In this document: in pieces, positions 1 through 64,000 of the stretch
Layout of the letters: the number at the start of each line of letters is the position of its first letter
How positions within the stretch are numbered: the stretch's first letter is position 1
Assembly (NCBI GenBank): GCA_046318155.1
Contig: JBKCUU010000047.1
Span: 1 to 64,000, forward strand
Length of the DNA stretch: 64,000 nt
Reading direction: 5' to 3'
Source: Bdellovibrio sp.
GTDB taxonomy: Bacteria; Bdellovibrionota; Bdellovibrionia; Bdellovibrionales; Bdellovibrionaceae
Translations under genes and position numbers: made by a program
The notes under the pieces: generated by a model
Seen by the model: only the letters and a program-made list of their open reading frames with translations
Told to the model about the DNA's origin: nothing
Database searches by the model: none

Positions 1-109
1 GCCGAATAGTGTAATAAATAGCAAAGAAAAACACGCGTGTCTCTTCTGGAGTTCGACTACTGTCAAAGCTAGAAATTTTTAACTATTCGATTTTACTTAA
101 GAATTATAT

Positions 110-186
110 TGGCGGTGTGGACGGGACTTGAACCCGCGGCCTTCCGCGTGACAGGCGGACGTTATAACCAACTTAACTACCACCCC
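110..186 (-). tRNA. tRNA-Asp(GTC)
   Basis: Reverse complement folds as a 77-nt cloverleaf GGGGTGGTAGTTAAGTTGGTTATAAC...CTGTCAC...GGTTCAAGTCC...GCCA; anticodon GTC; CCA encoded. Confidence 0.96.
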
Positions 187-476
187 GCGGTGGTTTTGAG
201 TCATCAAGATATACGGGTTCACAAAAGAGGAATCAACATTTTTTGCGAGAACAAAGAGCCTGTTTTTTCAGCATTCTCAGGCCTCAGGGTCACTCGCCAC
301 GCCTAAAACCAGCAGGAACTCCTTTTCAGGCAAAACGACCCGGTTGATCCAGCCTGACAGGGCTTCCATTCTGAGCCGCACCTCTTTGGAATGAGCGTGC
401 GAGTGCCGACCATCCCCATTTGATCAAGCTTCCCTTTCGCCTTGTTTTGGGTAAACCTCCAGACAATGGAGGTCTT

Positions 477-776
477 ATGTTGCGTCAGCTTCTCGTTCTC
501 ACTTTTCTTGCGCTGCTGGGTTCTTTTTCACAGGCCAAACCCAGCGAAACTAAAGCCCAAGTTTTTGCTGTTAAGGGAATGCACTGTGAAGCCTGCGTGA
601 GCAGCATTCGCAAAAAGATTTGCACCGAGGGGACTTACTCCGCCTGCGACGTGGCTTTGACAGATGCAAAAAAGCAGTTGGGCGAAATTCGCATCACCCC
701 GAAAGAGGGTCAAACGATCGATGTCACAAAAATGCGAACGCAAGTTTCAGATCTGGGTTACGAACTCAAAAACTAA
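477..776 (+). CDS. Exported heavy-metal-associated (HMA/MerP/CopZ-like) domain protein
   Basis: GMHCEAC (MxCxxC) motif after a signal peptide; GGAGG RBS before ATG 477. Confidence 0.8.
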   Translation: MLRQLLVLTFLALLGSFSQAKPSETKAQVFAVKGMHCEACVSSIRKKICTEGTYSACDVALTDAKKQLGEIRITPKEGQTIDVTKMRTQVSDLGYELKN

Positions 777-1609
777 ATGCCACCCACCGGCAGACCGGTT
801 AAAAAATCCACGCCCGAGCTGGTGGGCTGACCATCGGCAATGAGAGCATCAAAATCCCAACGGTCTTTATCCATCAATTGCGAAGGCCTTAAATTGGCCT
901 GAGCCGTTAACATCGAGGCACTGATGGCGGGAATGTCTTTTTCTAAATCTGTTAATAGCTTCTTCATCTTTTGCCGCTTCATGCCCTCTTGCGAACCACA
1001 GAGGTTGCAAGGGATGACCGGAAAGCTCCAGTCCTGACCCAAAGAGATCAAGTCGGCTTCGGGAACATTGATCAAGGGCCGAATGACGATATTGCGCCCA
1101 TCATCAGATTTAAGCTTAGGCGGCATTGCCGACAACTTCCCCGAATAAAACAAATTCAAAAGCAGCGTCTGATTGGAATCGTCGCGGTGATGTCCTAAGG
1201 CCATCTTGGTAAAACCCTGAACTGAGGCATAATCATACAAGATCGCGCGCCGGAGACGAGAGCACAGCGAGCAATAAACGCCGTTCGTGACTTTTTCGGT
1301 GACGATCGAATAGGTGTCACGCTCAACAACATGCAGGCGCGCACCGACTTCGGTTTCGACCCAAGACTTAAAGGCCGTGACGTTAAAACCGGGCTGCTTT
1401 TGATCCAAGATCACGGCTTCGACATCAAAATCAAAAGGGGCGCGGCGGCGAATCTCCATCAAGAGCGCAAGCAAGATCGAAGAGTCCTTGCCTCCGCTGG
1501 TGCACACCATGACCTTGTCACCCTCTTCGATGAGCTTGTAATCCGCAATGGCTCGGACCATTTGCTTGCGGATACTGATCGCGGTGGGGTGGTCGAATTG
1601 AATGGGCAT
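773..1609 (-). CDS. ttcA: tRNA 2-thiocytidine(32) synthetase TtcA
   Basis: PP-loop SGGKDS, CSLCSRLRR, GHHRDD, IPCNLCGSQ; start at ATG 1609 (MPIQF). Confidence 0.95.
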   Translation of the reverse strand: MPIQFDHPTAISIRKQMVRAIADYKLIEEGDKVMVCTSGGKDSSILLALLMEIRRRAPFDFDVEAVILDQKQPGFNVTAFKSWVETEVGARLHVVERDTYSIVTEKVTNGVYCSLCSRLRRAILYDYASVQGFTKMALGHHRDDSNQTLLLNLFYSGKLSAMPPKLKSDDGRNIVIRPLINVPEADLISLGQDWSFPVIPCNLCGSQEGMKRQKMKKLLTDLEKDIPAISASMLTAQANLRPSQLMDKDRWDFDALIADGQPTSSGVDFLTGLPVGGI

Positions 1610-1616
1610 GCTGTCC

Positions 1617-2030
1617 TTAGGCCTCTGCGATGACTTTGAATTCAACGTGGATGGGGGTGGGCAGGGCTCCCACCTCAATCGTCGTCCGTGTAGCCTGAAT
1701 CGTTGAAAAGTGCTTGGCGTACACGGCATTGAACGCTTTGAAATCACGCTTCATGTCGGTGAGAAACACCTGCACGTCAACGATTTTTTCAAAACTGCTG
1801 CCCGATGCTTCAAGGATGTTTTTAATATTCTCAATAACCGATTCTGTCTGCACGGTGACGTCGTACCACTGCACATTGCCATTGACGTCTTTTTGCACTC
1901 CGGGGATGTCTGTCGTCCCGGGCTTACGCGGTCCTACGCCCGATAAAAACAAGAGCGAACCAACTTTGCGCGCATGGGGGTAAGCTCCTACAGGTTCGGG
2001 TGCTTTCTTGCTGTTGATAATCGTACTCAT
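1617..2030 (-). CDS. RidA/YjgF family protein, probable 2-aminomuconate deaminase
   Basis: APEPVGAYPHA, FNAVYAKHF, RTTIEV..LP...VEFKVIA; context with aminomuconate pathway genes. Confidence 0.88.
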   Translation of the reverse strand: MSTIINSKKAPEPVGAYPHARKVGSLLFLSGVGPRKPGTTDIPGVQKDVNGNVQWYDVTVQTESVIENIKNILEASGSSFEKIVDVQVFLTDMKRDFKAFNAVYAKHFSTIQATRTTIEVGALPTPIHVEFKVIAEA

Positions 2031-3109
2031 GGCAGCTCCACATCAAAGTACCAACGGTCATGATCAGGATCCCAATCATCCCACGTTGGAATTTTTTCTA
2101 AGGATGAAAGTAAACTTTCGGGAACAAGACCCGGGACTAAAAACGCTTTTTGCCGCCGCAAAGAATAGGGGTTGCGAAGCCCAAACCCTAGAGTTCCTAA
2201 AATTCCGCGCGCCACATACCACGTCGCCTGCGGATTCCAACCGTGGGCAATTTTGATCACGACGCCAAGCCCTTCGGGAAAATCCGGATGCTCAATCGCC
2301 ATCCCCAGTAAACCATCAGCACCTTCTTTGGCGATGACCTTACCTCCACAAGATTTCATGATCGTGGTATCAAGCCTGTTAAATCCCCCGACCAAATCGG
2401 GATGACGGATCATCGACTCCCAAATCCAGTCTTCATTTTTAGTTTGAGCTAAACCCGCATAGCACTGGGCCAGTTCTTTAACGGTCATCGACACCGTCGG
2501 CAAACCATCCCCATCACGCGCGATCCGAAGTGGCGCCCAGCTGCTGCCAAGATATCGGCGCACAACTTTGATGTACTCTTGAAAGACTTGGTGATTTGGC
2601 AGCGTATAACCCGCGCGGCTCCAACCTTTGAGCCGGCAACCCAGCAAGATACCCGCGTGATGACCCGAGGAGTTGTTGTACCAGCGCCTGGGACGGCGCA
2701 CTTGCCGGCCAAACTGCACCAAAGGCAAATCAAGAGGCGTTTGCATCAGGCCCCACTCGGACTCATTCAGCAAACTTTGCGAGGCTTCGACGTGTTCAGC
2801 GGCCCCGTTGTGAGACGAAACGCTGATGGCTTTTTGCGTCCAATCCGTTGTGGTCTCGAGCTCTTTCGAGAAGACCTTCATGTACATGAGCTTCATCATG
2901 CTTCGGCCGTAGCACAAAACATCACCGCCAAAAGAATGGACCAGCTTGTCGCCACTAAACCAGGCCACCGCGCCGTGAATGGTATTTTCACTCACACCAT
3001 TGCGGCGGTAATCCACCAAAGGCTCCCAGGCGACGTCACGTCCGGTCGGTAAACCCTTCACTTGATCCCCGAATGGACTCTTGGGGTAATTGCGAGAACC
3101 CGAAGTCAT
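2027..3109 (-). CDS. Class 3 (Rhizobium etli-type, asparaginase II) asparaginase homolog with substituted metal ligands
   Basis: RSMMK (RSxxK), SSHNG, NNSSGHHAG (cf. NCSGKH), RDGDGLP (cf. DGC), AKEGADG; ATGA overlaps with both neighbours. Confidence 0.8.
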   Translation of the reverse strand: MTSGSRNYPKSPFGDQVKGLPTGRDVAWEPLVDYRRNGVSENTIHGAVAWFSGDKLVHSFGGDVLCYGRSMMKLMYMKVFSKELETTTDWTQKAISVSSHNGAAEHVEASQSLLNESEWGLMQTPLDLPLVQFGRQVRRPRRWYNNSSGHHAGILLGCRLKGWSRAGYTLPNHQVFQEYIKVVRRYLGSSWAPLRIARDGDGLPTVSMTVKELAQCYAGLAQTKNEDWIWESMIRHPDLVGGFNRLDTTIMKSCGGKVIAKEGADGLLGMAIEHPDFPEGLGVVIKIAHGWNPQATWYVARGILGTLGFGLRNPYSLRRQKAFLVPGLVPESLLSSLEKIPTWDDWDPDHDRWYFDVELP

Positions 3110-4092
3110 GCCTCGTCCTCGTCTTGTAAGCCCGCATTCAGCGTTTGGCTGTTCATCCCGCGGCTCTCAGCCAGTGACGGCCCTAAGACATTGCGCTCAC
3201 CCGTATAAAACTCGGGCGAGTCTTCATCAAACTCGAGATCCCGCGCCGAGAACTCGGTCGGCACTAAACACACAACCGCACTTCCGGTTCCGCACACGGG
3301 CTCATAGGCCAAGACTTCACCCTTGTAGCGGTTGTGGGGACCAGCCACGGTCGACAACCACCAAAGTGGCTTGAAGTTGTTTACTTTTTTAACGCGAGCT
3401 TCTTTTTGAATTTGGCGCGAGAGCTGAGACAGATCCTCGAGCCGTCCTTTTTCAAAAAACTCGATCATTTTCAAATTCCACTCTTGGTCTTTGAGCGAGT
3501 GGATTTTGTCATTTTTGGGATCAATAAAAGTTTGATGCAATCGATTTGAAAGTGTCGAGATCACAATGGCCACGGCTTTTTTGTTTTGCTCTTTCAGCGC
3601 GTCGAGCGTGGCTTTCGCCAAAACCACGGTTTCGGCGCGGTCGGCATACATGTTCGAAGACAAAATCACCGCGGGCAAACGGTTCTCGGGATTCACAAGC
3701 TTCAAAGCGACGACCGAGCCCGTGTCGATCGGAAAGCCGTGATAATCAACTCCGCGCATATGCAGGCCGCGCTTTTCACCATGCGCGACGATTGCTTTGG
3801 CGATTTTGGAGTCCATGTTGAATTTGTAGGGAATGCTGCCCAGATCATGAAACTCTTCATCGACGTGCACCCATTCGCAAACTTCGCGGCACTGCACCTG
3901 ATGACCCAGCACTGAAGGCCACATCGTCGAGTAGATCAAAATGACCTCAGCCCCCGAAGATTCAATCTCGGCGCGCACCTTTTCAAAAGCTTGCCGAAGG
4001 TTACCATAACCCGGATTCGCCTCGGGCGTTAGAAGCGGCTGAGGCAATCCCGGAAGAACAAAACTTTTCACAACAAGATTTTGCGGGCTCAT
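3106..4092 (-). CDS. amnA: 2-aminophenol 1,6-dioxygenase alpha (non-catalytic) subunit, LigB family
   Basis: LigB fold, GFPIDTG motif, Fe-ligand His positions replaced (PGLPQP, STMW); ATGA-coupled to the beta subunit. Confidence 0.8.
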   Translation of the reverse strand: MSPQNLVVKSFVLPGLPQPLLTPEANPGYGNLRQAFEKVRAEIESSGAEVILIYSTMWPSVLGHQVQCREVCEWVHVDEEFHDLGSIPYKFNMDSKIAKAIVAHGEKRGLHMRGVDYHGFPIDTGSVVALKLVNPENRLPAVILSSNMYADRAETVVLAKATLDALKEQNKKAVAIVISTLSNRLHQTFIDPKNDKIHSLKDQEWNLKMIEFFEKGRLEDLSQLSRQIQKEARVKKVNNFKPLWWLSTVAGPHNRYKGEVLAYEPVCGTGSAVVCLVPTEFSARDLEFDEDSPEFYTGERNVLGPSLAESRGMNSQTLNAGLQDEDEA

Positions 4093-4973
4093 GTGAAATC
4101 CCTCCACTCGACAATCGCATTGCCGGTGCCGATAACGGTGCCATACGCGTGCACGACCGCTGGCTTGGTCGGAAAATTCATCGAGGCCAAGAGCCAGCTC
4201 AAGGCACCCGAGTCGGTTTCGGCTATGGCCTGCTCGGTAAAATCCGGAACCAAATCAAAAACTTGCTTGGACTTTCCGGCCTTGAACATTTCGATGAGCT
4301 TCATATCCCACAAATACTGGGAGTGGTTGTAGATATGTTCCTGGCTCATGTCTTCAGGCAGCGGCGGTTCTTTGGTAAAGTGGCGATGCGAGAGCGAGTT
4401 GCTGGCCAGCAAAACGACTTTTTTGCCGGACTTCTCGATCGCGGCCCGCGTGATTTTGGCGAGCGCGAGCATTTCTTCTTGCATCACATCCGGTGAAAAA
4501 TAAGCCGAAGCCGCATGACTGGACAAAGACACAATCGGCTTGTCCCATTTGGGATTGGCTAAATGACAAGAGACGATCGTGCCGTAGTCGATCCGGTAAT
4601 CCGGGTTCTGCATAAGCTTCATCGGAAACTTTGCCATTGAAGCTTCACGGGCTAAGGCTTCAGCCATGGCCACATCGACTTTGAGATCGTAGTGATAACG
4701 AAACAAATGCGGGAACACAGGGTCGACCGACAAACCTTTAAAGTGCGGATGCGCCAGCACGTGAGTGCCCACATAAGTGCGCCAATGCGGCGACAAGACC
4801 ATGATCATGTCATAATCAAGAGAAGCTAAATTTTGACGGAGTTTTTCGTAGCCCCATCTTAAAGTTTCCCAGCCCCCTTCGGCCTTGGCTTCGTTCTGCG
4901 GAGGGTTCTCGGCATACACCAAATGCGGGGGGTGCGGAGCCAAGGCTCCAAGCACGATCTTTCCTGTTGCCAT
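4089..4973 (-). CDS. amnB: 2-aminophenol 1,6-dioxygenase beta (catalytic) subunit, LigB family
   Basis: PHPPHLVYAENP, SPHW, IDYGT, SLSHRH, AETD and YGTVIGTGNA motifs of AmnB/CnbCb. Confidence 0.88.
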   Translation of the reverse strand: MATGKIVLGALAPHPPHLVYAENPPQNEAKAEGGWETLRWGYEKLRQNLASLDYDMIMVLSPHWRTYVGTHVLAHPHFKGLSVDPVFPHLFRYHYDLKVDVAMAEALAREASMAKFPMKLMQNPDYRIDYGTIVSCHLANPKWDKPIVSLSSHAASAYFSPDVMQEEMLALAKITRAAIEKSGKKVVLLASNSLSHRHFTKEPPLPEDMSQEHIYNHSQYLWDMKLIEMFKAGKSKQVFDLVPDFTEQAIAETDSGALSWLLASMNFPTKPAVVHAYGTVIGTGNAIVEWRDFT

Positions 4974-6415
4974 TATGATGTCCTCACACAGACCGTCGTG
5001 GTCTCGGTAAAAAAGTCGATCGAATGAATTCCGCCCTCGCGGCCGATCCCGCTGTGCTTCATTCCGCCAAAGGGCATTCGCAAATCACGGTGCAACCACG
5101 TGTTGATCCACACCGTGCCCACGCGCAACTCTCCTGCCATCTTTTGGGCCTTGCTTAAGTTTTCGGTCCAAACAGTCGCCGACAAACCGTACTTCACGTC
5201 GTTGGCTTTTTGCACAACTTCTTCAATCGAATCAAAGGCATGAATCGTCACGACGGGGCCAAAAATTTCTTCTTGCACGCAGCGGGAGTCTTGCGCCAAT
5301 CCCGACAAAACCGTGGGCCTCAGCCAAAAGCCCTGCTGCAAGTCCCCGCTCATCAAAGGAACGGTGCCGCCCGCTTCAATGCGGCCACCTTCGCTGACGG
5401 CAAGATCGATATAGGACCGAACCTTTTCCCAGTGCGCTTTAGAAACCAAAGGCCCCATGAAACTTTTGTCACTGCGAGGATCACCCACCGTGAGTTTCTC
5501 AGTCTCGGCGACAAATTGTTTCACGAAAGAATCATAGATCGAGCGCTCGACATAAATGCGCGAGCCGCACAGACAAATTTCGCCTTGATTTAAAAAGCTC
5601 GACCGCAAGGTCATCGCGAGCGCTTTTTTCAAATCGGCATCGGCAAAAATAATGTTTGGATTTTTGCCGCCAAGTTCGAGCGAAACTTTTTTAAAATGTT
5701 CGGCCGAAGCTTCTAAAATCTTTCGGCCGGTGGCGGTGCCCCCGGTAAACGAGATGAGCGGAACATCGGGATGGCGCACCAGCGCATCGCCCGCTTCGTG
5801 GCCCAAGCCATAAACGATATTCAAAACTCCGGCAGGCAATCCGGCTTCAACACAAACATCCGCAAGCAAGTCGGCCGTCATCGAGGTCATCTCAGACGGT
5901 TTGCAAACCACGGTGTTCCCACAGGCCAGCGCCGGCGCAATTTTCCAGGTCAGCAAATACAAAGGCAAATTCCAAGGCGAGATCAATCCGGCCACGCCGA
6001 CAGGCTTGCGGCTGACATAGTTAAGCGTGTGCGCATCCGTCGTCGACTCCTCTTCTTGCGCCAAAATCACTTGCGCGAAAAAACGAAAGTTCAGGACCGC
6101 TCGGCTGATATCCATCGAAGCCGCTAAATGGACGGGCTTGCCTTGGTCTTGGCTTTCGAGCCGGGCAAATTCATCCGCACGAGCTTCAATCAAATCAGCA
6201 ATCTTGAGCAAGAACTTTGAACGCTCCGCCGCTGACGTGCGCGACCACGAGGCAAAGGCTTGGTGGGCCGAGGTCACGGCCGCATTCACATCTTGCTTTG
6301 ACCCTCTGGCCAAAAAAGAGAAGACTTGTCCTGTCGCGGGATTCACGTTTTCGAGAAATTGCCCACCCAATGGAGAGGTTTTTTTCGCATGAATAAAATG
6401 AAGAATTTTTTGCAT
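4973..6415 (-). CDS. amnC: 2-aminomuconate/2-hydroxymuconate semialdehyde dehydrogenase (ALDH8-like)
   Basis: ISPWNLPLYLLTWKIAPA, ELGGKNP, NQGEICLCGSR, EEIFGPV, RDLRMPFGGMKHSGIGREGG. Confidence 0.9.
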   Translation of the reverse strand: MQKILHFIHAKKTSPLGGQFLENVNPATGQVFSFLARGSKQDVNAAVTSAHQAFASWSRTSAAERSKFLLKIADLIEARADEFARLESQDQGKPVHLAASMDISRAVLNFRFFAQVILAQEEESTTDAHTLNYVSRKPVGVAGLISPWNLPLYLLTWKIAPALACGNTVVCKPSEMTSMTADLLADVCVEAGLPAGVLNIVYGLGHEAGDALVRHPDVPLISFTGGTATGRKILEASAEHFKKVSLELGGKNPNIIFADADLKKALAMTLRSSFLNQGEICLCGSRIYVERSIYDSFVKQFVAETEKLTVGDPRSDKSFMGPLVSKAHWEKVRSYIDLAVSEGGRIEAGGTVPLMSGDLQQGFWLRPTVLSGLAQDSRCVQEEIFGPVVTIHAFDSIEEVVQKANDVKYGLSATVWTENLSKAQKMAGELRVGTVWINTWLHRDLRMPFGGMKHSGIGREGGIHSIDFFTETTTVCVRTS

Positions 6416-6523
6416 CGGCCACAGTCTTTGAGAGCCACAGGATTTCGTCAAGAAAGAACCCTGTTTTCATTGGGAGAACGCTTCGGCTTGACCCCTCTGG
6501 CAGACTCTTCGAAGATTCTAGTC

Positions 6524-7744
6524 ATGATGATAACTCTTGTCCTCTCGATTTTGATTTCAGCTTGCGCGTCGGCCCCGGTGGAGATGCAACCTTCAGCGCG
6601 CCGCGCCGAGCTTTTCCCACTGATGAACCCACCCCTGCTCAGCGCCGAGAGCGAGGTGGCCCTGGGCGGCTTTTCGGCTTTGGCCTATGACGGCGTGGAT
6701 GCTGAAGGATCGCACGTCTTTTGGGCGACGACCGACCGTGGCCCCAATGCACCCAGCTATGAACAAGACAAGAAAAAGGACCAAGAGTTTCGCCCTTTTT
6801 TGATTCCTGATTTTCAGCCCACCTGGGTCAAGTTTAAACTGAACAAAGCGACCCGCCAAATCGAAGTGCTGTCGCAAACGCCACTCACCACGTCGAATGG
6901 CAAACCCCTGACCGGTCTTCCCAACCTCGAACAGAGCAAAAAGCATCCCGGCGATGAAATCCCCGTCAACACCAAAGGTGAAGTCATCGCGATGGATTTG
7001 ATGGGTTTGGACACCGAGGGTTTTTGCATTGATCAAAAAAACTTTGTCTGGATGGTCGAGGAGTACCGACCCTCGATCTTGAAGTTTGATCGCGATGGCA
7101 AACTTCTTCGTCGCTACGTCCCCATGGGATCTTTTGGTGTGCGCGAAATTAAAATGATCGATGCCGAGTACGGACGTGATTTGGTTCAGCAATCTTTGCC
7201 AAAAGAATTGAGTGATCGCAAACGCAACCGCGGCTTTGAGGGCGTGGCCTGCTTTAAAAACAAAGTCTACGCCATCATGCAAAGCCCTCTCAAAGGCGAA
7301 GGCAATAAAGTACGCTTGATCGAATTTGATCCCGAGAAAGAAGAAGTCAGCCGGGAGCTTGTCTATAAACTCCAAGACAAGGAGCAAGCCGATAAACTTG
7401 GCGACCTCACCACCGATGGCCACACACTTTACGCCATTGAACAAAATGGCGAGACCGGCAAGAACAGCATTCACCAGGTCTATAAAGTCACGCTGCCGGA
7501 CGAAAAATCAAAAGACCTCGAAGTTCAAAAAGAACTCTTTGTGGATCTTGTCAAAATGGGCTTCTCGGCTTTTGAAAAGGTCGAAGGGCTTGCGTTTGTC
7601 AGCCCCAATGTTTTAGCGGTTGTGAGTGATAATGACTTTGGCTTGACCGGATCGCTGAACTTAAAAACAGGACTCGTTCCGATGGGCACAGCAAAACGCA
7701 CGACCTTGGGACTTATCCCAGTCGCGGCGCCACCTGCTCCATAA
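6524..7744 (+). CDS. Esterase-like activity of phytase family lipoprotein (beta-propeller)
   Basis: Lipobox ISAC; GGFSAL, TDRGPN, DTEG, EEYRPSI, NRGFEG, KVEGLA, SDNDFG motifs. Confidence 0.85.
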   Translation: MMITLVLSILISACASAPVEMQPSARRAELFPLMNPPLLSAESEVALGGFSALAYDGVDAEGSHVFWATTDRGPNAPSYEQDKKKDQEFRPFLIPDFQPTWVKFKLNKATRQIEVLSQTPLTTSNGKPLTGLPNLEQSKKHPGDEIPVNTKGEVIAMDLMGLDTEGFCIDQKNFVWMVEEYRPSILKFDRDGKLLRRYVPMGSFGVREIKMIDAEYGRDLVQQSLPKELSDRKRNRGFEGVACFKNKVYAIMQSPLKGEGNKVRLIEFDPEKEEVSRELVYKLQDKEQADKLGDLTTDGHTLYAIEQNGETGKNSIHQVYKVTLPDEKSKDLEVQKELFVDLVKMGFSAFEKVEGLAFVSPNVLAVVSDNDFGLTGSLNLKTGLVPMGTAKRTTLGLIPVAAPPAP

Positions 7745-8939
7745 AGATTCGCATTGAGGCCTTCACGGCCTCGTTGTCGTGATTGTTAAAATCAAACCAC
7801 AGCATCAGTCGGTCTTCGGGGTGGTACTTGGCTTTGATGAGCTCAGTCACCTGAGCCGCATTCCCCGCAATCGTATTTGAGACGGCCGATGCGACCTTGG
7901 CGGGATCCAGCGTTTTCTCCATCGCTTTCCAATAATTTTCCCACGCACGCTTGGCTTGTGCTTTGGCCCGCTGGCTTTGTTCAGGAGGTGAAAGCCCTGG
8001 CGTCTCGTCTAAAAACAGCAGCACCGTTCGTGGCATCAGGTCTCGGCGCCAAGCACCGCCGTCTTTGTGATAGTGCTGCCGCATCCGCGCGTGCGTGTCT
8101 TCGATGACCTTTTCGGGTGTAATCGAAAGATTAAAGACACCAACAGGAAAAAACTGATTCGCTGCAATTTGCACTTCGGGATCATGCGAACCCAAAGTTA
8201 AGCGCAAGTTTTCAAGCGGCGCTTGAAACGGAATGACGCCAACTTTATCAAATGTCCAGTGACATGCGAGCGGGATCTTTTCGCGCTTGGGTCCCCCCGT
8301 TTGCTTTTGATCGGCACTTTGCACGCGGTCCCATTGTGCCGGGTCACGAAAATCCTGAGCTTGAAGAAACTGAATCGAAACATCTTTCGACGCCAATTTC
8401 TCCCCGCCCAAGAAACGTAAAAAGATCTCGGCCCCTTGAGCAAAATACTTATTCTTGATGACGTCCCAACCGGCTTTTTCAAGCTCGGTGCGAGCGACCA
8501 TCCCATACGGGGTGTTCGAAAACGGAAAGCGTCCTGCGGCAAACCCCAGTTCAAGCTTGCGTTTTGCAGATGACTGAAAAGAGTTGAGCATTAAAAAAGT
8601 CCGCACGGCCTCGGCATGGGCGATGGGCCCACCGTTACAGACAATATTTCGAATCGCAGAGCCGACATTGATTCGTTTTGTCTGTGAAAAAAGCAAATGT
8701 GCCACTTGCAGGATGTCGGTATTCAGTCCGATCTCGCCTTTAAAGTGCGGAATGACGGCGTCGGCGTTTTCTTTTTGAACTTGGCAGGACAGGTGAGTCT
8801 CGGCCACCCAAGCGGTTTCGTAACCCAGCTCATCGGCGAGGCGAGCTTGATCAAAAAAACTTTCAAACATTTGTCTTTCACTCGGCGTAAAACCGTCAAC
8901 TTCCGTTTGGCAAATCGAGAGAAAGACATCAAATTTCAT
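7713..8939 (-). CDS. LLM-class (luciferase-like) flavin-dependent monooxygenase
   Basis: ARLADELGYETAWVAETH, TKRINVGSA, LELGFAAG, C-terminal SMRIFMEQVAP. Confidence 0.88.
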   Translation of the reverse strand: MKFDVFLSICQTEVDGFTPSERQMFESFFDQARLADELGYETAWVAETHLSCQVQKENADAVIPHFKGEIGLNTDILQVAHLLFSQTKRINVGSAIRNIVCNGGPIAHAEAVRTFLMLNSFQSSAKRKLELGFAAGRFPFSNTPYGMVARTELEKAGWDVIKNKYFAQGAEIFLRFLGGEKLASKDVSIQFLQAQDFRDPAQWDRVQSADQKQTGGPKREKIPLACHWTFDKVGVIPFQAPLENLRLTLGSHDPEVQIAANQFFPVGVFNLSITPEKVIEDTHARMRQHYHKDGGAWRRDLMPRTVLLFLDETPGLSPPEQSQRAKAQAKRAWENYWKAMEKTLDPAKVASAVSNTIAGNAAQVTELIKAKYHPEDRLMLWFDFNNHDNEAVKASMRIFMEQVAPRLG

Positions 8940-9715
8940 AATGACGGCGTCCGTCCACCATCAACAGGAACGTTAATGCCCGAGATGTACGAAGCCGCGG
9001 GGCTCGCCAAAAATGCGATGGCTTCGGCCATTTCACGAGGCTCGCCAATGCGCCCAAGCGGAACAACAGATTTCCACTGCGATTCAATTTGCGATTCGGG
9101 AACTTGCTGCTTTTGAGCCGCAGCTCCGCGCAAAGAATCAAATCGTGAGGTGCGAATGAATCCGGGCAAAACATTATTGACAGTGACGCCAAACACGCCG
9201 ACTTCACCCGCCAATGTCTTGGCCCAATTGGCCATCGCGGCACGGGTTGTATTTGAAACACCCAGACCCGAGATGGGGGCTTTCACCGAAGTCGAGATCA
9301 CATTGATGATGCGTCCGTAAGACTTGGATTTCATACTGGGTAAAATTGTCTGCACAATCAGATGGGCCGCCAAAACGTGCGCGCGGATGGCGCCTTCAAA
9401 TTCATTGATGTCCGCATCAATCAAAGCGCCGCCTTTGGGTCCGCCTGAGTTGTTCACTAAAATGGTGACTCCCATTTGAGCAAGCTTTGGAAGAACTGCT
9501 TTTTTTAAAGACTCAAGGTCCGAAAGATCGGCCGAGATGACTTCGTGGCCAGTGCCGGGCAAGCGGCTTTTGAGTTCATCAAGTCGGTCCCTGTTGCGCG
9601 CCAGTAAGACCACTTGAGCTCCACGTTCGGCAAGCAAGAGCGAGGTCGCCTCGCCGATGCCTTGAGAAGCCCCGCACACCAGGGCTTTATGTCCCTTAAG
9701 ATCAAATGAATTCAT
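8936..9715 (-). CDS. SDR family oxidoreductase
   Basis: GASQGIG, ILVNNSGGP, SNTTR (atypical YxxxK site), YISGINVPVDGG. Confidence 0.9.
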   Translation of the reverse strand: MNSFDLKGHKALVCGASQGIGEATSLLLAERGAQVVLLARNRDRLDELKSRLPGTGHEVISADLSDLESLKKAVLPKLAQMGVTILVNNSGGPKGGALIDADINEFEGAIRAHVLAAHLIVQTILPSMKSKSYGRIINVISTSVKAPISGLGVSNTTRAAMANWAKTLAGEVGVFGVTVNNVLPGFIRTSRFDSLRGAAAQKQQVPESQIESQWKSVVPLGRIGEPREMAEAIAFLASPAASYISGINVPVDGGRTPSL

Positions 9716-9734
9716 AGCCCAAAGATTTGCACGA

Positions 9735-10334
9735 TTAAAGACGCTTGGAAAGTTCTAAAACCTGTGGCGGGATCTGCGAAGGATCAAAAGCCCAGACAGC
9801 TTTGTGAAGCTCAGCATAAAGCCGCAAAGCGCGATTGAGGCAAAGGGCGCGAACGGCGGTGGTAAAATCGATTTGCAGACTGCACTTTTGATAAAAAGAC
9901 AGCGCTTCGGGCTTGAGCGCCGCGTTCTTATTGATCATGTCAGCCACCACTGCCAGCTGCACCGCCGCCTGACGAATCACCCGCGGCGTTCCGTGCAGTT
10001 CACTCGCGGGGAGCTCGCGCAGATCCTCAATTCGAGGCATCTCGTTCAAAACGCCTTTGGTGTAGGTCTTAAACTCAAACAAGGCAGCATCCGCCGCAGA
10101 GACCTGGGGGACGGGCGTCGGTGTGGGATCGACCTTGGTTCCTGATTCGATCTCGGCGATTTCTTTGAGCTGTTCATCGTCGTCTTTTTGATCGGCTTGG
10201 ATTTGCTCGCGGACTCGAAACTCTTCGGCGCGCTCTTGCGAGCTCAGGGCGTCCAGCTCTGTGAAATAAAACAGCCCTCCACCAGTCAAGATGAGGGCCG
10301 CTAAAATCATGAGTCGAAGTGTTGGCTTTGTCAT
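9735..10334 (-). CDS. Hypothetical membrane-anchored periplasmic protein
   Basis: 199-aa ORF with a single N-terminal TM helix and two Cys. Confidence 0.6.
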   Translation of the reverse strand: MTKPTLRLMILAALILTGGGLFYFTELDALSSQERAEEFRVREQIQADQKDDDEQLKEIAEIESGTKVDPTPTPVPQVSAADAALFEFKTYTKGVLNEMPRIEDLRELPASELHGTPRVIRQAAVQLAVVADMINKNAALKPEALSFYQKCSLQIDFTTAVRALCLNRALRLYAELHKAVWAFDPSQIPPQVLELSKRL

Positions 10335-10346
10335 AGGTTTCGAAAC

Positions 10347-11441
10347 CTATTGCAAGGACTCTGGAGTGTCATCCCATTCGACAACGACGCCTGCTTCTTG
10401 GGCTGCGCAGAAATCGGGGATTAAGCCCATGTTCTTCAGAAAAACACACAACTCAGCATCGGGGCTTTCGACTCTGGGCTGATCCCCCAACTTCAACGGA
10501 CTGATCACGCGACTTTCGCTGTCGAGGCGAAGAAGCGCGAGAACTTCCTTTTCATTGACGGTCAGGTCATCCATACCCGCCGCTAAAGACTGCAAGAAAA
10601 GCGCGTCCATTCGGTAAGGGCCATTCGCCGCAACGTCGCAAGCAGGCATGCCTTCTAAATTGTGCCCAACGGGGCAAGCCGCGTGAGCAAACAGGGCCGT
10701 CTTACCATTGCCATCACTGTGACGTGATTCGTGAAACAAAGTTCCCAATCGAAAAAAAGAGTACAAGCGTTCCGCCGCATTTGGAAAACCCAGCTGCTCG
10801 GCAATAGGAACAAAGAGTCCCGCGCCGATTTGAAAGATCCCTGCGCGCGCTGACTTCACGGGCACAGTGCCGATGCCATCGACGTTAAGACCCATCAGCA
10901 CGTTGTTCTGCTTGCCCAATAAATACAAAATTCCACCAACGTTCGACATGATGATCATGGGTCCCGACGAGGTGGGCGCTTCTTGATCCAAAGCCGCATC
11001 AGTGAGGGGTCCGGTCGCAACTAAATTGGGCTCAGTTCGGTTCATCCCGATCTGGGGCATGAGATCGGGATTGGGATACATCACGTTTGTGTCCAAAATC
11101 GCGATGGCTTTCTCATCAATCGTGAAATCTTCGCCCAAAATGACCTGCGCCCGCTCCTGCAACCAAGGCTGCAAGTACTCGGGCGTCATTGCGGGAACTT
11201 TATAGATCCGAGCGGCTTCACCATCGACATCTTTAAATTTGAGAGAATCGAGCAAAACAAGGTCGGCATTGAGGCGCTCGCTCTGAGAGGCGGGGACACC
11301 GCTGGCATACTGGAGAACGACCTTGGGGGCAGCCCAGATCGGGGAGGCCGCGGCAAGAGTCACAGCCGTGACGACAAGCCGATAACGCAAGAACTGACAC
11401 ACGAAACGACTCACACGACCGCTGTTGATCCCATAAACCAT
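10347..11441 (-). CDS. Hypothetical secreted protein with HExxH motif (possible zinc metallopeptidase); start uncertain
   Basis: Signal-peptide-like segment, LFHESRH followed by His/Cys-rich HAACP...ACD. Confidence 0.6.
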   Translation of the reverse strand: MVYGINSGRVSRFVCQFLRYRLVVTAVTLAAASPIWAAPKVVLQYASGVPASQSERLNADLVLLDSLKFKDVDGEAARIYKVPAMTPEYLQPWLQERAQVILGEDFTIDEKAIAILDTNVMYPNPDLMPQIGMNRTEPNLVATGPLTDAALDQEAPTSSGPMIIMSNVGGILYLLGKQNNVLMGLNVDGIGTVPVKSARAGIFQIGAGLFVPIAEQLGFPNAAERLYSFFRLGTLFHESRHSDGNGKTALFAHAACPVGHNLEGMPACDVAANGPYRMDALFLQSLAAGMDDLTVNEKEVLALLRLDSESRVISPLKLGDQPRVESPDAELCVFLKNMGLIPDFCAAQEAGVVVEWDDTPESLQ

Positions 11442-11560
11442 AGATCCCACCCCTCGATCACAGGGACCTAACATTTCGAGACGCGCTGCGCAAATGGCCT
11501 TGCCGGCACCCCTGTCCATTTGCAAAGATTTCCAAAACCCACCTGTGAAAACGAGGACCT

Positions 11561-12094
11561 ATGAACCGGCTCTTTTGGATCGACATGGAAATGACCGGAC
11601 TAGACCTGAACAAAGAAGTCGTCATCGAGGTCGCGGCGATCATTACGGATTGGGACTTTCAGGTCGTCGACTCGTTTGAAACCGTGGTGAAGCAGCCCCA
11701 ACACTATCTCGACAACATGGATGACTGGAACACCGAGCACCATGGCGAGTCTGGACTCACGAAGAGAGTTCCGAAAGGAATGGACCCTACTCACGTGGAG
11801 GATCGGTTGGTTGAGATGATCTACAAAAACTATGCGCGTGATGATGGACGCCCGGTCTTAGCTGGCAATTCAATCATGCAAGACCGGTTGTTTATTAATA
11901 AATACTTTCCTCGCTTTGCCAATCTTTTGCATTACCGAATGTTGGATGTCACGGCATGGAAAATCGTCTGCCAAAACAAACTGGGCGTGCATTATGAAAA
12001 GCAAGGCGCGCACCGGGCCCTTGATGACATCCGCGAGAGCATTGATGAATTGAAGTATTATTTGTCCCACTTTCGCGGACCTCTCATAAAGTAG
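11561..12094 (+). CDS. orn: Oligoribonuclease
   Basis: WIDMEMTGL, LAGNS, HYRMLDV, HRALDDIRESI. Confidence 0.96.
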   Translation: MNRLFWIDMEMTGLDLNKEVVIEVAAIITDWDFQVVDSFETVVKQPQHYLDNMDDWNTEHHGESGLTKRVPKGMDPTHVEDRLVEMIYKNYARDDGRPVLAGNSIMQDRLFINKYFPRFANLLHYRMLDVTAWKIVCQNKLGVHYEKQGAHRALDDIRESIDELKYYLSHFRGPLIK

Positions 12095-12100
12095 AATGCT

Positions 12101-12134
12101 TGAAGCTGCAGCAACCCTTATTGCTGCAGCTTCA
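12101..12134. terminator. 14-bp perfect hairpin after orn
   Basis: TGAAGCTGCAGCAA-ccctta-TTGCTGCAGCTTCA; no U-tract. Confidence 0.6.
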
Positions 12135-12351
12135 CAGAATCTTAAGAAGAAAATTCAAATTTGTTTATAAAAGAAAACGATCGGATATTTGGTTCGTAAT
12201 TTGGTCTTCAGTCGCGTGATTTTTTTGACGCCCACTCCGAATAGTGTCTTGCCTCGCTGCCCGGATGTCGCGAGGAACAAGAAGTCAATAAACGCCAAGG
12301 AGGAAGAAACATATGCTGAAACAACGCTAAGGTTGAAAAGGGGTCTATAAG

Positions 12352-13185
12352 ATGGGAATGCGCGTAACAACAAATCTCGCTGCTATTAATGCTCAGAGAA
12401 ATTTAATTGGCAGCCAACGAGTCATGGGCAAATCAATGGCTCAGTTGTCGAGTGGTAGCAGGATCAATATCGCTGCTGACGATGCCGCGGGGCTGGCGAT
12501 TTCAGAGAGGCTCAAGAGCCAAATCCGGTCAGCTCGCCAGGCGAACCGAAATGCGAATGACGGGATCTCCATGGTTCAAACTGCTGAAGGCGGATTGAAC
12601 GAAATCGGAAATATCGTGAGTCGCCTTCGCGAACTTGGAATCCAATCAGCTTCCGACACGGTCGGATCAGTTGAGCGGGGCTTCATTGATAAAGAAGTTC
12701 AGCAAATGAAATCGGAAATTAACCGAATTGCGAAGAGTACGAAATGGGGAACAACGAATTTGCTTGACGGCTCGACGCCTGAGTTTGACTTCCAAATCGG
12801 TACTTTCAACAATGCGGAAGAAGATCGAATTAGTTTTACCTCGGCCGAGAACATCGCAACTTTAGATGCTTTGGGATTGAATGGTCTAGACTACACAACC
12901 AAAGAAGGTGCACAAGAAGCCTTGACGGCTCTGGACAGCTCTCAAAATTTGGTCAATGGTTATCGCGCAAACTTGGGCGCCTTGCAGAATCGCTTGACCG
13001 CGACGGTCGACAATTTGTCGGTCCAAGAAGAAAACATGAGTGCTGCCAACTCGCGTATTCGTGATACTGACGTTGCAATGGCTTCAAGCGAGATGGTTCG
13101 TAACAACATCCTCATGCAAGCAGGAACTTCAACATTGACTCAGGCCAACTCGAACAATCAAGTTGCACTCAAATTGATCGGCTAA
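12352..13185 (+). CDS. fliC: Flagellin (short, D0/D1 only)
   Basis: LSSGSRINIAADDAAGLAI, NANDGISMVQTAEG, SRIRDTDVA. Confidence 0.97.
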   Translation: MGMRVTTNLAAINAQRNLIGSQRVMGKSMAQLSSGSRINIAADDAAGLAISERLKSQIRSARQANRNANDGISMVQTAEGGLNEIGNIVSRLRELGIQSASDTVGSVERGFIDKEVQQMKSEINRIAKSTKWGTTNLLDGSTPEFDFQIGTFNNAEEDRISFTSAENIATLDALGLNGLDYTTKEGAQEALTALDSSQNLVNGYRANLGALQNRLTATVDNLSVQEENMSAANSRIRDTDVAMASSEMVRNNILMQAGTSTLTQANSNNQVALKLIG

Positions 13186-13192
13186 TCGCTAA

Positions 13193-13232
13193 ATAGAACA
13201 GTCTCATTGATCTTACAATGAGACTGTTCTAT
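13193..13232. terminator. 17-bp perfect hairpin after flagellin
   Basis: ATAGAACAGTCTCATTG-atctta-CAATGAGACTGTTCTAT. Confidence 0.65.
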
Positions 13233-13253
13233 GAAATGGGCATGTCTAACCAC

Positions 13254-13913
13254 ATGCCCATTATCCTTTTGCTCTCGCCGCTCCCGCCCGAACTCAAAGT
13301 CGTGCTCAAGCGCCTCGAAGACAAAAATTTCACTGTTCAAAAAATGGATGATGTTTACATCTGTCCCGAGTTGCGACTCATGCTGGCCGTTTCTGGTCAC
13401 GGCAAAGTGCAAACTGCACTGAACACACAAAAAATTTTAATCGCACAGCCGCAAATCAAAACAGCCTTCTTGATGGGAGCCGCCGGCGCCCTCACAGAAG
13501 ACGTCCGGCCTCGCGATGTGGTTGTGGCTTCAAAAAGTATCGAGCACGACTACCGTTTACTTTTTATTTCAAGACCTCTGCCCGAAATCTCGTGCCCGCA
13601 TGACTACTCGGCTTCACTCACTCCGGTTGGTGAATTTGGTCTGCACGTGGGACCGATCGCCAGTGGTGACGAAGACATCATCAACACCGAGCGCGCCGCC
13701 GAATTGCAAAAAAAGACGCAAGCCTTGGCCGTCGCCTGGGAAGGCGCTGGTTTTGCCCGGGCTTGCCAATCTTGCAAAGTTTCATGGACGGAAATCCGCG
13801 CTGTCACCGACTCGGCTGATCACAAGGCCATTGATTCATTTAAGGCCAATCTTGAGCCCGCCATGAACAACGCCTTTGACGTGTTCTGGAAAATCCTCAC
13901 CGTCGATCAGTAG
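13254..13913 (+). CDS. mtnN: MTA/SAH nucleosidase (start uncertain, 13218-13254)
   Basis: SGHGKV, GAAGAL, GPIASGDE, VAWEGAG, IRAVTDSAD. Confidence 0.82.
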   Translation: MPIILLLSPLPPELKVVLKRLEDKNFTVQKMDDVYICPELRLMLAVSGHGKVQTALNTQKILIAQPQIKTAFLMGAAGALTEDVRPRDVVVASKSIEHDYRLLFISRPLPEISCPHDYSASLTPVGEFGLHVGPIASGDEDIINTERAAELQKKTQALAVAWEGAGFARACQSCKVSWTEIRAVTDSADHKAIDSFKANLEPAMNNAFDVFWKILTVDQ

Positions 13914-13991
13914 CCTGAAATTTCATTTCATGTCATTTCACCCGCGACGTTCATAAAACGCTGCGTTGAGGATAACAAAAGACATATCTGC

Positions 13992-14243
13992 TTAAGATCG
14001 CGTGACAAGCCGATTGAGGATGAGCAACAGAATCGCGCCGAAAACTGCGGTTACAAAGCCGGGCCAGGACCACTCCCCCGCTGTTCCGACTCCAAAGAAC
14101 GAGCCGACAAAACCGCCGACGAAGGATCCGAAAATTCCCACCAAGGTGGTGCGAATCCAGCCCATGCCTTCACTGCCTGGTAAAATAATTTTGGCGACAA
14201 TCCCCGCAAGCAAACCAAAAAAAATCCAACCGAGTATTCCCAT
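13992..14243 (-). CDS. GlsB/YeaQ/YmgE family (transglycosylase-associated) membrane protein
   Basis: MGILGWIFFGLLAGIVAK..PG; Gly-rich 3-TM pattern. Confidence 0.9.
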   Translation of the reverse strand: MGILGWIFFGLLAGIVAKIILPGSEGMGWIRTTLVGIFGSFVGGFVGSFFGVGTAGEWSWPGFVTAVFGAILLLILNRLVTRS

Positions 14244-14336
14244 AGAATGAACTGCTCCTTAGTCCCTCAAAGCGTTCCATCGATCAGCTCGAATTTCAAG
14301 CAAGTGGGCAAAGCGACGGCTGGTTCAAGATTTCGC

Positions 14337-14397
14337 AAACCTTGGCCAACAAAAAAGCCTTCCGTTTTGCGGAAGGCTTTTTTGTTGGCCAAGGTTT
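14337..14397. terminator. 28-bp perfect inverted repeat containing a bidirectional intrinsic terminator (ahcY 3' end)
   Basis: AAACCTTGGCCAACAAAAAAGCCTTCCG-ttttg-CGGAAGGCTTTTTTGTTGGCCAAGGTTT. Confidence 0.85.
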
Positions 14398-14406
14398 AAC
14401 CGAAGC

Positions 14407-15864
14407 CTAGTAGCGGTAGTGATCGGGTTTGAAAGGCCCTTCAACTGGCATCTCTAGATACTTGGACTGCTTGTTTGAAAGTTTGGTCAATTTCGCCCCG
14501 ACGTGCTCCAAGTGAAGCGCGGCGACCTTCTCGTCCAAATGCTTCGGCAAACGGTAAACTTCGATCTCTTGGTACTTGTCACGGTTTGTAAACAACTCCA
14601 TTTGAGCGATGACTTGGTTGCAAAAAGAATTCGACATCACAAAGCTGGGGTGCCCAGTCGCGCAGCCCAAGTTCACCAGTCGGCCTTTTGCCAAAACGAT
14701 GATCTGTTTTCCAGATTTCATCGTGTGAATATCCACCTGAGGCTTCACTTCGCGGATCTTCGAATTTTTGTTGAGCCAAGCCATGTCGATTTCGATATCG
14801 AAGTGCCCGATGTTGCAGACGATGGCGTTGTCTTTCATTTTTGTGAAGTGCTTGTCTGTGATGATGTCGCAGCAGCCTGTCGCCGTGACAAAGATATCAG
14901 CTTGTTCTGCCGCGTCCTCCATTGTGACAACTTCAAAACCTTCCATTGCAGCTTGAAGTGCACAGATGGGATCAATTTCGGTCACCAAAACGCGGGCGCC
15001 GTAAGCCTTCATCGAGAACGCCGATCCCTTACCGACATCGCCGTAACCGGCAACCACAACGACTTTACCCGCAAGCATCACGTCGGTTGCGCGCTTGATT
15101 CCGTCAGCCAAAGACTCGCGGCAACCGTAGAGGTTGTCGAATTTTGACTTTGTCACTGAATCGTTGATGTTGATCGCAGGAACTTTGAGCCTGTTGTTCT
15201 CATGCATTTTGACTAAGTTGTGAACACCCGTCGTTGTCTCTTCAGACAAGCCAATGATTTTTTTGAGCTCATTCACAAAACGAGGTTCGTGCATCATGTT
15301 GGTCAAGTCACCACCATCATCCAAGATGAGGTTGTAGCCATCTTTACCCCAACCCGTAATCGTTTGCTCGATGCACCAGTTGAACTCTTCTTCGGTCTCG
15401 CCTTTCCAAGCAAAAACAGGAATGCCGGCAGCGGCAATCGCCACAGCTGCATGATCCTGCGTCGAAAAGATATTGCAAGAAGACCAACGAATTTTTGCAC
15501 CTAAGTGCGTGAGAGTCTCAATCAAAACTGCTGTTTGAATTGTCATGTGCAGGCAACCCGAAATGCGGGCGCCTTTCAAAGGCTGTTGTTTGCCGTATTC
15601 TTTTCGCAAGCTCATCAAGCCAGGCATTTCTTTTTCGGCGATTTTGATTTCTTCGCGGCCCCAGCGAGCGAGCTCTTGAAATTTCTTGGGATCTTTCATG
15701 GCCTCTTCACAAACACGGTAATCAGTTCCCCAAGGATTGATTTTATCCGCGGGGTTTGTCGCCGCACGTGCAGATTTAGGTGAAGCTTTCGCCGCTTTGG
15801 GTGCCAGGTTTGCTTTTGCTTTCGCCATTTTTGCCTTCCCGTTGTTCGTTTGCAGGTTCGCCAT
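14407..15864 (-). CDS. ahcY: Adenosylhomocysteinase
   Basis: [59 protein letters not shown]. Confidence 0.98.
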
Positions 15865-15892
15865 GTACAATCACTCCTTGGTTTTGCGTGCG

Positions 15893-16663
15893 CTAAGGGA
15901 GCGTCAAGATCTCGTGACCCGTATCGGTGATCAAGACCGTGTGCTCGAACTGCGCTGAAAGTTTTCCGTCTGATGTTTTATAATACTTGATGCTTGAATT
16001 GGGTATCTCAAATTCAAAAAAGGCCGCAACACCTTGATTCACCATCGGCTCGACCGTAATACAATGCCAAGGCACAAGGATCTCCCCACGGCCCCTTTTA
16101 CCGAACGAAGGGACGTAAGGGTCCTCGTGAAAGGCCCGGCCGATTCCGTGCCCGCCAATCTCCTTGACGGTCGTATAACCGCGCCTGGAGACAAGTTTGT
16201 CGGTCACAAAGCCAATATCGCCGGTGGAGGCCCCCGGTTTGATCTCTTCGATCCCTTTGTCGCGGGCCAGGCGGGCCACTTCGACCAAATCCCTGGCGTC
16301 AGGACTCACATTTCCCACAAAAAAGGTCGCTGAGCAGTCACCAAAGAATCCATCCAACAAGCTCGTCACATCGACATTGATAATGTCCCCCTCTTTGAGA
16401 ACGGTCTGATCAGGCAGGCCATGGCAGACAATTTCGTTGATCGAAGTGCAGCAGGACTTAGGATAGCCGTGGTACCCGAGAGTCGCGGGCGTTGCCCCAT
16501 GCGTAAGATTGTAATCATAGACAATTTTGTCGAGCTCATCGGTCGTGATTCCGGCCCGAACAAAACGACCCACGTGCTCAAGACTTCGCGCCGCCAATCG
16601 GCAGACCGCTTTCATCTTTTTAATCTCTTCAGGTGAAAGGGGGACGATTTTTTTTTGAGCCAT
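15893..16663 (-). CDS. map: Type I methionyl aminopeptidase
   Basis: CTSINEIVCHGLP, GDIINVDVT, GHGIG..FHE, SAQFEHT. Confidence 0.97.
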   Translation of the reverse strand: MAQKKIVPLSPEEIKKMKAVCRLAARSLEHVGRFVRAGITTDELDKIVYDYNLTHGATPATLGYHGYPKSCCTSINEIVCHGLPDQTVLKEGDIINVDVTSLLDGFFGDCSATFFVGNVSPDARDLVEVARLARDKGIEEIKPGASTGDIGFVTDKLVSRRGYTTVKEIGGHGIGRAFHEDPYVPSFGKRGRGEILVPWHCITVEPMVNQGVAAFFEFEIPNSSIKYYKTSDGKLSAQFEHTVLITDTGHEILTLP

Positions 16664-16687
16664 CTCGACTTGTCCTTCTGGGTCTTA

Positions 16688-16722
16688 GAAAAGAAAAAAC
16701 CCACTCGGTTTACGAGTGGGTT
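16688..16722 (-). terminator. Intrinsic terminator after SWIB gene
   Basis: AACCCACTCG-gttta-CGAGTGGGTT followed by a U-rich tract on the minus strand. Confidence 0.75.
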
Positions 16723-16750
16723 CTCTCGAAGTTTTATCTTAAAATCAAGA

Positions 16751-17104
16751 TTACTTCAGGTGCTTGCTAACAAGTTTTGTCATTTCGAACATCGAAACTT
16801 GTGCTTTTCCGAAGATAGGCTTCAATTTGTCATCAGCATTGATGTTGCGACGATTTTTTGTATCTTGAAGATTGTGTTTTTTGATGTAGTTCCACAATTT
16901 TTTAACAACTTCAGTGCGGGGAACGGGTGTTGCACCGATCACTGCTGCCAACGCTGTCGAAGGAGTCAAGGCCTTCATAAACGCTGCATTTGGCTTGCGC
17001 TTAGTCGCGGCTTTTTTAGAAGCAGCTTTCTTAGGAGCCGCTTTTTTTGTAGCTGCTTTTTTGGAAGCCGCTTTCTTCGTCGCTTTTTTTGCTTTTTTCG
17101 CCAT
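16751..17104 (-). CDS. SWIB/MDM2 domain protein with histone-H1-like Lys/Ala-rich N-terminus
   Basis: Repeated KKAA pentapeptides, then PRTEVVKKLWNYIKKHNLQD...INADDKL...MFEMTK. Confidence 0.93.
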   Translation of the reverse strand: MAKKAKKATKKAASKKAATKKAAPKKAASKKAATKRKPNAAFMKALTPSTALAAVIGATPVPRTEVVKKLWNYIKKHNLQDTKNRRNINADDKLKPIFGKAQVSMFEMTKLVSKHLK

Positions 17105-17345
17105 GTTTCCTCCAGTGCGAATTAGGGGGCCTTAAGGCCTGTTTTATTTGTTCGAATGGATCAAGTGTAACGACTTCTCGCCCTTTGTCCAAAAAAAAAT
17201 GCAGGCCCTTCCACTTTTTTATCGAGGGAAAACCGGCTTTTTTCTGCATTTTTGCCTCGGAAACTGGTCTCTTGCCGAGGGAAAACTCAAGAAAACGCAT
17301 CAAATTAGGACTCTTTTACGAGGGAAATCAGCCGATCCACAGAGC

Positions 17346-17834
17346 ATGGGAAGCTTCGTTGAGTTCGCCGATATCCTCGAAAAAAAGATCCGCCGCGAGG
17401 TCGAGCGCGAGCTAAGAACTGAGCCTTTCTCGAGGGAAAAGAGCCCATTCTCCTCTGAAAAAGTCTCTTTAAGCTCTGAATTTCCCTCGGAATTTGACGA
17501 ATTGCCTCTGGGCTTTGCTTGGATCTTGGGTCAAGGACCTTCGTTAAAAGTTCAGCCTCAACAAGAACGCACCGGACACAAGGCCTATGGGGTAAAAGTC
17601 CGTCCTCCCACGCCTCACTGTCTGAACCCGGAGCAAAAGCGCGCCTTCGATTTGTTTTCACAATTGGGAACAAAACTCTGCCCCGCTTTTCGCGCTGGAG
17701 ATTTACGCCGCGCATGGAGAAAAGCGGCGCTTGCGACCCACCCCGATCATGGCGGCACTGCCGAGGCGTTTCGACAAGCTCAAGCTGCCAACCAAGTTTT
17801 ACAATCCGTTCTGCTTGCCAAGGTCACCGGATGA
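17346..17834 (+). CDS. C-terminal J-domain protein
   Basis: LRRAWRKAALATHPDHGG (HPD motif). Confidence 0.75.
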   Translation: MGSFVEFADILEKKIRREVERELRTEPFSREKSPFSSEKVSLSSEFPSEFDELPLGFAWILGQGPSLKVQPQQERTGHKAYGVKVRPPTPHCLNPEQKRAFDLFSQLGTKLCPAFRAGDLRRAWRKAALATHPDHGGTAEAFRQAQAANQVLQSVLLAKVTG

Positions 17835-17905
17835 TCAAGCGTTTGTTGATGGCAGGGCGCATGCCGATCCAAGACCGGCTCAAAAAATAAATTTGCAGAT
17901 CTCTG

Positions 17906-19579
17906 CTACTGAAGGGGACGGAATCGGATCCTCTTAGGGGCGGCATCATCGCCCATGCGTTTTTTACGGTCTTCTTCGTACTCCGTAAAGTTTCCAGTAA
18001 AGAAGTTCACTTTCGAATCGCCTTCAAAGACCAGCAAATGCGTGCAAATGCGATCCAAGAACCAGCGATCATGCGAGATCACGACGACAGAGCCGCCAAA
18101 TTCAAGCAGCGCATCTTCAAGTGCCCGCATCGTATTGACGTCAATATCATTGGTCGGCTCATCCAGCAGGAGCAGATTACCGCCAGTTTTGAGAACTTTG
18201 GCCATGTTCACGCGGTTGCGCTCCCCGCCTGAAAGAACGCCCGTCTTTTTTTGCTGAGAGTCACCGGCAAAGTTAAACCACGAAGCGTACTGACGAGCAT
18301 TCACTTCGCGAGCACCCAACTGAATGGTCTCTTTGCCTCCCGAAAGCTCTTCATACACACTTTTATTGGGATCAAGAGTTTCACGCGATTGATCAACGTA
18401 AGCCATCTTGACCGTCTCACCGATCTTGAAGGTTCCTGAATCCGGCTTCTCGGCACCCGTCATCATGCGAAACAGGGTTGTCTTACCGACACCATTGGGT
18501 CCAACGATGCCAACGATGGCCCCGCGAGGGATCGAAAAGTTGAGATCATCGAACAAAAGCTTATCGCCGTAGGCTTTGCTTACATTTTTAGCTTCCACAA
18601 CGATTTCACCCAAGCGAGGCCCAGGTGGGATGTAGATCGAGAGCTCTTGCAGTTTTTCGGGAGTGGGCTCTTTGATCATGTTTTCGTAGTTTGAAATGCG
18701 GGCTTTTGATTTGGCCTGACGAGCACGGGGGCTCATACGGATCCACTCCAGCTCACGCTCCATCGTCTTTTGGCGGCGGTCCTGTGCGTTTTGCTCGATT
18801 TTTTGGCGGGCTTCTTTTTGCTCAAGCCATGACGAGTAATTCCCCTTCCAAGGAATGCCCTCGCCGCGATCCAGTTCTAAAATCCAGCCCGCTACATTGT
18901 CTAAGAAGTAACGATCATGCGTCACCGCTATGACGGTGCCTGGAAACTTAGCTAAAAATTGCTCCAGCCAATGGACGCTTTCTGCATCCAAATGATTCGT
19001 TGGTTCGTCCAAAAGCAAAATGTCGGGATTAGAAAGGAGCAAGCGGCACAAAGCCACCCGGCGCTTTTCACCACCGGATAAGGGGCCAATGGGCATGTCC
19101 CCGTCTGGGCAGCGAAGGGCATCCATCGCTTTTTCAATGATCTGATCCACTTCCCAGCCATTCACTGATTCGATCTTTTCCGTGAGTTCGCCTTGTTTTT
19201 CGATCAGTTTTTCCATTTGATTTGGATCCAAATCAGGATCTTCGAATTTTTTCGAAATGGCGTTGAACTCGGCCATCCACTTGGGAAGATCACCCATCCC
19301 CGCAAAAATGTTTTCTTTGACGGTCAAGTTCGCATCGAGCTCGGGCTCTTGCTGCAAATAACCGACTTTGAGTTTTTTAGCGGGAAAGGCTTCGCCTAAG
19401 AAGTCTTGGTCTGTCCCCGCCATAATTCTCAGCAAACTGGATTTACCCGATCCATTCAATCCCAAAACGCCGATCTTGGCGCCGTAAAAATACGAGAGGT
19501 AAATGTTTTTCAGGACATATCTTTGTGGGGGGTAAACTTTGCTGACACCCTTCATCGTGTAGATAATTTCGTGAGACAT
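17906..19579 (-). CDS. ettA: Energy-dependent translational throttle ABC-F protein EttA
   Basis: GAKIGVLGLNGSGKS, two ABC cassettes, ELEWIRMSPRARQAKSKAR linker. Confidence 0.96.
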   Translation of the reverse strand: MSHEIIYTMKGVSKVYPPQRYVLKNIYLSYFYGAKIGVLGLNGSGKSSLLRIMAGTDQDFLGEAFPAKKLKVGYLQQEPELDANLTVKENIFAGMGDLPKWMAEFNAISKKFEDPDLDPNQMEKLIEKQGELTEKIESVNGWEVDQIIEKAMDALRCPDGDMPIGPLSGGEKRRVALCRLLLSNPDILLLDEPTNHLDAESVHWLEQFLAKFPGTVIAVTHDRYFLDNVAGWILELDRGEGIPWKGNYSSWLEQKEARQKIEQNAQDRRQKTMERELEWIRMSPRARQAKSKARISNYENMIKEPTPEKLQELSIYIPPGPRLGEIVVEAKNVSKAYGDKLLFDDLNFSIPRGAIVGIVGPNGVGKTTLFRMMTGAEKPDSGTFKIGETVKMAYVDQSRETLDPNKSVYEELSGGKETIQLGAREVNARQYASWFNFAGDSQQKKTGVLSGGERNRVNMAKVLKTGGNLLLLDEPTNDIDVNTMRALEDALLEFGGSVVVISHDRWFLDRICTHLLVFEGDSKVNFFTGNFTEYEEDRKKRMGDDAAPKRIRFRPLQ

Positions 19580-19739
19580 GCTCATTCTCCAGTCAGTGTT
19601 GTGCAAAAACACGCGGTCTTTATTCGTGCGTGAGCGCACGAGGGAAGATCTGGTTTTGCCCTGAAGAGTTGTGCTTGTCAAACGGGGCTCAGTATCTCTA
19701 GACTTTGCCTTGGGGCTAGGCCCCGGCCAGGAAAACCTC

Positions 19740-19994
19740 ATGGATGACAGTAAGAACGACAAATCAACGCAGGCTCTACCACCACCAAACCAGTGGCAAA
19801 GCACCTGCAGCCAACTTAAGAATGCGTTTGATGCTTGGGCGGATCTCAGCCGTCAGCCTCAGGCGCTTTCGGTTGACGAGAGGCGCCTTCAAGAAATGAA
19901 GGACTTGCTCCGTGATTTAAAAGGCAAAATTGACGCTCTTTCCATGGAAGTCGAAAGCCAACAGCCCGCTCGTGATGAACAACGCGAGATTTAG
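19740..19994 (+). CDS. Small hypothetical coiled-coil protein
   Basis: 84-aa ORF with AGGA RBS and helical pattern. Confidence 0.5.
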   Translation: MDDSKNDKSTQALPPPNQWQSTCSQLKNAFDAWADLSRQPQALSVDERRLQEMKDLLRDLKGKIDALSMEVESQQPARDEQREI

Positions 19995-20010
19995 AATCCC
20001 CACAACAGTC

Positions 20011-21153
20011 TCATTGAGCACCCGAGCTTTGATTGCTCATCATGATTTTGTGCAAGGCAATACCAAGCGAGGCCCCGGTGCAGTACTCACCAAAATTTGT
20101 GGGTGCTCCGAAAATGAAAAGGTACGGTTCTCCTAAGTCAACACCGACCTTGTAGTCGAGCGGGATCTTCTCCCACGCATAGGCGTAACAGCTTGCCATC
20201 GTGGCTCCGGCCAGCGTGATATAAATGGCGTCCTTCGAATAACCTAAAAACTGCAGTGTTTGTTTTGTCATTCGAACCATGCCTCGGCCCAGCTTTTCCA
20301 TTTGGATAAAATCGTGGAAGCGATCCTCGCCAGGCAATCTTCCCATGTCGTGGTATCGGCCCCAACCGGTGCTCTGAACTCCTGCACGCAGGACGAGCGC
20401 AATCGCCGCTGCGGTTGAAGTTGGCGCGCCATTAAGCCGGGCAATCGCGGCAAAGCCTTTTTGTACAAAAAGGTCGCGTCTCTCATTTGTGCCCAAGTCG
20501 GCGTAACCACCAGCCCCACGAAATCGCCACAAAAAGCCGCCCAGGAAGGCGGACAGGGCCTGTCGGTCACTCGAGTTTAGCTCGGGATGGACGAGCTCGT
20601 GATTTTGGACACGCGACTTCGCACTCTCCTGGCCAAGCTCTCGAAGATAAAACAAAACCTCATTTGAGACTTGTTGGCGTTTGGCCATGTCAATCATTTG
20701 AGAGAGGTGCATTTTGCGAAGGGCCTTGTCGACACGAGCTTTCATCGGACTTTCTAAAAAACGAGCGGGAAAGTCCGTTTTGGCCAAAACTCGAAACACA
20801 GCCGTCATCATCTCATCGACCTCACTCATCGCGGCCAACGTAAGATCAGAATCAGGCAGCGTCCGGTACAAAAGAAGGGGGTTCTCTAAAACTTCAAGCT
20901 CACTCAAGGCGCCGGTCTGCCTTTCTTGCGACACCAGCGGCGCGCCTTCAAAAGCTTGGATCATTTGCAAGGCGTCCGAGAAAATCTGCAGACTTTGTCC
21001 TCGCTCTTGCCAGGAGACTAAGCTTGATCCCCCAGCGGGATCGACCGCAACCAGGCGCGCCCGCTGAAGCCAAGCTGGGGTCTGGGCCACGCAAGGAGCG
21101 ACGCCAAAGAAAGCGACGAAGACGACGGAGGAAAAGAAGTGACGAAGATTCAT
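20011..21153 (-). CDS. Hypothetical secreted protein
   Basis: Signal peptide MNLRHFF...CVAQ; long ORF filling the gap. Confidence 0.6.
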   Translation of the reverse strand: MNLRHFFSSVVFVAFFGVAPCVAQTPAWLQRARLVAVDPAGGSSLVSWQERGQSLQIFSDALQMIQAFEGAPLVSQERQTGALSELEVLENPLLLYRTLPDSDLTLAAMSEVDEMMTAVFRVLAKTDFPARFLESPMKARVDKALRKMHLSQMIDMAKRQQVSNEVLFYLRELGQESAKSRVQNHELVHPELNSSDRQALSAFLGGFLWRFRGAGGYADLGTNERRDLFVQKGFAAIARLNGAPTSTAAAIALVLRAGVQSTGWGRYHDMGRLPGEDRFHDFIQMEKLGRGMVRMTKQTLQFLGYSKDAIYITLAGATMASCYAYAWEKIPLDYKVGVDLGEPYLFIFGAPTNFGEYCTGASLGIALHKIMMSNQSSGAQ

Positions 21154-21259
21154 ACCCGTTAAAATTGCAAGGGCCATGCCTCCTAAAAACTGCGCCATCT
21201 CGCAAAAAAGCACAAGCAGGGTCGTGGTGACTGTAAAAGTCTTAGGCATCCAGCGATCT

Positions 21260-21595
21260 TCACCGCAGGCGGGAACCACCCCGGCAAGCAGGCGAGGCCA
21301 TCTCGAAGGTGTCTTTGACTAAGTCCCATTCGGAAGGCGTAAAAACCCGTAATGTCAAAGCGTGCAGCCCGCGGGCGCGCTCTTCGCTGAAGAGATCTTG
21401 AACCAAACGCTGCCGGTCAATACGGGACTTCCCTGCAAACACATCTGCGACTAAAATCAATCTAAAGTGAGTTTCTGAATTGGCGGGAACCGAGTGCGAG
21501 TGGCTCTCGTTTTCCAGTTCAAAATAAACCGGATCAAAAGCCACTTCGATCTTCCTTCGCATAGATTGTTCAATCGAACCAGGTGAAGTTGGCAT
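21260..21595 (-). CDS. bolA: BolA family protein
   Basis: ENESHSH, SETHF, F.GKSRIDRQRLV, GLHALTL..FTPSEW. Confidence 0.92.
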   Translation of the reverse strand: MPTSPGSIEQSMRRKIEVAFDPVYFELENESHSHSVPANSETHFRLILVADVFAGKSRIDRQRLVQDLFSEERARGLHALTLRVFTPSEWDLVKDTFEMASPACRGGSRLR

Positions 21596-22203
21596 TACTT
21601 TTTAATTTTTGAACGGACTTGCTCAAACAAACTTTGAGCTTTCATGCCGACGGTCAAAACTTGCATGGCCACTTTTTCGGTCACCGGACTTTCCATGACT
21701 TTTTTCTCGAGCTCTTTGGCTTTGAGCAAACCTTTTTGCAAAGCAAAATGCCCGAGCGGATGATCGATGGGAAGTTTTTCGAAATTGCCGTTGTTCACCC
21801 AATCCGTCGCAACCGCCTCTGCCACGTCAAAAGGTTTGGGAAGTTTCGAACGCAAAAGCTCGCTGCCAAAAAATTTGATTTCAACTTTGGGGCCTTCAGC
21901 CGCCGCCTCAAAATCACCCAATGATTTGTGTGAGTCTGATTTCGCGCTTGAAGAACCCGAACCGGCGGCAGGTTTGCCGGATTGCCGGTGGTCAATTTTT
22001 TCGTGAAGCGTGTGAGCTTCGTGCAAATCAGTCGAAGAGTTTGCTTCTGGGTGAACACCCGTTTCAACGTCGACAACTTTAACATCAGCGTTTGAACTTT
22101 CGGGCTCTTCTCGTCCCGGGCGGCGTTTCGCTCGTACGGTGTCTGTCTCAGTTTTTTCGTTTTGTTTGTTTTGTTTGTTTTTAAAGTCTTTTACTGATGG
22201 CAT
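21595..22203 (-). CDS. Hypothetical protein (disordered basic N-terminus, helical C-terminus); candidate ParA partner
   Basis: 10 nt downstream of parA; stop overlaps the bolA start. Confidence 0.65.
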   Translation of the reverse strand: MPSVKDFKNKQNKQNEKTETDTVRAKRRPGREEPESSNADVKVVDVETGVHPEANSSTDLHEAHTLHEKIDHRQSGKPAAGSGSSSAKSDSHKSLGDFEAAAEGPKVEIKFFGSELLRSKLPKPFDVAEAVATDWVNNGNFEKLPIDHPLGHFALQKGLLKAKELEKKVMESPVTEKVAMQVLTVGMKAQSLFEQVRSKIKK

Positions 22204-22213
22204 CTGTCATCCC

Positions 22214-23161
22214 CTATTTGGTGCCAAGCTCGGAGGCGGGCACATCAAAGTGTAAAAGTTCACGAGTCACAAGATCATAATCTTCTTTAGCCGAGTTCTT
22301 GGTTGAGAAAATCGTCTTGCCCGAGGCGAGGGTGTTCTTCACCTCGCTTGAGGAACGAATATAGTTCTTCATCAGCAAATCTTCAAAGAGATCTACGCAT
22401 TGACTTAAGATTTCACGACTGGCCATCTCACGCCCGTCAAAGCGAGTAAACAGGACCCGCTTTTCGAGCTTCAGATCAAACTCCTTCTCGAGGTCCTTTA
22501 AATCAGCCAAATGCTTTTGCACCCCCGACATCGAGAATTTGTCAGGATTAATAGGCAAAACCACGACGTTCGACGCGCAGGTCACGGCCGTATTGAGAAT
22601 CGAAAGACTCGGCGCCGTGTCGATCAAAATCAGGTCATAGGCGTCTGAAATCTCGCGCAAGGGCCCCTTGACCGACTGAGCCCAGTTGCGATTGGACTGC
22701 AAGAGGACCCGGTCCAAAACCGAGTTGTTCAAGCTCGATGGAATCAGATCTAAACCCTCGCCAATATTCAAAATTGCTTGCGAGGGCGTGACTTTTTTCT
22801 CGACAATATCCACCCACACCGGAAGGTTCTCGGCGTCGACTCCCAAGGCAAAAGTCAGATTTGCTTGTTGGTCAAGGTCGATCATCAGAACACGAGAGCC
22901 ATACATCGCCGCTCGCCAACCCAAGTTGAGAGCCGATGTCGTTTTGGCGACTCCGCCCTTGAGCATCTGAAAAGAAATCACCTGTTTCGGGATTCTGAAG
23001 CCCTTGAACTGAAGATAGGCCCGAACGATTTTCGGAGGCACCGAGGATTTATAAGGCGACTTTAATCCGATTTCGATGAGCTCTTGCGCGGTCTGTTCGG
23101 GCGACAAATGGACAAGGCTCGCCAAGTCTTGCAAACTCAAGTTTTCGTCTAAATGGGCCAT
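22214..23161 (-). CDS. ParA/Soj family ATPase with N-terminal HTH-like extension
   Basis: KGGVAKTT deviant Walker A, IDLDQQANLT, LIDTAPSL. Confidence 0.92.
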   Translation of the reverse strand: MAHLDENLSLQDLASLVHLSPEQTAQELIEIGLKSPYKSSVPPKIVRAYLQFKGFRIPKQVISFQMLKGGVAKTTSALNLGWRAAMYGSRVLMIDLDQQANLTFALGVDAENLPVWVDIVEKKVTPSQAILNIGEGLDLIPSSLNNSVLDRVLLQSNRNWAQSVKGPLREISDAYDLILIDTAPSLSILNTAVTCASNVVVLPINPDKFSMSGVQKHLADLKDLEKEFDLKLEKRVLFTRFDGREMASREILSQCVDLFEDLLMKNYIRSSSEVKNTLASGKTIFSTKNSAKEDYDLVTRELLHFDVPASELGTK

Positions 23162-23375
23162 TCAAATTGCCTCCCGCCATTGGCTGGGTCACAGATTGAT
23201 GTGGAACTGATTGTCCAATCGAAGCACCCGGTCTCGGCAGAATCAATCAGAATCACGGCAAAGGCTTCGCTGCAAGTTGCTAAAGTGGAGTTTTAAGTCT
23301 AGAAGGACCCTCTTTGCGAGTGTCTGTTAAGATTGTTAAGAGTGTTTTTCGATGAGGTCCATCAGGGAGTTCGAC

Positions 23376-24296
23376 GTGTCTAGATTTTTACACAAAATCA
23401 ATCGCTTTTCAAAATTTGCCCCCAAGCTCCGCCAGGAGTTTGAGCAGCGCTTTGAGGACCCCAAACAAACCAACTCGAACCGCTTCGTTTGGGATTATTG
23501 GCATGTCCCCGGCCAGTACACACTTTTACGAACCCCTGCTTACCATTATTTTACCGAAAAACTTTATGCCAACTTTCACGAATCCCTCGTGATGTGGGGA
23601 CGCAAGAACTTAGGCTGCTGGGACATCTCCCCCCCTTGGCTCAGTTGCTATGTCGAGGGGTGTAAACAAGAATTTCATTCGGATGTCCCCCATGGCGCTT
23701 GGGCCTACGTCTATTCACTCTCTCCTGAAAAACCGATCTACAGCGGCGGCGAGACCCTGATCATGAAGCCAGAGACCTTAAGCTACTGGCGCCATTTTGC
23801 TTCAAGTGCGGACCGTGAAAAATCCAGTTTCATCGAAACGGTCCCGGCGAAGTTTAACCGTTTGATCGCTTTTGATCCCCGCCTGCCCCACTCGGTTTCG
23901 GAAGTTCGTGGCACACATGATCCCCGCCATGGCCGGCTGGTCATTCACGGTTGGTTTACTCAGCCCAAAACTTACCTGGACGGCTTTCTACCCGAGAAAG
24001 CGGCCGAGAAGATTTTGAACCAAGCGACCAACGAAGTCTCGCAGCTGGTGGGCTTGTTTGACGAGAAGTCCCCTGAAGCGCAAGGCGTGCAAGGCACTCT
24101 CGCGATTGGCCTGCAAGTCAAAGCCAGCGGTCACGTCGCTTCGGTGAAGCTCATGACAAATACGTTGATCTCGCAAGATGGACTTGAACCTCGAGAATTG
24201 CAAAACGAAATCCTCAAAGTTTACCGAGAGCTTCAATTTCCAAAGGCCAAGGGTCCCACGTGGTTGACCGTTCCTTTGATTTTAGCAGCGGAGTAG
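23376..24296 (+). CDS. 2OG-Fe(II) oxygenase with C-terminal TonB-C/AgmX-like domain
   Basis: FHSD (HxD), GGET, FNRLIAFD, PHSV, RLVIHGWF. Confidence 0.8.
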   Translation: MSRFLHKINRFSKFAPKLRQEFEQRFEDPKQTNSNRFVWDYWHVPGQYTLLRTPAYHYFTEKLYANFHESLVMWGRKNLGCWDISPPWLSCYVEGCKQEFHSDVPHGAWAYVYSLSPEKPIYSGGETLIMKPETLSYWRHFASSADREKSSFIETVPAKFNRLIAFDPRLPHSVSEVRGTHDPRHGRLVIHGWFTQPKTYLDGFLPEKAAEKILNQATNEVSQLVGLFDEKSPEAQGVQGTLAIGLQVKASGHVASVKLMTNTLISQDGLEPRELQNEILKVYRELQFPKAKGPTWLTVPLILAAE

Positions 24297-24317
24297 GTCA
24301 CAAAAAGCTGCGGCTTT

Positions 24318-26342
24318 TTATTTGCTCTTGCCTTGATTGGCCGCCTTGGCATTTAAGTTCGCCATAAAATTAGCCATCAAGTTCTCGCGGGCGGCGCCCG
24401 AAACGGGACGAACGCCTTCCTCAAATGTCATGATCAAACCTTTGGGCAAACCTAAAATAAATCTCGAAGGTGAAACGGGCTTGGCCTGCCCATAGCGTTT
24501 GCGCGTTCGGCACCGAGACAAGTACAGTTTGTCTTGCGCGCGCGTGATGCCCACATAAAACAAACGCCGTTCTTCTGAAATGTCAGAGCCTAGTGTTCGG
24601 TGCGGCAGCAAGTCCTCTTCGATTCCGATCAAAAATACGATCGGAAACTCGAGCCCTTTTGAGGCATGCAAAGTCATCAAAGAAACTTCTGATTTTTTAT
24701 TGTCATCATCCTGATCATCTCGAAGCTCCATCGCATCGACGAATTCCAGCAGGGTCTTTTTGTCGCGTCCGCCTTTTTCAACAAAGCGGTCAAGAATGCG
24801 CGCCAAAATCTCGACGCCCGCCCAGCGCTTTTCACCCGACGCGGGATCTTTGGAGGTGTTCCAGACCAAATCTCGGTAACCAATCTCTTTCATGATTTCG
24901 ATAAGCTTGGCTCCCGGCATCAGCGCCACATCATTTAGCAAGCGGTCCGCCATACCCGACAAAAAGAGCAAAAGATTGTCGATCCCCTCGCCGGCTTTTT
25001 CTTGGATTCCGATTGCTTTCCATTGCCGAGCGGCTTTGACGAATCCCATTTTGTGCGTGTTCATGTACTCGACGATTTTTTCGATCGACGTGTCACCAAT
25101 TCCGCGCGCAGGAACATTCAAGATTCGGCGAAAGGCCAAATCGTGTACGGCCAAAGAGAGACGAAGGTACGCCAAGACGTCTTTGACTTCTTTCCGGTCA
25201 AACAAGGCCGTACCGCCCGAAACCGAGAACGGGATTTGCTCTTCGCGAAGTAAACCCTCAAGAACACCAGATTGCGAGTTCGAGCGGTAGAGCACGGCCA
25301 TTTCTTTGAGGGGCCGGCCCAAATCCCGGGCTTGCTTGATTTCGCGAACGACGTGCTCGGCTTCTTCTTCTTCATTTGAAAAAACAAAAAGCTCGGGCTC
25401 CCCGCCGGCTCCGCGCGAGCTCGCGGGCTTTAAGACTTTGCCGTGGCGTTTGTCATTTTGACCGATCACATGATTGGCCAGATCCAAAATTTTTGCAGTC
25501 GAGCGGTAATTGCGCTCAAGCCGAATGACTTCACAAGGTGAATAGCGTTTGGGATAATCTAAAATATTCGAGACCTCGGCCCCACGCCAGCCATAGATCG
25601 ATTGGTCATCGTCACCGACGACTGCCATATTGCGATTGGGTCCCATCAGGTGCTCGAGCAGTCTCATCTGCACTGAATTGGTATCTTGAAACTCATCAAC
25701 CATTAAATAGGGGTACTGCTTCTGCAGACGGTCTCGTAGCTCAGCGTTTTCTTTGAGCATGGCCACGGGCTTTAAAAGCAGCTCTTCAAAGTCAACGACA
25801 CCAAGGGCTCGCAGTTTTTGTTGATACTTGGGCGCCAAAGTCTCGGCCACGGCGTGATACTCATCGGAATCAGGTGAAGCGAATTTGCCGCGTTGGCGAA
25901 ACTCTTGGATCAAGTTCAAAATTCTTTCGATATCAAATTTATCTTTACCGCCGACGGTCAAATTTCGAAGCAGTTCTCGAACCACCGATTGCGAGTCACT
26001 CATGTCGATCACACCAAATTGTGCGGGCAAGCCTGCGGCCTGATGATGCTTGCGCAAAAGCTGCAGGCCAAAAGAGTGAAATGTGCCCGCCCACAAACCT
26101 TGGGCCTTAGGCCCGAGCTTGAGCGCGACTCGGTGTTTGAGTTCACGGGCGGCTTTGTTGGTAAAGGTGAGAACGCAAATTTCATCAGCTTTGACGATTG
26201 TATCGTCAATCAGACGACCGGTACGAGCGACCAGCACCGTCGTTTTGCCAGAGCCCGCGCCCGCCAAAATCAGCAGCGGTCCGTGAGAATGATTCACGGC
26301 CCGTGCCTGCTCTGGATTTAGGCCCCTGGTCCAATCCGTCAT
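24318..26342 (-). CDS. UvrD/Rep family SF1 DNA helicase
   Basis: LAGAGSGKT, TFTNKAAREL, VDEFQDTN, VGDDDQSIYGWRGA, TLHASKGLEF, EERRLFYVGITRA. Confidence 0.96.
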   Translation of the reverse strand: MTDWTRGLNPEQARAVNHSHGPLLILAGAGSGKTTVLVARTGRLIDDTIVKADEICVLTFTNKAARELKHRVALKLGPKAQGLWAGTFHSFGLQLLRKHHQAAGLPAQFGVIDMSDSQSVVRELLRNLTVGGKDKFDIERILNLIQEFRQRGKFASPDSDEYHAVAETLAPKYQQKLRALGVVDFEELLLKPVAMLKENAELRDRLQKQYPYLMVDEFQDTNSVQMRLLEHLMGPNRNMAVVGDDDQSIYGWRGAEVSNILDYPKRYSPCEVIRLERNYRSTAKILDLANHVIGQNDKRHGKVLKPASSRGAGGEPELFVFSNEEEEAEHVVREIKQARDLGRPLKEMAVLYRSNSQSGVLEGLLREEQIPFSVSGGTALFDRKEVKDVLAYLRLSLAVHDLAFRRILNVPARGIGDTSIEKIVEYMNTHKMGFVKAARQWKAIGIQEKAGEGIDNLLLFLSGMADRLLNDVALMPGAKLIEIMKEIGYRDLVWNTSKDPASGEKRWAGVEILARILDRFVEKGGRDKKTLLEFVDAMELRDDQDDDNKKSEVSLMTLHASKGLEFPIVFLIGIEEDLLPHRTLGSDISEERRLFYVGITRAQDKLYLSRCRTRKRYGQAKPVSPSRFILGLPKGLIMTFEEGVRPVSGAARENLMANFMANLNAKAANQGKSK

Positions 26343-26383
26343 ATTGATTCGCTCCTCTAGGGATCGCTTTTGATTCGTTCCGA

Positions 26384-26827
26384 TCAGGGTCGATTGTGAA
26401 CGAGGCTGCGAACTTCATCTTGAAAAACAATTTCAACCTTATCGGGGTAAGACGTTTTAACAACGCCCAATCCAAATTTGGGATGCTGGATGCGGGCCTT
26501 GAGCGGAAACTTGAGTTTCATACTGTAGGTTGCCGTTTCAGCTGTAAGTGTGTCTTGCAAAAGAGCTTGATATTCGGTCTCGTGAGCGGCGGCTCGTCCC
26601 GCAGCACCGCGAGCAGAGGGGGCACGCTTGGGTTTAGCCCCACCGCTCGTCAAATCTTTGGCTGCCGTTGAAATTTTATAGGTTTTTTTCGAGTGACAAG
26701 TTTCGCATTCGACTTTTGCAGAGGTTGCCGTCGTGTGGGCAATGACGGTGTGGTAGCGTTCTGATCCGCACTTTTTGCAGTCTGTATAAACCGATTTTGC
26801 AACTGCCGGTAATGTTTGTTCAGCCAT
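26384..26827 (-). CDS. Zinc-ribbon protein with C-terminal Tudor/SH3-like domain
   Basis: CKKC...H...CETC, then IQHPKFGLGVV...VEIVF. Confidence 0.7.
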   Translation of the reverse strand: MAEQTLPAVAKSVYTDCKKCGSERYHTVIAHTTATSAKVECETCHSKKTYKISTAAKDLTSGGAKPKRAPSARGAAGRAAAHETEYQALLQDTLTAETATYSMKLKFPLKARIQHPKFGLGVVKTSYPDKVEIVFQDEVRSLVHNRP

Positions 26828-27704
26828 GGTTCCCTTTCGCACGATAGACCTGCAGCGGGTCCGTTAGTTTTTTTGCCGCAATGTCAGAGGCGCTTAAGAA
26901 AAAAGGGCCCTCGCCCTTTTGCAGGCGCATCTGAACATCGATCATACTCGTTTCATTGGACGGATCAACCAAAAGCCCCGAAGGCTCGTAGCGCTCGAGA
27001 AAGGGATAATCCTCTTCGCGTGTGAAGAAGGACTCCCAGACTTCGGTGTTGACTTCAGAGCGGTAGGTGACCGTTTTGGCGTGCGTGTGGACGGGCGTGT
27101 AGGCCGTCAAAATTTGCATATGACCAAAATGCGAGTGCAGCTTTAAAGCCGGACTTCCCCACTGCGTGATCCCGCAGCAGGTCTCGACATTGGCATACCA
27201 TAGACCAAACGCTTTAGACAAAAAGCCCAAACCGTACAACCGGTCTTTTTCTTCGAGCAAAGTGTTGATGGCACATAAATTGTGCGCGATCCACTCGCCC
27301 TTACGCATGGTGGGGATGATGATAAACAGCGAGAGCGGCGTCCACTCGGTCTTGGAATCAACGCGCATGACTTTTTTAAAAGCTTCGGGAAGCTTGGCGG
27401 TCTTCATTGCAAAACCCGCGACAAATCCCGGCATCACGGCACAGTCATAAAACACCCAGCGAGGCATCGGCATGTTGGCTTTGCCAAAGGCCAAATTCTC
27501 GAGATGGTAAATGCTTTCGGCAAACTCAAGCTCGCCCAGCATCATGGGGTCTTTATAAATCGGCGGAAACGGAAACCAGTCCAAGCGGTGACGACTTCCA
27601 GGCGCTTGCACTTTGTTTTCGGATCTCACGTACACGTATGGGCGGATATCACCCTGAGTGACGTGTTCTTCGATCCAAGTCGCCTTCTTCAGCAATTGGT
27701 TCAT
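26820..27704 (-). CDS. Hypothetical protein
   Basis: 294-aa ORF coupled to fumC (ATGA) and overlapping the next gene. Confidence 0.7.
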
Positions 27705-29095
27705 TTCGTCCCCAAAGGACCAATCATGGTTTCGGGGCGAACATACTGATCAAACTGCTCGGCAGTGAGGTAACCGAGCTTAACGGCCTCCTCTTTCAAA
27801 GTCGTTCCATTTTTGTGCGCAGTCTTCGCAATCAATGCGGCCTTATCGTATCCAATATGTGGATTGAGCGCTGTCACGAGCATCAGCGAGTTGTCGAGGT
27901 GGCGTTTGATTTGACTGGTGTTGGCTTCAATGCCGACCAAGCAATTATCATGAAATGAGTCTAAAGCATCCGACAACAAACGCACGCTGTTTAAGACATT
28001 AAACACGATGACAGGTTTAAAGACGTTCAGTTCAAAGTGCCCGTTCATACCACCGACACTGACGGCCACATCATTACCGATGACTTGCGCGCAGACCATC
28101 GTCATCGCTTCACTCTGAGTCGGATTGACCTTACCAGGCATGATGGACGAACCCGGCTCGTTCTCGGGCAAGTGGATCTCACCAATGCCGCACCGAGGAC
28201 CGGATCCTAAGAGGCGCAGATCATTGGCAATTTTCATGAGTGACACCGCCAAAGTTTTAAGTGCGCCGCTGACTTCAACAAGCGCGTCGTGCGAGGCCAG
28301 AGCCTCAAATTTGTTTTCGGCCGACACAAACGGAATTCCCGTCTCGGTCGCAATGTTTTTTGCGACTTGCACGGCAAAGTCCGGATGCGTGTTCAAACCC
28401 GTTCCGACGGCGGTTCCGCCGATGGCAAGTTCATGCAAATGCGGTAGCGTGTTTTTCACGCGTACGATTGAATGCTTCATTTGCGTTGCGTAGCCGGAGA
28501 ACTCTTGCCCCAGCGTCAGAGGCGTCGCGTCCATCAGGTGCGTTCGGCCAATTTTAACGATGCTCTTAAACTCACCCTGCTTTTTAACGAGCGCTTTGTG
28601 AAATTGTTCAAGTGCAGGAAGCAAGCGCTCGTGCACTTGCGCGGCAACGGCAATGTGCATCGCGGTCGGAAAGGTATCGTTCGAGCTTTGGCCTTTGTTG
28701 ACGTCGTCATTGGGATGAATGTCTTTGGCTGGAAGCTTCAAGTTCATCAAACTCATCGCGCGGTTCGCGATCACTTCATTGGCGTTCATGTTGGTTTGCG
28801 TGCCCGAACCTGTTTGCCAAACGACCAAAGGAAAGTGTTCATCCAGCTGACCCTTGATCACTTCGTCGGCAGCCCTGACAATCATTTCGGTTTTTTTAGA
28901 ATCGAGCAAACCCAATTTTGAATTGGTCAGCGCCGCGCATTTTTTAAGGACGCCCAAGGCCTTGATCATCTCGCGCGGAAAACAGTCACCGCCAATCTTA
29001 AAATTTTGTGTCGAACGCTGAGTTTGGGCTCCCCAGTACTTATCCGCGGGAACCTGAACATCACCCATCGTGTCTTTTTCAATCCGAAATTCCAT
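27701..29095 (-). CDS. fumC: Class II fumarate hydratase
   Basis: [25 protein letters not shown] signature. Confidence 0.98.
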
Positions 29096-29134
29096 TTTCT
29101 GTCCTTTTCAAAAAAATCTTTGATCTCAAAAAAA

Positions 29135-29890
29135 CTAAGTCCGATGAACTTGCCCCACATGTGCTTGGTCGGTGGGGTAAATGACGATCTCTTGAATATT
29201 CACGTGCCCAGGGCGCGCCAGGCACCACGAAATCGTCTCGGCAATGTCGTCCGCACTCAAAGGAGTCATGCCTTGGTAGACGGCTTTGGCCTTGAGCTCA
29301 TTGCCAAGTCGAACAACCGAGAACTCGGTCTCGACCATGCCGGGTTCGATGTTCGTCACACGGATATTTTTGCCGGCCAAGTCCATGCGCAAACCTTCAC
29401 TGATCGCACGCACGGCAAACTTGGAGGCACAATAAACGGCGCCGCCAGGATACACCCAGCGTCCCGCCACCGAGCCGACATTCACGATATGTCCCCGCTC
29501 TTGCTTGAGCAAATGCGGCAGCACCCGGCGCGTGACCGTGAGCAGACCTTTAACATTGGTATCGATCATTATGTCCCAGTCATCAATATTGGCGTCTTGA
29601 ACTTTTTCGGTGCCGCGAGCAAGGCCGGCGTTATTCACAAGGACGGTCACTTCACTGAGCCAGTCCTCATGCGTTCGGCAAAAGTCTTCGATCGAGGAGC
29701 GGCTCTGCAAATCAAAAGGCGCGATGCGAATTTGATTGCCATGCCGTTTAAGTTCGTCTTGCAAAGTTTCGAGGCGGTCTTTGCGGCGGCCGCCGATAAT
29801 GAGAGAGTATCCTTCGCTCGCCAAGCGGCGCGCGGTCGCCTCGCCAATTCCGGCCGAAGCCCCTGTGACAAATGCACACTTTTTAAGCAC
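29135..29890 (-). CDS. SDR oxidoreductase (YdfG-like)
   Basis: VTGASAGIG, VNNAG, YCASK, IEPGMVETEFS; GTG start with AAGGA RBS. Confidence 0.92.
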   Translation of the reverse strand: MLKKCAFVTGASAGIGEATARRLASEGYSLIIGGRRKDRLETLQDELKRHGNQIRIAPFDLQSRSSIEDFCRTHEDWLSEVTVLVNNAGLARGTEKVQDANIDDWDIMIDTNVKGLLTVTRRVLPHLLKQERGHIVNVGSVAGRWVYPGGAVYCASKFAVRAISEGLRMDLAGKNIRVTNIEPGMVETEFSVVRLGNELKAKAVYQGMTPLSADDIAETISWCLARPGHVNIQEIVIYPTDQAHVGQVHRT

Positions 29891-30003
29891 TGCGGGATCC
29901 TTTTGGGTGTCTGTAAAAACCAAGGTGAGCGCCCATTCTAGGAGAAAAATCGGCCCTAGAGCAATGCTTGATCTTCTTGGAACTGTCAGGCAAAGCATGA
30001 ATC

Positions 30004-30465
30004 ATGGCAAAACAGTATTGGCTCATGAAGTCAGAACCGGAAACCTATCCGATTTCGCAGCTCCGGAAGGATAAAAAGACCTGGTGGACGGGCGTGCGCA
30101 ATTATCAGGCACGCAATTTTATGATGAAAGACATGAAGCCCGGCGATGAGGTTCTGTTCTACCACTCCAATGCTGAACCCCCCGGAGTGGCGGGCACCGC
30201 GGTTGTTTCAAAAGCGGCCGAGGCCGACCAAACCCAGTTTGACAAAAAGTCCGACGTCTTTGATCCGAAAGCAACAAAAGAGAAACCGACTTGGTTTTGC
30301 GTCGAGATTGAATACGGCGAAACCTTCAAAAATTTTGTCTCGCTCCAAACTTTGAAAAACACCAAGAACTTAGCAGAAATGCAGGTCCTCAAAAAAGGTC
30401 AGCGTTTGTCCATTCAACCCGTGACCAAAGCTGAGTTCGAGCAAGTGAAAAAGCTAGGCACTTAA
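30004..30465 (+). CDS. EVE domain protein
   Basis: YWLMKSEP, W.GVRNYQARN, FYHS, RLSIQPV. Confidence 0.95.
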   Translation: MAKQYWLMKSEPETYPISQLRKDKKTWWTGVRNYQARNFMMKDMKPGDEVLFYHSNAEPPGVAGTAVVSKAAEADQTQFDKKSDVFDPKATKEKPTWFCVEIEYGETFKNFVSLQTLKNTKNLAEMQVLKKGQRLSIQPVTKAEFEQVKKLGT

Positions 30466-30467
30466 CT

Positions 30468-31493
30468 TTGTCTTCAAGACCCCAGGCTCCCCTCCAGCCC
30501 AAGTTGTTTCTCGCGCCGATGGAAGGCGTGATGGATCACTTCATGCGTGATGTGCTCACGCGCTTGGGCGGTATTGATCAAACCGTGTGTGAGTTTATTC
30601 GTATTACCGATCAAACGACGCCGGATGCTGTGTTTTTTCGGGATGCGCCCGAACTTAAAAACCAAAGCCGCACACCTGCGGGCACACCCGTTTTCATTCA
30701 ACTCTTGGGCGGTGATGTTTTGCGCTTAGCTGAACATGCCCGCATCGCTGTGCGCTTGGGCGCCATCGGTGTGGACCTTAACTTTGGCTGCCCAGCGAAG
30801 ACCGTGAACCGGCACGATGGCGGCGCCACTCTGCTTTTGTATCCTGAACGGATGCAAAAAATTGTGCGCGCGGTTCGTGATGCCGTTCCCGCTCACATCC
30901 CGGTGACGGCAAAAATTCGCTTGGGATTTACCGACCCGTCTGCGTGCATTGAGAGCGCCTCGGCCGTGGCCGCAGGTGGTGCCGACTGGATCACGGTTCA
31001 TTGCCGTACAAAAATGGACATGTACAAGCCGCCGGCTTACTGGAATTGGATTCCCGAAATCAAGAAACACCTTCAGATTCCCGTGATTGCCAATGGGGAC
31101 ATTTTCAATGTTCAAGACTTAAAGGCCTGCGCCGAAGTCACCGGGTGCGATCAGTTTATGATTGGCCGAGGCGCGCTGATCGATCCGTTTATCTTTTGCA
31201 AAATTAAAGGCCTCGACGTTGATTCGTCGTGGAGAGCCGTGGTCCGCTTGGTGCAAGATTTTTTTGTTCGCACGCGGGATGAGGTCTCACCGGCTTTTGC
31301 CCAAGCAAGAACAAAACAATGGCTGCGAGAACTGGCCAAGGGACACCATCCACAAGCCAAACTCCTGTTCGATGAAATCAAAGTTCTTCGTGACCCCGAA
31401 CTTTTGTATTCTCGCTTGCTTATGGCTTTGCCACAGACGAGCGAACTGACGAGCGAAGGGCCGTCACCACGGGTGACCACAACTCCAACGTAA
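30468..31493 (+). CDS. dusC: tRNA-dihydrouridine synthase, DusC-like
   Basis: LAPMEG, DLNFGCPAKTVN, VTAKIRLG, YKPPAYW, ANGDI. Confidence 0.88.
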   Translation: MSSRPQAPLQPKLFLAPMEGVMDHFMRDVLTRLGGIDQTVCEFIRITDQTTPDAVFFRDAPELKNQSRTPAGTPVFIQLLGGDVLRLAEHARIAVRLGAIGVDLNFGCPAKTVNRHDGGATLLLYPERMQKIVRAVRDAVPAHIPVTAKIRLGFTDPSACIESASAVAAGGADWITVHCRTKMDMYKPPAYWNWIPEIKKHLQIPVIANGDIFNVQDLKACAEVTGCDQFMIGRGALIDPFIFCKIKGLDVDSSWRAVVRLVQDFFVRTRDEVSPAFAQARTKQWLRELAKGHHPQAKLLFDEIKVLRDPELLYSRLLMALPQTSELTSEGPSPRVTTTPT

Positions 31494-32085
31494 ATCCAGA
31501 GTCCTGGGCGATCCAAGCCATCGTCTGGCTCGACGGAAAGAGAATGTGCGTATTGTCACGCGCGTACCACCAGTTTTCAAAATCCGCGGGCCTCAGCTCT
31601 GTGCGAATGACCAGCCGGCCACCCGCTCGCAGTTGCTGCTTGATTTTTTCAAGCTCCGTGCGCGGTTCACGCAGGTGCTCAAAAACCTCGTGCAAGAGAA
31701 TCAGATCAAAATCACCGGTGGGCCGCAGAGGCTGAAAGTACGGGTCAAAGAGTGAAACCTCATAGCCGGCTTCGGTCAAAAGCTGGGCCATCGAAGGCTC
31801 GGGGCCCGAGCCATAATCCAAAATTTTTAAGGGAGGCTGAGCGTGCTGAACGAGAAGATCCACAGTTTTCATCAGGAACTCGCGAAAGCCCCGTTGGCCC
31901 AAGTCATTGTGATGGGTCTCGTAACGCGCGCGTTCGTTCTCGGGAGTGATTTGATCTTGGGAAGGAACAAAAAAGAGATCACAATCGGGACATTGAAAAA
32001 AGCGGCGCTCTTTCCAAGCCCGGTGCTTCCTAAGCCCAAAAGGTCCCGGCCCCCGACACAAGGGGCACACAGACGATAGATTCAA
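31420..32085 (-). CDS. Class I SAM-dependent methyltransferase with N-terminal zinc ribbon (start uncertain)
   Basis: CPLC..CPDC, ERARYETHHN, LDYGSGP, EVFEH, WWYARDNTH. Confidence 0.85.
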   Translation of the reverse strand: MNLSSVCPLCRGPGPFGLRKHRAWKERRFFQCPDCDLFFVPSQDQITPENERARYETHHNDLGQRGFREFLMKTVDLLVQHAQPPLKILDYGSGPEPSMAQLLTEAGYEVSLFDPYFQPLRPTGDFDLILLHEVFEHLREPRTELEKIKQQLRAGGRLVIRTELRPADFENWWYARDNTHILFPSSQTMAWIAQDSGFTLELWSPVVTALRSSVRSSVAKP

Positions 32086-32164
32086 AGTTTCTGGTACAGA
32101 AGAAGATGAAATTACCACGTAGACGCCCCTTTCTTCAGCTGTTACAAACTGGACAGATAAAGTT

Positions 32165-32210
32165 TGCCGCACCAAAGGTGCGCGTTTTACTGCCGCACCA
32201 AAGGTGCGGC
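32165..32210. repeat. Two tandem 18-bp copies TGCCGCACCAAAGGTGCG, each a hairpin
   Basis: Copies at 32165-32182 and 32191-32208. Confidence 0.85.
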
Positions 32211-32221
32211 CGGGAGGCCTC

Positions 32222-32476
32222 ATGGCTCATGTGAAAATGTACACCAAAGATCCTTGTCCCTACTGCGTTCGCGCCAAAGCCTTTTTAAATGAGAAGGGCG
32301 TGCAAGTCGAGGAAATCGATCTGACCGACGACTTTGAAACCCTAAACCGCCTCAAAAACGAAACGGGCTGGCGGACGGTCCCCATGATTTTCATCGGCGA
32401 AAAACTCGTCGGCGGCTACAGCGACCTCAAGGCTCTCGATGACGAAGGCAAACTCGACGACCTACTCAAGGCGTAA
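32222..32476 (+). CDS. grxC: Glutaredoxin 3
   Basis: CPYC, RTVP.IFIG, GGYSDL; GGAGG RBS. Confidence 0.92.
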   Translation: MAHVKMYTKDPCPYCVRAKAFLNEKGVQVEEIDLTDDFETLNRLKNETGWRTVPMIFIGEKLVGGYSDLKALDDEGKLDDLLKA

Positions 32477-33482
32477 ACTTGGTTGGCCTCAGGCGGTCGC
32501 GTACGAGTGAGATCAAAATTGACCCCCCGATCAAGAGAGCAATGATTGCCAGTGACCAGCTAATGGGGAACTTGCCGCCGAACACATCGTTTAAGTAGAC
32601 CATCTTCAGACCAACAAAAATAAGCACACAGGCCAGACCGTACTTAATGAAGGCAAAGCGGTCCATCACGCCTGCGAGCATAAAGTACATCGAGCGCAGA
32701 CCCAGGATCGCAAAAATATTAGACGTGAACACAATCAAAGGTTCTTTGGTCAATGCAAAAATCGCAGGAACTGAGTCCACCGCAAAAATGATGTCACTCA
32801 GCTCTAAAAAAACCAGAGCCAGAAAAAGAGGCGTGACGTAAGTCAGGCCATTGATTTTGATAAAGAAATTTTGACCCTCAATTTTGGGATGAACTCGCAA
32901 AACCTTCTTTAAGCCCCGTACGATAATATTGGTGTCTAAGCTCTTTTGCTCGGTCCCTGCAAAAAACATTTTGATTCCAGTCAGAATCAGCAAGCCGCCA
33001 AAAAATAAGACGATCCATTTGTACTCCATCAACACAGAACCCATCGCAATAAAGACCGCGCGGAAAAAAAGCGCGCCAAGAATTCCCCAGAATAAAACTC
33101 GATGCTGATAGATTTTTGGAATGCCGAAATAGGCAAAGACGACCGCAAAGACAAAAATATTGTCGACGGCCAACGACTTTTCGACAACGAAACCTGTTAA
33201 GAACTCAAGCGCCGTCGTCTTCGCCTGCCCATCAGGATCGAAATTGGGAATTTGCAGATAGCGTGGGTCGGTCGAAAAGCGAAACTGGGCGTAAAGATAG
33301 AACAGGTAATTGAACACCAAGGCCATGGCGATCCAAAGCGAGGTCCAAACTGAAGCCTCCTTAAAACTCACTTCGTGAGCTTCTTTGTGAAAGACGCCGA
33401 GATCAAGCGCAAGGACGATAAGAACGAAAACGGTAAACCCGAGGTAGAACCACCAATAGTCAGCAAACGGAAATAGGATCAT
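32466..33482 (-). CDS. TerC/Alx family membrane protein
   Basis: EKSLAVDNIFVF, YQHRVLFWGILGAL, DIIFAVDSVPAIF, SNIFAILGLR. Confidence 0.95.
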   Translation of the reverse strand: MILFPFADYWWFYLGFTVFVLIVLALDLGVFHKEAHEVSFKEASVWTSLWIAMALVFNYLFYLYAQFRFSTDPRYLQIPNFDPDGQAKTTALEFLTGFVVEKSLAVDNIFVFAVVFAYFGIPKIYQHRVLFWGILGALFFRAVFIAMGSVLMEYKWIVLFFGGLLILTGIKMFFAGTEQKSLDTNIIVRGLKKVLRVHPKIEGQNFFIKINGLTYVTPLFLALVFLELSDIIFAVDSVPAIFALTKEPLIVFTSNIFAILGLRSMYFMLAGVMDRFAFIKYGLACVLIFVGLKMVYLNDVFGGKFPISWSLAIIALLIGGSILISLVRDRLRPTKFTP

Positions 33483-33556
33483 GTTGAGAGATCTCCTTTA
33501 CATGAAAGATAGCCCACCTTATGATAGCTTTCAAATCGATAATTTATTAGGCTTCT

Positions 33557-33571
33557 ATCGTAAAATACGAT
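33557..33571. promoter_or_regulatory. LysR-type T-N11-A palindromic operator between terC and the divergent LysR gene
   Basis: ATCG-TAAAATA-CGAT. Confidence 0.6.
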
Positions 33572-33590
33572 GCATCAAAGCGAGGCTCGC

Positions 33591-34475
33591 ATGAATATTT
33601 GGATCAACTATCATCACCTTTTTTATTTCAAAACGATCGCCGAAGAAGGAAGTGTCTCGAAAGCCGCCCAAAAATTGAACCTTGGCCAGCCCACGCTTTC
33701 AGCTCAGCTCAAGCAATTTGAAGAAACCATTGGCGTTCAACTTTTTGATCGACAACACAAAAAACTAATTCTGACCGAGCAAGGAAAAATCGCGCTGGAT
33801 TACGCCAAGACGATTTTTCGAATGGGGTCTGAGATGTTTGAGGTTCTGCACGACAGACTTAGACCCTTGAGACCGTCTTTTCACCTCGGTGCCCTTGATA
33901 GCATCCCTAAACAAATCATTCTGCAAATTGTGAAACATGCCTTTAAAATTTCGGATTGCCAGGTGACGCTCTCGGAGGGGCGCCCAGACGAACTGCTTCG
34001 AGCGCTCGGAGCGCACCAGGTCGATCTCATTCTTTCGAACTTTATTCCAGCAGGAGTTTCAGCGAAAGGGCTTTTTCCCAAGACCATTAGTACAAAACCC
34101 GTTTCCTTTTACGGGGCTCCTAGCTTTAAGGTCTATCGAAAAGGCTTTCCACAGTCGTTGTCTGGCTTACCTTTGATTCTTCCGACTTATGATAGCAAGC
34201 TCAGGCAGGATATCGAGCACTGGGGCAAGCTCCATAAAATGGAACTCAACATCATCGTCGAGAGCCAAGACATTGCGATTAAGAAAATGATGGCGATGAG
34301 TGGACTTGGGGTCATCGCAGCTGCAAGCCACACCGTCACCGGCCAGGTCCTGCGCGGCGAGCTCAATGAGATTGGACCTTTGGCTGGCGTCTCCGAGAAC
34401 CTCTACCTCATCAGCGCCCAGAGAAAAATCGAGAACCCGATCGCAGGGAAGCTGATGCAGAGTTTTGTCGTTTAG
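33591..34475 (+). CDS. LysR family regulator (NhaR-like)
   Basis: INYHHLFYFKTIAEEGSVSKAA..L...QPTLSAQLK. Confidence 0.92.
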   Translation: MNIWINYHHLFYFKTIAEEGSVSKAAQKLNLGQPTLSAQLKQFEETIGVQLFDRQHKKLILTEQGKIALDYAKTIFRMGSEMFEVLHDRLRPLRPSFHLGALDSIPKQIILQIVKHAFKISDCQVTLSEGRPDELLRALGAHQVDLILSNFIPAGVSAKGLFPKTISTKPVSFYGAPSFKVYRKGFPQSLSGLPLILPTYDSKLRQDIEHWGKLHKMELNIIVESQDIAIKKMMAMSGLGVIAAASHTVTGQVLRGELNEIGPLAGVSENLYLISAQRKIENPIAGKLMQSFVV

Positions 34476-34682
34476 CTTTAAAAGATGAGATGCATTTGTG
34501 CATATCAAGCATGCATTTATCGTTGTTTACAAGACGGATTTTTCTGACGAAGCTCAATCAAGCAAGTTCGCGACAGGAGGTGTCTTCTTTATGTTGTTTT
34601 GAACACCTATTCAAATAAACTAAACAATCCAATTCGTGCTTGGATCTGCCGCTATTTCTTCAACCAAAACCTTTAAGGGAAA

Positions 34683-35246
34683 ATGTCTATGAAATATTTT
34701 TTGTGCCTCCTTGTTCTGATAGGCTCAACGGCGCAAGCCGAGAGCTTAAGTCTTGCCGACTCAGGAATCAAAGTGAACGTTCTTTGGCCAATTTATCCGG
34801 GCAATAGGTACCGAGTAGCGTGGCGCTACGCTCTCCACTCTGGTGACTCATACCGGACGGAGCTTAACTTAGGTCTCGGGTATACGGGAGAGGAAGATAG
34901 AAAAACAGAAGGGAAATTTTCTGAGGTTCATGCCATTTTGGGAGTTCGTCAATACTTTGGCTCGGCCTTCCATGGCGAATTAAACGTCAATCCCGGTCAA
35001 TCTCAACTAAAAGATCATGTCACGAAAAAGAAAGACTATACGAGCACAGATCTCGAGGTTCAGGCCTTTCTTGGATATGAATGGAGGCTCAGCAAGAGCT
35101 TTACTCTTGATTTACAAGCGGGCGCGGTACAAGTGGTTTCTAAAACCAATTATTGGCCCGTGTATGAAGACGATGACCTCGCCAAGGAACTTGATGGAGA
35201 ACCCATTGTTCCTGTGGGTCTAGTCAATGTAACCTATTGGTTCTAG
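34683..35246 (+). CDS. Putative outer-membrane beta-barrel protein
   Basis: Signal peptide, alternating beta pattern, C-terminal YWF. Confidence 0.65.
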   Translation: MSMKYFLCLLVLIGSTAQAESLSLADSGIKVNVLWPIYPGNRYRVAWRYALHSGDSYRTELNLGLGYTGEEDRKTEGKFSEVHAILGVRQYFGSAFHGELNVNPGQSQLKDHVTKKKDYTSTDLEVQAFLGYEWRLSKSFTLDLQAGAVQVVSKTNYWPVYEDDDLAKELDGEPIVPVGLVNVTYWF

Positions 35247-35325
35247 AAGACGACAGGTCATGGATATGAGATGAGAGAAGGGGACAAGAAAATAAAGCTC
35301 TTTTAACCTTCTTTCTTCTCGATGG

Positions 35326-36180
35326 TTATGTTTTGAACACACTCTTCACCCAGCCCCAGGCGGCATCGACATGGGGAAGTCTCCTCACAGCTTTAGGTGA
35401 GGCCATGTAAAGCTCGGCAGGCAGATTTGGCCAGCTATCCACTTCGATCAAGTTTAAAGTTCTCAAATGTAAACCAAAGACTTCTGGGAGGAGGAGGACC
35501 CCCGCACCCCTTTCTGCAGCAATCAGATTTGAGGCAAGTCGATTTGAAATCAGGCGAATTTGAATCGAATCAAACTGTGGAGACATTTTTTTTAAGAGCG
35601 AAACCTCGTTTTGCATGCACAGGATGGGGAGACTTGTCAGCTGAACCTTGCCGGAGTCTGAGGTGAAGATCTTGTGTCCGAAAAATTTGAGGGGTGAATA
35701 TGTCAGCCGTAAGTTAAATGTCTCCCCCCTCGCCGGTTTATCGACCAGTATCGCGATATCACATTCAAGCCTGTTAAGATCGAAATCTTTGTTTGTGGTG
35801 CTCAAGCGAATTCGAACCATCGGGTATTTATTTAAAAAATCGGGAACATGAGGCGCCAACATTCGATCTGCAATTGCGCTAGTGCAAGAAATATGCACTT
35901 CACCCGAAGGCACTCGATTTTCTGTACTTTCGAAGTTTCGTACACGTGAAACCAGAAGTTCAATTTTTTCTGCTGTCTCCAGCAATTCTTTGACCAATTG
36001 AGTGGGTTCAAGCCCCGAGCGATGGCGAGAGAATAGATTTTTGCCAACTTTAGCCTCGAGAGCTTGCAGTTGCCGAGAGATGGTCGACTGGTCGATTCCC
36101 ATTTTTTTTGCCGCTGAGGAAATCGTTTGAGCTCTTGTTAGCTCCAGAAGAAAAACGAGATCATCAGCTGTGAAGCGCAT
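35326..36180 (-). CDS. LysR family regulator
   Basis: ISSAAKKMGIDQSTISRQLQALE HTH; substrate-binding domain. Confidence 0.9.
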   Translation of the reverse strand: MRFTADDLVFLLELTRAQTISSAAKKMGIDQSTISRQLQALEAKVGKNLFSRHRSGLEPTQLVKELLETAEKIELLVSRVRNFESTENRVPSGEVHISCTSAIADRMLAPHVPDFLNKYPMVRIRLSTTNKDFDLNRLECDIAILVDKPARGETFNLRLTYSPLKFFGHKIFTSDSGKVQLTSLPILCMQNEVSLLKKMSPQFDSIQIRLISNRLASNLIAAERGAGVLLLPEVFGLHLRTLNLIEVDSWPNLPAELYMASPKAVRRLPHVDAAWGWVKSVFKT

Positions 36181-36319
36181 TGACGAGTCTCAAATTTTTA
36201 TGTTTCTCAGGGCTTTGACAAGCAGGCATTTGTACATATTTACCATGCATTTATGTGTGTTTACAAGGTGGATTGTTCTGCCGAAAATCAATCAAGGTCA
36301 CAACGGGAGGGTTTGCTTA

Positions 36320-36934
36320 ATGTCAGGTTTTTTAAAACATATTCTATTTTTCATTCTTTTTGTCAGTTTTGGTTCCAAGAGCATGGCAGGCCAGCTCACC
36401 TTGGGAGCGGATTTGATTCAGCCATTTGTGCTTGGTGGCTGGAACCTCAATGGGTACTACTACTTTGATAATGGCTTGGTTTTTGGCTGGTCGCATGGGG
36501 ATAATCTCGAAATGTCTTTTGAGGATTCTTTTGCACCTGATCCTATTAAGGATGCTAAGGCTTCAGTATTCACAGACTGGTCCACCGGACCTGAGCTCGG
36601 ATACAGGCTGGGGAAGAACTGGGATGTGAGAATGGACTTCAAAGCACATTACAATCGAGTTAAATTTGATTCGAACCCAGCACCGATCAGGTACACCCTG
36701 TACACCGTTGGGCCAAGTGTATTTTATAATTGGTTTCCTTTTTCAGCCGATACTAACGGTTTTCTTGTTCAGTTCTCTGCCCGTTATTGGGTTGAAGTTG
36801 ATGATGACTTCAATGACGATAATTTCACTTACATCGACAAAAACGGAAACACCAAAAAGCATGATCCGAGGGATTTCTGGGATGGTGGGATCAGTGGTTT
36901 TGGTTTAAACGTCGCATTTGGCTGGGCATTTTAA
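36320..36934 (+). CDS. Putative outer-membrane beta-barrel protein
   Basis: Signal peptide, beta pattern, C-terminal GWAF; GGAGG RBS. Confidence 0.65.
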   Translation: MSGFLKHILFFILFVSFGSKSMAGQLTLGADLIQPFVLGGWNLNGYYYFDNGLVFGWSHGDNLEMSFEDSFAPDPIKDAKASVFTDWSTGPELGYRLGKNWDVRMDFKAHYNRVKFDSNPAPIRYTLYTVGPSVFYNWFPFSADTNGFLVQFSARYWVEVDDDFNDDNFTYIDKNGNTKKHDPRDFWDGGISGFGLNVAFGWAF

Positions 36935-36981
36935 TCACATGAACAAAAGCAATCAAATCTGCTTTTCCGGCACTTCGGCGC

Positions 36982-37123
36982 CCTCCGCGGCGAGCTCAAG
37001 GAGATTGGACCTTTGGCGCGGGCGTCTCCGAAAACCTCTACCTCATCAGCGCCCCGAGAAGAATTGAGAACCAGATCGCAGTAAAGCTCATGCAGAGTTT
37101 TGTTGTATAGCTTTAAACGATGA
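36982..37123 (+). pseudogene. Degenerate duplicate of the 3' end of LysR 33591-34475 (direct repeat of 34349-34488)
   Basis: About 140 bp aligning with roughly 14 substitutions and a 2-nt insertion (counted by eye). Confidence 0.9.
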
Positions 37124-37211
37124 TGTGCATATTTCTTATGCATTTTAACATTCCTATAAAATCACCGATCCTTTAAGTAAGCGCAGGATGCGCAAACTCA
37201 AAGGAGATCAC

Positions 37212-38348
37212 ATGCAAAGTATCAAATCCTCTTTAAAGCCTCTTATCGAATCCTCGCATGGCGTTCACGTCACAATCTACATGGTGAACGAGGGTGGACA
37301 AGAAAATATCATGCGCCAACTTCGACAATCGCTCGAAGAAGCCCACGACTTCCTTCAGCCCGTCATGTCTTTGCAGGAGCGGCAGATGCTTCTTGCTCCG
37401 CTCGATCATTTATTAGTTGAGGGACACGTTTTTCACCACATGCAGGGAAATATCGGCCTCTTCCGCACGAAAGACTCCTTTCGCATTTTGAGCATCCCCG
37501 TTGACATGCCTCGCAGTGTCCATGTCGCGACGACTTTTCATGTCAAGCCTTTGCTGCAATGGATTCAGGTCGACCAAGAATACTTTTTGCTTGGACTTGA
37601 TGGTCAACAGGCCCATCTTTACATCGGCAACTATCACTCCATCCAGTTGATTGAGTCCATCGCTTGCCCGCTCCAGAGCGGTCTTGCGGATAGCGCGAGC
37701 TTGGCAAAAAAAGGCGACGACGAAGAGATCTTGAGTGGTGAAATCCCTGTTTGGATCAGGAGCTGGATTTGGCAGCGAGCAAGCAAGACGAATCCTCTTT
37801 TTTTTATTGCTGGGCCCCCGGCCTATTGCCGACAAATTTTTAAAGGCATCAAGTACCATCGGACCGTCCGCGAGCCTCTTTTGACAAGCTTTTCGAAACC
37901 GGCTCTCGAAAGCTGCACCTCTGCGATCCAAGACTATCTAGAAAGTCATGCTCACCGTGAACTCGCTTCAGCGCTCGTCGAATATGAAGTCGCGTCCGAA
38001 GAAAATCGGACCCGGCGAAATATCTTTCAGATCGCAAAGGCGGCAGCGCTCGGAAAAGTACGCAAGCTCATTATCGCCAAGGACACCGTTATTCACGGCA
38101 AGTTGGATCTCAGAACTGGGGGCCTTGCGCTTCATCCGTTTGATTTGGACCATGAGGATGACGACATCTTGGATGACTTGGCGCAGGCGGTTCTTGCCCG
38201 CGGCGGCGAGGTGCTCGTTGTTGACAAGGCCCAGTTACCGAAGGGACGCGCGGCTCTGGCAATTCTGGATGAGTCTCTTCATCTGGAGCAATCGCCTTCG
38301 CCTTACCTGGGGTCGGCTCTCAATTCTCGCGGAACACCCCAACTCTAA
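37212..38348 (+). CDS. baeRF3-like (bacterial archaeo-eukaryotic release factor / Balon-like) protein, paralog 1
   Basis: HVTIY, FHVKPLL, IAKAAALGKVRKLII, DDILDDLAQAVLARGGEV (L7Ae-like C-domain); no GGQ in the middle domain. Confidence 0.75.
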   Translation: MQSIKSSLKPLIESSHGVHVTIYMVNEGGQENIMRQLRQSLEEAHDFLQPVMSLQERQMLLAPLDHLLVEGHVFHHMQGNIGLFRTKDSFRILSIPVDMPRSVHVATTFHVKPLLQWIQVDQEYFLLGLDGQQAHLYIGNYHSIQLIESIACPLQSGLADSASLAKKGDDEEILSGEIPVWIRSWIWQRASKTNPLFFIAGPPAYCRQIFKGIKYHRTVREPLLTSFSKPALESCTSAIQDYLESHAHRELASALVEYEVASEENRTRRNIFQIAKAAALGKVRKLIIAKDTVIHGKLDLRTGGLALHPFDLDHEDDDILDDLAQAVLARGGEVLVVDKAQLPKGRAALAILDESLHLEQSPSPYLGSALNSRGTPQL

Positions 38349-38372
38349 CATTTGAATAAACTGGAGAATTTT

Positions 38373-39506
38373 ATGCTCAAATCCACGACAAAAACTCTTT
38401 CGAATTTACTCACCTCTCAAGGCGGTGTTCACCTCACGATCTACTTGAACAATAACGGTGACATCATTGACCTTAAGGATCAGCTCCGAAAACGACTCCT
38501 CGAAGCAAAAGACTGGCTTGAGCCCGTGATGACGCCGGTTCAGCAAGAAAAATTTCTTGAGCCAATCAATGCACTCGTTTTGGACACACGACTTTTAAAA
38601 GACCTTAAGGGGGCTATCGGGCTGTTTAAAAACACCGACTCGTTTCGGTTGCTGGGGATTCCAGGAAGCGTCGATCCGAGCTACCACGTGGCAAGCTCTT
38701 ATCACGTCAAACCGCTCCTTCGTTGGATCCAGACAGATCAAGACTTCATGTTTCTGGGATTTGAAAAAACGCGTGTGCACCTGTACTCTGGAACGCAAAA
38801 TTCATTTAGACTGATCGATTCTGTCTTGTTTCCAGATCTCATTTCAAAATCATTGGACCACGGCGAAGACAATCTCAAAGGAGCACGCCAACAAAAAGCG
38901 CAAGTGAAGCAAACCTTGCTCTGGCTCAATCAATGGATTGCAGAACTCACGGCCCAGTCGATGCCTGCGCTTTTTGTGGCGGGTGAGGCGTCGCTGACAA
39001 AAGAATTCTTCAAGTTCTCCACTTACAAGAATTTGGTCCCGACGGCCTTGTCTGGTTTTTTTAATAAAAACGAAGCTCTCAGCTTTGCTCGGCGCATTCG
39101 AAATCTGCAAAAATCCGAATCTTCAAAAAAATTTGAAGGCGCACTCCAGGATTTTGAAATTGCCGACAAACAGAACCAGGCTTGTTCGGATCTCTTCGAG
39201 ATGACCGCGGCTGCCGTTAGAGGCCAAGTCCAAAAACTGGTCATTGCGGATGACATGAGCCTCTTCGGAAAAGTGGATCATGATTCAGGTGTTCTGACTC
39301 TGCATGCGCATGACCTCAACCACGAGGACGATTGCATTTTAGATGATCTGGCGCAGCTTGTTCTTAACCAAGGCGGGCAAGTGGTGATCGCAAAACAAAA
39401 TCAGATTCCTGACGGGCGCCCGGCACTCGCGATCTTGAATGACGAAAGACCCCAGACAACGGCGCACGCAGGTCTGCACGATGTCCTGCAAGAGAGGTTT
39501 GGATGA
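38373..39506 (+). CDS. baeRF3-like / Balon-like protein, paralog 2
   Basis: HLTIY, YHVKPLL, AAVRGQVQKLVI, DCILDDLAQLVLNQGGQV; collinear with paralog 1. Confidence 0.75.
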   Translation: MLKSTTKTLSNLLTSQGGVHLTIYLNNNGDIIDLKDQLRKRLLEAKDWLEPVMTPVQQEKFLEPINALVLDTRLLKDLKGAIGLFKNTDSFRLLGIPGSVDPSYHVASSYHVKPLLRWIQTDQDFMFLGFEKTRVHLYSGTQNSFRLIDSVLFPDLISKSLDHGEDNLKGARQQKAQVKQTLLWLNQWIAELTAQSMPALFVAGEASLTKEFFKFSTYKNLVPTALSGFFNKNEALSFARRIRNLQKSESSKKFEGALQDFEIADKQNQACSDLFEMTAAAVRGQVQKLVIADDMSLFGKVDHDSGVLTLHAHDLNHEDDCILDDLAQLVLNQGGQVVIAKQNQIPDGRPALAILNDERPQTTAHAGLHDVLQERFG

Positions 39507-39910
39507 ACAAGCTGATCTTGCTCGAAATCTGGAGAAAAGCGCAAACGCAACCGAGAGTCATGCGAAAGCTCAAGATTTTTTTGATCGTCGGCGTCCTGGG
39601 CTGCGTGTTGACAGCAAGTCTTGTCATCTGGGCGGGCATTTCGGCCCTTTCGTTTGTTGTCGGCAAATCAAGAGACCTCATGCAGTCGCCTCAGGTGTCG
39701 GCTCATGTCGAAAAAATGCAAGACCTTCCCGTTCACGCCGTGACATTTCAGCCAGTTGAATGCTGGCAAAGAGCGCTCAGCCTTTTAGCTGTCGAACCTT
39801 GGGTTTTGCAGTCGGCCCTGACTAACTTGCAAAACTTAAAAGCCTCATGCCTTGGCTCGCCAGCTTCCTCAGATTCGATGAACAACTCACCCACCAACAA
39901 GGAGAATTGA
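39503..39910 (+). CDS. Hypothetical single-pass membrane protein
   Basis: One long hydrophobic segment, two C-terminal-domain Cys; ATGA-coupled to the upstream gene. Confidence 0.7.
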   Translation: MNKLILLEIWRKAQTQPRVMRKLKIFLIVGVLGCVLTASLVIWAGISALSFVVGKSRDLMQSPQVSAHVEKMQDLPVHAVTFQPVECWQRALSLLAVEPWVLQSALTNLQNLKASCLGSPASSDSMNNSPTNKEN

Positions 39911-39911
39911 G

Positions 39912-40295
39912 ATGATTCAAATAAAATTTAAAAACCTTGAGAAATCACAATTGGCCAGTGAGGCAGCTTTAGAAAGAATCGAAGGGCTCATCCTGAAATT
40001 CCCTGACCTCGCAAAAAGCCATGTCCAGCTGACCCTCGAAATGCAGAACTCACCCTTTCAAGCCGGTCCTGATCTGTTCAAAATCAAGCTGTGCACCACA
40101 CGGGGACGATACACAGGGATCGTGGTCGAAAAAGAGGATGCGAATCTTTACGTCGCCCTGGCTGAACTGACTGACGACATGCTTGAGGTCCTCAATCGAT
40201 TCGGTGATCGCGAACGCGTAAAAAGACTCAAGCAAGCGCGAACCTTCGTTCGAGAGCTCAAGAAAAAGAGCGTGGACCACGACAAGGCGGGGTGA
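39912..40295 (+). CDS. HPF/RaiA family ribosome-associated protein
   Basis: MIQIKFKNLEKS..., beta-alpha-beta-beta-beta-alpha pattern, EDANLYVAL (cf. DLYAAI). Confidence 0.72.
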   Translation: MIQIKFKNLEKSQLASEAALERIEGLILKFPDLAKSHVQLTLEMQNSPFQAGPDLFKIKLCTTRGRYTGIVVEKEDANLYVALAELTDDMLEVLNRFGDRERVKRLKQARTFVRELKKKSVDHDKAG

Positions 40296-40334
40296 CTGGC
40301 TCTCGTTTCAAGATCATGAGCTGGAGTGGCGAGC

Positions 40335-41420
40335 CTATTCTCTGAGCGCTGTTCGCCGGGTCATCGAGACCCGCGAATTGAAAAAATCGGCCATCGCCTG
40401 CTGAATACTGTCGCCGGATTTCGCTATCATCACGGCTGAAAAAAGGGCGTGACCAAAATCAAGCCATACACTTGTCATTCGCACATGAAAACGAAATTTT
40501 CGCAGCGCCAAGCTTTCGCTGTGGGTTTCGAGCAAGATCATTAAAAGTTGGCGCAAACAACGCCCGTACTCGGCGCCCTCCTCTTCGGGTGTTTGCGGCG
40601 CCCTTTCACCCTCGCGGCCATAGGGAGCCGCAAGCCCCAGGCGCTCACCCACCTGCCACATCATCCAAGGCCGGGCGGCGAGCGCGCGGCCACTCATGGC
40701 GAGATCACACCCGGTTTCTTCAAGAATCTGAAAGACGTCATCGACGGTTTGCACATCGCCATTACCGATGACCGGAATGTTGACGTTCTCGCGAAGGCGC
40801 TTGATCTGATCCCAATCGGCGCTGCCTCGTCTTTTTTGTTCGGCCGTGCGAGGGTGCAAAGTGACCCAAGAGGCCCCGGCGTCTTGAAGTCTGTGAACGA
40901 AGTTAAGTAAAAAATGAAGGTCCCCTTGAGGTCCGGCACGCAACTTGACGCTGACGGGGACCGAACTATTCCTCACCGTCATGCGCACCACTTCGGCCGC
41001 ATAGGCCGGATCACCCATCAGCGCGACGCCATAATTGTGCTTGAGCGCTTTTTGTACGGGGCAGCCCATATTGATATCGATGCCCTCGGCTCCCCACTCG
41101 ATCAGGCGCGCGACGGTTTCTTGAATGGGGCCTTCTTCATTGCCTAAAATTTGCGGCACCAAGCCCGATTCAAAAGGGGCACGCAGGGTTTCGGGCGTTT
41201 GTCCGACTTTTTCTTTGGGGATTTTCCAAGAACTCAGCATTTCGGTGGGCCAAATGGTTTTGGCTCCCGCAGGCAGATAATTTCGTGTGACCAAGCGAAG
41301 CGCCATGTGCGACATCCCAACCATGGGAGCCATACAGAGGGGAAAATTCACCTCCCCGTTCAACAATGAGCGACGTGTCGCCCCAAAGCCGGGGGCACGA
41401 ATTGTCCTTAAGTCTTGCAC
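40335..41420 (-). CDS. tRNA-dihydrouridine synthase family (DusB-like)
   Basis: MAPMVG, IDINMGCPV, VSVKLR, LHPRT, GNGDV. Confidence 0.88.
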   Translation of the reverse strand: MQDLRTIRAPGFGATRRSLLNGEVNFPLCMAPMVGMSHMALRLVTRNYLPAGAKTIWPTEMLSSWKIPKEKVGQTPETLRAPFESGLVPQILGNEEGPIQETVARLIEWGAEGIDINMGCPVQKALKHNYGVALMGDPAYAAEVVRMTVRNSSVPVSVKLRAGPQGDLHFLLNFVHRLQDAGASWVTLHPRTAEQKRRGSADWDQIKRLRENVNIPVIGNGDVQTVDDVFQILEETGCDLAMSGRALAARPWMMWQVGERLGLAAPYGREGERAPQTPEEEGAEYGRCLRQLLMILLETHSESLALRKFRFHVRMTSVWLDFGHALFSAVMIAKSGDSIQQAMADFFNSRVSMTRRTALRE

Positions 41421-41469
41421 CCCTGTCGTTTAACCAATAATTTGTCAAAAAGAAAGGACTCTCAAAGAT

Positions 41470-42573
41470 ATGCAAAAACGCATCGGCATCCTTGGTGGCG
41501 GTCAACTGGCCCGCATGCTCGCTCTCGCAGGAGCTCCCCTTGGATTTGAAATGCATATCTTGAGTCCCTCCAAACTCGACCCGGCGGCACAGGTCACCGG
41601 CTTTCACCATCTTGGTGATCCCAGCAAACTCGAAGATCTTAAAAAGTTTTTGACCCAAATCGATCACCTCACTTTTGAGAGTGAGTTCTTCGATATGGAT
41701 GTGCTGCAAAAGGCACTGGGTTCTTTAGCTCAAGCCCCTGGTGTTTTTCCAAATGCGGGCGTCATGCGTGACTTGCAAGATCGCAGCAGTCAAAAGCAAC
41801 TCTTGATCACGCATGGTTTGGCGACATCGCCGTGTATGTTTGTTCAGAGACCCCTTGATCTGAAAACTGCGTTTGAAAAATTCAAAAAAGGTTATGTCGT
41901 TAAAAAAGTGCGTGGGGGCTACGACGGCACCGGCACGTTTTACGTCAAGAGTCTTCAAGAGCTCGAAAAGCTTCAGGTCGCCTTTCCGGGGATTTCAATT
42001 GCCGAGAGTTTTGTCAAATTTAAACGCGAACTTGCTACTTCGGTCGTTTGCGATGGCAAGAAAGTGCACTTTCTTCCACTTGTCGAATCTCATCAAACGG
42101 ATTCACGTTGCGACTGGGTTCGCGGGCCCGTTAAACACCGCGCCTGGAACAAGCTCTCGTTGAAAATCGAAAAGATGCTGCTCAAAATTGGCTATCAAGG
42201 CGTGATCGCCTTTGAGCTTTTTGATACTGGCACGAATCTCCTGGTCAATGAAATCGCCCCGCGGGTGCACAACTCAGCTCACTACACACAAGACGCGCTT
42301 AATTTTTCGCAATTTGCTTTGCACCTCCTAGCTGGCACAGGCGCCAAGCTTCCACGCCTGGAACTCAAAACAAAATGTTTTGTCATGATGAATCTGGTTG
42401 GCGAGAGCTACTCGTCTTTTGTTTTTCCGGATGTTTTAGAAGGAAACCTTCACTGGTACGGCAAAGCCTCGAACCGCCCAGGTCGCAAAATGGGACACCT
42501 CAACTGGGTCGGCGCGCGACTCGTGCCGCTTTTTAAAAACGCTCTCAATGAGCGCGCAAGGATCCGCAAATGA
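41470..42573 (+). CDS. purK: N5-CAIR synthase
   Basis: GILGGGQLARM, GGYDG.G, NEIAPRVHNS, HWYGK...RKMGH. Confidence 0.95.
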   Translation: MQKRIGILGGGQLARMLALAGAPLGFEMHILSPSKLDPAAQVTGFHHLGDPSKLEDLKKFLTQIDHLTFESEFFDMDVLQKALGSLAQAPGVFPNAGVMRDLQDRSSQKQLLITHGLATSPCMFVQRPLDLKTAFEKFKKGYVVKKVRGGYDGTGTFYVKSLQELEKLQVAFPGISIAESFVKFKRELATSVVCDGKKVHFLPLVESHQTDSRCDWVRGPVKHRAWNKLSLKIEKMLLKIGYQGVIAFELFDTGTNLLVNEIAPRVHNSAHYTQDALNFSQFALHLLAGTGAKLPRLELKTKCFVMMNLVGESYSSFVFPDVLEGNLHWYGKASNRPGRKMGHLNWVGARLVPLFKNALNERARIRK

Positions 42574-43079
42574 AAAAGCCAAAAGCTCCGCCGAAGAAAA
42601 AAGTCGCCATCATTATGGGAAGCAAAACCGATTTGAAGGTCATGCAGGCCGCGGCCGATGTGTTAAAAGAATTTGGCATTCCCTACCACCTCGAGGTGGT
42701 ATCGGCCCACCGAACTCCCGAAAAAATGTTTGAGTTTGCCCGCCTTGCGCACGAACGTTTTAGCTTGATTATTGCGGGGGCTGGCGGCGCAGCCCATCTG
42801 CCTGGAATGGTGGCATGCTTGACGACCTTGCCGGTTATTGGCGTTCCTGTCCAATTGGGGTCGCTCAAAGGGATGGATGCCTTGTTGTCAGTTGTGCAAA
42901 TGCCAAAAGGGATTCCGGTTGCAACAGTTGCCATCGACAACGCCGCCAACGCGGGACTTTTAGCCGCCCGTTTTGTGGGAATGAATGACGAAAAGATCCA
43001 AAAGAAGCTGCAAAAGTACCAGTCATCGCAAAAAAAGAAAGTTGCGCAAATGAACCGCGAGATTAGGCTCGCGCGGTAA
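42570..43079 (+). CDS. purE: N5-CAIR mutase
   Basis: IIMGS..D, VSAHRTP, GAGGAAHLPGM, QMP.GIPVATV. Confidence 0.97.
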   Translation: MKKPKAPPKKKVAIIMGSKTDLKVMQAAADVLKEFGIPYHLEVVSAHRTPEKMFEFARLAHERFSLIIAGAGGAAHLPGMVACLTTLPVIGVPVQLGSLKGMDALLSVVQMPKGIPVATVAIDNAANAGLLAARFVGMNDEKIQKKLQKYQSSQKKKVAQMNREIRLAR

Positions 43080-43587
43080 CGGCCTGCTCGCGGCGCTCGG
43101 CCAAAGCCCGAGCCGCCAAGCCAATGGCACCTGAGAACACCAGATCACCTGCCATTTGATTTTTCAAAAATGGCAAAGCCATTACGAAACATTCCGACAG
43201 CCCCCTGACGTTCATCGGGTACATTTGACCTGACATCCAAACGCCAAAGTTCGTGATGAAAAAAAATAAAAGACTCGCGGTCAAGCTGCCGGCCACTGTG
43301 CGCATCCAAGAGGCTCGTGGCTGAATCCAAAGCGACAAGGCCGTGATCAGCATGAAAGCGCCGTACACCCAAAACAGGGTGGAGTGAAAACCCAAAATGA
43401 AATCACTCAGGATCAGGATGATGATTGGAATGGCAAAGGCGGCCCGCCGGTCTTGAAACAGAGTGGTCGCCCACAAGGCCAGAGCACCCACGGCTGTAAA
43501 GTTCGCTGGGTGCGGCATCAATCGGGTCAGGACACCGAGCAAAACGAATCCAACGGCTATAAAAAATCCAACTCGCTTCGACATCAT
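43063..43587 (-). CDS. DUF6580-type putative transport membrane protein
   Basis: RLMPHPANFTAVGALAL, FFITNFGVW, ALPF..NQ..GD. Confidence 0.78.
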   Translation of the reverse strand: MMSKRVGFFIAVGFVLLGVLTRLMPHPANFTAVGALALWATTLFQDRRAAFAIPIIILILSDFILGFHSTLFWVYGAFMLITALSLWIQPRASWMRTVAGSLTASLLFFFITNFGVWMSGQMYPMNVRGLSECFVMALPFLKNQMAGDLVFSGAIGLAARALAERREQAVTARA

Positions 43588-43820
43588 TCGCCTCCCGGGA
43601 GTCGCTTAGCTTAACACCGAAGGCCTTGTTTTTACTTTAGAATTGTCAGATGTCAAGGGCCCTGAGCCCCCCAGCAAAAAAGCATCTGCAGCTTTGACTT
43701 TAAGACCCCTTCTCGTTAATCCCTTAGTCTTTAAAGACCTCAGAGATTTGGCAAGGACAGGTGGCTGCTTACCATGGCGTCAATCCCTAACTTGCACCCA
43801 AATACATAGGAGCTTGGTCA

Positions 43821-44588
43821 ATGCTTTCGACACTCTTCTTGCTCACCTCTTTTGCTTGGTCCGCGAACTCGAATTTGATCGACACCGCTCAAATCGAGGC
43901 GACGTCTTCGCTTGAAGAAAAGATCGAGACGAAAACCACTAAAAAGCCAGCAAATCAAAAGAGCCGCTTGGTACCCGATATCTCTGGATCTCTCAACACC
44001 GAGCAAATTTCGATTCTTCGACTTGAAGACAAATACCAAACCCCGCGCACACGCACCTACGATTTTCGCGCAGATTTGACCTTTGAAAGCCTGCGCCTAA
44101 AAGGCGAAGCGCCGAATTCTTACTTGGGCGCGTACAATGCTCAAGACGCCGGCGCGATTCCGCTGGTCGCCTTGCATTTTGGTTTCTTAGCACCGATCAA
44201 AGGCGCTTTCTCGGCAGGTCTCTCGGCTTTTGGCGCCTACGGATTGCGGGAGTACAACTTGGTCTCGCCTGATGGCTCATCGCTGAAGCCCCGCTTAAAT
44301 GTGGTCATGTACGGAATCAGTGCTCAGGCACGCTATGCTTTCAAGCCCCATCTTTTTTCTGAGTTTGCTTATGAGCAGGGCCAGCTCGGCATTCGTCAGT
44401 CGTCAAACGAAAGTACACTGGCGCAATGGAGCGATGATGCTCGCACGCAGGCTTCTAAGCTGGGTGTTGGTTATATTTTTACAAACGGCTGGGAGCTCGC
44501 GGGACACGTCCAACAACGCACCTTGCTTGCCAGTGCCTTTGAGGTAGATTTGAATCAATGGTCGATCTCCACAGGAGTGAAGTGGTAG
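43821..44588 (+). CDS. Hypothetical exported / outer-membrane protein
   Basis: Signal peptide, beta-strand pattern, C-terminal GVKW. Confidence 0.6.
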   Translation: MLSTLFLLTSFAWSANSNLIDTAQIEATSSLEEKIETKTTKKPANQKSRLVPDISGSLNTEQISILRLEDKYQTPRTRTYDFRADLTFESLRLKGEAPNSYLGAYNAQDAGAIPLVALHFGFLAPIKGAFSAGLSAFGAYGLREYNLVSPDGSSLKPRLNVVMYGISAQARYAFKPHLFSEFAYEQGQLGIRQSSNESTLAQWSDDARTQASKLGVGYIFTNGWELAGHVQQRTLLASAFEVDLNQWSISTGVKW

Positions 44589-46165
44589 TGACTCAAACAG
44601 CTTTGATCGTCAGCGTTCTTCTTCTCTTAGTTGCAGCCGGCGGCCACGCGCGGACATCGCCAACTCCGGCCGATTCCAATCTCCGAGCGGCTCAACCCCC
44701 AGCTCCTGCGCCTGGTCGCCCTGTCTTGATACTGACTCCCCGGGACGTCGCTCACCGTATTTTGAACGACAGTGACCGAGCCAAAGAGGTCAATTACAAC
44801 GCCGACCTCATTCGCCTACCGTACGCTCAGGTTTTGTCGAAGTATGATTTTTCGGTTTACTTTGAAACCGGCTATCAGCGTTCAAAAGTTGAATCCGTAG
44901 GCGGCAACGCCTCGTCAGATATGGATCAGAGCAATTTGACAACGTTCACCTTGCAAAAATCCTTCAGCACTGGAACGACTGCGCACATTGAGTTTACTCG
45001 AAATCAGACTCGTTACGACTTGCTTGCGACGGCGCCCGTCACTTTTGTTGACCGCTACACGCAAAATATTGCAGGCCTCACGTTGACACAAAACTTGTGG
45101 GGCAATTTTTTCGGGATGGCCGATCGCGCCGAGGTCTCGTCGGCCGAGAAGTATTACATGGCTTCGCGCGTGACTCGCGCCAATGATTTGCAGACGCTTG
45201 TTCTTGAAGCCCTCGAAGCCTATTGGACGGCGTACGTCGCTCAAGAAACATTTCAAGAGTCTTTGAGCTCGCGTGATCGGTACGAAAAGCTGGTGAGTTC
45301 AATCCGCCGCAAATCTTCGTTCGGTTACTCAAGCCCCGGAGAACTGCCGCAAATCCAAGCTGAGTTCGAAATCCGCCAGCAAACGGTCAAGACGGCGTCT
45401 GCGAATTATCTGCAAGCGCTTGACTCTTTGGCCACCTTGCTTCGCATTCCTCCTGGAACCGAAATTCAGTTTCAGTCCAGCGAAGAGTTGCCGCCGCCGC
45501 CCAAGCTCGGTCCCGTTGAGATTGATAAACTTCGCGCTGTTAAGTCCGCCCGCCTTCGAAAAGAGGCCGCGGAGTCATCTTATGACGGCAGCAAATCACG
45601 CAACCGTGCGGACCTCTCGCTCGTCGGCAAGGTCTACACCTCTGGTTTGGACGAAACTGATAGCGGTGCCGACAATGAGTTCTTAGCGGGTACTCGGCCT
45701 CGCTCCTACGTCGGCATTCGTTACCAATATACGTTTGGCAGCGGTTTGCGTGAAGAAGATATCTTGAACAAAAAGCTGACGAAGGATCTTGAGGCCACCA
45801 GATTTGAGCGCATGCGACTTGAAACGAGCGATCAGTTGCTCAATCTTGAACGCCAAATTCAGGCCAATTACAACGTCGCCGTCAGTTCGAAAAATCAACG
45901 CGTGTTGCGCGAAAAAGCGATCAACGAATTGAACCGCACCTACGCGCAAGGGCGCACCGATATCGCGATCTTGATCGAGGCGATGAACAAGTATTTTAAT
46001 TCTGAAATTGATTTGATCCGCTCGATTGGAAATTACCAAATTGCGCTCAACCGCTTTGCGGCTCTTCGCGATGAATTGATCCCAGATCCTTCTGTTCCAA
46101 ATGCCAACGTACAAACTGGGATGCCGGTTTCCGAAGAAGCTCCCACGCCTGGAGGCGCACGATGA
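44588..46165 (+). CDS. TolC family outer membrane protein
   Basis: Signal peptide, two OEP repeats (LTQNLW, EAYW, YAQGRTDI). Confidence 0.8.
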   Translation: MTQTALIVSVLLLLVAAGGHARTSPTPADSNLRAAQPPAPAPGRPVLILTPRDVAHRILNDSDRAKEVNYNADLIRLPYAQVLSKYDFSVYFETGYQRSKVESVGGNASSDMDQSNLTTFTLQKSFSTGTTAHIEFTRNQTRYDLLATAPVTFVDRYTQNIAGLTLTQNLWGNFFGMADRAEVSSAEKYYMASRVTRANDLQTLVLEALEAYWTAYVAQETFQESLSSRDRYEKLVSSIRRKSSFGYSSPGELPQIQAEFEIRQQTVKTASANYLQALDSLATLLRIPPGTEIQFQSSEELPPPPKLGPVEIDKLRAVKSARLRKEAAESSYDGSKSRNRADLSLVGKVYTSGLDETDSGADNEFLAGTRPRSYVGIRYQYTFGSGLREEDILNKKLTKDLEATRFERMRLETSDQLLNLERQIQANYNVAVSSKNQRVLREKAINELNRTYAQGRTDIAILIEAMNKYFNSEIDLIRSIGNYQIALNRFAALRDELIPDPSVPNANVQTGMPVSEEAPTPGGAR

Positions 46166-47073
46166 AAAGATTTGCTCTCTCTCTCATGATGATTTTGTCG
46201 CTAATCCTGTCGGCCTGTGCCTTTGATGGTAAAGATGACACCGATCAACGCGACCTCGAAGACCGCGAAGAACTCTTGCGAACTTTTTCGCAGATTCAAG
46301 GGATCTACACGGGAACCATCGAAACTCAGTACAAGACCATGCCCGCGAAGCTCACGATCACTTACCGAGAAATCGTCGTCGGTAAAGACTCAGACGGACA
46401 GCCAAGGTACCGCCCTGTACTGGTCGCCCGCCTGAGCCGGCCTGAGCTTTTTGCTCTGGATATCCGCATGGACGGCAAATACATTTCGCGTACGGGTGAT
46501 CTGACTCTTTCGACGAGTGAAAACGGCGGCGAATTTTTGCAAGGCCGAGGCAGCATCTTGGGCGGCAACTACCAAGCAACACTATCAAATGCGAACTTGG
46601 GCTATTACGGCCTCTTGCGCGTCGCTTTGCTCTCGCGTGAAATTCGCACCGAAGAAAACGACGATGCCGAACAGCGTGACCGCATTCGCGATCGCATGAA
46701 CCGACTGGCTGGCACTTATGCGGCCGTGATTAGACCTGATGTGACAATTCCAGATGAACCCGAAGACGTGATCCGCTCAGAGCTGCGATTGCTGGTCGAA
46801 GAGACCGACACATTTCCGCGCTTGATCGCCTTCTACAATCACAAATGCGGCGCCTTGGTTCCCATTCGCTCGACAGTGACATTCCGTCCAGAGATGGTGC
46901 CACCCGAGATTTCATTCGTGACGGACTCTGGAACAAACGGGCTCAAAATCTCATTTGCTGGCACCTTTGTGAACTCGGCGATTGAAGGCCGCTTCCAATT
47001 CCCAACCTTCAGCGGCGCCCTTAAAGCCGCCAAACGCACCGACGGCCGCCCCACCTGCAACAAACCCAAATAG
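46162..47073 (+). CDS. Hypothetical lipoprotein with two-fold internal repeat
   Basis: Lipobox LSAC; GIYTGTI / GTYAAVI repeat units. Confidence 0.7.
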   Translation: MKRFALSLMMILSLILSACAFDGKDDTDQRDLEDREELLRTFSQIQGIYTGTIETQYKTMPAKLTITYREIVVGKDSDGQPRYRPVLVARLSRPELFALDIRMDGKYISRTGDLTLSTSENGGEFLQGRGSILGGNYQATLSNANLGYYGLLRVALLSREIRTEENDDAEQRDRIRDRMNRLAGTYAAVIRPDVTIPDEPEDVIRSELRLLVEETDTFPRLIAFYNHKCGALVPIRSTVTFRPEMVPPEISFVTDSGTNGLKISFAGTFVNSAIEGRFQFPTFSGALKAAKRTDGRPTCNKPK

Positions 47074-47147
47074 GTGCCTGCTTCCCTTTGCAGAAGTGCT
47101 GCGCCACTTTGTGGCGCAGCGCTTCTGCAAAGGGAAGCAGGCACCTA
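47071..47147. repeat. 37-bp inverted repeat (REP/MITE-like) filling the gap between convergent genes
   Basis: TAGGTGCCTGCTTCCCTTTGCAGAAGTGCTGCGCCAC-ttt-complement, one G-T wobble. Confidence 0.9.
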
Positions 47148-49070
47148 GAGGCGGTTGTTGATTAGGTCTTGGACGACGCTGGGGTCGGCGAGAGTGCTGG
47201 TGTCGCCTAAGGTGTCGATTTGGTTTTCGGCTATTTTGCGCAGGATTCGGCGCATGATTTTTCCAGAGCGGGTCTTTGGCAAAGCGGGTGCCCATTGAAG
47301 CAAATCGGGTTTTGCAATCGGCGAAATTGCTTGAGCCACAAACTGAATCAGTGTTTTGCGCAGCTCTTCAGTGGGCCGGATGCCCGTCTTTAAGGTCACA
47401 AACACGTAGATGCCTTGTCCTTTTATATCATGTGGATATCCCACAACTGCGGCTTCGGCGACTTCGTGATGGGCGACCAGTGCGCTTTCAATTTCGGCGG
47501 TGCCCAAGCGGTGTCCCGAGACATTCAAGACGTCGTCGACCCGGCCCGTGATCCACCAATACCCATCTTTATCACGGCGGCAACCGTCTCCCGAAAAGTA
47601 ATAGCCGGGGAAAGATGAAAAATAAGTTTCTTCGAAACGCGCGTGATCCTTATAGACCGTTCGCATCTGGCCTGGCCACGAATCGTCCAAAACCAAAACG
47701 CCCTCGCCTGCTCCTTCAATGATGTTGCCTTCGGGCGTGAGGAGCTTGGGCAAAATGCCTGGCAGCGGCTTCGTCGCCGATCCGGGTTTGAGATCGATGG
47801 CGCCAGGAACGGGACTGATCAAAATCCCACCTGTTTCGGTTTGCCACCACGTATCCACGATCGGACAGCGCTCATCACCAACGATCTTATAATACCAGAG
47901 CCAAGCTTCGGGATTGATCGGCTCACCGACGCTCCCCAAGAGACGCAGTGACTTTCGCGAGGTCTTGCGCACCGGCTCCTCGCCCTCACGCATCAGTGAG
48001 CGAATCGCCGTCGGTGCGGTATAGAAAATCGAAACCTGGTGTTTATCGATGACCTGCCAAAACCTGGAGACGTCCGGATAAGTTGGCAGACCTTCAAAAA
48101 TCACGCTCGTGGCCGCATTCGCCAGCGGGCCATAGACAATGTAACTGTGACCTGTGACCCAGCCCACGTCGGCCGTGCACCAGTAAACGTCTTCAAGTTT
48201 GTAATCGAAAACTTTTTTAAATGTCGAGGCGGCATAAACCAAATCGCCGCCGGTCGTGTGCAACACTCCTTTGGGCTTTCCGGTTGAACCGGAGGTGTAC
48301 AAAATAAACAAAGGATCTTCGGCGTCCATGATTTCGGGTGCGCACGTGGCCCCTACCTTCTCGCGCTCCTCATGCCACCAAAGATCTCGTCCCTCGACAA
48401 AATTGACATCGGCCCCCGTCACTCTGACGACCAGCACGTTTTTAACTAAATCTGTTTTCTCGAGTGCTGCATCGATCGTATTTTTGAGCGCAACTTTGCG
48501 GCCTCCGCGGCGACCTTCATCGGCCGTGATGACAAAGCTGCTTTCGCAGTCTTTGATCCGGTCCGCAACCGATTCAGCGCTGAAGCCGCCAAAGACAACA
48601 GAGTGAACAGCGCCAATGCGCGCGCACGCCAGCATGGCCATTGCCGTCTCGGGAACCATTGGCATATAGATGGTCACTCGGTCGCCTTTTTTGACGCCAG
48701 ACTTTTTGAGGACGTTGGCCAAGCGGCAGACTTCCCCACGCAACTCACCAAAGGTGATTCTTCTTGAAGGGGCCTCGATGCTGTCGCCTTCAAAAATAAA
48801 GGCCGTACGATTTTGGTGCAGAGGTAAGTGCCGGTCGAGACAGTTATAAGAGACATTGAGTTTACCACCCAAATACCACTCAATCGAAACCGGTTTTTTA
48901 AAAGACGTTTTTTTGACTTGGGTCCATCTTTCAAACCAATGAAGCGCTTCACCCTCGGCCGCCCAGAACTTGTCTGAGTTTTGAATCGAACCCTGATAGA
49001 GAGCTGGATACTCGACTTTCTTGATATGGGCATTTTTTTCGAACTCGGGCTTAACGGGAATCAAGTCCAT
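47145..49070 (-). CDS. acs: Acetyl-CoA synthetase
   Basis: [38 protein letters not shown]. Confidence 0.97.
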
Positions 49071-49162
49071 CTGTCCTCCAAAAGCGGATGCAGACCCCGA
49101 CAATCAAGGGGACCTTCACAAGCTTCACCCGAAGTACAAGCCACCACCGCCAAAAAAGCACC

Positions 49163-49198
49163 AAAAAAAACCCGTCTCGGCAGCCGAGACGGGTTTTT
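49163..49198 (-). terminator. Intrinsic terminator after dnaK
   Basis: AAAAAAAACCCGTCTCGG-cag-CCGAGACGGGTTTTT. Confidence 0.85.
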
Positions 49199-49250
49199 CA
49201 AAAATCACTGCATAAGTAAGATAGTTTACAATCGATGCCGTCAGACGCTC

Positions 49251-51170
49251 TTAGTTCACGTCTTTGTAGTCCGCGTCGATAACGTCATCATTCTTTTTAT
49301 CAGCACCGGCCTCGGCTCCACCGGCTTCGCCGCCTGCGTTGGATTCAGCACCGCCCGCAGCTCCTGCCGATGCTTTCTTGTAAAGCTCAGCCGAGATGCG
49401 GTGAGAGATTGCTTGCAAAGCGTCTTGCGCTTTTTTGAGTTCTTCCCCTGTTGACGCTTTGTTATCGAAGACTTTGCGAGCATCGGCAACCGCGTCGGTC
49501 GCCGCTTTCTTGTCGACTTCAGCGAGATCTTTGTTATCGGCAACCAATTTCTCGGTTTGATAGATCAAGTTATCCAAGCCATTTCGAGCCGCGACAGCCT
49601 TTTGTTTTTCTTCATCCTCCGCCTTGTGAGCTTCGGCATCAGCCACGGCACGCTTGATATCTTCTTCAGACAAACCACTCTGTGCTGTGATCTTGATTTG
49701 CTGCTGTTTACCAGAAGACAAATCCTTCGCCGAAACGTTCAAGATCCCGTTGGCATCAATATCAAAAGTCACTTCAACCTGAGGTACTCCGCGGGGCGCA
49801 GGCGGCAAACCCACCAGCTCAAAGCGTCCCAAAGTTTTGTTGTCTGACGACATCTTACGCTCACCCTGCAAGACATGGATGTCGACTGCAGGTTGATTGT
49901 CGGCAGCCGTCGAAAAAACCTGAGATTTTTTTGAAGGAATGGTCGTGTTGCGTTCGATCAGAACTGTCATGACGCCGCCCATCGTTTCGATACCCAAAGA
50001 CAAAGGCGTCACGTCCAAGAGCAAAACGTCTTTCACGTCGCCCGCCAAGACACCACCCTGAATCGCGGCGCCCACGGCAACCACTTCATCAGGATTCACC
50101 GTGCGGTTCGGCTCTTTACCGAAAAAGTCTTTCACGGCTTTTTGAATCGCGGGAACGCGAGTCGATCCGCCGACCAAAACGACTTCATCGATATCCGACG
50201 TTTTCCAACCCGAATCGGCCAAGGCTTTTTTGCAAGGCTCAATTGAACGCTTCACCAAGTCTTCGATCATTTGCTCGAATTTGGCGCGAGAAAGTTTAAT
50301 CTGTAAGTGCTTAGGACCGCTTTGATCTGCCGTGATGAACGGCAAATTGATTTCGGTTTCTTGAGCTGTTGAGAGCTCAATTTTTGCTTTCTCAGCCGCT
50401 TCTTTCAAACGCTGTAAAGCCATTTTGTCATTTTTCAAATCAATGGCTTGATCTTTTTTAAACTCAGCGATCAACCACTCAAGGATGCGCGTATCCAAAT
50501 TGTCACCACCCAAATGCGTATCGCCATTGGTTGATTTGACTTCGACAACGCCGTCACCCACTTCGAGGATCGACACGTCAAACGTTCCTCCACCGAAATC
50601 GTAAATCACGATTTTTTGTTCTTTCTTTTTGTCCAAGCCGTAAGCCAGCGCTGCCGCCGTTGGCTCATTGATAATACGTTTTACATCAAGACCGGCAATG
50701 CGGCCGGCATCTTTTGTTGCCTGGCGCTGCGAATCGTTAAAATAAGCAGGAACGGTAATGACCGCTTCAGTTACGGGCTCACCCAGATAGTCTTCGGCTA
50801 CTTTTTTGAGTTTACCCAAAACAGCGGCCGCGATCTCTTCGGGAGAAACGGTTTTGCCGCCCTGAATTTTAAAAGCGGTGTCGTTGCCTTTTTCGATCAC
50901 GGTATAAGGCACAAGTTTTGTTTCTTCAGCGGTCTCGGAGTAACGACGGCCAATGAAACGTTTGGCCGAGTAAATTGTATTTTCGGGGTTGGTCACCGCT
51001 TGGCGTTTTGCGATTTGACCGACCAGACGCTCGCCGTCTTTTGTAAACGCCACCACCGAAGGTGTTGTGCGCGCGCCTTCTTCGTTGACCAAAACTTTGG
51101 GCTCGCCGCCCTCCATAATGGCAACACAAGAGTTCGTCGTCCCTAAGTCGATTCCGATAATTTTTCCCAT
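49251..51170 (-). CDS. dnaK: Chaperone DnaK
   Basis: [36 protein letters not shown]. Confidence 0.99.
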
Positions 51171-51221
51171 GGTCATTTCCTTTCAAATCTGTTTCAAAAA
51201 TCGAGTCTTCTTAACAAGTTT

Positions 51222-51250
51222 AATGTGGGGGCGCTGAGCCTCCCGTCAAG
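51222..51250 (-). promoter_or_regulatory. sigma32-like promoter of dnaK
   Basis: CTTGAC-N14-CCCCACATT. Confidence 0.65.
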
Positions 51251-51258
51251 GTCAGGGC

Positions 51259-52386
51259 CTACTTTTTTCGTCCCCAGAAGCCTGGTTTCGCGGATTTAGC
51301 GTCCAGCGGAATCCCGCGGTGAGACGCGATTTCTCTCAGAAGCTTCTCTTCGTCTTTCTCGATTTTTTTGGGGAACTCGACATCGAGATGATAGTAAATG
51401 TCGCCGCGCCGGCTGCCGCGCAGCGAAGGCAAACCTTCGCCCACGAGCTTCACCGTGTCTCCCATTTGCAAGCCTTTAGGAATCTGAAGATTCTTGCTCC
51501 CCGTCACCGTCTCAACAACGATCTCTGCGCCGAGGAGGAGCTGCAAATAATCGACTTTTAATGACGACAAAAGATGATCGCCCTGACGTTGAAAGCGCTC
51601 GTCTTGCTCAACTTGAACTTCGACGTACAAATCACCATTCGGGCCGCCGCGGTAACCACCTTCACCCTCATTTGAGACGCGAAGACGTGTCCCAGTATCA
51701 ACACCAGGAGGAATCGAGACGCGAATGCGGCGGTTCTTTTTTTGCCGTCCTCGGCCTTTGCAATCCGTGCAGGGGCTCTTGATCATGACGCCTTCACCTT
51801 GGCAAGTGGGGCACGTTGTTGCCATCGAGAAAAAGCCCTGCTGACGCACGACTTGGCCGCGGCCACTGCAAGTCGTGCAGGTTTGCGGAACCGTGCCCTT
51901 TTCGGCGCCCGATCCGTTGCAGGTATTGCAGTTTTCATCGACGTCAAATTTGATTTCACGGTCGATGCCTTCGATGACTTCTTTGAATGACACTTCAGTC
52001 ACATAACGTAGATCAGCCCCTCGGCGAGGCGAGGTGCGGTTTTGTTTTTGCGAACGACCACCACCGGATTGTGCGCCGCCAAAGAAGTCGCCAAAAATAT
52101 CAGAGAACGAAGAGAAAATATCGTCGACGTCCTGAAAGCCCGCACCATTTCCACCGCCTTGAAAAGCTTTGTGGCCAAATCTGTCGTAGCGGGCACGTTT
52201 ATCGGCATCCGATAAAACCTCATAGGCGCTCGCGGCTTCTTTAAACTTCTCTTCGGCGTCTTGATCACCCGGATTCTTATCAGGATGAAGCTTCATCGCG
52301 AGCTTGCGATAGGCCTTCTTAATGGTATCCGCATCGGCATCCCGGCTGACGCCCAGAACCTCGTAAAAATCGCGCATTTGACTCAT
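51259..52386 (-). CDS. dnaJ: Chaperone DnaJ
   Basis: HPD J-domain, G/F region, four CxxCxGxG repeats. Confidence 0.98.
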
Positions 52387-52392
52387 GCACGC

Positions 52393-52422
52393 AATGTGAG
52401 GAATGAGGCCGTTTCTGTCAAG
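52393..52422 (-). promoter_or_regulatory. sigma32-like promoter of dnaJ (probably leaderless)
   Basis: CTTGAC-N15-CCTCACATT, 6 nt before the ATG. Confidence 0.55.
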
Positions 52423-52451
52423 CTCCCAAGACCCGGAAATTGGGGCCTCAT

Positions 52452-53159
52452 TCAGTCGGAAGAGGGGACTGTACTCTGAATTTTTTGACGCAAACGATCC
52501 TGCACCTTTTCGTCCAAGCCAAGAGCCCGCATTTCACTCAAGACGCGCTCGGCCAACTCGCGTTTTCCCGCGTCAGTGTAGAGCCTTCCCGAGAGAATGT
52601 AAACCCAGTCCGGCGCCCCGCGCTCTGCTGCTTTTTTCATCAGATTAGCGGCTTTGAGCGTGTCCTGTTCTTCATACAGCGCGTGGTAAGCAGCTTTGTA
52701 AGCAAGCACCCAATCCTGGGGAAACGCGCGCGTGCCCTTGTCAAAAATTTGCGAAGCGCCGGGGACATCTGAGACGATCACCGATAAGGCCGCGCCTCCG
52801 GCCGAATAGGCCATGCGAAACTCCGGGTCGAGTTGCGTGGTGAGATCCAAAGTCTGGAACAACCACCCACGGCCTTGGCAAAGATTTTTGCCCAGCGCCT
52901 TTTCACAGTAATCAAAATCCTGCAGGGTTCGAATCCAAAGCAGATCAGCCATTGGCAAACGAAACCCAAAATGAAAGTGCTCAAGTGCTAGCGGCGGCGC
53001 CACGAGTTCGCGGCCGCGGGCTTTTTGTTCTAGCTGCGCGCGGTGGCCGCTGGCCCAGAAGCCCAAGCCGAGCGCCAACCCCAAAAACAAAAGCCCCACC
53101 GTTAAGGCGGGGCTTTTGCTGACGTTCAAACTTTGAACTTTCGAATCAGAGAGTGCCAT
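52452..53159 (-). CDS. Pilin-associated membrane TPR-like protein (PilG-like)
   Basis: N-terminal [17 protein letters not shown]; overlaps the pilin stop. Confidence 0.6.
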
Positions 53160-53736
53160 CGCTGTTATTCGCTAAGCCTTTATCTTGGTTGATAATCCAA
53201 GAATCCTCCAGCGCACCAGACACGAGCTGAGCACGAGCCCCGGCCGCAAAAGTACTGAAGTCCGTCGCAACACAGGCTGTACCTAAAGTCGCCGTCCGAG
53301 GCGTGTTCACGGGGCAGGTGCCGGCTGCGATATCAGTCGGAGCCGCGTTGTTTGCACCATTCAAAGTCGTGCATCGGCCACCCGTACAGACGGCTTTTGT
53401 GCTCGAAGGGGTCGTGCACGCAGCCGCCCCTTTTAAGGTTGTGAAGTTTGTAGGACATGCGCCCGTACCGCTGACCCAGCCGATGTTGTACCGAAGGTTT
53501 CCCTCGGGAACAAAACCAAGCGCATCGAAAGAGGAGCTGTAGCCTTGAAACTCAACAAAGAAATTTTTATTGAAAGTATACAGAGACGATAGATTCACTT
53601 GCGCTTCTGATTGCCGCGCTTTCGCGATAAACTTATTGACACGGGGGATGGCGATCGTCGCCAAAATTCCGATGATCGCAACGACCACCATTAATTCGAC
53701 AAGCGAGAATCCGCGTTGGTTGGATTTATTCATCAT
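53146..53736 (-). CDS. pilA: Type IVa major pilin
   Basis: RG/FSLVELMVVVAIIGILATIAIP prepilin motif, KARQSEA; GGAGG RBS. Confidence 0.9.
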   Translation of the reverse strand: MMNKSNQRGFSLVELMVVVAIIGILATIAIPRVNKFIAKARQSEAQVNLSSLYTFNKNFFVEFQGYSSSFDALGFVPEGNLRYNIGWVSGTGACPTNFTTLKGAAACTTPSSTKAVCTGGRCTTLNGANNAAPTDIAAGTCPVNTPRTATLGTACVATDFSTFAAGARAQLVSGALEDSWIINQDKGLANNSDGTL

Positions 53737-53873
53737 GAGTAGTCCTCCTAGTTGGCACCCATAGTTTGCCAAAGACTTGTCAAGACTCCAAGGCTTCTTT
53801 TGCAGAGGCCTTGGGGCAACGGAGGCGGTCCCATTTTGGAGCGTCGTTCCCCCAGGCGGTCAACCGCACCCAT

Positions 53874-53902
53874 CTTGACTTCCCACAAAGACTCCCCAAA
53901 CT
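53874..53902 (+). promoter_or_regulatory. sigma32-like promoter of clpS-clpA
   Basis: CTTGAC-N14-CCCCAAACT. Confidence 0.6.
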
Positions 53903-53982
53903 TAAGCTAACGATGGGTCGTTCCCTCGGCGCTCGACCTTGGTCCCAAGCATTTGCGTGAACCTAAGAAGAGAACATAAACT

Positions 53983-54363
53983 ATGAAGATGAAGACTCTC
54001 AAATCCGAGAAACGCCTCATTCCAATTCCAAAAGCCAACAGTGACTCGGGCAATCAAAACGATTCAGGGGAAGACCGTCAGGGCGTCGTCGAATTGGATC
54101 ACCGGGTCGACCATCCCAAGATGTACCGCGTGATGCTACTCAATGATGATTTTACACCGATGGATTTTGTTGTTTTGGTTTTGCGCCGCTTTTTTGGCAA
54201 GAACGAAGATGAGGCCACCGCCGTGATGCTCGACGTGCACAAAAAGGGCGCGGGCACCGCCGGCGTTTACACGCTAGAAATGGCCGAAATGAAAGTCATG
54301 CAAGTCAATCAGTTTGGCCGCATGAATCAGCACCCCCTCAAAAGTGTTCTCGAGCCCGAGTGA
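53983..54363 (+). CDS. clpS: Clp protease adaptor ClpS
   Basis: YRVMLLNDDFTPMDFVV, MLDVHKKG. Confidence 0.97.
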   Translation: MKMKTLKSEKRLIPIPKANSDSGNQNDSGEDRQGVVELDHRVDHPKMYRVMLLNDDFTPMDFVVLVLRRFFGKNEDEATAVMLDVHKKGAGTAGVYTLEMAEMKVMQVNQFGRMNQHPLKSVLEPE

Positions 54364-54383
54364 TCTCACCCTAAGGAGGATCG

Positions 54384-56666
54384 ATGCTTAACCGTGAAAT
54401 CGAACGCCGTATGGCAGAGGCCGCGGAAAACGCCAAAAAATCCAAGCACGAGTTTGTCACGGTCGAACATGTCCTCCTGGCGCTGACCGAAGCCGCACCG
54501 ATGAGCGAAATCTTGCGCAGCATAGGCGCCAACGTGCCTGAACTGCGAAAGGCGCTTAAGGGCTACGTCAAAGCGCACTGTCCACAGATCACGACCGAAC
54601 AGCTGGGTGCTTACGGCGGCTTTGACGTGTGGCAACCCGAGTTTACCTTAGCTTGCCACCGCTGGATCCAGCGCGCGGCCCTGCAAGTCCGCAGCGCAGG
54701 GCGAGACGAAATTTCAGAAGGCCATTTGCTGGTTGCACTCTTTTATGAGCAAGACTCACACTCTGTTTTTGCTCTGACCCAGCAAGGGATCACGCAGTTT
54801 GACGTGATCAATTACGTCTCGCACGGACTCGAAAAAGATCTCGGTCCAGACGACGACAAAGAATCTTCAGAGCCCAAAGCGCTCCCCCACTCGGGCGGCG
54901 AGTTTGAGGCCGAGAAAGAAGAAAAAAAATCTCCGCTCGAATCTTTTTGCGTCAACTTAAATGAACGCGCCATCGATGGTCGCATCGATCCTTTGATCGG
55001 CCGCGATGATGTCGTGGACCGCGTGATGCAGGTCCTTTGCCGCCGCACGAAAAACAACCCCTTGCTCATTGGTGAGCCCGGTGTCGGCAAAACCGCCATC
55101 GCTGAGGGGCTAGCGGCCAAAATTGTTCAAGGCAAGACGCCCGAGGCTCTAAAAGATAAACTCATCTACTCGCTCGATTTAGGTTCGCTGCTCGCGGGAA
55201 CTAAATTTCGCGGGGATTTTGAGGGCCGCCTCAAAGGAGTGATGAAAGAAGTCAGAAAACGCAAAAACGTCATTTTGTTTATCGATGAGATCCACACGAT
55301 CGTCGGCGCCGGCGCGACCAGCGGAGGCTCAATGGATGCGTCGAACTTACTGAAGCCTGCGCTTGCCAGTGGTGACATGAGCTGCATTGGTTCGACCACA
55401 CACCAAGAGTACCGTCAGCACTTTGAAAAAGACCGAGCCTTGGCCCGCCGCTTTCAGCGCATTGATGTCAACGAACCTTCGAGTGCTGATGCGACCGAGA
55501 TTTTACGCGGCTTGAAGTCACGCTTTGAAGAGCATCACGATGTGACCTACACCGACGAAGCCATTAAAGCTTCGGTCGAGTTGTCATCGAAGTATCTGCA
55601 CGGCAAGTTGCTCCCCGATAAAGCCATCGACGTGATGGATGAAGCCGGTGCGTGGGCCAAGCTCAATGATAAAAAAGGCATGAACATCAGTGATAAAGAC
55701 ATCGAGCGCATCATCGCCAAAATGGCGCAGGTCCCGGTGGCCAGCATCGGAACCAATGAAAAAGATCAGCTCAAATCGCTGGATCTGCAACTCAAATCCG
55801 CGATCTTTGGACAGGATGAGGCGATTGAACGCCTTGTCGCGGCGATCAAGTTTTCGCGCAGCGGTCTTTCGCGGGACAACAAACCCGTTGGCAGCTTCTT
55901 ATTTGCTGGCCCCACCGGCGTCGGCAAAACCGAAGTGTGCAAACAGCTGGCGCAAATCTTAGGCATCCCGCTGGTGCGCTTCGATATGTCGGAGTACATG
56001 GAGAAGCACACAGTGGCTCGTTTGATCGGCGCGCCTCCCGGGTACGTGGGCCACGACGAGGGCGGCCAGCTGACCGAACAGGTCAACCGCACGGGTCACT
56101 GCGTTTTACTTTTGGATGAGATGGAAAAAGCCCATCCCGATGTCTTTAACGTTTTGTTGCAAGTGATGGATGCGGGCCGCTTGACCGATTCAACGGGCCG
56201 AACCACTGACTTTCGCAATGTGATTTTGGTGATGACTTCAAACGCGGGCGCTGTCGATGTGGCTCGCGGAACGATCGGTCTCACCAACGCACCTACTCGC
56301 AATCTCTCGCTCGACGCAATTAAAAAGGCGTTTGCACCTGAGTTCATCAACCGGTTAGATGCTGTCGTCACCTTCCGTGACTTGAACGAAGGTATTTTGC
56401 TGCAAGTCGTGCGCAAGTTTGTTGAAGAACTGCAAATGCAATTGCAGAAAAAAGGCGTCGTCCTCACGGTGACCGACGCGGCCAAAAAACAGCTGCTCAA
56501 AAAAGGGTACGACCCCGTCTACGGCGCCCGTCCCTTAGGTCGGGCTATCGATGAGCATCTGAAAAAACCACTCGTTGACGAGCTGCTCTTTGGTCGCTTG
56601 GTGGATGGCGGCAAGGTCACGATCGATCTCAAGCAAGACGCCTTCGACTTTCATTTTGAAAAGTGA
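54384..56666 (+). CDS. clpA: ATP-dependent Clp protease ATP-binding subunit ClpA
   Basis: [24 protein letters not shown], two AAA+ modules without M-domain; follows clpS. Confidence 0.97.
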
Positions 56667-56729
56667 ACAAATTCTTCGCCTGCATTGATGCATCCTGTTT
56701 TAATAGACGGTGTGCACACAATCTGCTAC

Positions 56730-56758
56730 CTTGACAGCAAGGTATCACGTCCCAAATT
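56730..56758 (+). promoter_or_regulatory. sigma32-like promoter of htpX
   Basis: CTTGAC-N14-TCCCAAATT. Confidence 0.6.
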
Positions 56759-56787
56759 GAAGCTGTTCTTTTAGGAGGACTCTTTAT

Positions 56788-57675
56788 ATGAAATGGTTCA
56801 AACGCATCTCTTTGTTTCTTCTGACAAACATGCTGGTCTTGGTGACCATCAGCATCGCGCTGGCGGTGATTCAATCGGTCTTTGGCATAAACCTTCATGG
56901 CGGTCAAATGTCTGGACTGATGGTTTTGTGTGCAGTCTGGGGGATGGGCGGCGCCTTTATCTCGCTACTGATTTCAAAGTTCATGGCCAAACGCATGATG
57001 GGTGTCCAGATTATAGACCCAGCCACAGTCAACCCCCGAGAGCGCGAGATCGTGCAAATGGTTTACAACATGGCAACACGCGCGGGCCTCGAAAAGATGC
57101 CCGAGGTCGGTATCTACGAGTCACCCGAGGTGAATGCTTTTGCGACAGGCCCCAGCAAGAAAAACTCACTGGTCGCCGTGAGCACAGGCTTGCTCAGCAA
57201 AATGTCTAAAGATGAAGTCGAAGGTGTCATCGGTCACGAAGTGGCTCACATCGCCAACGGTGACATGGTCACCATGACACTCATCCAAGGTGTTGTGAAT
57301 GCCTTTGTGATGTTCTTTGCACGTCTTGCCGCCAAAGCGATAGCCTCTCAAACAGATGAGCGATCGCAAGGGGCGGTCTACTTTGGCCTGTCGTTGCTCT
57401 TTGATATCGTGTTTGGACTTTTGGGTTCTATTCTGGTCGCTTACTTCTCGCGCTTGCGAGAGTACCGAGCGGATGCGGGCGGAGCGATGTATGCCGGCAA
57501 ACCTAAAATGATTGCGGGTCTTAAGCGCTTGCAATCCATGTATGACCAACTGGAGCCCGACAACGGTTCGATGGCCACAATGAAAATCTCGAGCCGTCCT
57601 GGTGGATTTATGGCTTTCTTCTCGACGCACCCGCCTCTTGAAGAACGGATCCGCCGCCTGCAAGAGACTTTCTAA
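56788..57675 (+). CDS. htpX: Protease HtpX
   Basis: NAFATG, GHEVAHIANGDMVT, SRLREYRAD, STHPPLEERI. Confidence 0.97.
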   Translation: MKWFKRISLFLLTNMLVLVTISIALAVIQSVFGINLHGGQMSGLMVLCAVWGMGGAFISLLISKFMAKRMMGVQIIDPATVNPREREIVQMVYNMATRAGLEKMPEVGIYESPEVNAFATGPSKKNSLVAVSTGLLSKMSKDEVEGVIGHEVAHIANGDMVTMTLIQGVVNAFVMFFARLAAKAIASQTDERSQGAVYFGLSLLFDIVFGLLGSILVAYFSRLREYRADAGGAMYAGKPKMIAGLKRLQSMYDQLEPDNGSMATMKISSRPGGFMAFFSTHPPLEERIRRLQETF

Positions 57676-58588
57676 AGCGAGCGGCGCGATCAAAACCCCC
57701 GCTCGGCTTTCAAAGCGAACCAAATTCTTTACAGATCGAAACCAAGGGCTGCTTCTCGCAGCCCTTGTTGCTTTGCTTTGGGGCGTTCTTGGTTTTGGTC
57801 TGCGCGAGGCCTTTCGATTTAGTGATCCTGCCACAGTCTCTTGGTTTCGATTTACTTTTTCGTTTTTGTCTTTGAGTCTGATCATCTTTATCAGGCAACC
57901 AGAATCTCTCCCTCACACTCGCCGCATCCCGTGGTGGATGATCCTTGCGGCCTTGGGCCTTGCGCTCAACTATTTGGGCTACGCCAAAGGCGTACAGTTC
58001 ACAACACCCGGAAACGCCCAAATGCTGAGCCAGCTGGGCCCGTTGCTGGCAGTCGTTGGCGGGATCTTTATTTTGCACGAGCGCTTGAGCCCGAGGCAGT
58101 GGGCTGGCGTTCTTGTGGCTTTGACGGGTTTTGCTCTTTTTTATTTGGACCAGTTGCAGTTTTTTGTCGCTTCACGCGAAGAGTATAAGCGCGGCAATCT
58201 CTGGATCCTTGTCGGAAGTGTGTCGTGGGCGACGTGGGCCTTGATGCAAAAGCGCGCCACAAGGCTGGGGCATACACCTCGCCTGCTCAACTTTTTTGTC
58301 TACGGCTGGAGCGCGGTGTTTTTGTTTTCTTTTGCCCAGCTCACAACACTTCAAGGTCTGGGACTCTGGCCCTGGGTCTTGCTTTTACTTTTGGCGATAA
58401 ACACTCTCGTTGCTTACGGGGCACTCGCGCTCGCGCTTGAAAAAGCGCCATCCTCCTTGGTTAATTTGATCATCGCGTGCAATCCCCTGGTCTCGCTGGC
58501 CATCGACCATGATCAAGTGGCTTGGACAGGCTGGGTCGGTGCCGGATTTGTGCTGACAGGGGTTGTGTTCACTCTCAAGCGCACGTAG
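57602..58588 (+). CDS. DMT/EamA family transporter (start uncertain)
   Basis: About 10 TM segments, ALLWG, WFRF, LHERLS..QW. Confidence 0.85.
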   Translation: MDLWLSSRRTRLLKNGSAACKRLSKASGAIKTPARLSKRTKFFTDRNQGLLLAALVALLWGVLGFGLREAFRFSDPATVSWFRFTFSFLSLSLIIFIRQPESLPHTRRIPWWMILAALGLALNYLGYAKGVQFTTPGNAQMLSQLGPLLAVVGGIFILHERLSPRQWAGVLVALTGFALFYLDQLQFFVASREEYKRGNLWILVGSVSWATWALMQKRATRLGHTPRLLNFFVYGWSAVFLFSFAQLTTLQGLGLWPWVLLLLLAINTLVAYGALALALEKAPSSLVNLIIACNPLVSLAIDHDQVAWTGWVGAGFVLTGVVFTLKRT

Positions 58589-58597
58589 TCTATCAGA

Positions 58598-60616
58598 GTG
58601 AAAAATATCATTTTTGGATTCTTACTGCTGTGTCCCTCCTTGGTTTTTGCACGAACCCTCAGCTCGTCCATGCAGGCTTTTATCGAGGCCAAAAATCTTG
58701 AGAAAATTCAGCCGGATAAATCTTGCGTCCTTTATCAAGAGCTCGCAAAAAACGAAAAGTTTGTTTTACAAGACTTGGCGATGCTCAAACAAACCTTGTC
58801 CTGCACGAGTCCTCTCACCGAGCCTGTTTTGGATTTTTCAGATAAACCTTGGCTGAGCAATCTGATCTTAGCGACCGAAGAGAAAAGAGCTCGCCTGACT
58901 TCGGATGCCCTTGGCTTTGTCGAAGTTCGGGGCCGTCTAGCACGCCTGCAAAAGGGCCAAAAACTGGGGCTCGCGGTTTTGAGCGACACCGAAAAAGACA
59001 TTCAAAAATTTTCGACGCCTGAAAAAGATCTTAAAAAAGCGCGTGAACGCTTACTGGTCATCAAGCAAGAGATGGCCCCGCGTTTCAAAATAGCGCCCGC
59101 GCCCGAGGATTTTACACGAGTCGCACAAGATTACCTGGGGGCGCGTGAGTTTGCCAAAGCTCGCCTTTGGGCGCAAAAAGTGATCGACCGCAAAAAATCA
59201 ACTCTGGACGAACTCTTGGTGGCACGCAAAATTCGTCGATCCAGCCACAAGCTTGAGCAAAAAACCCCTGCTTTTTTAAAAGCTCTTCAAGGCGATTGGC
59301 AATGGGCTGAAAAGCAATCTCGCCCCCGTCTGGCCATCGAGCTGGGCTTGCTCTACGTCAGGGCACTTTGGACTGCAGACAATCTCGGAACCGCAAAGAG
59401 TATTCTGACCCAGCTTGAAAAAAAGCATCAAGCTTCGGGTCGCCTGAATGAAATTTATTTTGTTCGCGGTAAAATGTTCGAAGAAGGCAAGCAGTGGGCC
59501 CAAGCCGTCGCCGAATATCAAAAGGCAACGCTGGATTTAAAGATCACCTTGGATAAAAAAATTCAATTCGCCAAAGCGTGGAGCGCATGGAAGGCCAAGG
59601 ACGATGCCAAAGTGATCGAATCGCTCGAGCCTTTGATCGCCCTCGGCCAAGACGATCCGTTCGAAAGCGCCCGCGGCCTTTACTGGAAGTCGCGTGCGCT
59701 CAAGCGACAAAATCAAGATCAAGCCGCGAACGCGGCTCTTCAGCAATTGCAGCTTCTAGACCCGGTTGGATTTTATGGGACGATTTCTTACCATGCCCTC
59801 AATCAGAACTTTCCTCCCCTTACCGTTCCAAAAACACCGAGCGAGTTCCAAAAATCACCACTCTTTAATGCCGATTACCTCCAGGCTCTTTACGACGTCG
59901 GCGAGCTCGAAATTTTACAAGCGGTCGTTGCCGACGCTGTCAAAAAAGTAAAGCCCGAAGCGCCGCCAGAACAGTGGCTCCCCGTGTTTTTAGCGGCGGC
60001 CAAGGCCAATTCGTATCTGCCGTTGTTTTCGCAAATCTCGCTCCTGACGCCCGAGAATCGCAATCAGCTGCTGACCCGAGATCCTGAACTTTTATTTCCG
60101 CTGGATCACAAAGACGTGATCCATGCTGCTTCACAAAAATTTAAAGTGTCGCCCGAATTGATTTTTTCGATCATTCGGCAAGAGTCGGCTTTTGACACTT
60201 TTGCCCGAAGTCCCGCCGATGCTTTGGGGCTGATGCAGCTGTTACCCTCGATCGCCAGTCATTATGAAAAGCAGGTCGGATTTTCGCTCGACCATTTTGA
60301 AGATCTGTATAAGCCCGAAATGAACGTTCCCTTTGGCGCCGCCTTGCTCAGGGATTTACTGAATCGATACGACGGAAAAATCTATCTGGCCGCAGCGGCC
60401 TACAACGCGAGCGAAAAGGCCCTGCGCACGTGGCTCAAGATGAGATGGACCGGCGACGTCGTTGAATTCATCGAAGAGATCCCTTACGAAGAAACTCGAA
60501 CATACGTGAAGCTCATCACGCGCAACTATGCCTTTTACACGCGCCTTCTCAAGAGCGGGAAAGCCACGCCGTTTCCGGCGGCCTGTCTGGAAGTTTGGCA
60601 GTCACCGTCACCGTGA
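58598..60616 (+). CDS. Soluble lytic murein transglycosylase (Slt-like) with TPR repeats
   Basis: IIRQESAF, ALGLMQL, AAYNA, IPYEETRTYV. Confidence 0.92.
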   Translation: MKNIIFGFLLLCPSLVFARTLSSSMQAFIEAKNLEKIQPDKSCVLYQELAKNEKFVLQDLAMLKQTLSCTSPLTEPVLDFSDKPWLSNLILATEEKRARLTSDALGFVEVRGRLARLQKGQKLGLAVLSDTEKDIQKFSTPEKDLKKARERLLVIKQEMAPRFKIAPAPEDFTRVAQDYLGAREFAKARLWAQKVIDRKKSTLDELLVARKIRRSSHKLEQKTPAFLKALQGDWQWAEKQSRPRLAIELGLLYVRALWTADNLGTAKSILTQLEKKHQASGRLNEIYFVRGKMFEEGKQWAQAVAEYQKATLDLKITLDKKIQFAKAWSAWKAKDDAKVIESLEPLIALGQDDPFESARGLYWKSRALKRQNQDQAANAALQQLQLLDPVGFYGTISYHALNQNFPPLTVPKTPSEFQKSPLFNADYLQALYDVGELEILQAVVADAVKKVKPEAPPEQWLPVFLAAAKANSYLPLFSQISLLTPENRNQLLTRDPELLFPLDHKDVIHAASQKFKVSPELIFSIIRQESAFDTFARSPADALGLMQLLPSIASHYEKQVGFSLDHFEDLYKPEMNVPFGAALLRDLLNRYDGKIYLAAAAYNASEKALRTWLKMRWTGDVVEFIEEIPYEETRTYVKLITRNYAFYTRLLKSGKATPFPAACLEVWQSPSP

Positions 60617-60737
60617 ACACTTGGGCCCCCTTGTCTCATCTTGATCCCTAAATCATTTCAATGGTTTAGGATCAAAATTGCCATCAAAAGAGTGGCCCTT
60701 CTCTTGCTCTTCTTCCACGTATCAAGGGGAGGCAGAG

Positions 60738-62081
60738 ATGTTTATGACTTCAAAGAAGCGCATCGTTCTCATTATGGGATTCACAGTTTCGGTTGTTGGT
60801 GCGGGCGCGTATTGGGCCTCTCACTTAGACCGCGCGGGTGAGGTTGAGCTCGCTTCTAAAATGGCGAAGAAGAAGTCACAGCGCCCTCTGGATCTCAGCA
60901 AGGCCTCGAACACGACTTCGCAAACAAAAGAAGAGGCGAAGGTTCTTTTGAATGACCCTGCCATTTCACAAGCCTGGGGAATAAAAAAATCCGATGCTCA
61001 GCGCGCCTGGGAAGTATCGCAGGGTTCGCGCGAAATTATTGTGGCCGTGATCGACACGGGTGCAGACATTGATCACGAAGACTTAAAAGCCAACATCTGG
61101 TTCAACGCGGGTGAAACCGGCAAAGACTCGAAAGGCCGCGACAAGGCGACCAACGGGATCGACGACGATGGCAACGGTTTTGTTGACGACATCAATGGCT
61201 GGAACTTTGTTTCTGGCAACGCAAGCCTTGTCGACAATCATGGTCATGGCAGCCACATTGGCGGCATCATTGGTGCTGAAGCGGGCAACAACAAAGGCAT
61301 CGCCGGCATCTCTCCTAAAGTTAGCCTCATGATCTTGAAGTACTTTGATCCCAAGGTTCCAAGCACGGACAACTTGAAAAACACCGTCAACGCGATCAAG
61401 TATGCCGTCAAGAACGGAGCTAAGATCATCAATTACTCGGGCGGCGGGACCGAATTCTCTCAAGAGGAAAAAGACGCGATCGAAGAAGCACGCAAAGCCG
61501 GTATCTTGTTTGTCGCGGCGGCGGGCAACGAGCGTTCAAACTCGGATCACCACAAGTACTACCCTGCTGATTATGGTCTTAGCAACATTATCTCGGTGAC
61601 GGCAATTGATCCATCGACTGAAGTTTTGGCTTCGTCAAACTACGGTGTTGAAACCGTTGATATCGCAGCCCCTGGACAGAATATCTTAAGTACGCTTCCG
61701 AACAGCGCCTACGGTTACATGACCGGAACTTCGCAAGCAACTGCGTTTGTGACCGGCGCTGCAGTTTTGGTAATGGCTCATCACAAGGGCTTCTCGGCCG
61801 AAGAAACCAAGAAGTACATTTTAGCGACGGGCGACAGTCAGCAAAGTTTGCTTGCTAAAACACGCACCTCTCGTCAGCTGAATCTTTACAAGGCCCTAAC
61901 CATGATCGATTCACAAATCACCGCGAACGGATCTCGCGATATGGGCGGAGCTGGCCCCGTAACGTCAAGTGGTGGAATCAACATAGATGATTCTCAAGCA
62001 CTGGATGCTGACAACCGACGCATCACGAGCTTTGGCCGTACGATCATGGATTCTTTAAAAGCCGATGAACAGCGAAACTAA
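60738..62081 (+). CDS. S8 family (subtilisin-like) serine peptidase
   Basis: VAVIDTG, HGHGSHIGG, AAGN, GTSQAT catalytic motifs. Confidence 0.95.
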   Translation: MFMTSKKRIVLIMGFTVSVVGAGAYWASHLDRAGEVELASKMAKKKSQRPLDLSKASNTTSQTKEEAKVLLNDPAISQAWGIKKSDAQRAWEVSQGSREIIVAVIDTGADIDHEDLKANIWFNAGETGKDSKGRDKATNGIDDDGNGFVDDINGWNFVSGNASLVDNHGHGSHIGGIIGAEAGNNKGIAGISPKVSLMILKYFDPKVPSTDNLKNTVNAIKYAVKNGAKIINYSGGGTEFSQEEKDAIEEARKAGILFVAAAGNERSNSDHHKYYPADYGLSNIISVTAIDPSTEVLASSNYGVETVDIAAPGQNILSTLPNSAYGYMTGTSQATAFVTGAAVLVMAHHKGFSAEETKKYILATGDSQQSLLAKTRTSRQLNLYKALTMIDSQITANGSRDMGGAGPVTSSGGINIDDSQALDADNRRITSFGRTIMDSLKADEQRN

Positions 62082-62139
62082 CGCTCCTGATTTCTTCTCG
62101 CTTGTTTGACTTCTGATGAACCCGCTGATGACATGAGGA

Positions 62140-63165
62140 GTGGCCAAAATATTCCTCATTCAGGGCAGCATCCTCTTGTCGATTCTTTGTTTTCCTGCTT
62201 TTGCTGAGCCTTTGACGGGCGAAGCTTTTTCGTTCTATCTCGAAAATGACACGCGCAAAATTGGCGGACCCGGAACAGATGAGTCGTACTCGAACGGCTT
62301 TCGCTTTGCTTACGTATTTGCGCAAGACCGAGTTCCCAACTGGGCGCCGATCATTAAGCGCGCGAACAAATCGCTTCGCGAAAAGCTTGAGAAAGCGCCC
62401 TCCAACTTTGGCTTTTCATTTGGCCAGCAAGTGTTTACTCCGGACGACACCCGGGCCCCGGGACTGATCAAAAAGGACCGCCCTTACGCGGGCTATTTAT
62501 CAGTGGGGTTTAATGCGACCGTGCAGATCGATGATGTGTGCGAATTGTTCTCGCTTGAGCTGGGGACAATCGGCCCCGACGCGCGCGGCGAAGAGGTACA
62601 AAATGGCTTTCACCGAATGATCGGCATCGCAGACGCCGAGGGCTGGGACAACCAACTTGAGAATGAGCCCACGATCCAGCTGGCTTACCAACGTCGATTT
62701 CGAACCGCTCAACTTTTTGTAAGGTCATCAAAAAATTTCGACGTGATTCCATTTGTCGGTGTGGCCCTCGGAAACGTGGTGGTCTCGGCCCATACCGGGC
62801 TCATCGCAAGAGTGGGCGTCAACATCCCCGATGATTTTGGCCCTTCAAGACCATCCGCCACCGACGGCGACATTTTTACCGTTCCAAAAGAAGAGTCCAA
62901 ACTCAAAGGCTGGGGCTTTTATGCGTTTGGTGGCTTGCGCGGAAACGCCGTTGCTCGCAACATCTTCTTAGATGGCAACACCTTCGTCGAAAGCCATCGT
63001 GTCGAGCGCAACCCCTGGGTCGCCGAAAACGAACTCGGCTGGGGCGCTCATTTGGGCCGCATGTCCCTCATCTGGCGCTACGTCACCCGAACCCCTGAGT
63101 TCACCGAAAACACCCGCACCGACTCCTTCGCCTCGGTCAGCCTCCACTACTACCACGGCCTCTAA
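62140..63165 (+). CDS. lpxR: Lipid A 3-O-deacylase LpxR family
   Basis: ENDT, YSNG, GQQVFTP, DRPYAG, QNGFH, GWDNQL, NIFLDGN. Confidence 0.88.
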   Translation: MAKIFLIQGSILLSILCFPAFAEPLTGEAFSFYLENDTRKIGGPGTDESYSNGFRFAYVFAQDRVPNWAPIIKRANKSLREKLEKAPSNFGFSFGQQVFTPDDTRAPGLIKKDRPYAGYLSVGFNATVQIDDVCELFSLELGTIGPDARGEEVQNGFHRMIGIADAEGWDNQLENEPTIQLAYQRRFRTAQLFVRSSKNFDVIPFVGVALGNVVVSAHTGLIARVGVNIPDDFGPSRPSATDGDIFTVPKEESKLKGWGFYAFGGLRGNAVARNIFLDGNTFVESHRVERNPWVAENELGWGAHLGRMSLIWRYVTRTPEFTENTRTDSFASVSLHYYHGL

Positions 63166-63222
63166 ATAAATAGGACGCCGAGAGGCATGCGGAGTCTGCA
63201 CAAGCAGATTTACCAATAGACG

Positions 63223-63999
63223 TTATTTCCAGAAGTCTTGCCAGTGGATGCGGCCCTTCAGAAAAAGCGCCATCCCCAGCGACATAAAAACAATCGATGT
63301 GCCGATCCCAATCAGATTGCGGAGGCTCCCGTGAGAAGCTCCGATCATGACTAAAACCGCGGCCAAAAACAAAGGCGAGAGGCGAATCACTCGGCCCCAA
63401 TTCACCTTGTCGGTCCACTTTTGCACCTTGGCCATGTGCTGGCCCATGAGTTCTGCGGGTTTCGCAAAAGACTTAAACAACGTGTGACGAAACATTTTTT
63501 GCGCAATTTCATCATGCGGCTGCGCTTCTTTGAGATCTTGATACTTTTTGAGTGCAAAAGGCACGGCCTGCAAATCGTCGCAGCGGTCGACAAAAGCCAA
63601 GTGCTTCGTAAAGTTCGAATAATCACTCATCAGCTCTTGCCAAGCGCGCATCAAACTGGGAAGCGCGCCCATTTTTGCGTCCAACGGAAGATTTTCGATC
63701 TTGGCAAAGATCACCCCGCACTTGTGGCACTCCTCACTTAAGCGAGGACTAAAGCCCTCACACTTGGGACACTTGCGAAGACCTTCAGCCTTTTCGGCAC
63801 CACCCGCATGCGGACTCTCGACACGCTGAACACCCGCCTTGAGCGATGAGGTCAGGCGGCCCAAACTGCGAGTCACAAACTTGCGCGGGTGCTTGGCATC
63901 CGCTTCGATCGTAAACATTGTTTGACAAGACGAACAGTCAAAGTGGGGAGTTTGAGACTTTAAATCTCGCGTGTCGATTTTATAAAGTTTGTTGCAGCC
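63223..63999 (-). CDS. Zinc-ribbon (MJ0042-finger-like) membrane protein, 5'-truncated by the window end
   Basis: Frame stays open to the edge: GCNKLYKID...FDCSSCQTMF; second CPKC/CHKC ribbon; two C-terminal TM helices. Confidence 0.75.
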   Translation of the reverse strand, partial: GCNKLYKIDTRDLKSQTPHFDCSSCQTMFTIEADAKHPRKFVTRSLGRLTSSLKAGVQRVESPHAGGAEKAEGLRKCPKCEGFSPRLSEECHKCGVIFAKIENLPLDAKMGALPSLMRAWQELMSDYSNFTKHLAFVDRCDDLQAVPFALKKYQDLKEAQPHDEIAQKMFRHTLFKSFAKPAELMGQHMAKVQKWTDKVNWGRVIRLSPLFLAAVLVMIGASHGSLRNLIGIGTSIVFMSLGMALFLKGRIHWQDFWK

Positions 64000-64000
64000 G

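Follow-up and report, generated by a model that had tools for sequence, protein, structure and literature searches.

The window (the entire 64,000-nucleotide stretch of Bdellovibrio sp. DNA that we analyzed) contains seven minus-strand genes and one inserted plus-strand gene between positions 1617 and 9715:

8936-9715, minus strand: SDR, an atypical short-chain reductase with Ser...Arg at the usual Tyr...Lys positions
7713-8939, minus strand: LLM, a very divergent luciferase-like monooxygenase and predicted kynurenine Baeyer-Villiger oxygenase
6524-7744, plus strand: esterase-like phytase gene (PF13449, E = 6e-41), an insert that is not part of the module
4973-6415, minus strand: ALDH, a homologue of 2-aminomuconate-6-semialdehyde dehydrogenase (amnC-type; PDB matches)
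4089-4973, minus strand: amnB, a homologue of the beta (catalytic) subunit of 2-aminophenol 1,6-dioxygenase (PDB matches)
3106-4092, minus strand: amnA, a homologue of the alpha subunit of 2-aminophenol 1,6-dioxygenase (E = 2e-48 to 3VSG chain A)
2027-3109, minus strand: AsnII, a serine hydrolase that has the class-3 asparaginase fold but a changed metal site (PF06089, E = 1e-46)
1617-2030, minus strand: a RidA-family protein (PF01042), likely 2-aminomuconate deaminase

An earlier, sequence-only reading of this DNA had given the same families for the seven minus-strand genes and had described stop/start overlaps between them, which we also find: ATGA at the SDR/LLM, amnB/amnA, amnA/AsnII, and AsnII/RidA junctions, and TAATG at ALDH/amnB. 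The cluster is not unbroken: the plus-strand phytase gene (open frame 6326-7744, likely start at 6524), which that reading did not mention, lies between LLM and ALDH. The phytase gene is a local insertion. When we compared the best 80 of 447 related loci, just one had a phytase match at the same place, and LLM adjoins ALDH directly in many of the others.

Two reported absences also stand. The cluster contains no kynU, kmo, HAO, or ACMSD, and we did not find these genes elsewhere in this genome, which is 95% complete. (For HAO, the control was not recovered in this search; the same model found HAO in 31 genomes of the phylum.) Nor are there genes for nitroreductase, hydroxylaminobenzene mutase, or shell proteins within the cluster. 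TDO and KynB are present in this genome, on another contig.

Replacement of the middle genes of the canonical kynurenine pathway

In the best 80 of 447 hydrolase loci, amnA is present in 70, amnB and RidA in 66 each, ALDH in 61, LLM in 55, and SDR in 52. All seven genes are found together in 44 of the 80 loci, many of which are interrupted by contig ends, so LLM and the asparaginase homologue are indeed syntenic with amnAB elsewhere, as had been anticipated. The seven-gene loci span several bacterial phyla and marine archaea, and one carrier of the module, Sulfidibacter corallicola M133, has been cultured. It had been suggested that the route is suited to an amino-acid-eating predator, but it is not specific to predators, as carriers include marine archaea and genomes of the Acidobacteriota and myxobacteria types.

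Gene order ties the module to tryptophan. Some operons join the entire route, such as that of locus L140 (TDO-SDR-LLM-AsnII-ALDH-amnB-amnA-RidA-KynB). Canonical clusters from the same phylum can share the module's flanking genes: LLM and amnAB (in loci L103 and L107) are swapped in place for HAO-ACMSD-KynU (in loci L116 and L117).

The distribution of the genes points the same way. Across 151 genomes of the phylum, we found TDO in 105, KynU in 34, KMO in 32, HAO in 31, LLM in 24, and amnB in 18. LLM did not overlap with KynU, with HAO, or with KMO (0 genomes each); for KynU, an overlap of 7.8 would be expected among the TDO carriers. TDO and a homologue of asparaginase II are both present in all 24 genomes with LLM, and each of the 18 genomes with amnB also has LLM. 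For 50 of the 80 hydrolase-bearing genomes, we found LLM in 49, TDO in 45, and KynU in none. In a second phylum, LLM is present in 7 of 201 genomes; we found KynU-like matches in 63 genomes, none of which carries LLM. The predicted profile, which was co-occurrence with TDO and KynB and absence of kynU, kmo, and HAO, thus agrees with these data, with the caveat that related genomes are not independent and that most of them are incomplete assemblies. TDO is a loose marker, as 47 of the 105 TDO genomes of the phylum have neither route.

We conclude that in TDO genomes, a conserved module replaces KynU, KMO, HAO, and ACMSD. A role of the cluster in tryptophan degradation is well supported. Alternatively, the cluster might degrade a natural or man-made aminophenol precursor that is unrelated to tryptophan, such as benzoxazolinone, acetamidophenol, a phenazine, or a nitroarene: the characterized AmnAB enzymes are from nitroarene degraders (PMC10470539), and TDO and KynB are on another contig in this genome. 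However, there are several lineages in which LLM or SDR-LLM lies immediately downstream of TDO, and KynB is a neighbor or a fusion partner in module-bearing lineages. There is also no exception to the exclusion of KynU in the three sets of genomes that we searched. We consider an unrelated precursor to be very unlikely.

Proposed route from kynurenine to 2-aminophenol

We propose the following route. TDO and KynB would yield kynurenine (a family-level assignment). Using FMNH2 and O2, LLM would place an oxygen atom between the ketone and the ring. The electron-rich aminophenyl group would migrate, and the product would be the 2-aminophenyl beta-ester of aspartate, which would be prone to rearrangement into N4-(2-hydroxyphenyl)asparagine. 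The asparaginase-fold enzyme, acting via Ser70, would convert the product of LLM to L-aspartate and 2-aminophenol. Given their close homology to characterized enzymes, AmnAB, ALDH, and RidA would then form 2-aminomuconate semialdehyde, 2-aminomuconate, and 2-oxohex-3-enedioate, and SDR may reduce the last of these to 2-oxoadipate. The same chemistry could begin with N-formylkynurenine, but we consider kynurenine to be about twice as likely a substrate. On balance, it is reasonably probable that the module degrades tryptophan in this way, with LLM oxidizing kynurenine in a Baeyer-Villiger reaction and the hydrolase then releasing aspartate and 2-aminophenol. Our literature search found no description of a route from kynurenine to these two products.

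LLM and the hydrolase are retained without any LigB-family dioxygenase in all five of the genomes that we tested, one of which is a closed chromosome; KynU is retained without HAO in three genomes. This suggests that the LLM-hydrolase pair pays off on its own, as the release of an amino acid would.

Predicted ring cleavage and lower pathway

AmnA and AmnB are adjacent subunits with the LigB fold, and their best solved relatives are aminophenol dioxygenases. AmnB matches 8IHG, 3VSG, and 7TXY with E = 1e-100 to 4e-103. The amn/cnb nitroarene pathway and the ARO microcompartment of Micromonospora rosaria, which these structures represent, contain close homologues of AmnB/AmnA and AMSDH. In aminophenol dioxygenase, the iron ligands are His13, His62, and Glu251, and Tyr129 and His195 are also in the active site (PMC5291488). 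All five of these residues are invariant in 22 of 22 rows of our alignment (H14, H63, E252, Y130, and H196 of AmnB), so the window's enzyme keeps both the iron ligands and the second-sphere residues of the amn/cnb and ARO enzymes. Unlike those systems, the cluster has no nitroreductase, mutase, or shell genes; and unlike ARO, whose natural upstream source of 2-aminophenol is stated to be unknown (PMC10470539), the module has a candidate natural upper pathway.

AmnB does differ from the characterized enzymes beside two of the active-site histidines, where it has Arg65 and Arg197 instead of Ile and Trp/Leu, and in the loop after residue 151, which is unlike that of 8IHG, 3VSG, or 7TXY. These arginines could bind an anionic substituent, which favors an alternative in which LLM is a ring hydroxylase that replaces KMO and forms 3-hydroxykynurenine. 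AmnAB would then cleave a substituted aminophenol, and either prior to ring opening or afterwards, the hydrolase would remove the side chain. This scenario would also fit the mutual exclusivity of LLM and KMO. However, the orthologues have R, Q, M, or T at position 65 (the loop after residue 151 varies as well), and since ACMSD was not found, the substrate for ring cleavage should lack a carboxyl group. Furthermore, LLM and the hydrolase persist without the dioxygenase, where hydroxylation alone would yield nothing, and there is no evident way for a serine amidohydrolase to cleave the C-C bond of kynurenine without PLP. We consider ring hydroxylation by LLM to be rather unlikely.

The seven best PDB matches for ALDH are AMSDH structures without exception (E as low as 1e-146). 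RidA shares 52-58% identity with its counterparts in the canonical KynU clusters L126-L132 and L134, and on homology and synteny it is likely to be 2-aminomuconate deaminase. SDR lacks the catalytic Tyr-Lys pair: Ser...Arg is found instead in 42 of 44 SDR rows from the hydrolase loci and in all 9 SDR rows from a second set of loci, 8 of which are from KynU clusters. Both the missing pair and the presence of SDR in canonical clusters fit a downstream C=C reductase, and SDR likely reduces 2-oxohex-3-enedioate or 2-aminomuconate after ring cleavage. With the proteins of two relatives as queries, we found no match for 4-oxalocrotonate decarboxylase/hydratase (FAH family) in this genome; FAH-family lower-pathway genes are present in other genomes with LLM.

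The luciferase-like monooxygenase

LLM scores above the cut-off for PF00296 and has the luciferase TIM-barrel fold, which it shares with 3,6-diketocamphane monooxygenase, the progesterone LLM of Caenibius tardaugens, and LuxA. The nearest folds are luciferase alpha and diketocamphane monooxygenase, not RutA, SsuD, or MsuD. Its identity to solved relatives is just 14-20%, which means that the reaction cannot be read from the fold. LLM belongs to a family of its own: of 8000 candidates that were scored, 3189 had E ≤ 1e-30. The type II enzymes provide a precedent for converting a ketone to an ester, and Baeyer-Villiger chemistry by an LLM on an acyclic ketone has been published (PMC12239570); the substrate that we propose is instead an amino-acid aryl ketone. 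We predict that LLM is a kynurenine Baeyer-Villiger oxygenase. As for the supply of reduced flavin, no flavin reductase accompanies the cluster in the 80 related loci. This genome has one PF03358 gene outside the cluster, and there was no match to PF01613.

If the oxidation had the opposite regiochemistry, LLM would form O-anthraniloyl-serine, and the hydrolase would free serine and anthranilate; a further oxidative decarboxylation would give 2-aminophenol. This would also explain why the two genes are kept without ring cleavage and why the metal site of the hydrolase has changed (see below). But across the 80 loci, there is no conserved gene left for converting anthranilate to 2-aminophenol, and the asparaginase fold acylates on the side chain of an amino acid. 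Also, aryl migration is normally preferred over migration of a primary alkyl group. Opposite regiochemistry therefore seems quite unlikely to us.

The asparaginase-fold hydrolase

The hydrolase has a ReAV-type fold (TM of about 0.68 to ReAIV/ReAV, which are class 3 L-asparaginases from Rhizobium etli). At 21-26% identity to these enzymes, it shares both Ser-Lys tandems, including the equivalent of the nucleophile Ser48, and R69, S70, K73, S99, D199, and K261 are invariant in 56 of 56 rows. It differs in being tied to a tryptophan module and in its metal site, where the zinc ligands Cys135/Lys138/Cys189 are replaced by S147/H150/D201. Among 45 stand-alone orthologues, the site is S/H/D in 31, C/E/C in 12, S/Q/D in 1, and C/K/C in 1. 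In ReAV, the zinc anchors the alpha-amino and alpha-carboxyl groups of the substrate, and losing either cysteine abolishes activity. The loss of the zinc ligands weakens the argument that the window's enzyme recognizes an aspartyl group. Our prediction is still that it frees aspartate from its 2-aminophenol ester or amide.

Another explanation is that LLM alone supplies 2-aminophenol, with the ester being hydrolyzed spontaneously or by other esterases, and that the hydrolase, as an amidase for clean-up or an asparaginase under shared regulation, is not required. Indeed, in nine KynU/KMO/HAO genomes that lack LLM, AsnII is fused to KynB and its core catalytic residues are kept, so the fused domain is independent of LLM, which also counts against the proposed route. 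The C/K/C site is kept in 11 of 11 KynB fusions, and those of KynU genomes show little sign of relaxed constraint (distance ratio of 1.41, versus 1.31 for LLM genomes). In contrast, just the one stand-alone orthologue kept C/K/C. Stand-alone orthologues from bacteria and archaea share 61-90% identity, and LLM is present in 49 of 50 such genomes. Furthermore, the Bdellovibrio genome has a separate class-3 paralogue that looks canonical. A dispensable hydrolase seems improbable to us.

Comparison to the canonical pathway and a fusion in a protist

TDO, KynB, the dehydrogenase, and the RidA deaminase are common to the canonical pathway and the proposed route, as are lower genes for the atypical SDR or the FAH family. 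The difference is that LLM, the asparaginase-fold hydrolase, and AmnAB take the place of KMO, KynU, HAO, and ACMSD. The proposed route would release aspartate instead of alanine, would not require PLP, and would bypass the branch point to quinolinate and NAD. We see an even chance that this is a second complete, PLP-free route for tryptophan breakdown, found in several phyla of bacteria as well as in marine Poseidoniales archaea and one or more protists; that it employs the first kynurenine Baeyer-Villiger oxygenase together with a hydrolase for N-aryl-asparagine; and that it is a natural source of 2-aminophenol. If so, textbook tryptophan catabolism would gain two new enzyme reactions, and four enzymes would be replaced via a different intermediate. 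The 2-aminophenol 1,6-dioxygenases that are known from pollutant degraders would have a natural job, a large family of misannotated luciferases and asparaginases would have functions, and metabolic models would change for both predatory bacteria and marine archaea.

The protist is Andalucia godoyi, in which LLM (40% identity) is fused to a class-I glutamine-amidotransferase-like hydrolase. This is a different fold of side-chain acyl hydrolase, and it keeps the Cys and His. We take the fusion as evidence in favor of the proposed chemistry. The fusion protein also gave a weak flavin-reductase-like lead (score 0.88). The same LLM-hydrolase junction is found in a second, partial protein.

The gene cluster and its relatives

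The cluster comprises seven minus-strand genes:

8936-9715 (-): SDR
7713-8939 (-): luciferase-like monooxygenase (LLM)
4973-6415 (-): ALDH
4089-4973 (-): amnB
3106-4092 (-): amnA (with amnB, a 2-aminophenol 1,6-dioxygenase homologue)
2027-3109 (-): AsnII, a class-3 asparaginase-II-fold homologue ("the hydrolase")
1617-2030 (-): RidA

All seven genes of the sequence-only reading are present, with the families and coordinates it gave, and the stop/start overlaps between them are real. The cluster is not continuous, as a plus-strand gene that had gone unmentioned, for an esterase-like phytase, parts SDR-LLM from ALDH-amnB-amnA-AsnII-RidA. When 80 related loci were compared, a phytase-like gene was matched at the same place in one of them, and the seven genes are contiguous in many of the others. 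Upstream of SDR, two ORFs at 9735-11525 (-) match no Pfam or NCBIfam family and were found in two of the 80 loci.

These loci are the best 80 (64-90% identity) of 447 stretches confirmed when GTDB genomes were scanned for the asparaginase homologue. The module is real and conserved. The closest named relative is a Bdellovibrionaceae MAG (hydrolase 90% identical), and the best 80 of 447 include records titled Bdellovibrionales, Myxococcales, Deltaproteobacteria, Poseidoniales archaea, and Sulfidibacter corallicola. Within 10 kb of the hydrolase in these best 80 of 447, we found amnA (70 loci), amnB (66), RidA (66), ALDH (61), LLM (55), and SDR (52); all seven genes occur together in 44, and 78 have one or more of LLM, amnA, and amnB. 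So the proposed synteny of LLM and the asparaginase homologue with amnAB is seen elsewhere, in varying gene order. The sole further family that tracks the module across the 80 loci is a KynB-type cyclase (5 loci); no flavin reductase accompanies the cluster in them.

Two record titles are at odds with content, and these labels look wrong: L019 (Enterobacteriaceae) and L054 (Streptomyces griseus), whose synteny with the window is of the Bdellovibrio type. AmnA and the RidA deaminase are encoded as one fusion at L108:4737-6140 and L110:4232-5515. Five marine archaeal loci (L020:18680-19435 and equivalents in L021, L023, L025, and L033) encode an HGG-motif alpha/beta hydrolase beside SDR; it is a candidate alternative kynurenine formamidase. 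Cyclase-family KynB was absent from all three marine archaeal genomes tested.

Probable replacement of the middle steps of the kynurenine pathway

The window's genome is 95% complete. As the sequence-only reading expected, it encodes TDO and a KynB-type cyclase, both on contig C11, and kynU, kmo, HAO, and ACMSD appear to be missing: family searches of this 95%-complete genome found no KynU above the cut-off and no KMO, HAO, or amidohydrolase-2 family gene, and tblastn with relatives' KynU, KMO, HAO, ACMSD, and two FAH-family proteins gave no match at E 1e-4.

Phylogenetic profiles agree with the predicted co-occurrence and exclusion. Among 151 genomes of the phylum, including the window's own, TDO is present in 105, KynU in 34, KMO in 32, HAO in 31, LLM in 24, and amnB in 18. 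All 24 LLM genomes have TDO, and none has KynU, KMO, or HAO. Among TDO carriers, 7.8 genomes with both LLM and KynU would be expected and none was observed; the naive P of 2e-5 overstates this because related genomes are not independent. LLM is present in all 18 amnB genomes. Every LLM genome also has an asparaginase-II homologue, either the stand-alone form (12 genomes; at least 61% identity) or a form that is about 30% identical (12 genomes) and is fused to KynB wherever the contig shows it. Neither KynU nor LLM is found in 47 of the 105 TDO genomes; in the window's own family, this holds for 14 of 15 other TDO genomes.

A second set comprised 50 of the 80 hydrolase-bearing genomes, picked to cover non-Bdellovibrio records and loci without LLM in the flank. 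In these genomes, whose completeness is not known, KynU was found in 0, LLM in 49, and TDO in 45. In the phylum of S. corallicola (presumably Acidobacteriota), LLM is present in 7 of 201 genomes, all seven with the stand-alone hydrolase and none among the 63 with a KynU-like match (35 of which exceed the cut-off; one, G223, is unpublished and was used in the background count only).

Gene context ties the module to tryptophan. TDO is directly upstream of LLM at three loci (L101, L115, and L137) and precedes SDR-LLM at two (L136 and L164), and L140 has TDO, SDR, LLM, AsnII, ALDH, amnB, amnA, RidA, and KynB in a single run. Within one family, the same locus contains either amnB-amnA and LLM (L103 and L107) or HAO-ACMSD-KynU (L116 and L117), and the genes around this swap are shared (RidA, ALDH, two FAH-family genes, and an AsnII-KynB fusion). 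In five genomes, of which one is a closed chromosome, TDO, LLM, and the hydrolase are retained in the absence of any LigB-family dioxygenase, which favors the proposed route because release of the side chain would benefit the cell and ring hydroxylation alone would not. KynU is kept without HAO in three genomes.

The simplest reading of these patterns is that LLM, the hydrolase, and AmnAB would stand in for KMO, KynU, HAO, and ACMSD, taking kynurenine to 2-aminomuconate semialdehyde. We are confident that the module takes over the middle steps of the kynurenine pathway, and it probably does so through 2-aminophenol; Baeyer-Villiger oxidation with release of aspartate is the chemistry that we somewhat favor. 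In function the module would resemble the kynurenine pathway, to which it does not belong. We found no description of this route among the titles and opening lines of abstracts covered in the open-access literature.

Ring cleavage and the lower half

Against solved aminophenol dioxygenases, AmnB scores E 1e-100 or better; the corresponding value for AmnA is 2e-48. The five residues that PMC5291488 describes for the Comamonas enzyme are invariant in all 22 AmnB rows. AmnB differs from the characterized enzymes at two arginines near the active-site histidines and in one loop, so its substrate may be substituted. The seven best PDB matches of ALDH are all 2-aminomuconate semialdehyde dehydrogenases. 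RidA-family deaminases are confirmed at the 2-aminomuconate step in bacteria and fungi, according to a 2026 preprint (10.64898/2026.06.05.730449). SDR has Ser...Arg in place of Tyr...Lys; because canonical KynU clusters have it as well, it belongs downstream, where it would reduce a C=C bond to give 2-oxoadipate.

A close AmnAB homologue in the ARO microcompartment of Micromonospora rosaria cleaves 2-aminophenol, whose natural upstream source is stated as unknown in PMC10470539; passages of an earlier microcompartment catalogue (PMC8217296) add nothing on this source. An LLM of the window gene's family (P0003) has a database record under a Micromonosporaceae bacterium; ARO is carried by this group.

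The oxygenase and the hydrolase

LLM is distant from its solved relatives, and fold similarity at that distance leaves its reaction unfixed. The hydrolase probably resembles class 3 asparaginases in the way it works, but it departs from them at the zinc site. A second class-3 asparaginase in the window's genome (G000:C33:7051-7866) has the canonical Cys/Lys/Cys zinc motif.

Some results count against the proposed chemistry, among them the lack of a flavin reductase accompanying the cluster and the unfixed reaction of LLM. Nine KynU genomes without LLM have an AsnII-KynB fusion whose core catalytic residues are kept, and its AsnII domain is about equally constrained in both settings (distance ratio to KynB of 1.41 for eight full-length fusions from KynU genomes vs. 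1.31 for eleven LLM genomes). The fusions from KynU genomes retain the zinc ligands, and they may be genuine asparaginases or leftovers from a recent exchange. In two families, such fusions (510-555 amino acids) lie beside TDO both in genomes with LLM and in those with KynU (L096-L111 and L116-L125).

In the protist Andalucia godoyi, a 1501-amino-acid protein (P0008) joins an LLM of this family (40% identity) to a domain resembling class-I glutamine amidotransferases, in which Cys and His are conserved; it also bears an ApbE domain and, with weak support, ends in a flavin-reductase-like part. A partial protein that is 55% identical has the same junction. Thus, from two database sequences, another hydrolase fold that acts on side-chain amides appears to be attached to the same oxygenase, which also favors the proposed route. 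P0008 and P0115, with LLM joined to the amidotransferase-like hydrolase, an ApbE domain, and possibly a flavin reductase, are candidates for a eukaryotic form of the upper pathway in one chain.

Other genes in the window

At 37188-39506 (+), a family-less ORF precedes the gene for a baeRF family-3 release-factor-like protein, and two dihydrouridine synthase genes, at 30468-31493 (+) and 40335-41420 (-), are less than 11 kb apart.

Follow-up and report, generated by a model that had tools for sequence, protein, structure and literature searches.

A class-3 asparaginase homolog with replaced zinc ligands in a putative tryptophan-to-2-aminophenol gene cluster of Bdellovibrio, other bacteria and marine archaea

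The gene cluster and the asparaginase homolog P0001

The window, i.e., the whole stretch of 64,000 nucleotides of Bdellovibrio sp. DNA analyzed here, carries a minus-strand cluster in which genes for a short-chain dehydrogenase/reductase (SDR), a luciferase-like monooxygenase (LLM), an aldehyde dehydrogenase, AmnB- and AmnA-like proteins, the asparaginase homolog P0001, and a RidA-family protein follow one another in this order (Table 1). A phytase-like gene on the opposite strand, located between the LLM and aldehyde dehydrogenase genes, splits the cluster; it is present in 3 of the 81 loci compared below. The SDR is assigned to a likely late step because an SDR is also found in canonical kynureninase clusters. 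As no close solved relative of the LLM was found (best E 4e-7), its reaction type represents a guess among oxygenations. Counting against the route proposed below, the cluster contains no flavin reductase gene, and a search of the window's genome for PF01613 gave no match, although PF03358 and nitroreductases do occur there.

Table 1. Genes of the cluster and motifs of P0001, by position in the window
Feature	Positions	Strand	Remarks
SDR	8936..9715	minus	likely late step
LLM (PF00296), uncharacterised family	7713..8939	minus	predicted oxygen insertion on kynurenine
Phytase-like esterase gene (PF13449)	6326..7744	plus	true start probably well downstream of 6326
Aldehyde dehydrogenase, nearest 2-hydroxymuconic semialdehyde dehydrogenase (AmnC-like)	4973..6451	minus	true start maybe few codons downstream
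AmnB-like 2-aminophenol 1,6-dioxygenase beta subunit	4089..4973	minus	8IHG 348, 3VSG 345, 7TXY 340 bits
AmnA-like LigB-family alpha subunit	3106..4107	minus	stop overlaps P0001 gene start by 4 bases
P0001, class-3 asparaginase homolog, 360 aa	2027..3109	minus	likely beta-aspartyl-aryl hydrolase
P0001 R69-S70-x-x-K73	2891..2905	minus	substrate-carboxylate Arg, nucleophile Ser, first Ser-Lys tandem (= ReAV R47, S48, K51); roles as given in the accessible part of PMC12292245
P0001 S99	2813..2815	minus	Ser of second tandem (= ReAV S80)
P0001 N145-N-S147-S-G-H150-H151	2657..2677	minus	S147/H150 stand for Zn ligands C135/K138
P0001 D199-G200-D201	2507..2515	minus	D199 = ReAV D187, kept; D201 stands for Zn ligand C189
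P0001 K261-E-G-A-D265	2315..2329	minus	Lys of second tandem (= ReAV K263); Asp = ReAV D267
RidA-family protein (AmnD-like 2-aminomuconate deaminase)	1617..2030	minus	start overlaps P0001 gene stop by 4 bases

The initial annotation had described P0001 as a class-3 asparaginase homolog, and this assignment holds: P0001 matched the Pfam model PF06089 (Asparaginase_II) with 159.9 bits against a curated cut-off of 25, and the closest solved structures in a sequence search were ReAIV (8CLY, E 4e-17), followed by ReAV. None of the NCBIfam models matched P0001, nor did PF04199 or TIGR03035, which represent the KynB cyclase family. The predicted model (mean pLDDT 80.4), built from a 13-row alignment and weak at residues 1-25 and at residues 124-144, which adjoin the active site, superimposed on ReAV and ReAIV with TM scores of 0.63-0.67 (Foldseek, E 3e-17); beta-lactamase-like hydrolases scored far lower in the same fold search. 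P0001 shares with these Rhizobium etli-type class-3 enzymes the fold, both Ser-Lys tandems (S70/K73 and S99/K261), and the substrate-positioning Arg and Asp (R69 and D199, equivalent to ReAV Arg47 and Asp187), yet it is only 21-26% identical to them in structural alignments, has an additional conserved loop as well as a Trp/Asp-rich C-terminal tail that are characteristic of its own family, and lacks their Cys135/Lys138/Cys189 Zn site. Its motifs read R69-S70-M-M-K73, S98-S99-H100, N146-S147-S148-G149-H150-H151, D199-G200-D201, and A260-K261-E-G-A-D265-G; S147, H150, and D201 align opposite the Cys and the Lys of NCSGKH and the Cys of DGC, respectively. Both the retention of RSMMK, SSH, and AKEGADG and the replacement of NCSGKH by NSSGHH and of DGC by DGD (i.e., Cys>Ser, Lys>His, and Cys>Asp) were thus correctly annotated.

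The replaced residues are conserved in their own right. In the query and the best 120 of 1640 homologs, every tandem residue as well as S147 and D201 was found in 121/121 sequences, and H150 in 118/121 (Gln in 3); the Ser/His/Asp combination hence represents neither chance nor a sequencing error. The anchor residues E41, R69, D199, T205, and D265 are invariant across the stand-alone family. Decay to a pseudogene, which had also been discounted initially, is ruled out by an open reading frame uninterrupted by stops, by comparison with homolog L001 (325/360 residues identical; dN 0.070, dS 1.56), and by the highest conservation in the cluster (median 79% for the hydrolase gene vs. 51-65% for the others, 81 loci). 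Judged by its sequence, P0001 is an intact serine hydrolase of the class-3 asparaginase fold without the Cys/Lys/Cys zinc ligands. A promoter and terminator scan gave results close to shuffled levels (9 vs. 5.1 and 20 vs. 15.0).

The initially proposed link to amnAB was borne out: among the best 80 of 447 loci plus the window (n=81, many contigs ending early), amnA was a cluster neighbor in 71, amnB in 66, the aldehyde dehydrogenase gene in 62, ridA in 58, the LLM gene in 55, and the SDR gene in 47. According to database labels, the best 80 loci span, among other groups, Bdellovibrionota, marine Thermoplasmatota, Myxococcales, and Acidobacteriota; the labels of L051, L016, L019, L021, and L025 (Streptomyces griseus, Enterobacteriaceae, Alphaproteobacteria, Rickettsiales) are ill-matched to gene content or genome size in these MAGs and may be wrong. 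Several genomes have TDO inside the locus and others KynB, and in two separate lineages KynB is fused to the asparaginase domain. Such Asparaginase-II/KynB fusions (L093:8214-9815, L096:7134-8732, and other f10 and f22 genomes) lie beside TDO and accompany either LLM and AmnAB or KynU, KMO, and HAO; P0322 is a second fusion of this kind on a different branch of the tree. In several lineages, AmnA and the RidA deaminase form a single fusion protein (L100:3737-5140, L102:3232-4515, L022:11826-13271). Marine archaea differ in the gene that lies upstream of the cluster, which codes for an alpha/beta hydrolase, a formyltransferase-like protein, or else a TPR protein (L022:2359-3105; L066:5138-5884; L017-L020 at ~5837); the alpha/beta hydrolase is a possible stand-in formamidase.

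Zinc-site residues among relatives

The Zn ion of ReAV is described, in the accessible parts of three papers (PMC8602277, PMC12951835, PMC12292245), as a non-catalytic substrate anchor. This role follows from the retention of kcat after chelator treatment (PMC8602277) together with mutant behavior, C135A, C189A, and D187A being inactive and K138A slow (PMC11024299). The ReAV literature, as far as its accessible text goes, holds that the Zn cysteines are strictly conserved and that Ala mutants at these positions are dead, and reports 97-99% conservation of Zn-site and tandem residues in orthologs (PMC11024299, section 4.1). Since C135A and C189A are inactive, a functional Zn-free site would require a compensating change.

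Across 160 loci, the ligand triad was Ser/His/Asp in 62, Ser/Gln/Asp in 2, Cys/Glu/Cys in 87, and Cys/Lys/Cys in 9, and the LLM was present in all 9 loci of the last type. The initial annotation had taken the ligand change as a sign of re-purposing; with Cys/Glu/Cys and Cys/Lys/Cys orthologs in the same cluster, this argument falls, and the Cys/Lys/Cys orthologs, which had been named as evidence against it, do occur in the same context in a minority of loci. The two cysteine positions change together: among 368 protein records (310 homologs including the query, and 58 of 150 representatives with ≥260 aa), 226 were Cys/Cys, 139 Ser/Asp, none mixed, and 3 gapped or fragmentary. Position 145 follows the same division, with His in 273/273 Cys-keeping and Asn in 204/206 Cys-free sequences among 479 stand-alone rows (locus copies counted in). 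By contrast, position 150 varies within the 206 Cys-free rows (His 188, Gln 17, Val 1) and is Asn in one further, distant Cys-free row.

The NSSGHH/DGD proteins had also been expected to form a clade tied to amnAB. They do belong to a conserved, amnAB-linked lineage; they do not form a single clade, and a lone Cys-free clade marking a new function was rejected, as P0180 (Ser/Val/Asp) falls amid Cys-keeping rows and three nested Cys-free/Cys-keeping sets are seen. The placement of P0180 was obtained with the motif columns omitted (AU p 0.036), and a sliding identity comparison over residues 148-218 revealed no recombination tract. P0180 is a lone record with no relative above 71% identity, and a genome-locus search gave no match above 69%. 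In a 40-row mixture-model tree, three changes between the Cys-free and Cys-keeping states were recovered in 200/200 bootstrap trees, one of the three resting on a single record. With regard to direction, one tree, which carried a long-branch warning, nested Ser/His/Asp within Cys/Glu/Cys, and two other trees placed Cys-free rows basally with cysteines regained. Zinc-sparing by habitat was not supported as an explanation, as the marine archaeal orthologs examined retain both cysteines.

On the tree, the site changed between the Cys/x/Cys and Ser/x/Asp states at least three times. Because close relatives in the same cluster retain the zinc site, the swap is likely a reversible two-state variant and not the cause of a new role. 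In the Cys/x/Cys state, the alpha-amino acid end of the substrate would be held via Zn; in the Ser/x/Asp state, the same end would probably be held without metal, with Asp201 as the partner of the alpha-ammonium group and Arg69 as that of the alpha-carboxylate. Gln, Val, and Asn at position 150 suggest such a metal-free anchor over a re-tuned metal site and weaken the earlier claim that the replacement residues could still bind metal. Nevertheless, His150, His151, Asp199, and Asp201 are possible ligands, and ReAV K138H has been crystallized with L-Asn (9G67, among the fold-search matches), so that Ser/His/Asp might form a re-tuned Zn, Mn, or Fe site that uses Asp201, Asp199, and histidines. 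We regard this as unlikely, though with an appreciable chance, given the tolerance of position 150 and the replacement of His145 by Asn in nearly all Cys-free rows; it concerns the metal question only and is compatible with the route preferred below. If the metal-free reading is true, P0001 would represent a version of the catalytic center of ReAV that nature has built without zinc; the paired cysteine swap also makes the role of Zn directly testable with matched natural pairs at 70-74% identity.

Genome content and a proposed route from kynurenine to 2-aminophenol

The window's genome (95% complete) carries TDO and a separate KynB-like gene (contig C11); kynureninase (KynU), KMO, HAO, and ACMSD were not found in it. 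For the AmnE/AmnF lower pathway, a tblastn search of this genome with a hydratase/decarboxylase-family query gave no match; hydratase/decarboxylase genes of the lower pathway occur in some relatives. The genome also encodes a separate, canonical class-3 asparaginase (G000:C33:7018-8019, i.e., L137; RSAIK/NCSGKH/DGC; 333 bits) and has no match to class 1 or class 2 asparaginase.

Among 201 genomes of the phylum, 14 carry the stand-alone hydrolase family (≥61% identity) and 26 a sister form of ~530 aa; all 8 sister forms scanned are fusions of the asparaginase domain with KynB. The LLM was found in 31 of the 201 genomes, i.e., all 14 with the stand-alone form and 17 of the 26 with the fused form, so that the hydrolase was present in 31/31 LLM carriers. 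TDO was detected in 30 of these 31 genomes; kynureninase, which is over the cut-off in 43/201 phylum genomes, and HAO were detected in none, and KMO only as weak KMO-like matches in 2 (30-33%). The 9 fusion genomes without the LLM all carry KynU, KMO, and HAO, and the swap between the LLM and these three enzymes accounts for three changes on a tree of 22 full-length fusions. The Fisher p of 3e-7 among 126 TDO-positive phylum genomes is overstated, since kin are not independent. Of the same 126 genomes, 52, including 11/11 of genus g4, lack both kynureninase and the LLM route; absence of KynU alone is hence not distinctive. A second set comprised 50 of the 80 genomes with a locus, of which at least 3 recur from the phylum sample; KynU was over the cut-off in none of the 50, and TDO was found in 47. 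For 40 of them, KMO was found in none and HAO in one. An ortholog of P0001 was found in 149/151 genomes of the marine Poseidoniales-type archaeal order to which L018 belongs; 3 of the 151 have kynureninase, a lone kynureninase (L239-L241), and all 3 also have the ortholog.

AmnB was found in 25 of the 31 genomes with LLM and hydrolase; it is absent from five genomes of one genus and from a single-contig genome that is 99% complete and has LLM and hydrolase adjacent. The tightest unit is therefore the LLM with the hydrolase, and this pair would act upstream of ring cleavage. Locus L099:7693-9975 (G105) and genus g49 have LLM and hydrolase without AmnB; such organisms would recover aspartate and give off 2-aminophenol.

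Kynurenine equals asparagine with an aminophenyl ring in place of the amide nitrogen. The products of TDO and KynB, whose genes are present, would together yield kynurenine, and its conversion to 2-aminophenol would require one oxygen and departure of the aspartyl group. We propose that the LLM inserts oxygen between ring and ketone in a Baeyer-Villiger-type reaction, which would give the 2-aminophenyl ester of aspartate; this ester may rearrange to the anilide N4-(2-hydroxyphenyl)-asparagine, a shift for which we found no description in the literature. Either compound would suit a Ser-Lys hydrolase that retains the amino-acid anchor residues. Ser70, which is fully conserved, would attack the side-chain carbonyl as ReAV Ser48 does, and 2-aminophenol would then pass, by homology, to AmnAB, aldehyde dehydrogenase, RidA, and SDR. 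On the basis of gene content, we give about an even chance to the core of this proposal, i.e., that kynurenine is oxidized by the LLM, giving a beta-aspartyl-2-aminophenol ester or anilide from which P0001 frees aspartate and 2-aminophenol; the aryl-amide or aryl-ester hydrolase suggested by the initial annotation thus continues to be the best reading.

Two readings that involve C-C cleavage agree with much of the genome profile and to that extent count against this preferred reading. If the LLM made 3-hydroxykynurenine, P0001 could cleave the aryl-carbonyl bond directly, in a retro-Friedel-Crafts type of reaction that again gives aspartate and 2-aminophenol. Such cleavage is consistent with all profile results, including the genomes without AmnB, and the ortho-amino group would aid protonation of the ring carbon. 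We nevertheless find it rather improbable, because the Ser-Lys machinery and the solved relatives belong to amide and ester hydrolases, for which a carbon leaving group is harder; in addition, the enzymes that usually hydroxylate the ring of kynurenine, KMO for instance, are single-component FAD enzymes. Alternatively, AmnAB might open the ring of 3-hydroxykynurenine before P0001 removes aspartate as a meta-cleavage-type C-C hydrolase. This order would fit the position of the P0001 gene directly after amnA and the presence of amnA in 59/62 Ser/His/Asp loci, and it is difficult to reconcile with the six AmnB-less genomes, with the 81 Cys/Glu/Cys loci identified by pattern, in 72 of which it is the LLM, not AmnB, that is present, and with the similarity of AmnB (340-348 bits) to enzymes for unsubstituted or chloro 2-aminophenol; the chance that it applies seems small.

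The initial annotation had also named formylkynurenine as a candidate substrate. An aryl formamidase acting on N-formylkynurenine or another N-formyl intermediate would explain why KynB was not found in 10 marine archaeal genomes examined, and loss of the Zn anchor might fit a different substrate pose. KynB-like genes are, however, present in 14/14 phylum-sample genomes with the stand-alone enzyme and in 52/64 genomes examined, at times within the cluster itself or as a fusion, which makes formylkynurenine an unlikely substrate; the archaeal orthologs retain the cysteines, the alpha/beta hydrolase upstream of one archaeal locus might fill the KynB gap, and the step from kynurenine to aminophenol would be left unexplained. 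We thus hold formamidase activity to be highly improbable.

Another reading, of P0001 as an ordinary L-asparaginase that has lost its dependence on zinc and is carried along with the cluster, draws on the retained catalytic residues, the kcat kept by chelator-treated ReAV (as reported in the accessible text of the source cited above), and the lack of class 1 and class 2 matches in the genome. The fused domain, too, persists without the LLM: in kynureninase genomes lacking the LLM, the fused Cys/Lys/Cys domain is intact and evolves no faster. Relaxed selection was looked for there and not found (distance ratio 1.42 vs. 1.32 between genera and 1.22 vs. 1.28 within), which counts against the preferred reading and indicates an LLM-independent job in that branch; the domain may serve there as an asparaginase, either an ordinary one or one with a dual function. 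For P0001, this explanation appears very improbable in view of the canonical class-3 enzyme in the same genome, the co-occurrence with the LLM in 31/31 genomes, the near-universal retention of the gene by archaea inside the cluster, and the conserved family-specific loop and tail.

Building on the preferred Baeyer-Villiger reading, a wider scenario can be formulated, which we rate as tentative, at somewhat under an even chance: a PLP-free tryptophan route that belongs to the core of marine Poseidoniales archaea and has also spread among predatory bacteria, in which a flavin Baeyer-Villiger enzyme and a re-purposed class-3 asparaginase would cut kynurenine to aspartate and 2-aminophenol, the hydrolase having alternated, on at least three occasions, between a site anchored by Zn (Cys/x/Cys) and one free of metal (Ser/x/Asp).

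Relation to described enzymes and pathways

Compared with ReAIV and ReAV, P0001 differs in genomic setting, as it is encoded in an aromatic catabolic cluster with a canonical copy elsewhere in the same genome; it is a variant member of the PF06089 fold family inside a probably new pathway. The bacterial kynurenine pathway (KMO, kynureninase, HAO, ACMSD) shares its start (TDO, KynB) and its end (semialdehyde dehydrogenase, RidA, SDR) with the proposed route in sister genomes, whereas LLM, hydrolase, and AmnAB would replace the four middle enzymes, and aspartate would be freed instead of alanine and CO2. With the meta-cleavage pathway for 2-aminophenol (AmnAB, AmnC, AmnD; 8IHG, 3VSG; ARO microcompartment, 7TXY), the cluster has in common, by homology, an AmnB-like subunit, the alpha subunit, the semialdehyde dehydrogenase, and a RidA-type deaminase; here, LLM and hydrolase would furnish 2-aminophenol from tryptophan. 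Known 2-aminophenol loci handle nitrobenzene-type substrates or, in the case of the ARO locus, start from a precursor that is stated to be unknown (PMC10470539, accessible text), and the main text of that paper contains no match to asparaginase, luciferase, tryptophan, or kynuren-. If true, the proposed route would provide a natural source of 2-aminophenol for dioxygenases known from pollutant degraders.

A precedent for the ketone-to-ester step exists among luciferase-like Baeyer-Villiger monooxygenases of the PF00296 fold, e.g., the diketocamphane monooxygenases and the progesterone LLM of Caenibius tardaugens, the latter with such oxidation documented (PMC12239570, accessible part); the cluster LLM belongs to a separate family without a close solved member, and its reaction is predicted only. 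Our literature comparison, which also covered the accessible parts of PMC9500103, PMC10917881, PMC13451416, and bioRxiv 10.64898/2026.06.05.730449, was judged by titles and abstract openings, with most subscription journals outside its scope; within it, we found no description of an LLM/hydrolase route or of a Cys-free class-3 enzyme. The supplements of PMC9500103 may class such proteins as type AIV or AV. Gene content and this comparison suggest that a tryptophan route via such a cluster is likely undescribed. The P0001 gene would likely encode a middle step of this route in almost every genome sampled from an abundant order of marine archaea as well as in many predatory bacteria; databases annotate its orthologs as 'asparaginase'.

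Follow-up and report, generated by a model that had tools for sequence, protein, structure and literature searches.

The Bdellovibrio window analysed here (the whole 64,000-nucleotide stretch) contains a four-gene operon of two baeRF paralogs, a single-span membrane (TM) protein gene and an HPF-like gene, all of them real genes as an earlier note drew them. By sequence, this operon and a terC gene carry a common two-box LysR-type element flanking an NhaR-like LysR gene. The reading that we favour, to which we give an even chance, is an accessory stress module in which the Balon-like and HPF-like proteins would likely pause ribosomes when the NhaR-like LysR protein switches the operon on with terC. 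The basic pairing of a Balon-like gene with an HPF gene is not new, having been published in 2019 and 2024 according to the accessible parts of the sources (PMC6514570, PMC10901736); what differs here is a clade without the HP loop, a distinct HPF subfamily and the two-box element common with terC.

The four genes and their products

The collinear paralogs of ~378 aa and the coupled single-TM gene described earlier are confirmed by the open reading frames (Table 1). GGAG-type ribosome sites precede the operon genes, with the exception of the overlapping TM gene. The baeRF-A and baeRF-B proteins are 37% identical over 356 aa, and their junction is spanned with 0 differences by contig X2 (37856-38493), recovered from a further sample in the same study; gaps in contig coverage of the operon prove nothing. 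Short identical contigs from RNA runs X19 and X20 lie within baeRF-A and baeRF-B and are too little to show transcription. An Rfam scan of 32000-41000 gave no match, and a generic promoter scan returned 0 promoters and 0 terminators on the + strand, the operon promoter hexamers (37144-37172) being absent from its sigma-70 output.

Table 1. Features of the module and its surroundings, by window position
Feature	Position	Strand	Remarks
terC/Alx-family membrane protein gene	32466..33482	-	TIGR03718 375 bits, cut-off 246; divergent arm of module
Two-box LysR-type element before terC	33525..33572	-	Two ATCG-N7-CGAT-like dyads, 31 bp start to start
NhaR-like LysR regulator gene	33591..34475	+	Probable controller; alternative ORF start 33570
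Insert between regulator and operon	34476..36960		~2.5 kb, 44% GC; outside recurrent neighbour clusters
Beta-barrel-like genes in insert	34683-35246, 36317-36934	+	
Second LysR gene in insert	35326-36180	-	
Frameshifted duplicate of NhaR-like gene 3' end	36965..37110	+	88% identity to 34349-34495 over 149 nt
Two-box LysR-type element before baeRF-A	37106-37153	+	Conserved in 51 relatives; PWM 24.6, genome's top site
-35-like and weak -10-like hexamers	37144-37149, 37167-37172	+	17 nt apart
baeRF-A	37212-38348	+	378 aa; Balon-like aeRF1 homologue (by identity to baeRF-B), no HP loop
baeRF-B	38373-39506	+	377 aa; Balon-like aeRF1 homologue (baeRF family 3), no HP loop
TM protein gene	39503-39910	+	135 aa; ATGA overlap with baeRF-B; single span, no named family
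HPF-like gene	39912-40295	+	127 aa; 1-nt gap after TM gene; divergent HPF/RaiA fold

The Balon-like fold is assigned from a structural model of baeRF-B, and baeRF-A would share it through its identity to baeRF-B only. Specifically, the model retrieves Balon 8rdw_B (Foldseek E 6.8e-21) and overlays on it with a VIA Z of 27.1 (rmsd 6.0, 347 aligned); Balon and its mycobacterial homologues are nearest (Z 27.1, 23.6, 20.6), whereas aeRF1 reaches at most 15 (15.0) and Pelota at most 12, and profile A1 matches 8rd8_B (E 9e-10). Profile searches were mixed: baeRF-B passes the 31.5-bit gathering cut-off of Pfam baeRF_family3 (PF18845) at 39.7 bits, while baeRF-A (18.6 bits) and the HPF-like protein against S30AE (PF02482; 20.5 bits, gathering score 23.7) fall below theirs. 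Canonical family 3 members (two) score 154-173 bits. The HPF neighbour and the lack of a conserved catalytic Gln are further points of likeness to this family (PMC6514570). The NCBIfam Balon model NF052287 scores baeRF-A and baeRF-B at 72 and 81 bits, far under its cut-off of 330; this model appears narrow, because a canonical baeRF3 protein (177 bits) also falls short. As in the Balon and RaiA structures from Psychrobacter urativorans (PDB 8RD8/8RDV/8RDW; PMC10901736), a three-domain aeRF1 fold occurs without NIKS, which is found in 0/330 clade sequences within the first 130 residues, and without a middle-domain GGQ. On the last point the earlier note was right for both paralogs, since the GGQ strings that they do have, at A28 and B334, belong to other domains (a middle-domain GGQ string occurs in 2/330 relatives). 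Of 71 columns conserved at a level of at least 80% across the 330 sequences, baeRF-A retains 63 and baeRF-B 64.

A plain likeness to Balon, as first proposed, overlooked a missing loop at the decoding centre. In Balon this HP loop comprises 14 residues between a strand and a helix, with HP at 27-28, compared to 7 residues in baeRF-A and baeRF-B (a 7-residue deletion; the loop in the baeRF-B model has 4). The HP motif occurs in 0/330 clade sequences and a loop of this short length in 295/330; Balon homologues are described, in the available part of the source, as all having the decoding-site insertion (10.1101/2022.11.24.517861). In addition, the middle (catalytic-site) loop, which spans 67 residues in two canonical baeRF3 proteins, mostly has 44-45 in the clade and as few as 14, and the region of Balon's lasso loop and bL27 trap is poorly conserved, with 42-44 residues here compared to 67 in that canonical pair. 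With the HP loop gone and the catalytic-site loop short and variable, Balon's mechanism cannot therefore be assumed. The C-terminal beta-hairpin, the EF-Tu site, is kept as in Balon (PMC10901736), with strands at 298-301 and 308-311 in the baeRF-B model, a gapless alignment to Balon and an invariant flanking Gly. We suggest that the baeRF protein would sit in the A site, held mainly by this hairpin and EF-Tu-GDP, with decoding-site contacts that may be weaker than or different from Balon's.

The same features could describe non-catalytic rescue or splitting factors, or holders of EF-Tu-GDP, with the HPF-like protein guarding released subunits, rather than hibernators. We consider this rather unlikely: the absence of the HP loop (330/330), the short middle loop and the concentration of the clade's invariant columns in the C-terminal domain would suit it, as would the inhibition and Dom34-like rescue that Burroughs and Aravind propose for baeRF proteins in the accessible text of PMC6514570, but the baeRF-B model is nearer to Balon than to Pelota and baeRF is tightly linked to an HPF-fold gene.

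That partner had been called a short HPF/RaiA-like protein, and its model bears this out, although the S30AE profile places it slightly below the cut-off. The model has the beta-alpha-beta-beta-beta-alpha S30AE fold and retrieves chloroplast pY and RaiA/HPF chains at E 6e-7 to 5e-6, profile A2 matches Psychrobacter RaiA 8rd8_D (E 3e-4), and relatives are annotated RaiA/HPF, with a precomputed PF02482 match in 119/119 among the matches listed. Basic residues on the two helices of HPF/RaiA serve in rRNA contact. In the HPF-like family R22 and R96 are retained and R102 and R110 are extra and invariant, whereas the helix-2 Lys and Arg of RaiA 8rd8_D are replaced by H/D89 and E92; the Glu occurs in 61/64 sequences, and the window copy has Asp where His is most common. 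With this changed charge pattern, invariant loop and C-terminal arginines, invariant surface residues, a long final helix and a conserved beta2-beta3 loop (residues 44-54), which aligns with loops of Psychrobacter RaiA and chloroplast PSRP1, the partner forms a subfamily of its own, strongly conserved and marked by an extra loop. The same genome has a canonical HPF (C62) plus a second HPF-like copy (C113), and a plasmid search with the HPF-like protein gave no match.

The HPF-like protein would probably occupy the 30S tRNA/mRNA channel. A bolder proposal is a co-evolved pair with roles swapped, in which the partner's invariant loop would supply the decoding-centre contact that the Balon-like protein lost, and a LysR sensor of CO2/bicarbonate shortage would switch the pair on; we think it unlikely. 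A complex prediction for baeRF-B with the HPF-like protein scored 0.00 and counts neither way.

The TM protein has its span at residues 25-43, a basic N-terminus and a conserved Cys pair after the span, which begins near the N-terminus in 36/36 aligned sequences (the basic segment is missing from 4/35 proteins as called). Most of the chain, including the Cys-pair part, is predicted to face outside the cytoplasm. No Pfam family and no usable ESM Atlas match were found. The gene is absent from 38/73 loci with enough downstream DNA (present in 35/73), and in G002 and G027 it follows the regulator in the absence of baeRF. Because the gene is thus optional, its product mostly outward-facing by prediction, and baeRF dispensable to its occurrence, the ribosome tether suggested earlier is unlikely, and a co-regulated envelope protein is the better explanation. 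The membrane-anchored ribosome inactivators YqjD/ElaB/YgaM, as presented in the accessible part of 10.1101/2024.08.16.608256, are likewise small single-span membrane proteins, but they are C-tail anchored, whereas here most of the chain follows the span and no family matches.

Regulator and promoter element

The NhaR-like LysR gene is directly upstream of baeRF in 50/71 loci. Its product finds its best NCBIfam match in NhaR PRK11062 (137.6 bits, under the cut-off of 219), has 26.6% identity to E. coli NhaR, and shares more (33-34%) with LysR proteins encoded next to Dab pumps. Likeness to the E. coli NhaR regulon consists of the best named family and of nhaA neighbours in a few related loci.

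With a PWM from the terC side, 51/51 baeRF upstream regions exceed the 99th percentile of shuffles, and with the baeRF-side PWM 30/31 terC upstream regions do, the related genomes compared not being independent. The joint PWM yields 2 sites >5 in 2.75 Mb, both in the window; the terC-side element, one of these, scores 20.4 with a relatives-only PWM, and the first box of the operon element overlies the stop codon of the frameshifted NhaR-like duplicate. A strict two-box pattern, which the window's own two sites fail, had 35 matches in 25/201 genomes versus 0 for a reversed control. Thirty of them were examined: terC follows the site in 13, baeRF in 8 (in 2 of these after one intervening gene), the HPF-like gene in 3 and the TM gene in 1, with 5 before other genes or none. 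At L147, L150 and L152 a site precedes baeRF or the HPF-like gene with no LysR gene within 1.5 kb. At the 1% level the PWM did not score on E. coli nhaA or pgaA upstream regions or on two Dab-side regions; for nhaA, 145/500 shuffles score as high. We infer that the LysR protein would bind both elements and activate two divergent promoters.

Distribution of the module

The HPF-like gene follows baeRF in 61/73 loci and accompanies it in 27/29 class genomes with this baeRF, whose clade is almost wholly Bdellovibrionota-labelled. The head-to-tail baeRF pair was seen in this genome only (0/80 other loci), and the proposal of two A-site factors as a conserved design is not supported; two copies recur around one regulator in other layouts (G150, G062, G119). 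Several copies per genome are common for Balon, and the accessible text of PMC10901736 reports them at different loci, not head to tail. Two quick trees (90 and 26 rows) do not make baeRF-A and baeRF-B sisters, as a local duplication might, but an AU test does not reject their clade (p 0.44). The second copy is best explained as a lineage-specific addition.

The HPF-like gene is present in 43/201 class genomes and in 2/33 of the best-sampled genus. The module extends to MAGs labelled Oligoflexus and Silvanigrellaceae. Free-growing members exist in the Silvanigrellaceae. The Oligoflexus group also has them, according to the accessible part of PMC7308576. Patchiness argues against the attack-phase role in a predator that had been suggested, as does the stress-type LysR element common with terC. 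The full model of the earlier note, a dedicated four-gene attack-phase dormancy system in which two specialised factors serve the A site and a membrane protein tethers ribosomes, is very unlikely: the absence of the tandem pair from other loci, the optional TM gene and the presence of the module in about a fifth of class genomes stand against it, even though all four genes are coupled and intact, both paralogs retain the conserved columns at 37% identity, two copies near one regulator recur, and TM and HPF-like genes together follow baeRF in 30/73 loci. What stands of the probable ribosome-hibernation operon is its predicted folds, with ribosome silencing as the best reading.

Decay has also to be weighed, with the baeRF genes as passengers of a mobile LysR-terC cassette that no longer act on ribosomes. 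Consistent with this, 14/47 class genomes with a close LysR are without both baeRF and the HPF-like gene, split baeRF genes exist (L103 and further two-piece matches), and both window copies have long branches in the quick trees. Open frames, the conserved baeRF columns, the invariant surface residues of the HPF-like family and the retained promoter element nevertheless make decay extremely unlikely.

Possible inducing signal and significance

Neighbour labels in 80 related loci comprise terC (40), SbtA (16), htpX (15), NhaA (4) and beta-carbonic anhydrase (3), with SbtA, NhaA or beta-carbonic anhydrase in 22/80; G122 has a metal-independent carbonic anhydrase-like gene between box and baeRF, and two plasmid LysR homologues examined adjoin DUF2309 (DabA-type) pump genes. 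The presence of SbtA, NhaA and carbonic anhydrases in related loci makes alkaline or low-CO2 stress the favoured signal, and the NhaR-like LysR may respond to alkaline pH or to CO2/bicarbonate shortage; alkaline pH induces alx in E. coli, as far as the accessible source describes. This signal is read from neighbours alone, because the regulator is under the NhaR cut-off, its identity to NhaR is low and the PWM was null on the nhaA, pgaA and Dab-side regions. The SbtA, carbonic anhydrase, HtpX and second HPF-like genes of this genome are located away from the module and without a strong two-box site. No nhaA turned up in G000 (95% complete), and a LysR/terC context is missing around three distant plasmid baeRF genes.

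It is also unlikely, though conceivable, that the regulon is real and ribosomes are silenced, with Na+, Mn2+ or general envelope stress as the signal in place of pH or inorganic carbon. NhaR, the best named regulator family, is a Na+ sensor; Alx exports Mn2+, as far as the accessible source describes; and terC is a commoner neighbour than SbtA, NhaA or beta-carbonic anhydrase, with htpX counting likewise. Against this, three unrelated inorganic-carbon systems (SbtA, two carbonic anhydrase types and Dab) recur near the regulator or its homologues. Literature searches, partial for subscription papers, found no report linking NhaR-like LysR, TerC, HtpX or bicarbonate, only Dab work on LysR with DabA/SbtA/carbonic anhydrase/TerC, and nothing on this module for Bdellovibrio hibernation or NhaR/RaiA/HPF/alkaline; the accessible Balon text does not name a LysR/terC/SbtA context, and Bdellovibrionota members may be in its datasets 3-9 (PMC10901736).

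With the common promoter element a Balon-type factor gains a proposed trigger that is concrete and open to testing, most others being only loosely tied to stress, and a clade of hundreds without the decoding-site insertion is a natural test of the contacts that A-site hibernation needs. If true, a swapped-role pair would directly link ribosome shutdown in a heterotroph to its inorganic-carbon status. Productive fresh waters often reach a high pH or run short of CO2, and the common promoter element suggests that either condition can call for ribosomes to be shut down.

The baeRF proteins and Balon

The four open reading frames described in an earlier note were all recovered on the forward strand (see table), and the two long proteins, baeRF-A and baeRF-B, are 37% identical. 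Against Pfam baeRF_family3, baeRF-B scores above the cut-off and baeRF-A below it, and the NCBIfam Balon model matches each weakly; Balon was the only clear PDB sequence match of a 99-relative profile (E 9e-10). Titled relatives of baeRF are nearly all Bdellovibrionota MAGs. The structure comparison covered baeRF-B, whose predicted model (pLDDT 87) ranks Balon first (Z 27.1), ahead of Msmeg1130 (23.6), Rv2629 (20.6) and aeRF1 (15.0), in agreement with the Balon-like fold proposed earlier.

Coordinates of the features (window positions unless a contig, C, is named)
Feature	Position	Strand
terC	32466-33482	-
NhaR-like LysR gene	33591-34475	+
baeRF-A ORF	37212-38348	+
baeRF-B ORF	38373-39506	+
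TM protein ORF	39503-39910	+
HPF-like ORF	39912-40295	+
Dus-family genes	30468-31493; 40335-41420	
Duplicated LysR 3′ end	36965-37110 vs 34349-34495	
71-nt insert element	34492-34562; 36226-36296	
2-base insertion	35286	
Scattered module genes	C33:3319-4640; C66:4978-6063; C113:52761-53141; 56788-57675	

According to Supplementary Fig. 5 of the Nature paper, the Balon family has in common the absence of NIKS with an extended decoding-site loop, the absence of GGQ, and a C-terminal hairpin. In Balon the stretch that links the first strand to the following helix is 14 residues long and has HP at 27-28; in baeRF-A and baeRF-B it is 7 residues long. Of the 330 sequences in the alignment (window, loci and database matches of at least 320 aa, together with two canonical baeRF3 proteins), 295 share the short length and HP occurs at this loop in none; the gap position differs between MAFFT and HMM alignments, so that the exact deletion length depends on the motif match that follows. 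Towards the catalytic centre, baeRF-A and baeRF-B present a loop of 42-44 residues; it has 67 in both canonical baeRF3 proteins and 14 to 49 across the clade. The best conserved baeRF region is the hairpin with the acidic segment that follows it. Because the loops are short and the hairpin is conserved, the clade looks, at the sequence level, like a Balon trimmed at two ribosome contacts with the EF-Tu contact intact; as one defining Balon feature fails, it is best termed Balon-like. A canonical long-loop baeRF3 (154 bits) occurs alongside the trimmed type in one genome (locus L131, G076:C43).

Partner proteins

The model of the last gene's product has an HPF/RaiA fold that ends in a long helix, bearing out its earlier HPF-like assignment. 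This partner is better conserved than baeRF, with S47, G52, D54, D99, R102 and R110 invariant (64/64), and it has Glu at one position that is Arg in Psychrobacter RaiA. Its extra loop aligns with the loop of this RaiA, which a 2025 preprint describes as anchoring at the decoding site. The window's genome additionally encodes another HPF-like copy as well as a canonical HPF; locus L035 (contig C70) is a weak S30AE match retaining only the helix-2-like motif.

The TM protein has one span near its N-terminus in 36/36 sequences, preceded by basic residues and followed by two conserved Cys, which under the positive-inside rule predicts that the short N-terminus is cytoplasmic and that a disulfide domain lies in the periplasm. 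Of 73 loci, 35 contain the TM gene and 31 have the HPF-like gene without it; the TM gene directly follows the LysR gene in G002, G027 and G057, and in the genomes G002 and G027 no baeRF was found with the query used. The membrane tether suggested earlier fares poorly on these counts, and tethering via the basic N-terminal helix is unlikely.

Gene neighbourhood and promoter element

Over the best 80 of 97 loci, the neighbours are HPF-like (63), NhaR-like LysR (57), TerC (40) and TM (35), and more rarely SbtA (16), HtpX (15), Zn-ribbon (8), CBS (5), NhaA (4) and beta-CA (3). The genes are usually arranged as terC, divergent LysR, baeRF, optional TM, HPF-like and often sbtA. In the window, a 2.5-kb insert (two beta-barrel-like genes and a second LysR) lies between LysR and the operon, and a frameshifted LysR 3′-end copy, the remnant, precedes baeRF-A with the upstream element retained. 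In a second sample from the same study, one contig bridges the baeRF-A/baeRF-B junction; contigs of another study bridge the regulator-insert, insert-remnant and promoter-baeRF-A joins, and no alternative joints were seen in contigs covering those junctions. The head-to-tail baeRF pair, earlier read as two diverged A-site factors, was absent from the other loci, some of which are cut by contig ends. At locus L066 an inverted copy lies 2.6 kb away, the baeRF gene of L103 is split, and in three genomes (G150, G062, G119) two copies are grouped around a single LysR gene, and each copy has an element of its own.

Several side observations concern this region. The duplicated LysR 3′ end bounds the insert, like integration into a gene end, and the box downstream of the intact LysR gene has decayed while that of the remnant is retained. 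Runs X4 and X8 carry a strain variant, a 2-base insertion between the insert's genes. A 71-nt element (copies 82% identical) precedes both beta-barrel-like genes, has no further copy in the genome, is shared with a run X9 contig that belongs to another organism, and may serve as the second LysR's site. The module is flanked by two genes for Dus-family tRNA dihydrouridine synthases, ~9 kb apart. Further genes typical of the module are scattered through this genome: Zn-ribbon and sbtA, which are divergent with a degenerate element; another terC, whose site is weak (terC matrix 10.0); the second HPF-like gene; and htpX.

A pair of dyads, 31 bp apart and with -35/-10-like hexamers after them, is common to 51 baeRF and 31 terC upstream regions. 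Matrices trained on 44/51 baeRF-side and 27/31 terC-side regions, each scored on the other set, placed 30/31 and 51/51 regions above the 99th percentile of single-base shuffles, and a joint matrix trained without the window gave two sites above 5 in the whole genome, upstream of terC and of baeRF-A. The strict pattern yielded 35 matches in 25/201 genomes (reversed control, 0) and none in the window's own genome; 25 of 30 matches examined lie upstream of module genes, and a close LysR is present in 23 of the 25 genomes. On the baeRF side, the stop codon of LysR and the first box overlap; coding constraint does not account for the element's conservation, because the element is non-coding on the terC side and three of the sites are at a distance from the LysR gene. 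We infer that the LysR protein, which is NhaR-like and not NhaR, binds the element.

Inferred signal and distribution

The regulator's signal may be deduced from the neighbour genes. SbtA, NhaA or beta-CA occurs in 22 of the best 80 of 97 loci, a metal-independent carbonic anhydrase-like gene lies under the box in genome G122 (245 bits, below the cut-off of 350), and the two plasmid homologues of the regulator that were examined adjoin Dab-type genes; E. coli alx is described as induced by alkaline conditions. Against a carbon signal, Dab-side regions are not scored strongly by the matrix, and the carbon genes are no commoner than terC and htpX.

The HPF-like gene was found in 43/201 class genomes and 2/33 of genus g4, and baeRF matches in 50/201 class genomes and 49/301 in the phylum. 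The g4 baeRF matches examined form a separate clade, mostly adjoining a Host_attach/baeRF12 gene, and no two-box element was found beside them. Given this patchy occurrence and the separate, element-less clade, the module is accessory. In the g4 clade (L120-L125, L127, L132) HP is likewise missing; most of its genes diverge from a Host_attach/baeRF12 gene that stands alone and meet an exopolyphosphatase-like gene (labelled by eye) tail to tail, and beta-CA lies nearby in three loci.

In the literature searched, we found no description of a loop-less baeRF clade or of a LysR link to Balon-type genes. Passages in PMC10901736 and PMC6514570 already report Balon adjoining RaiA and several copies per genome. 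The module is real, and is a variant of an already known hibernation pairing.
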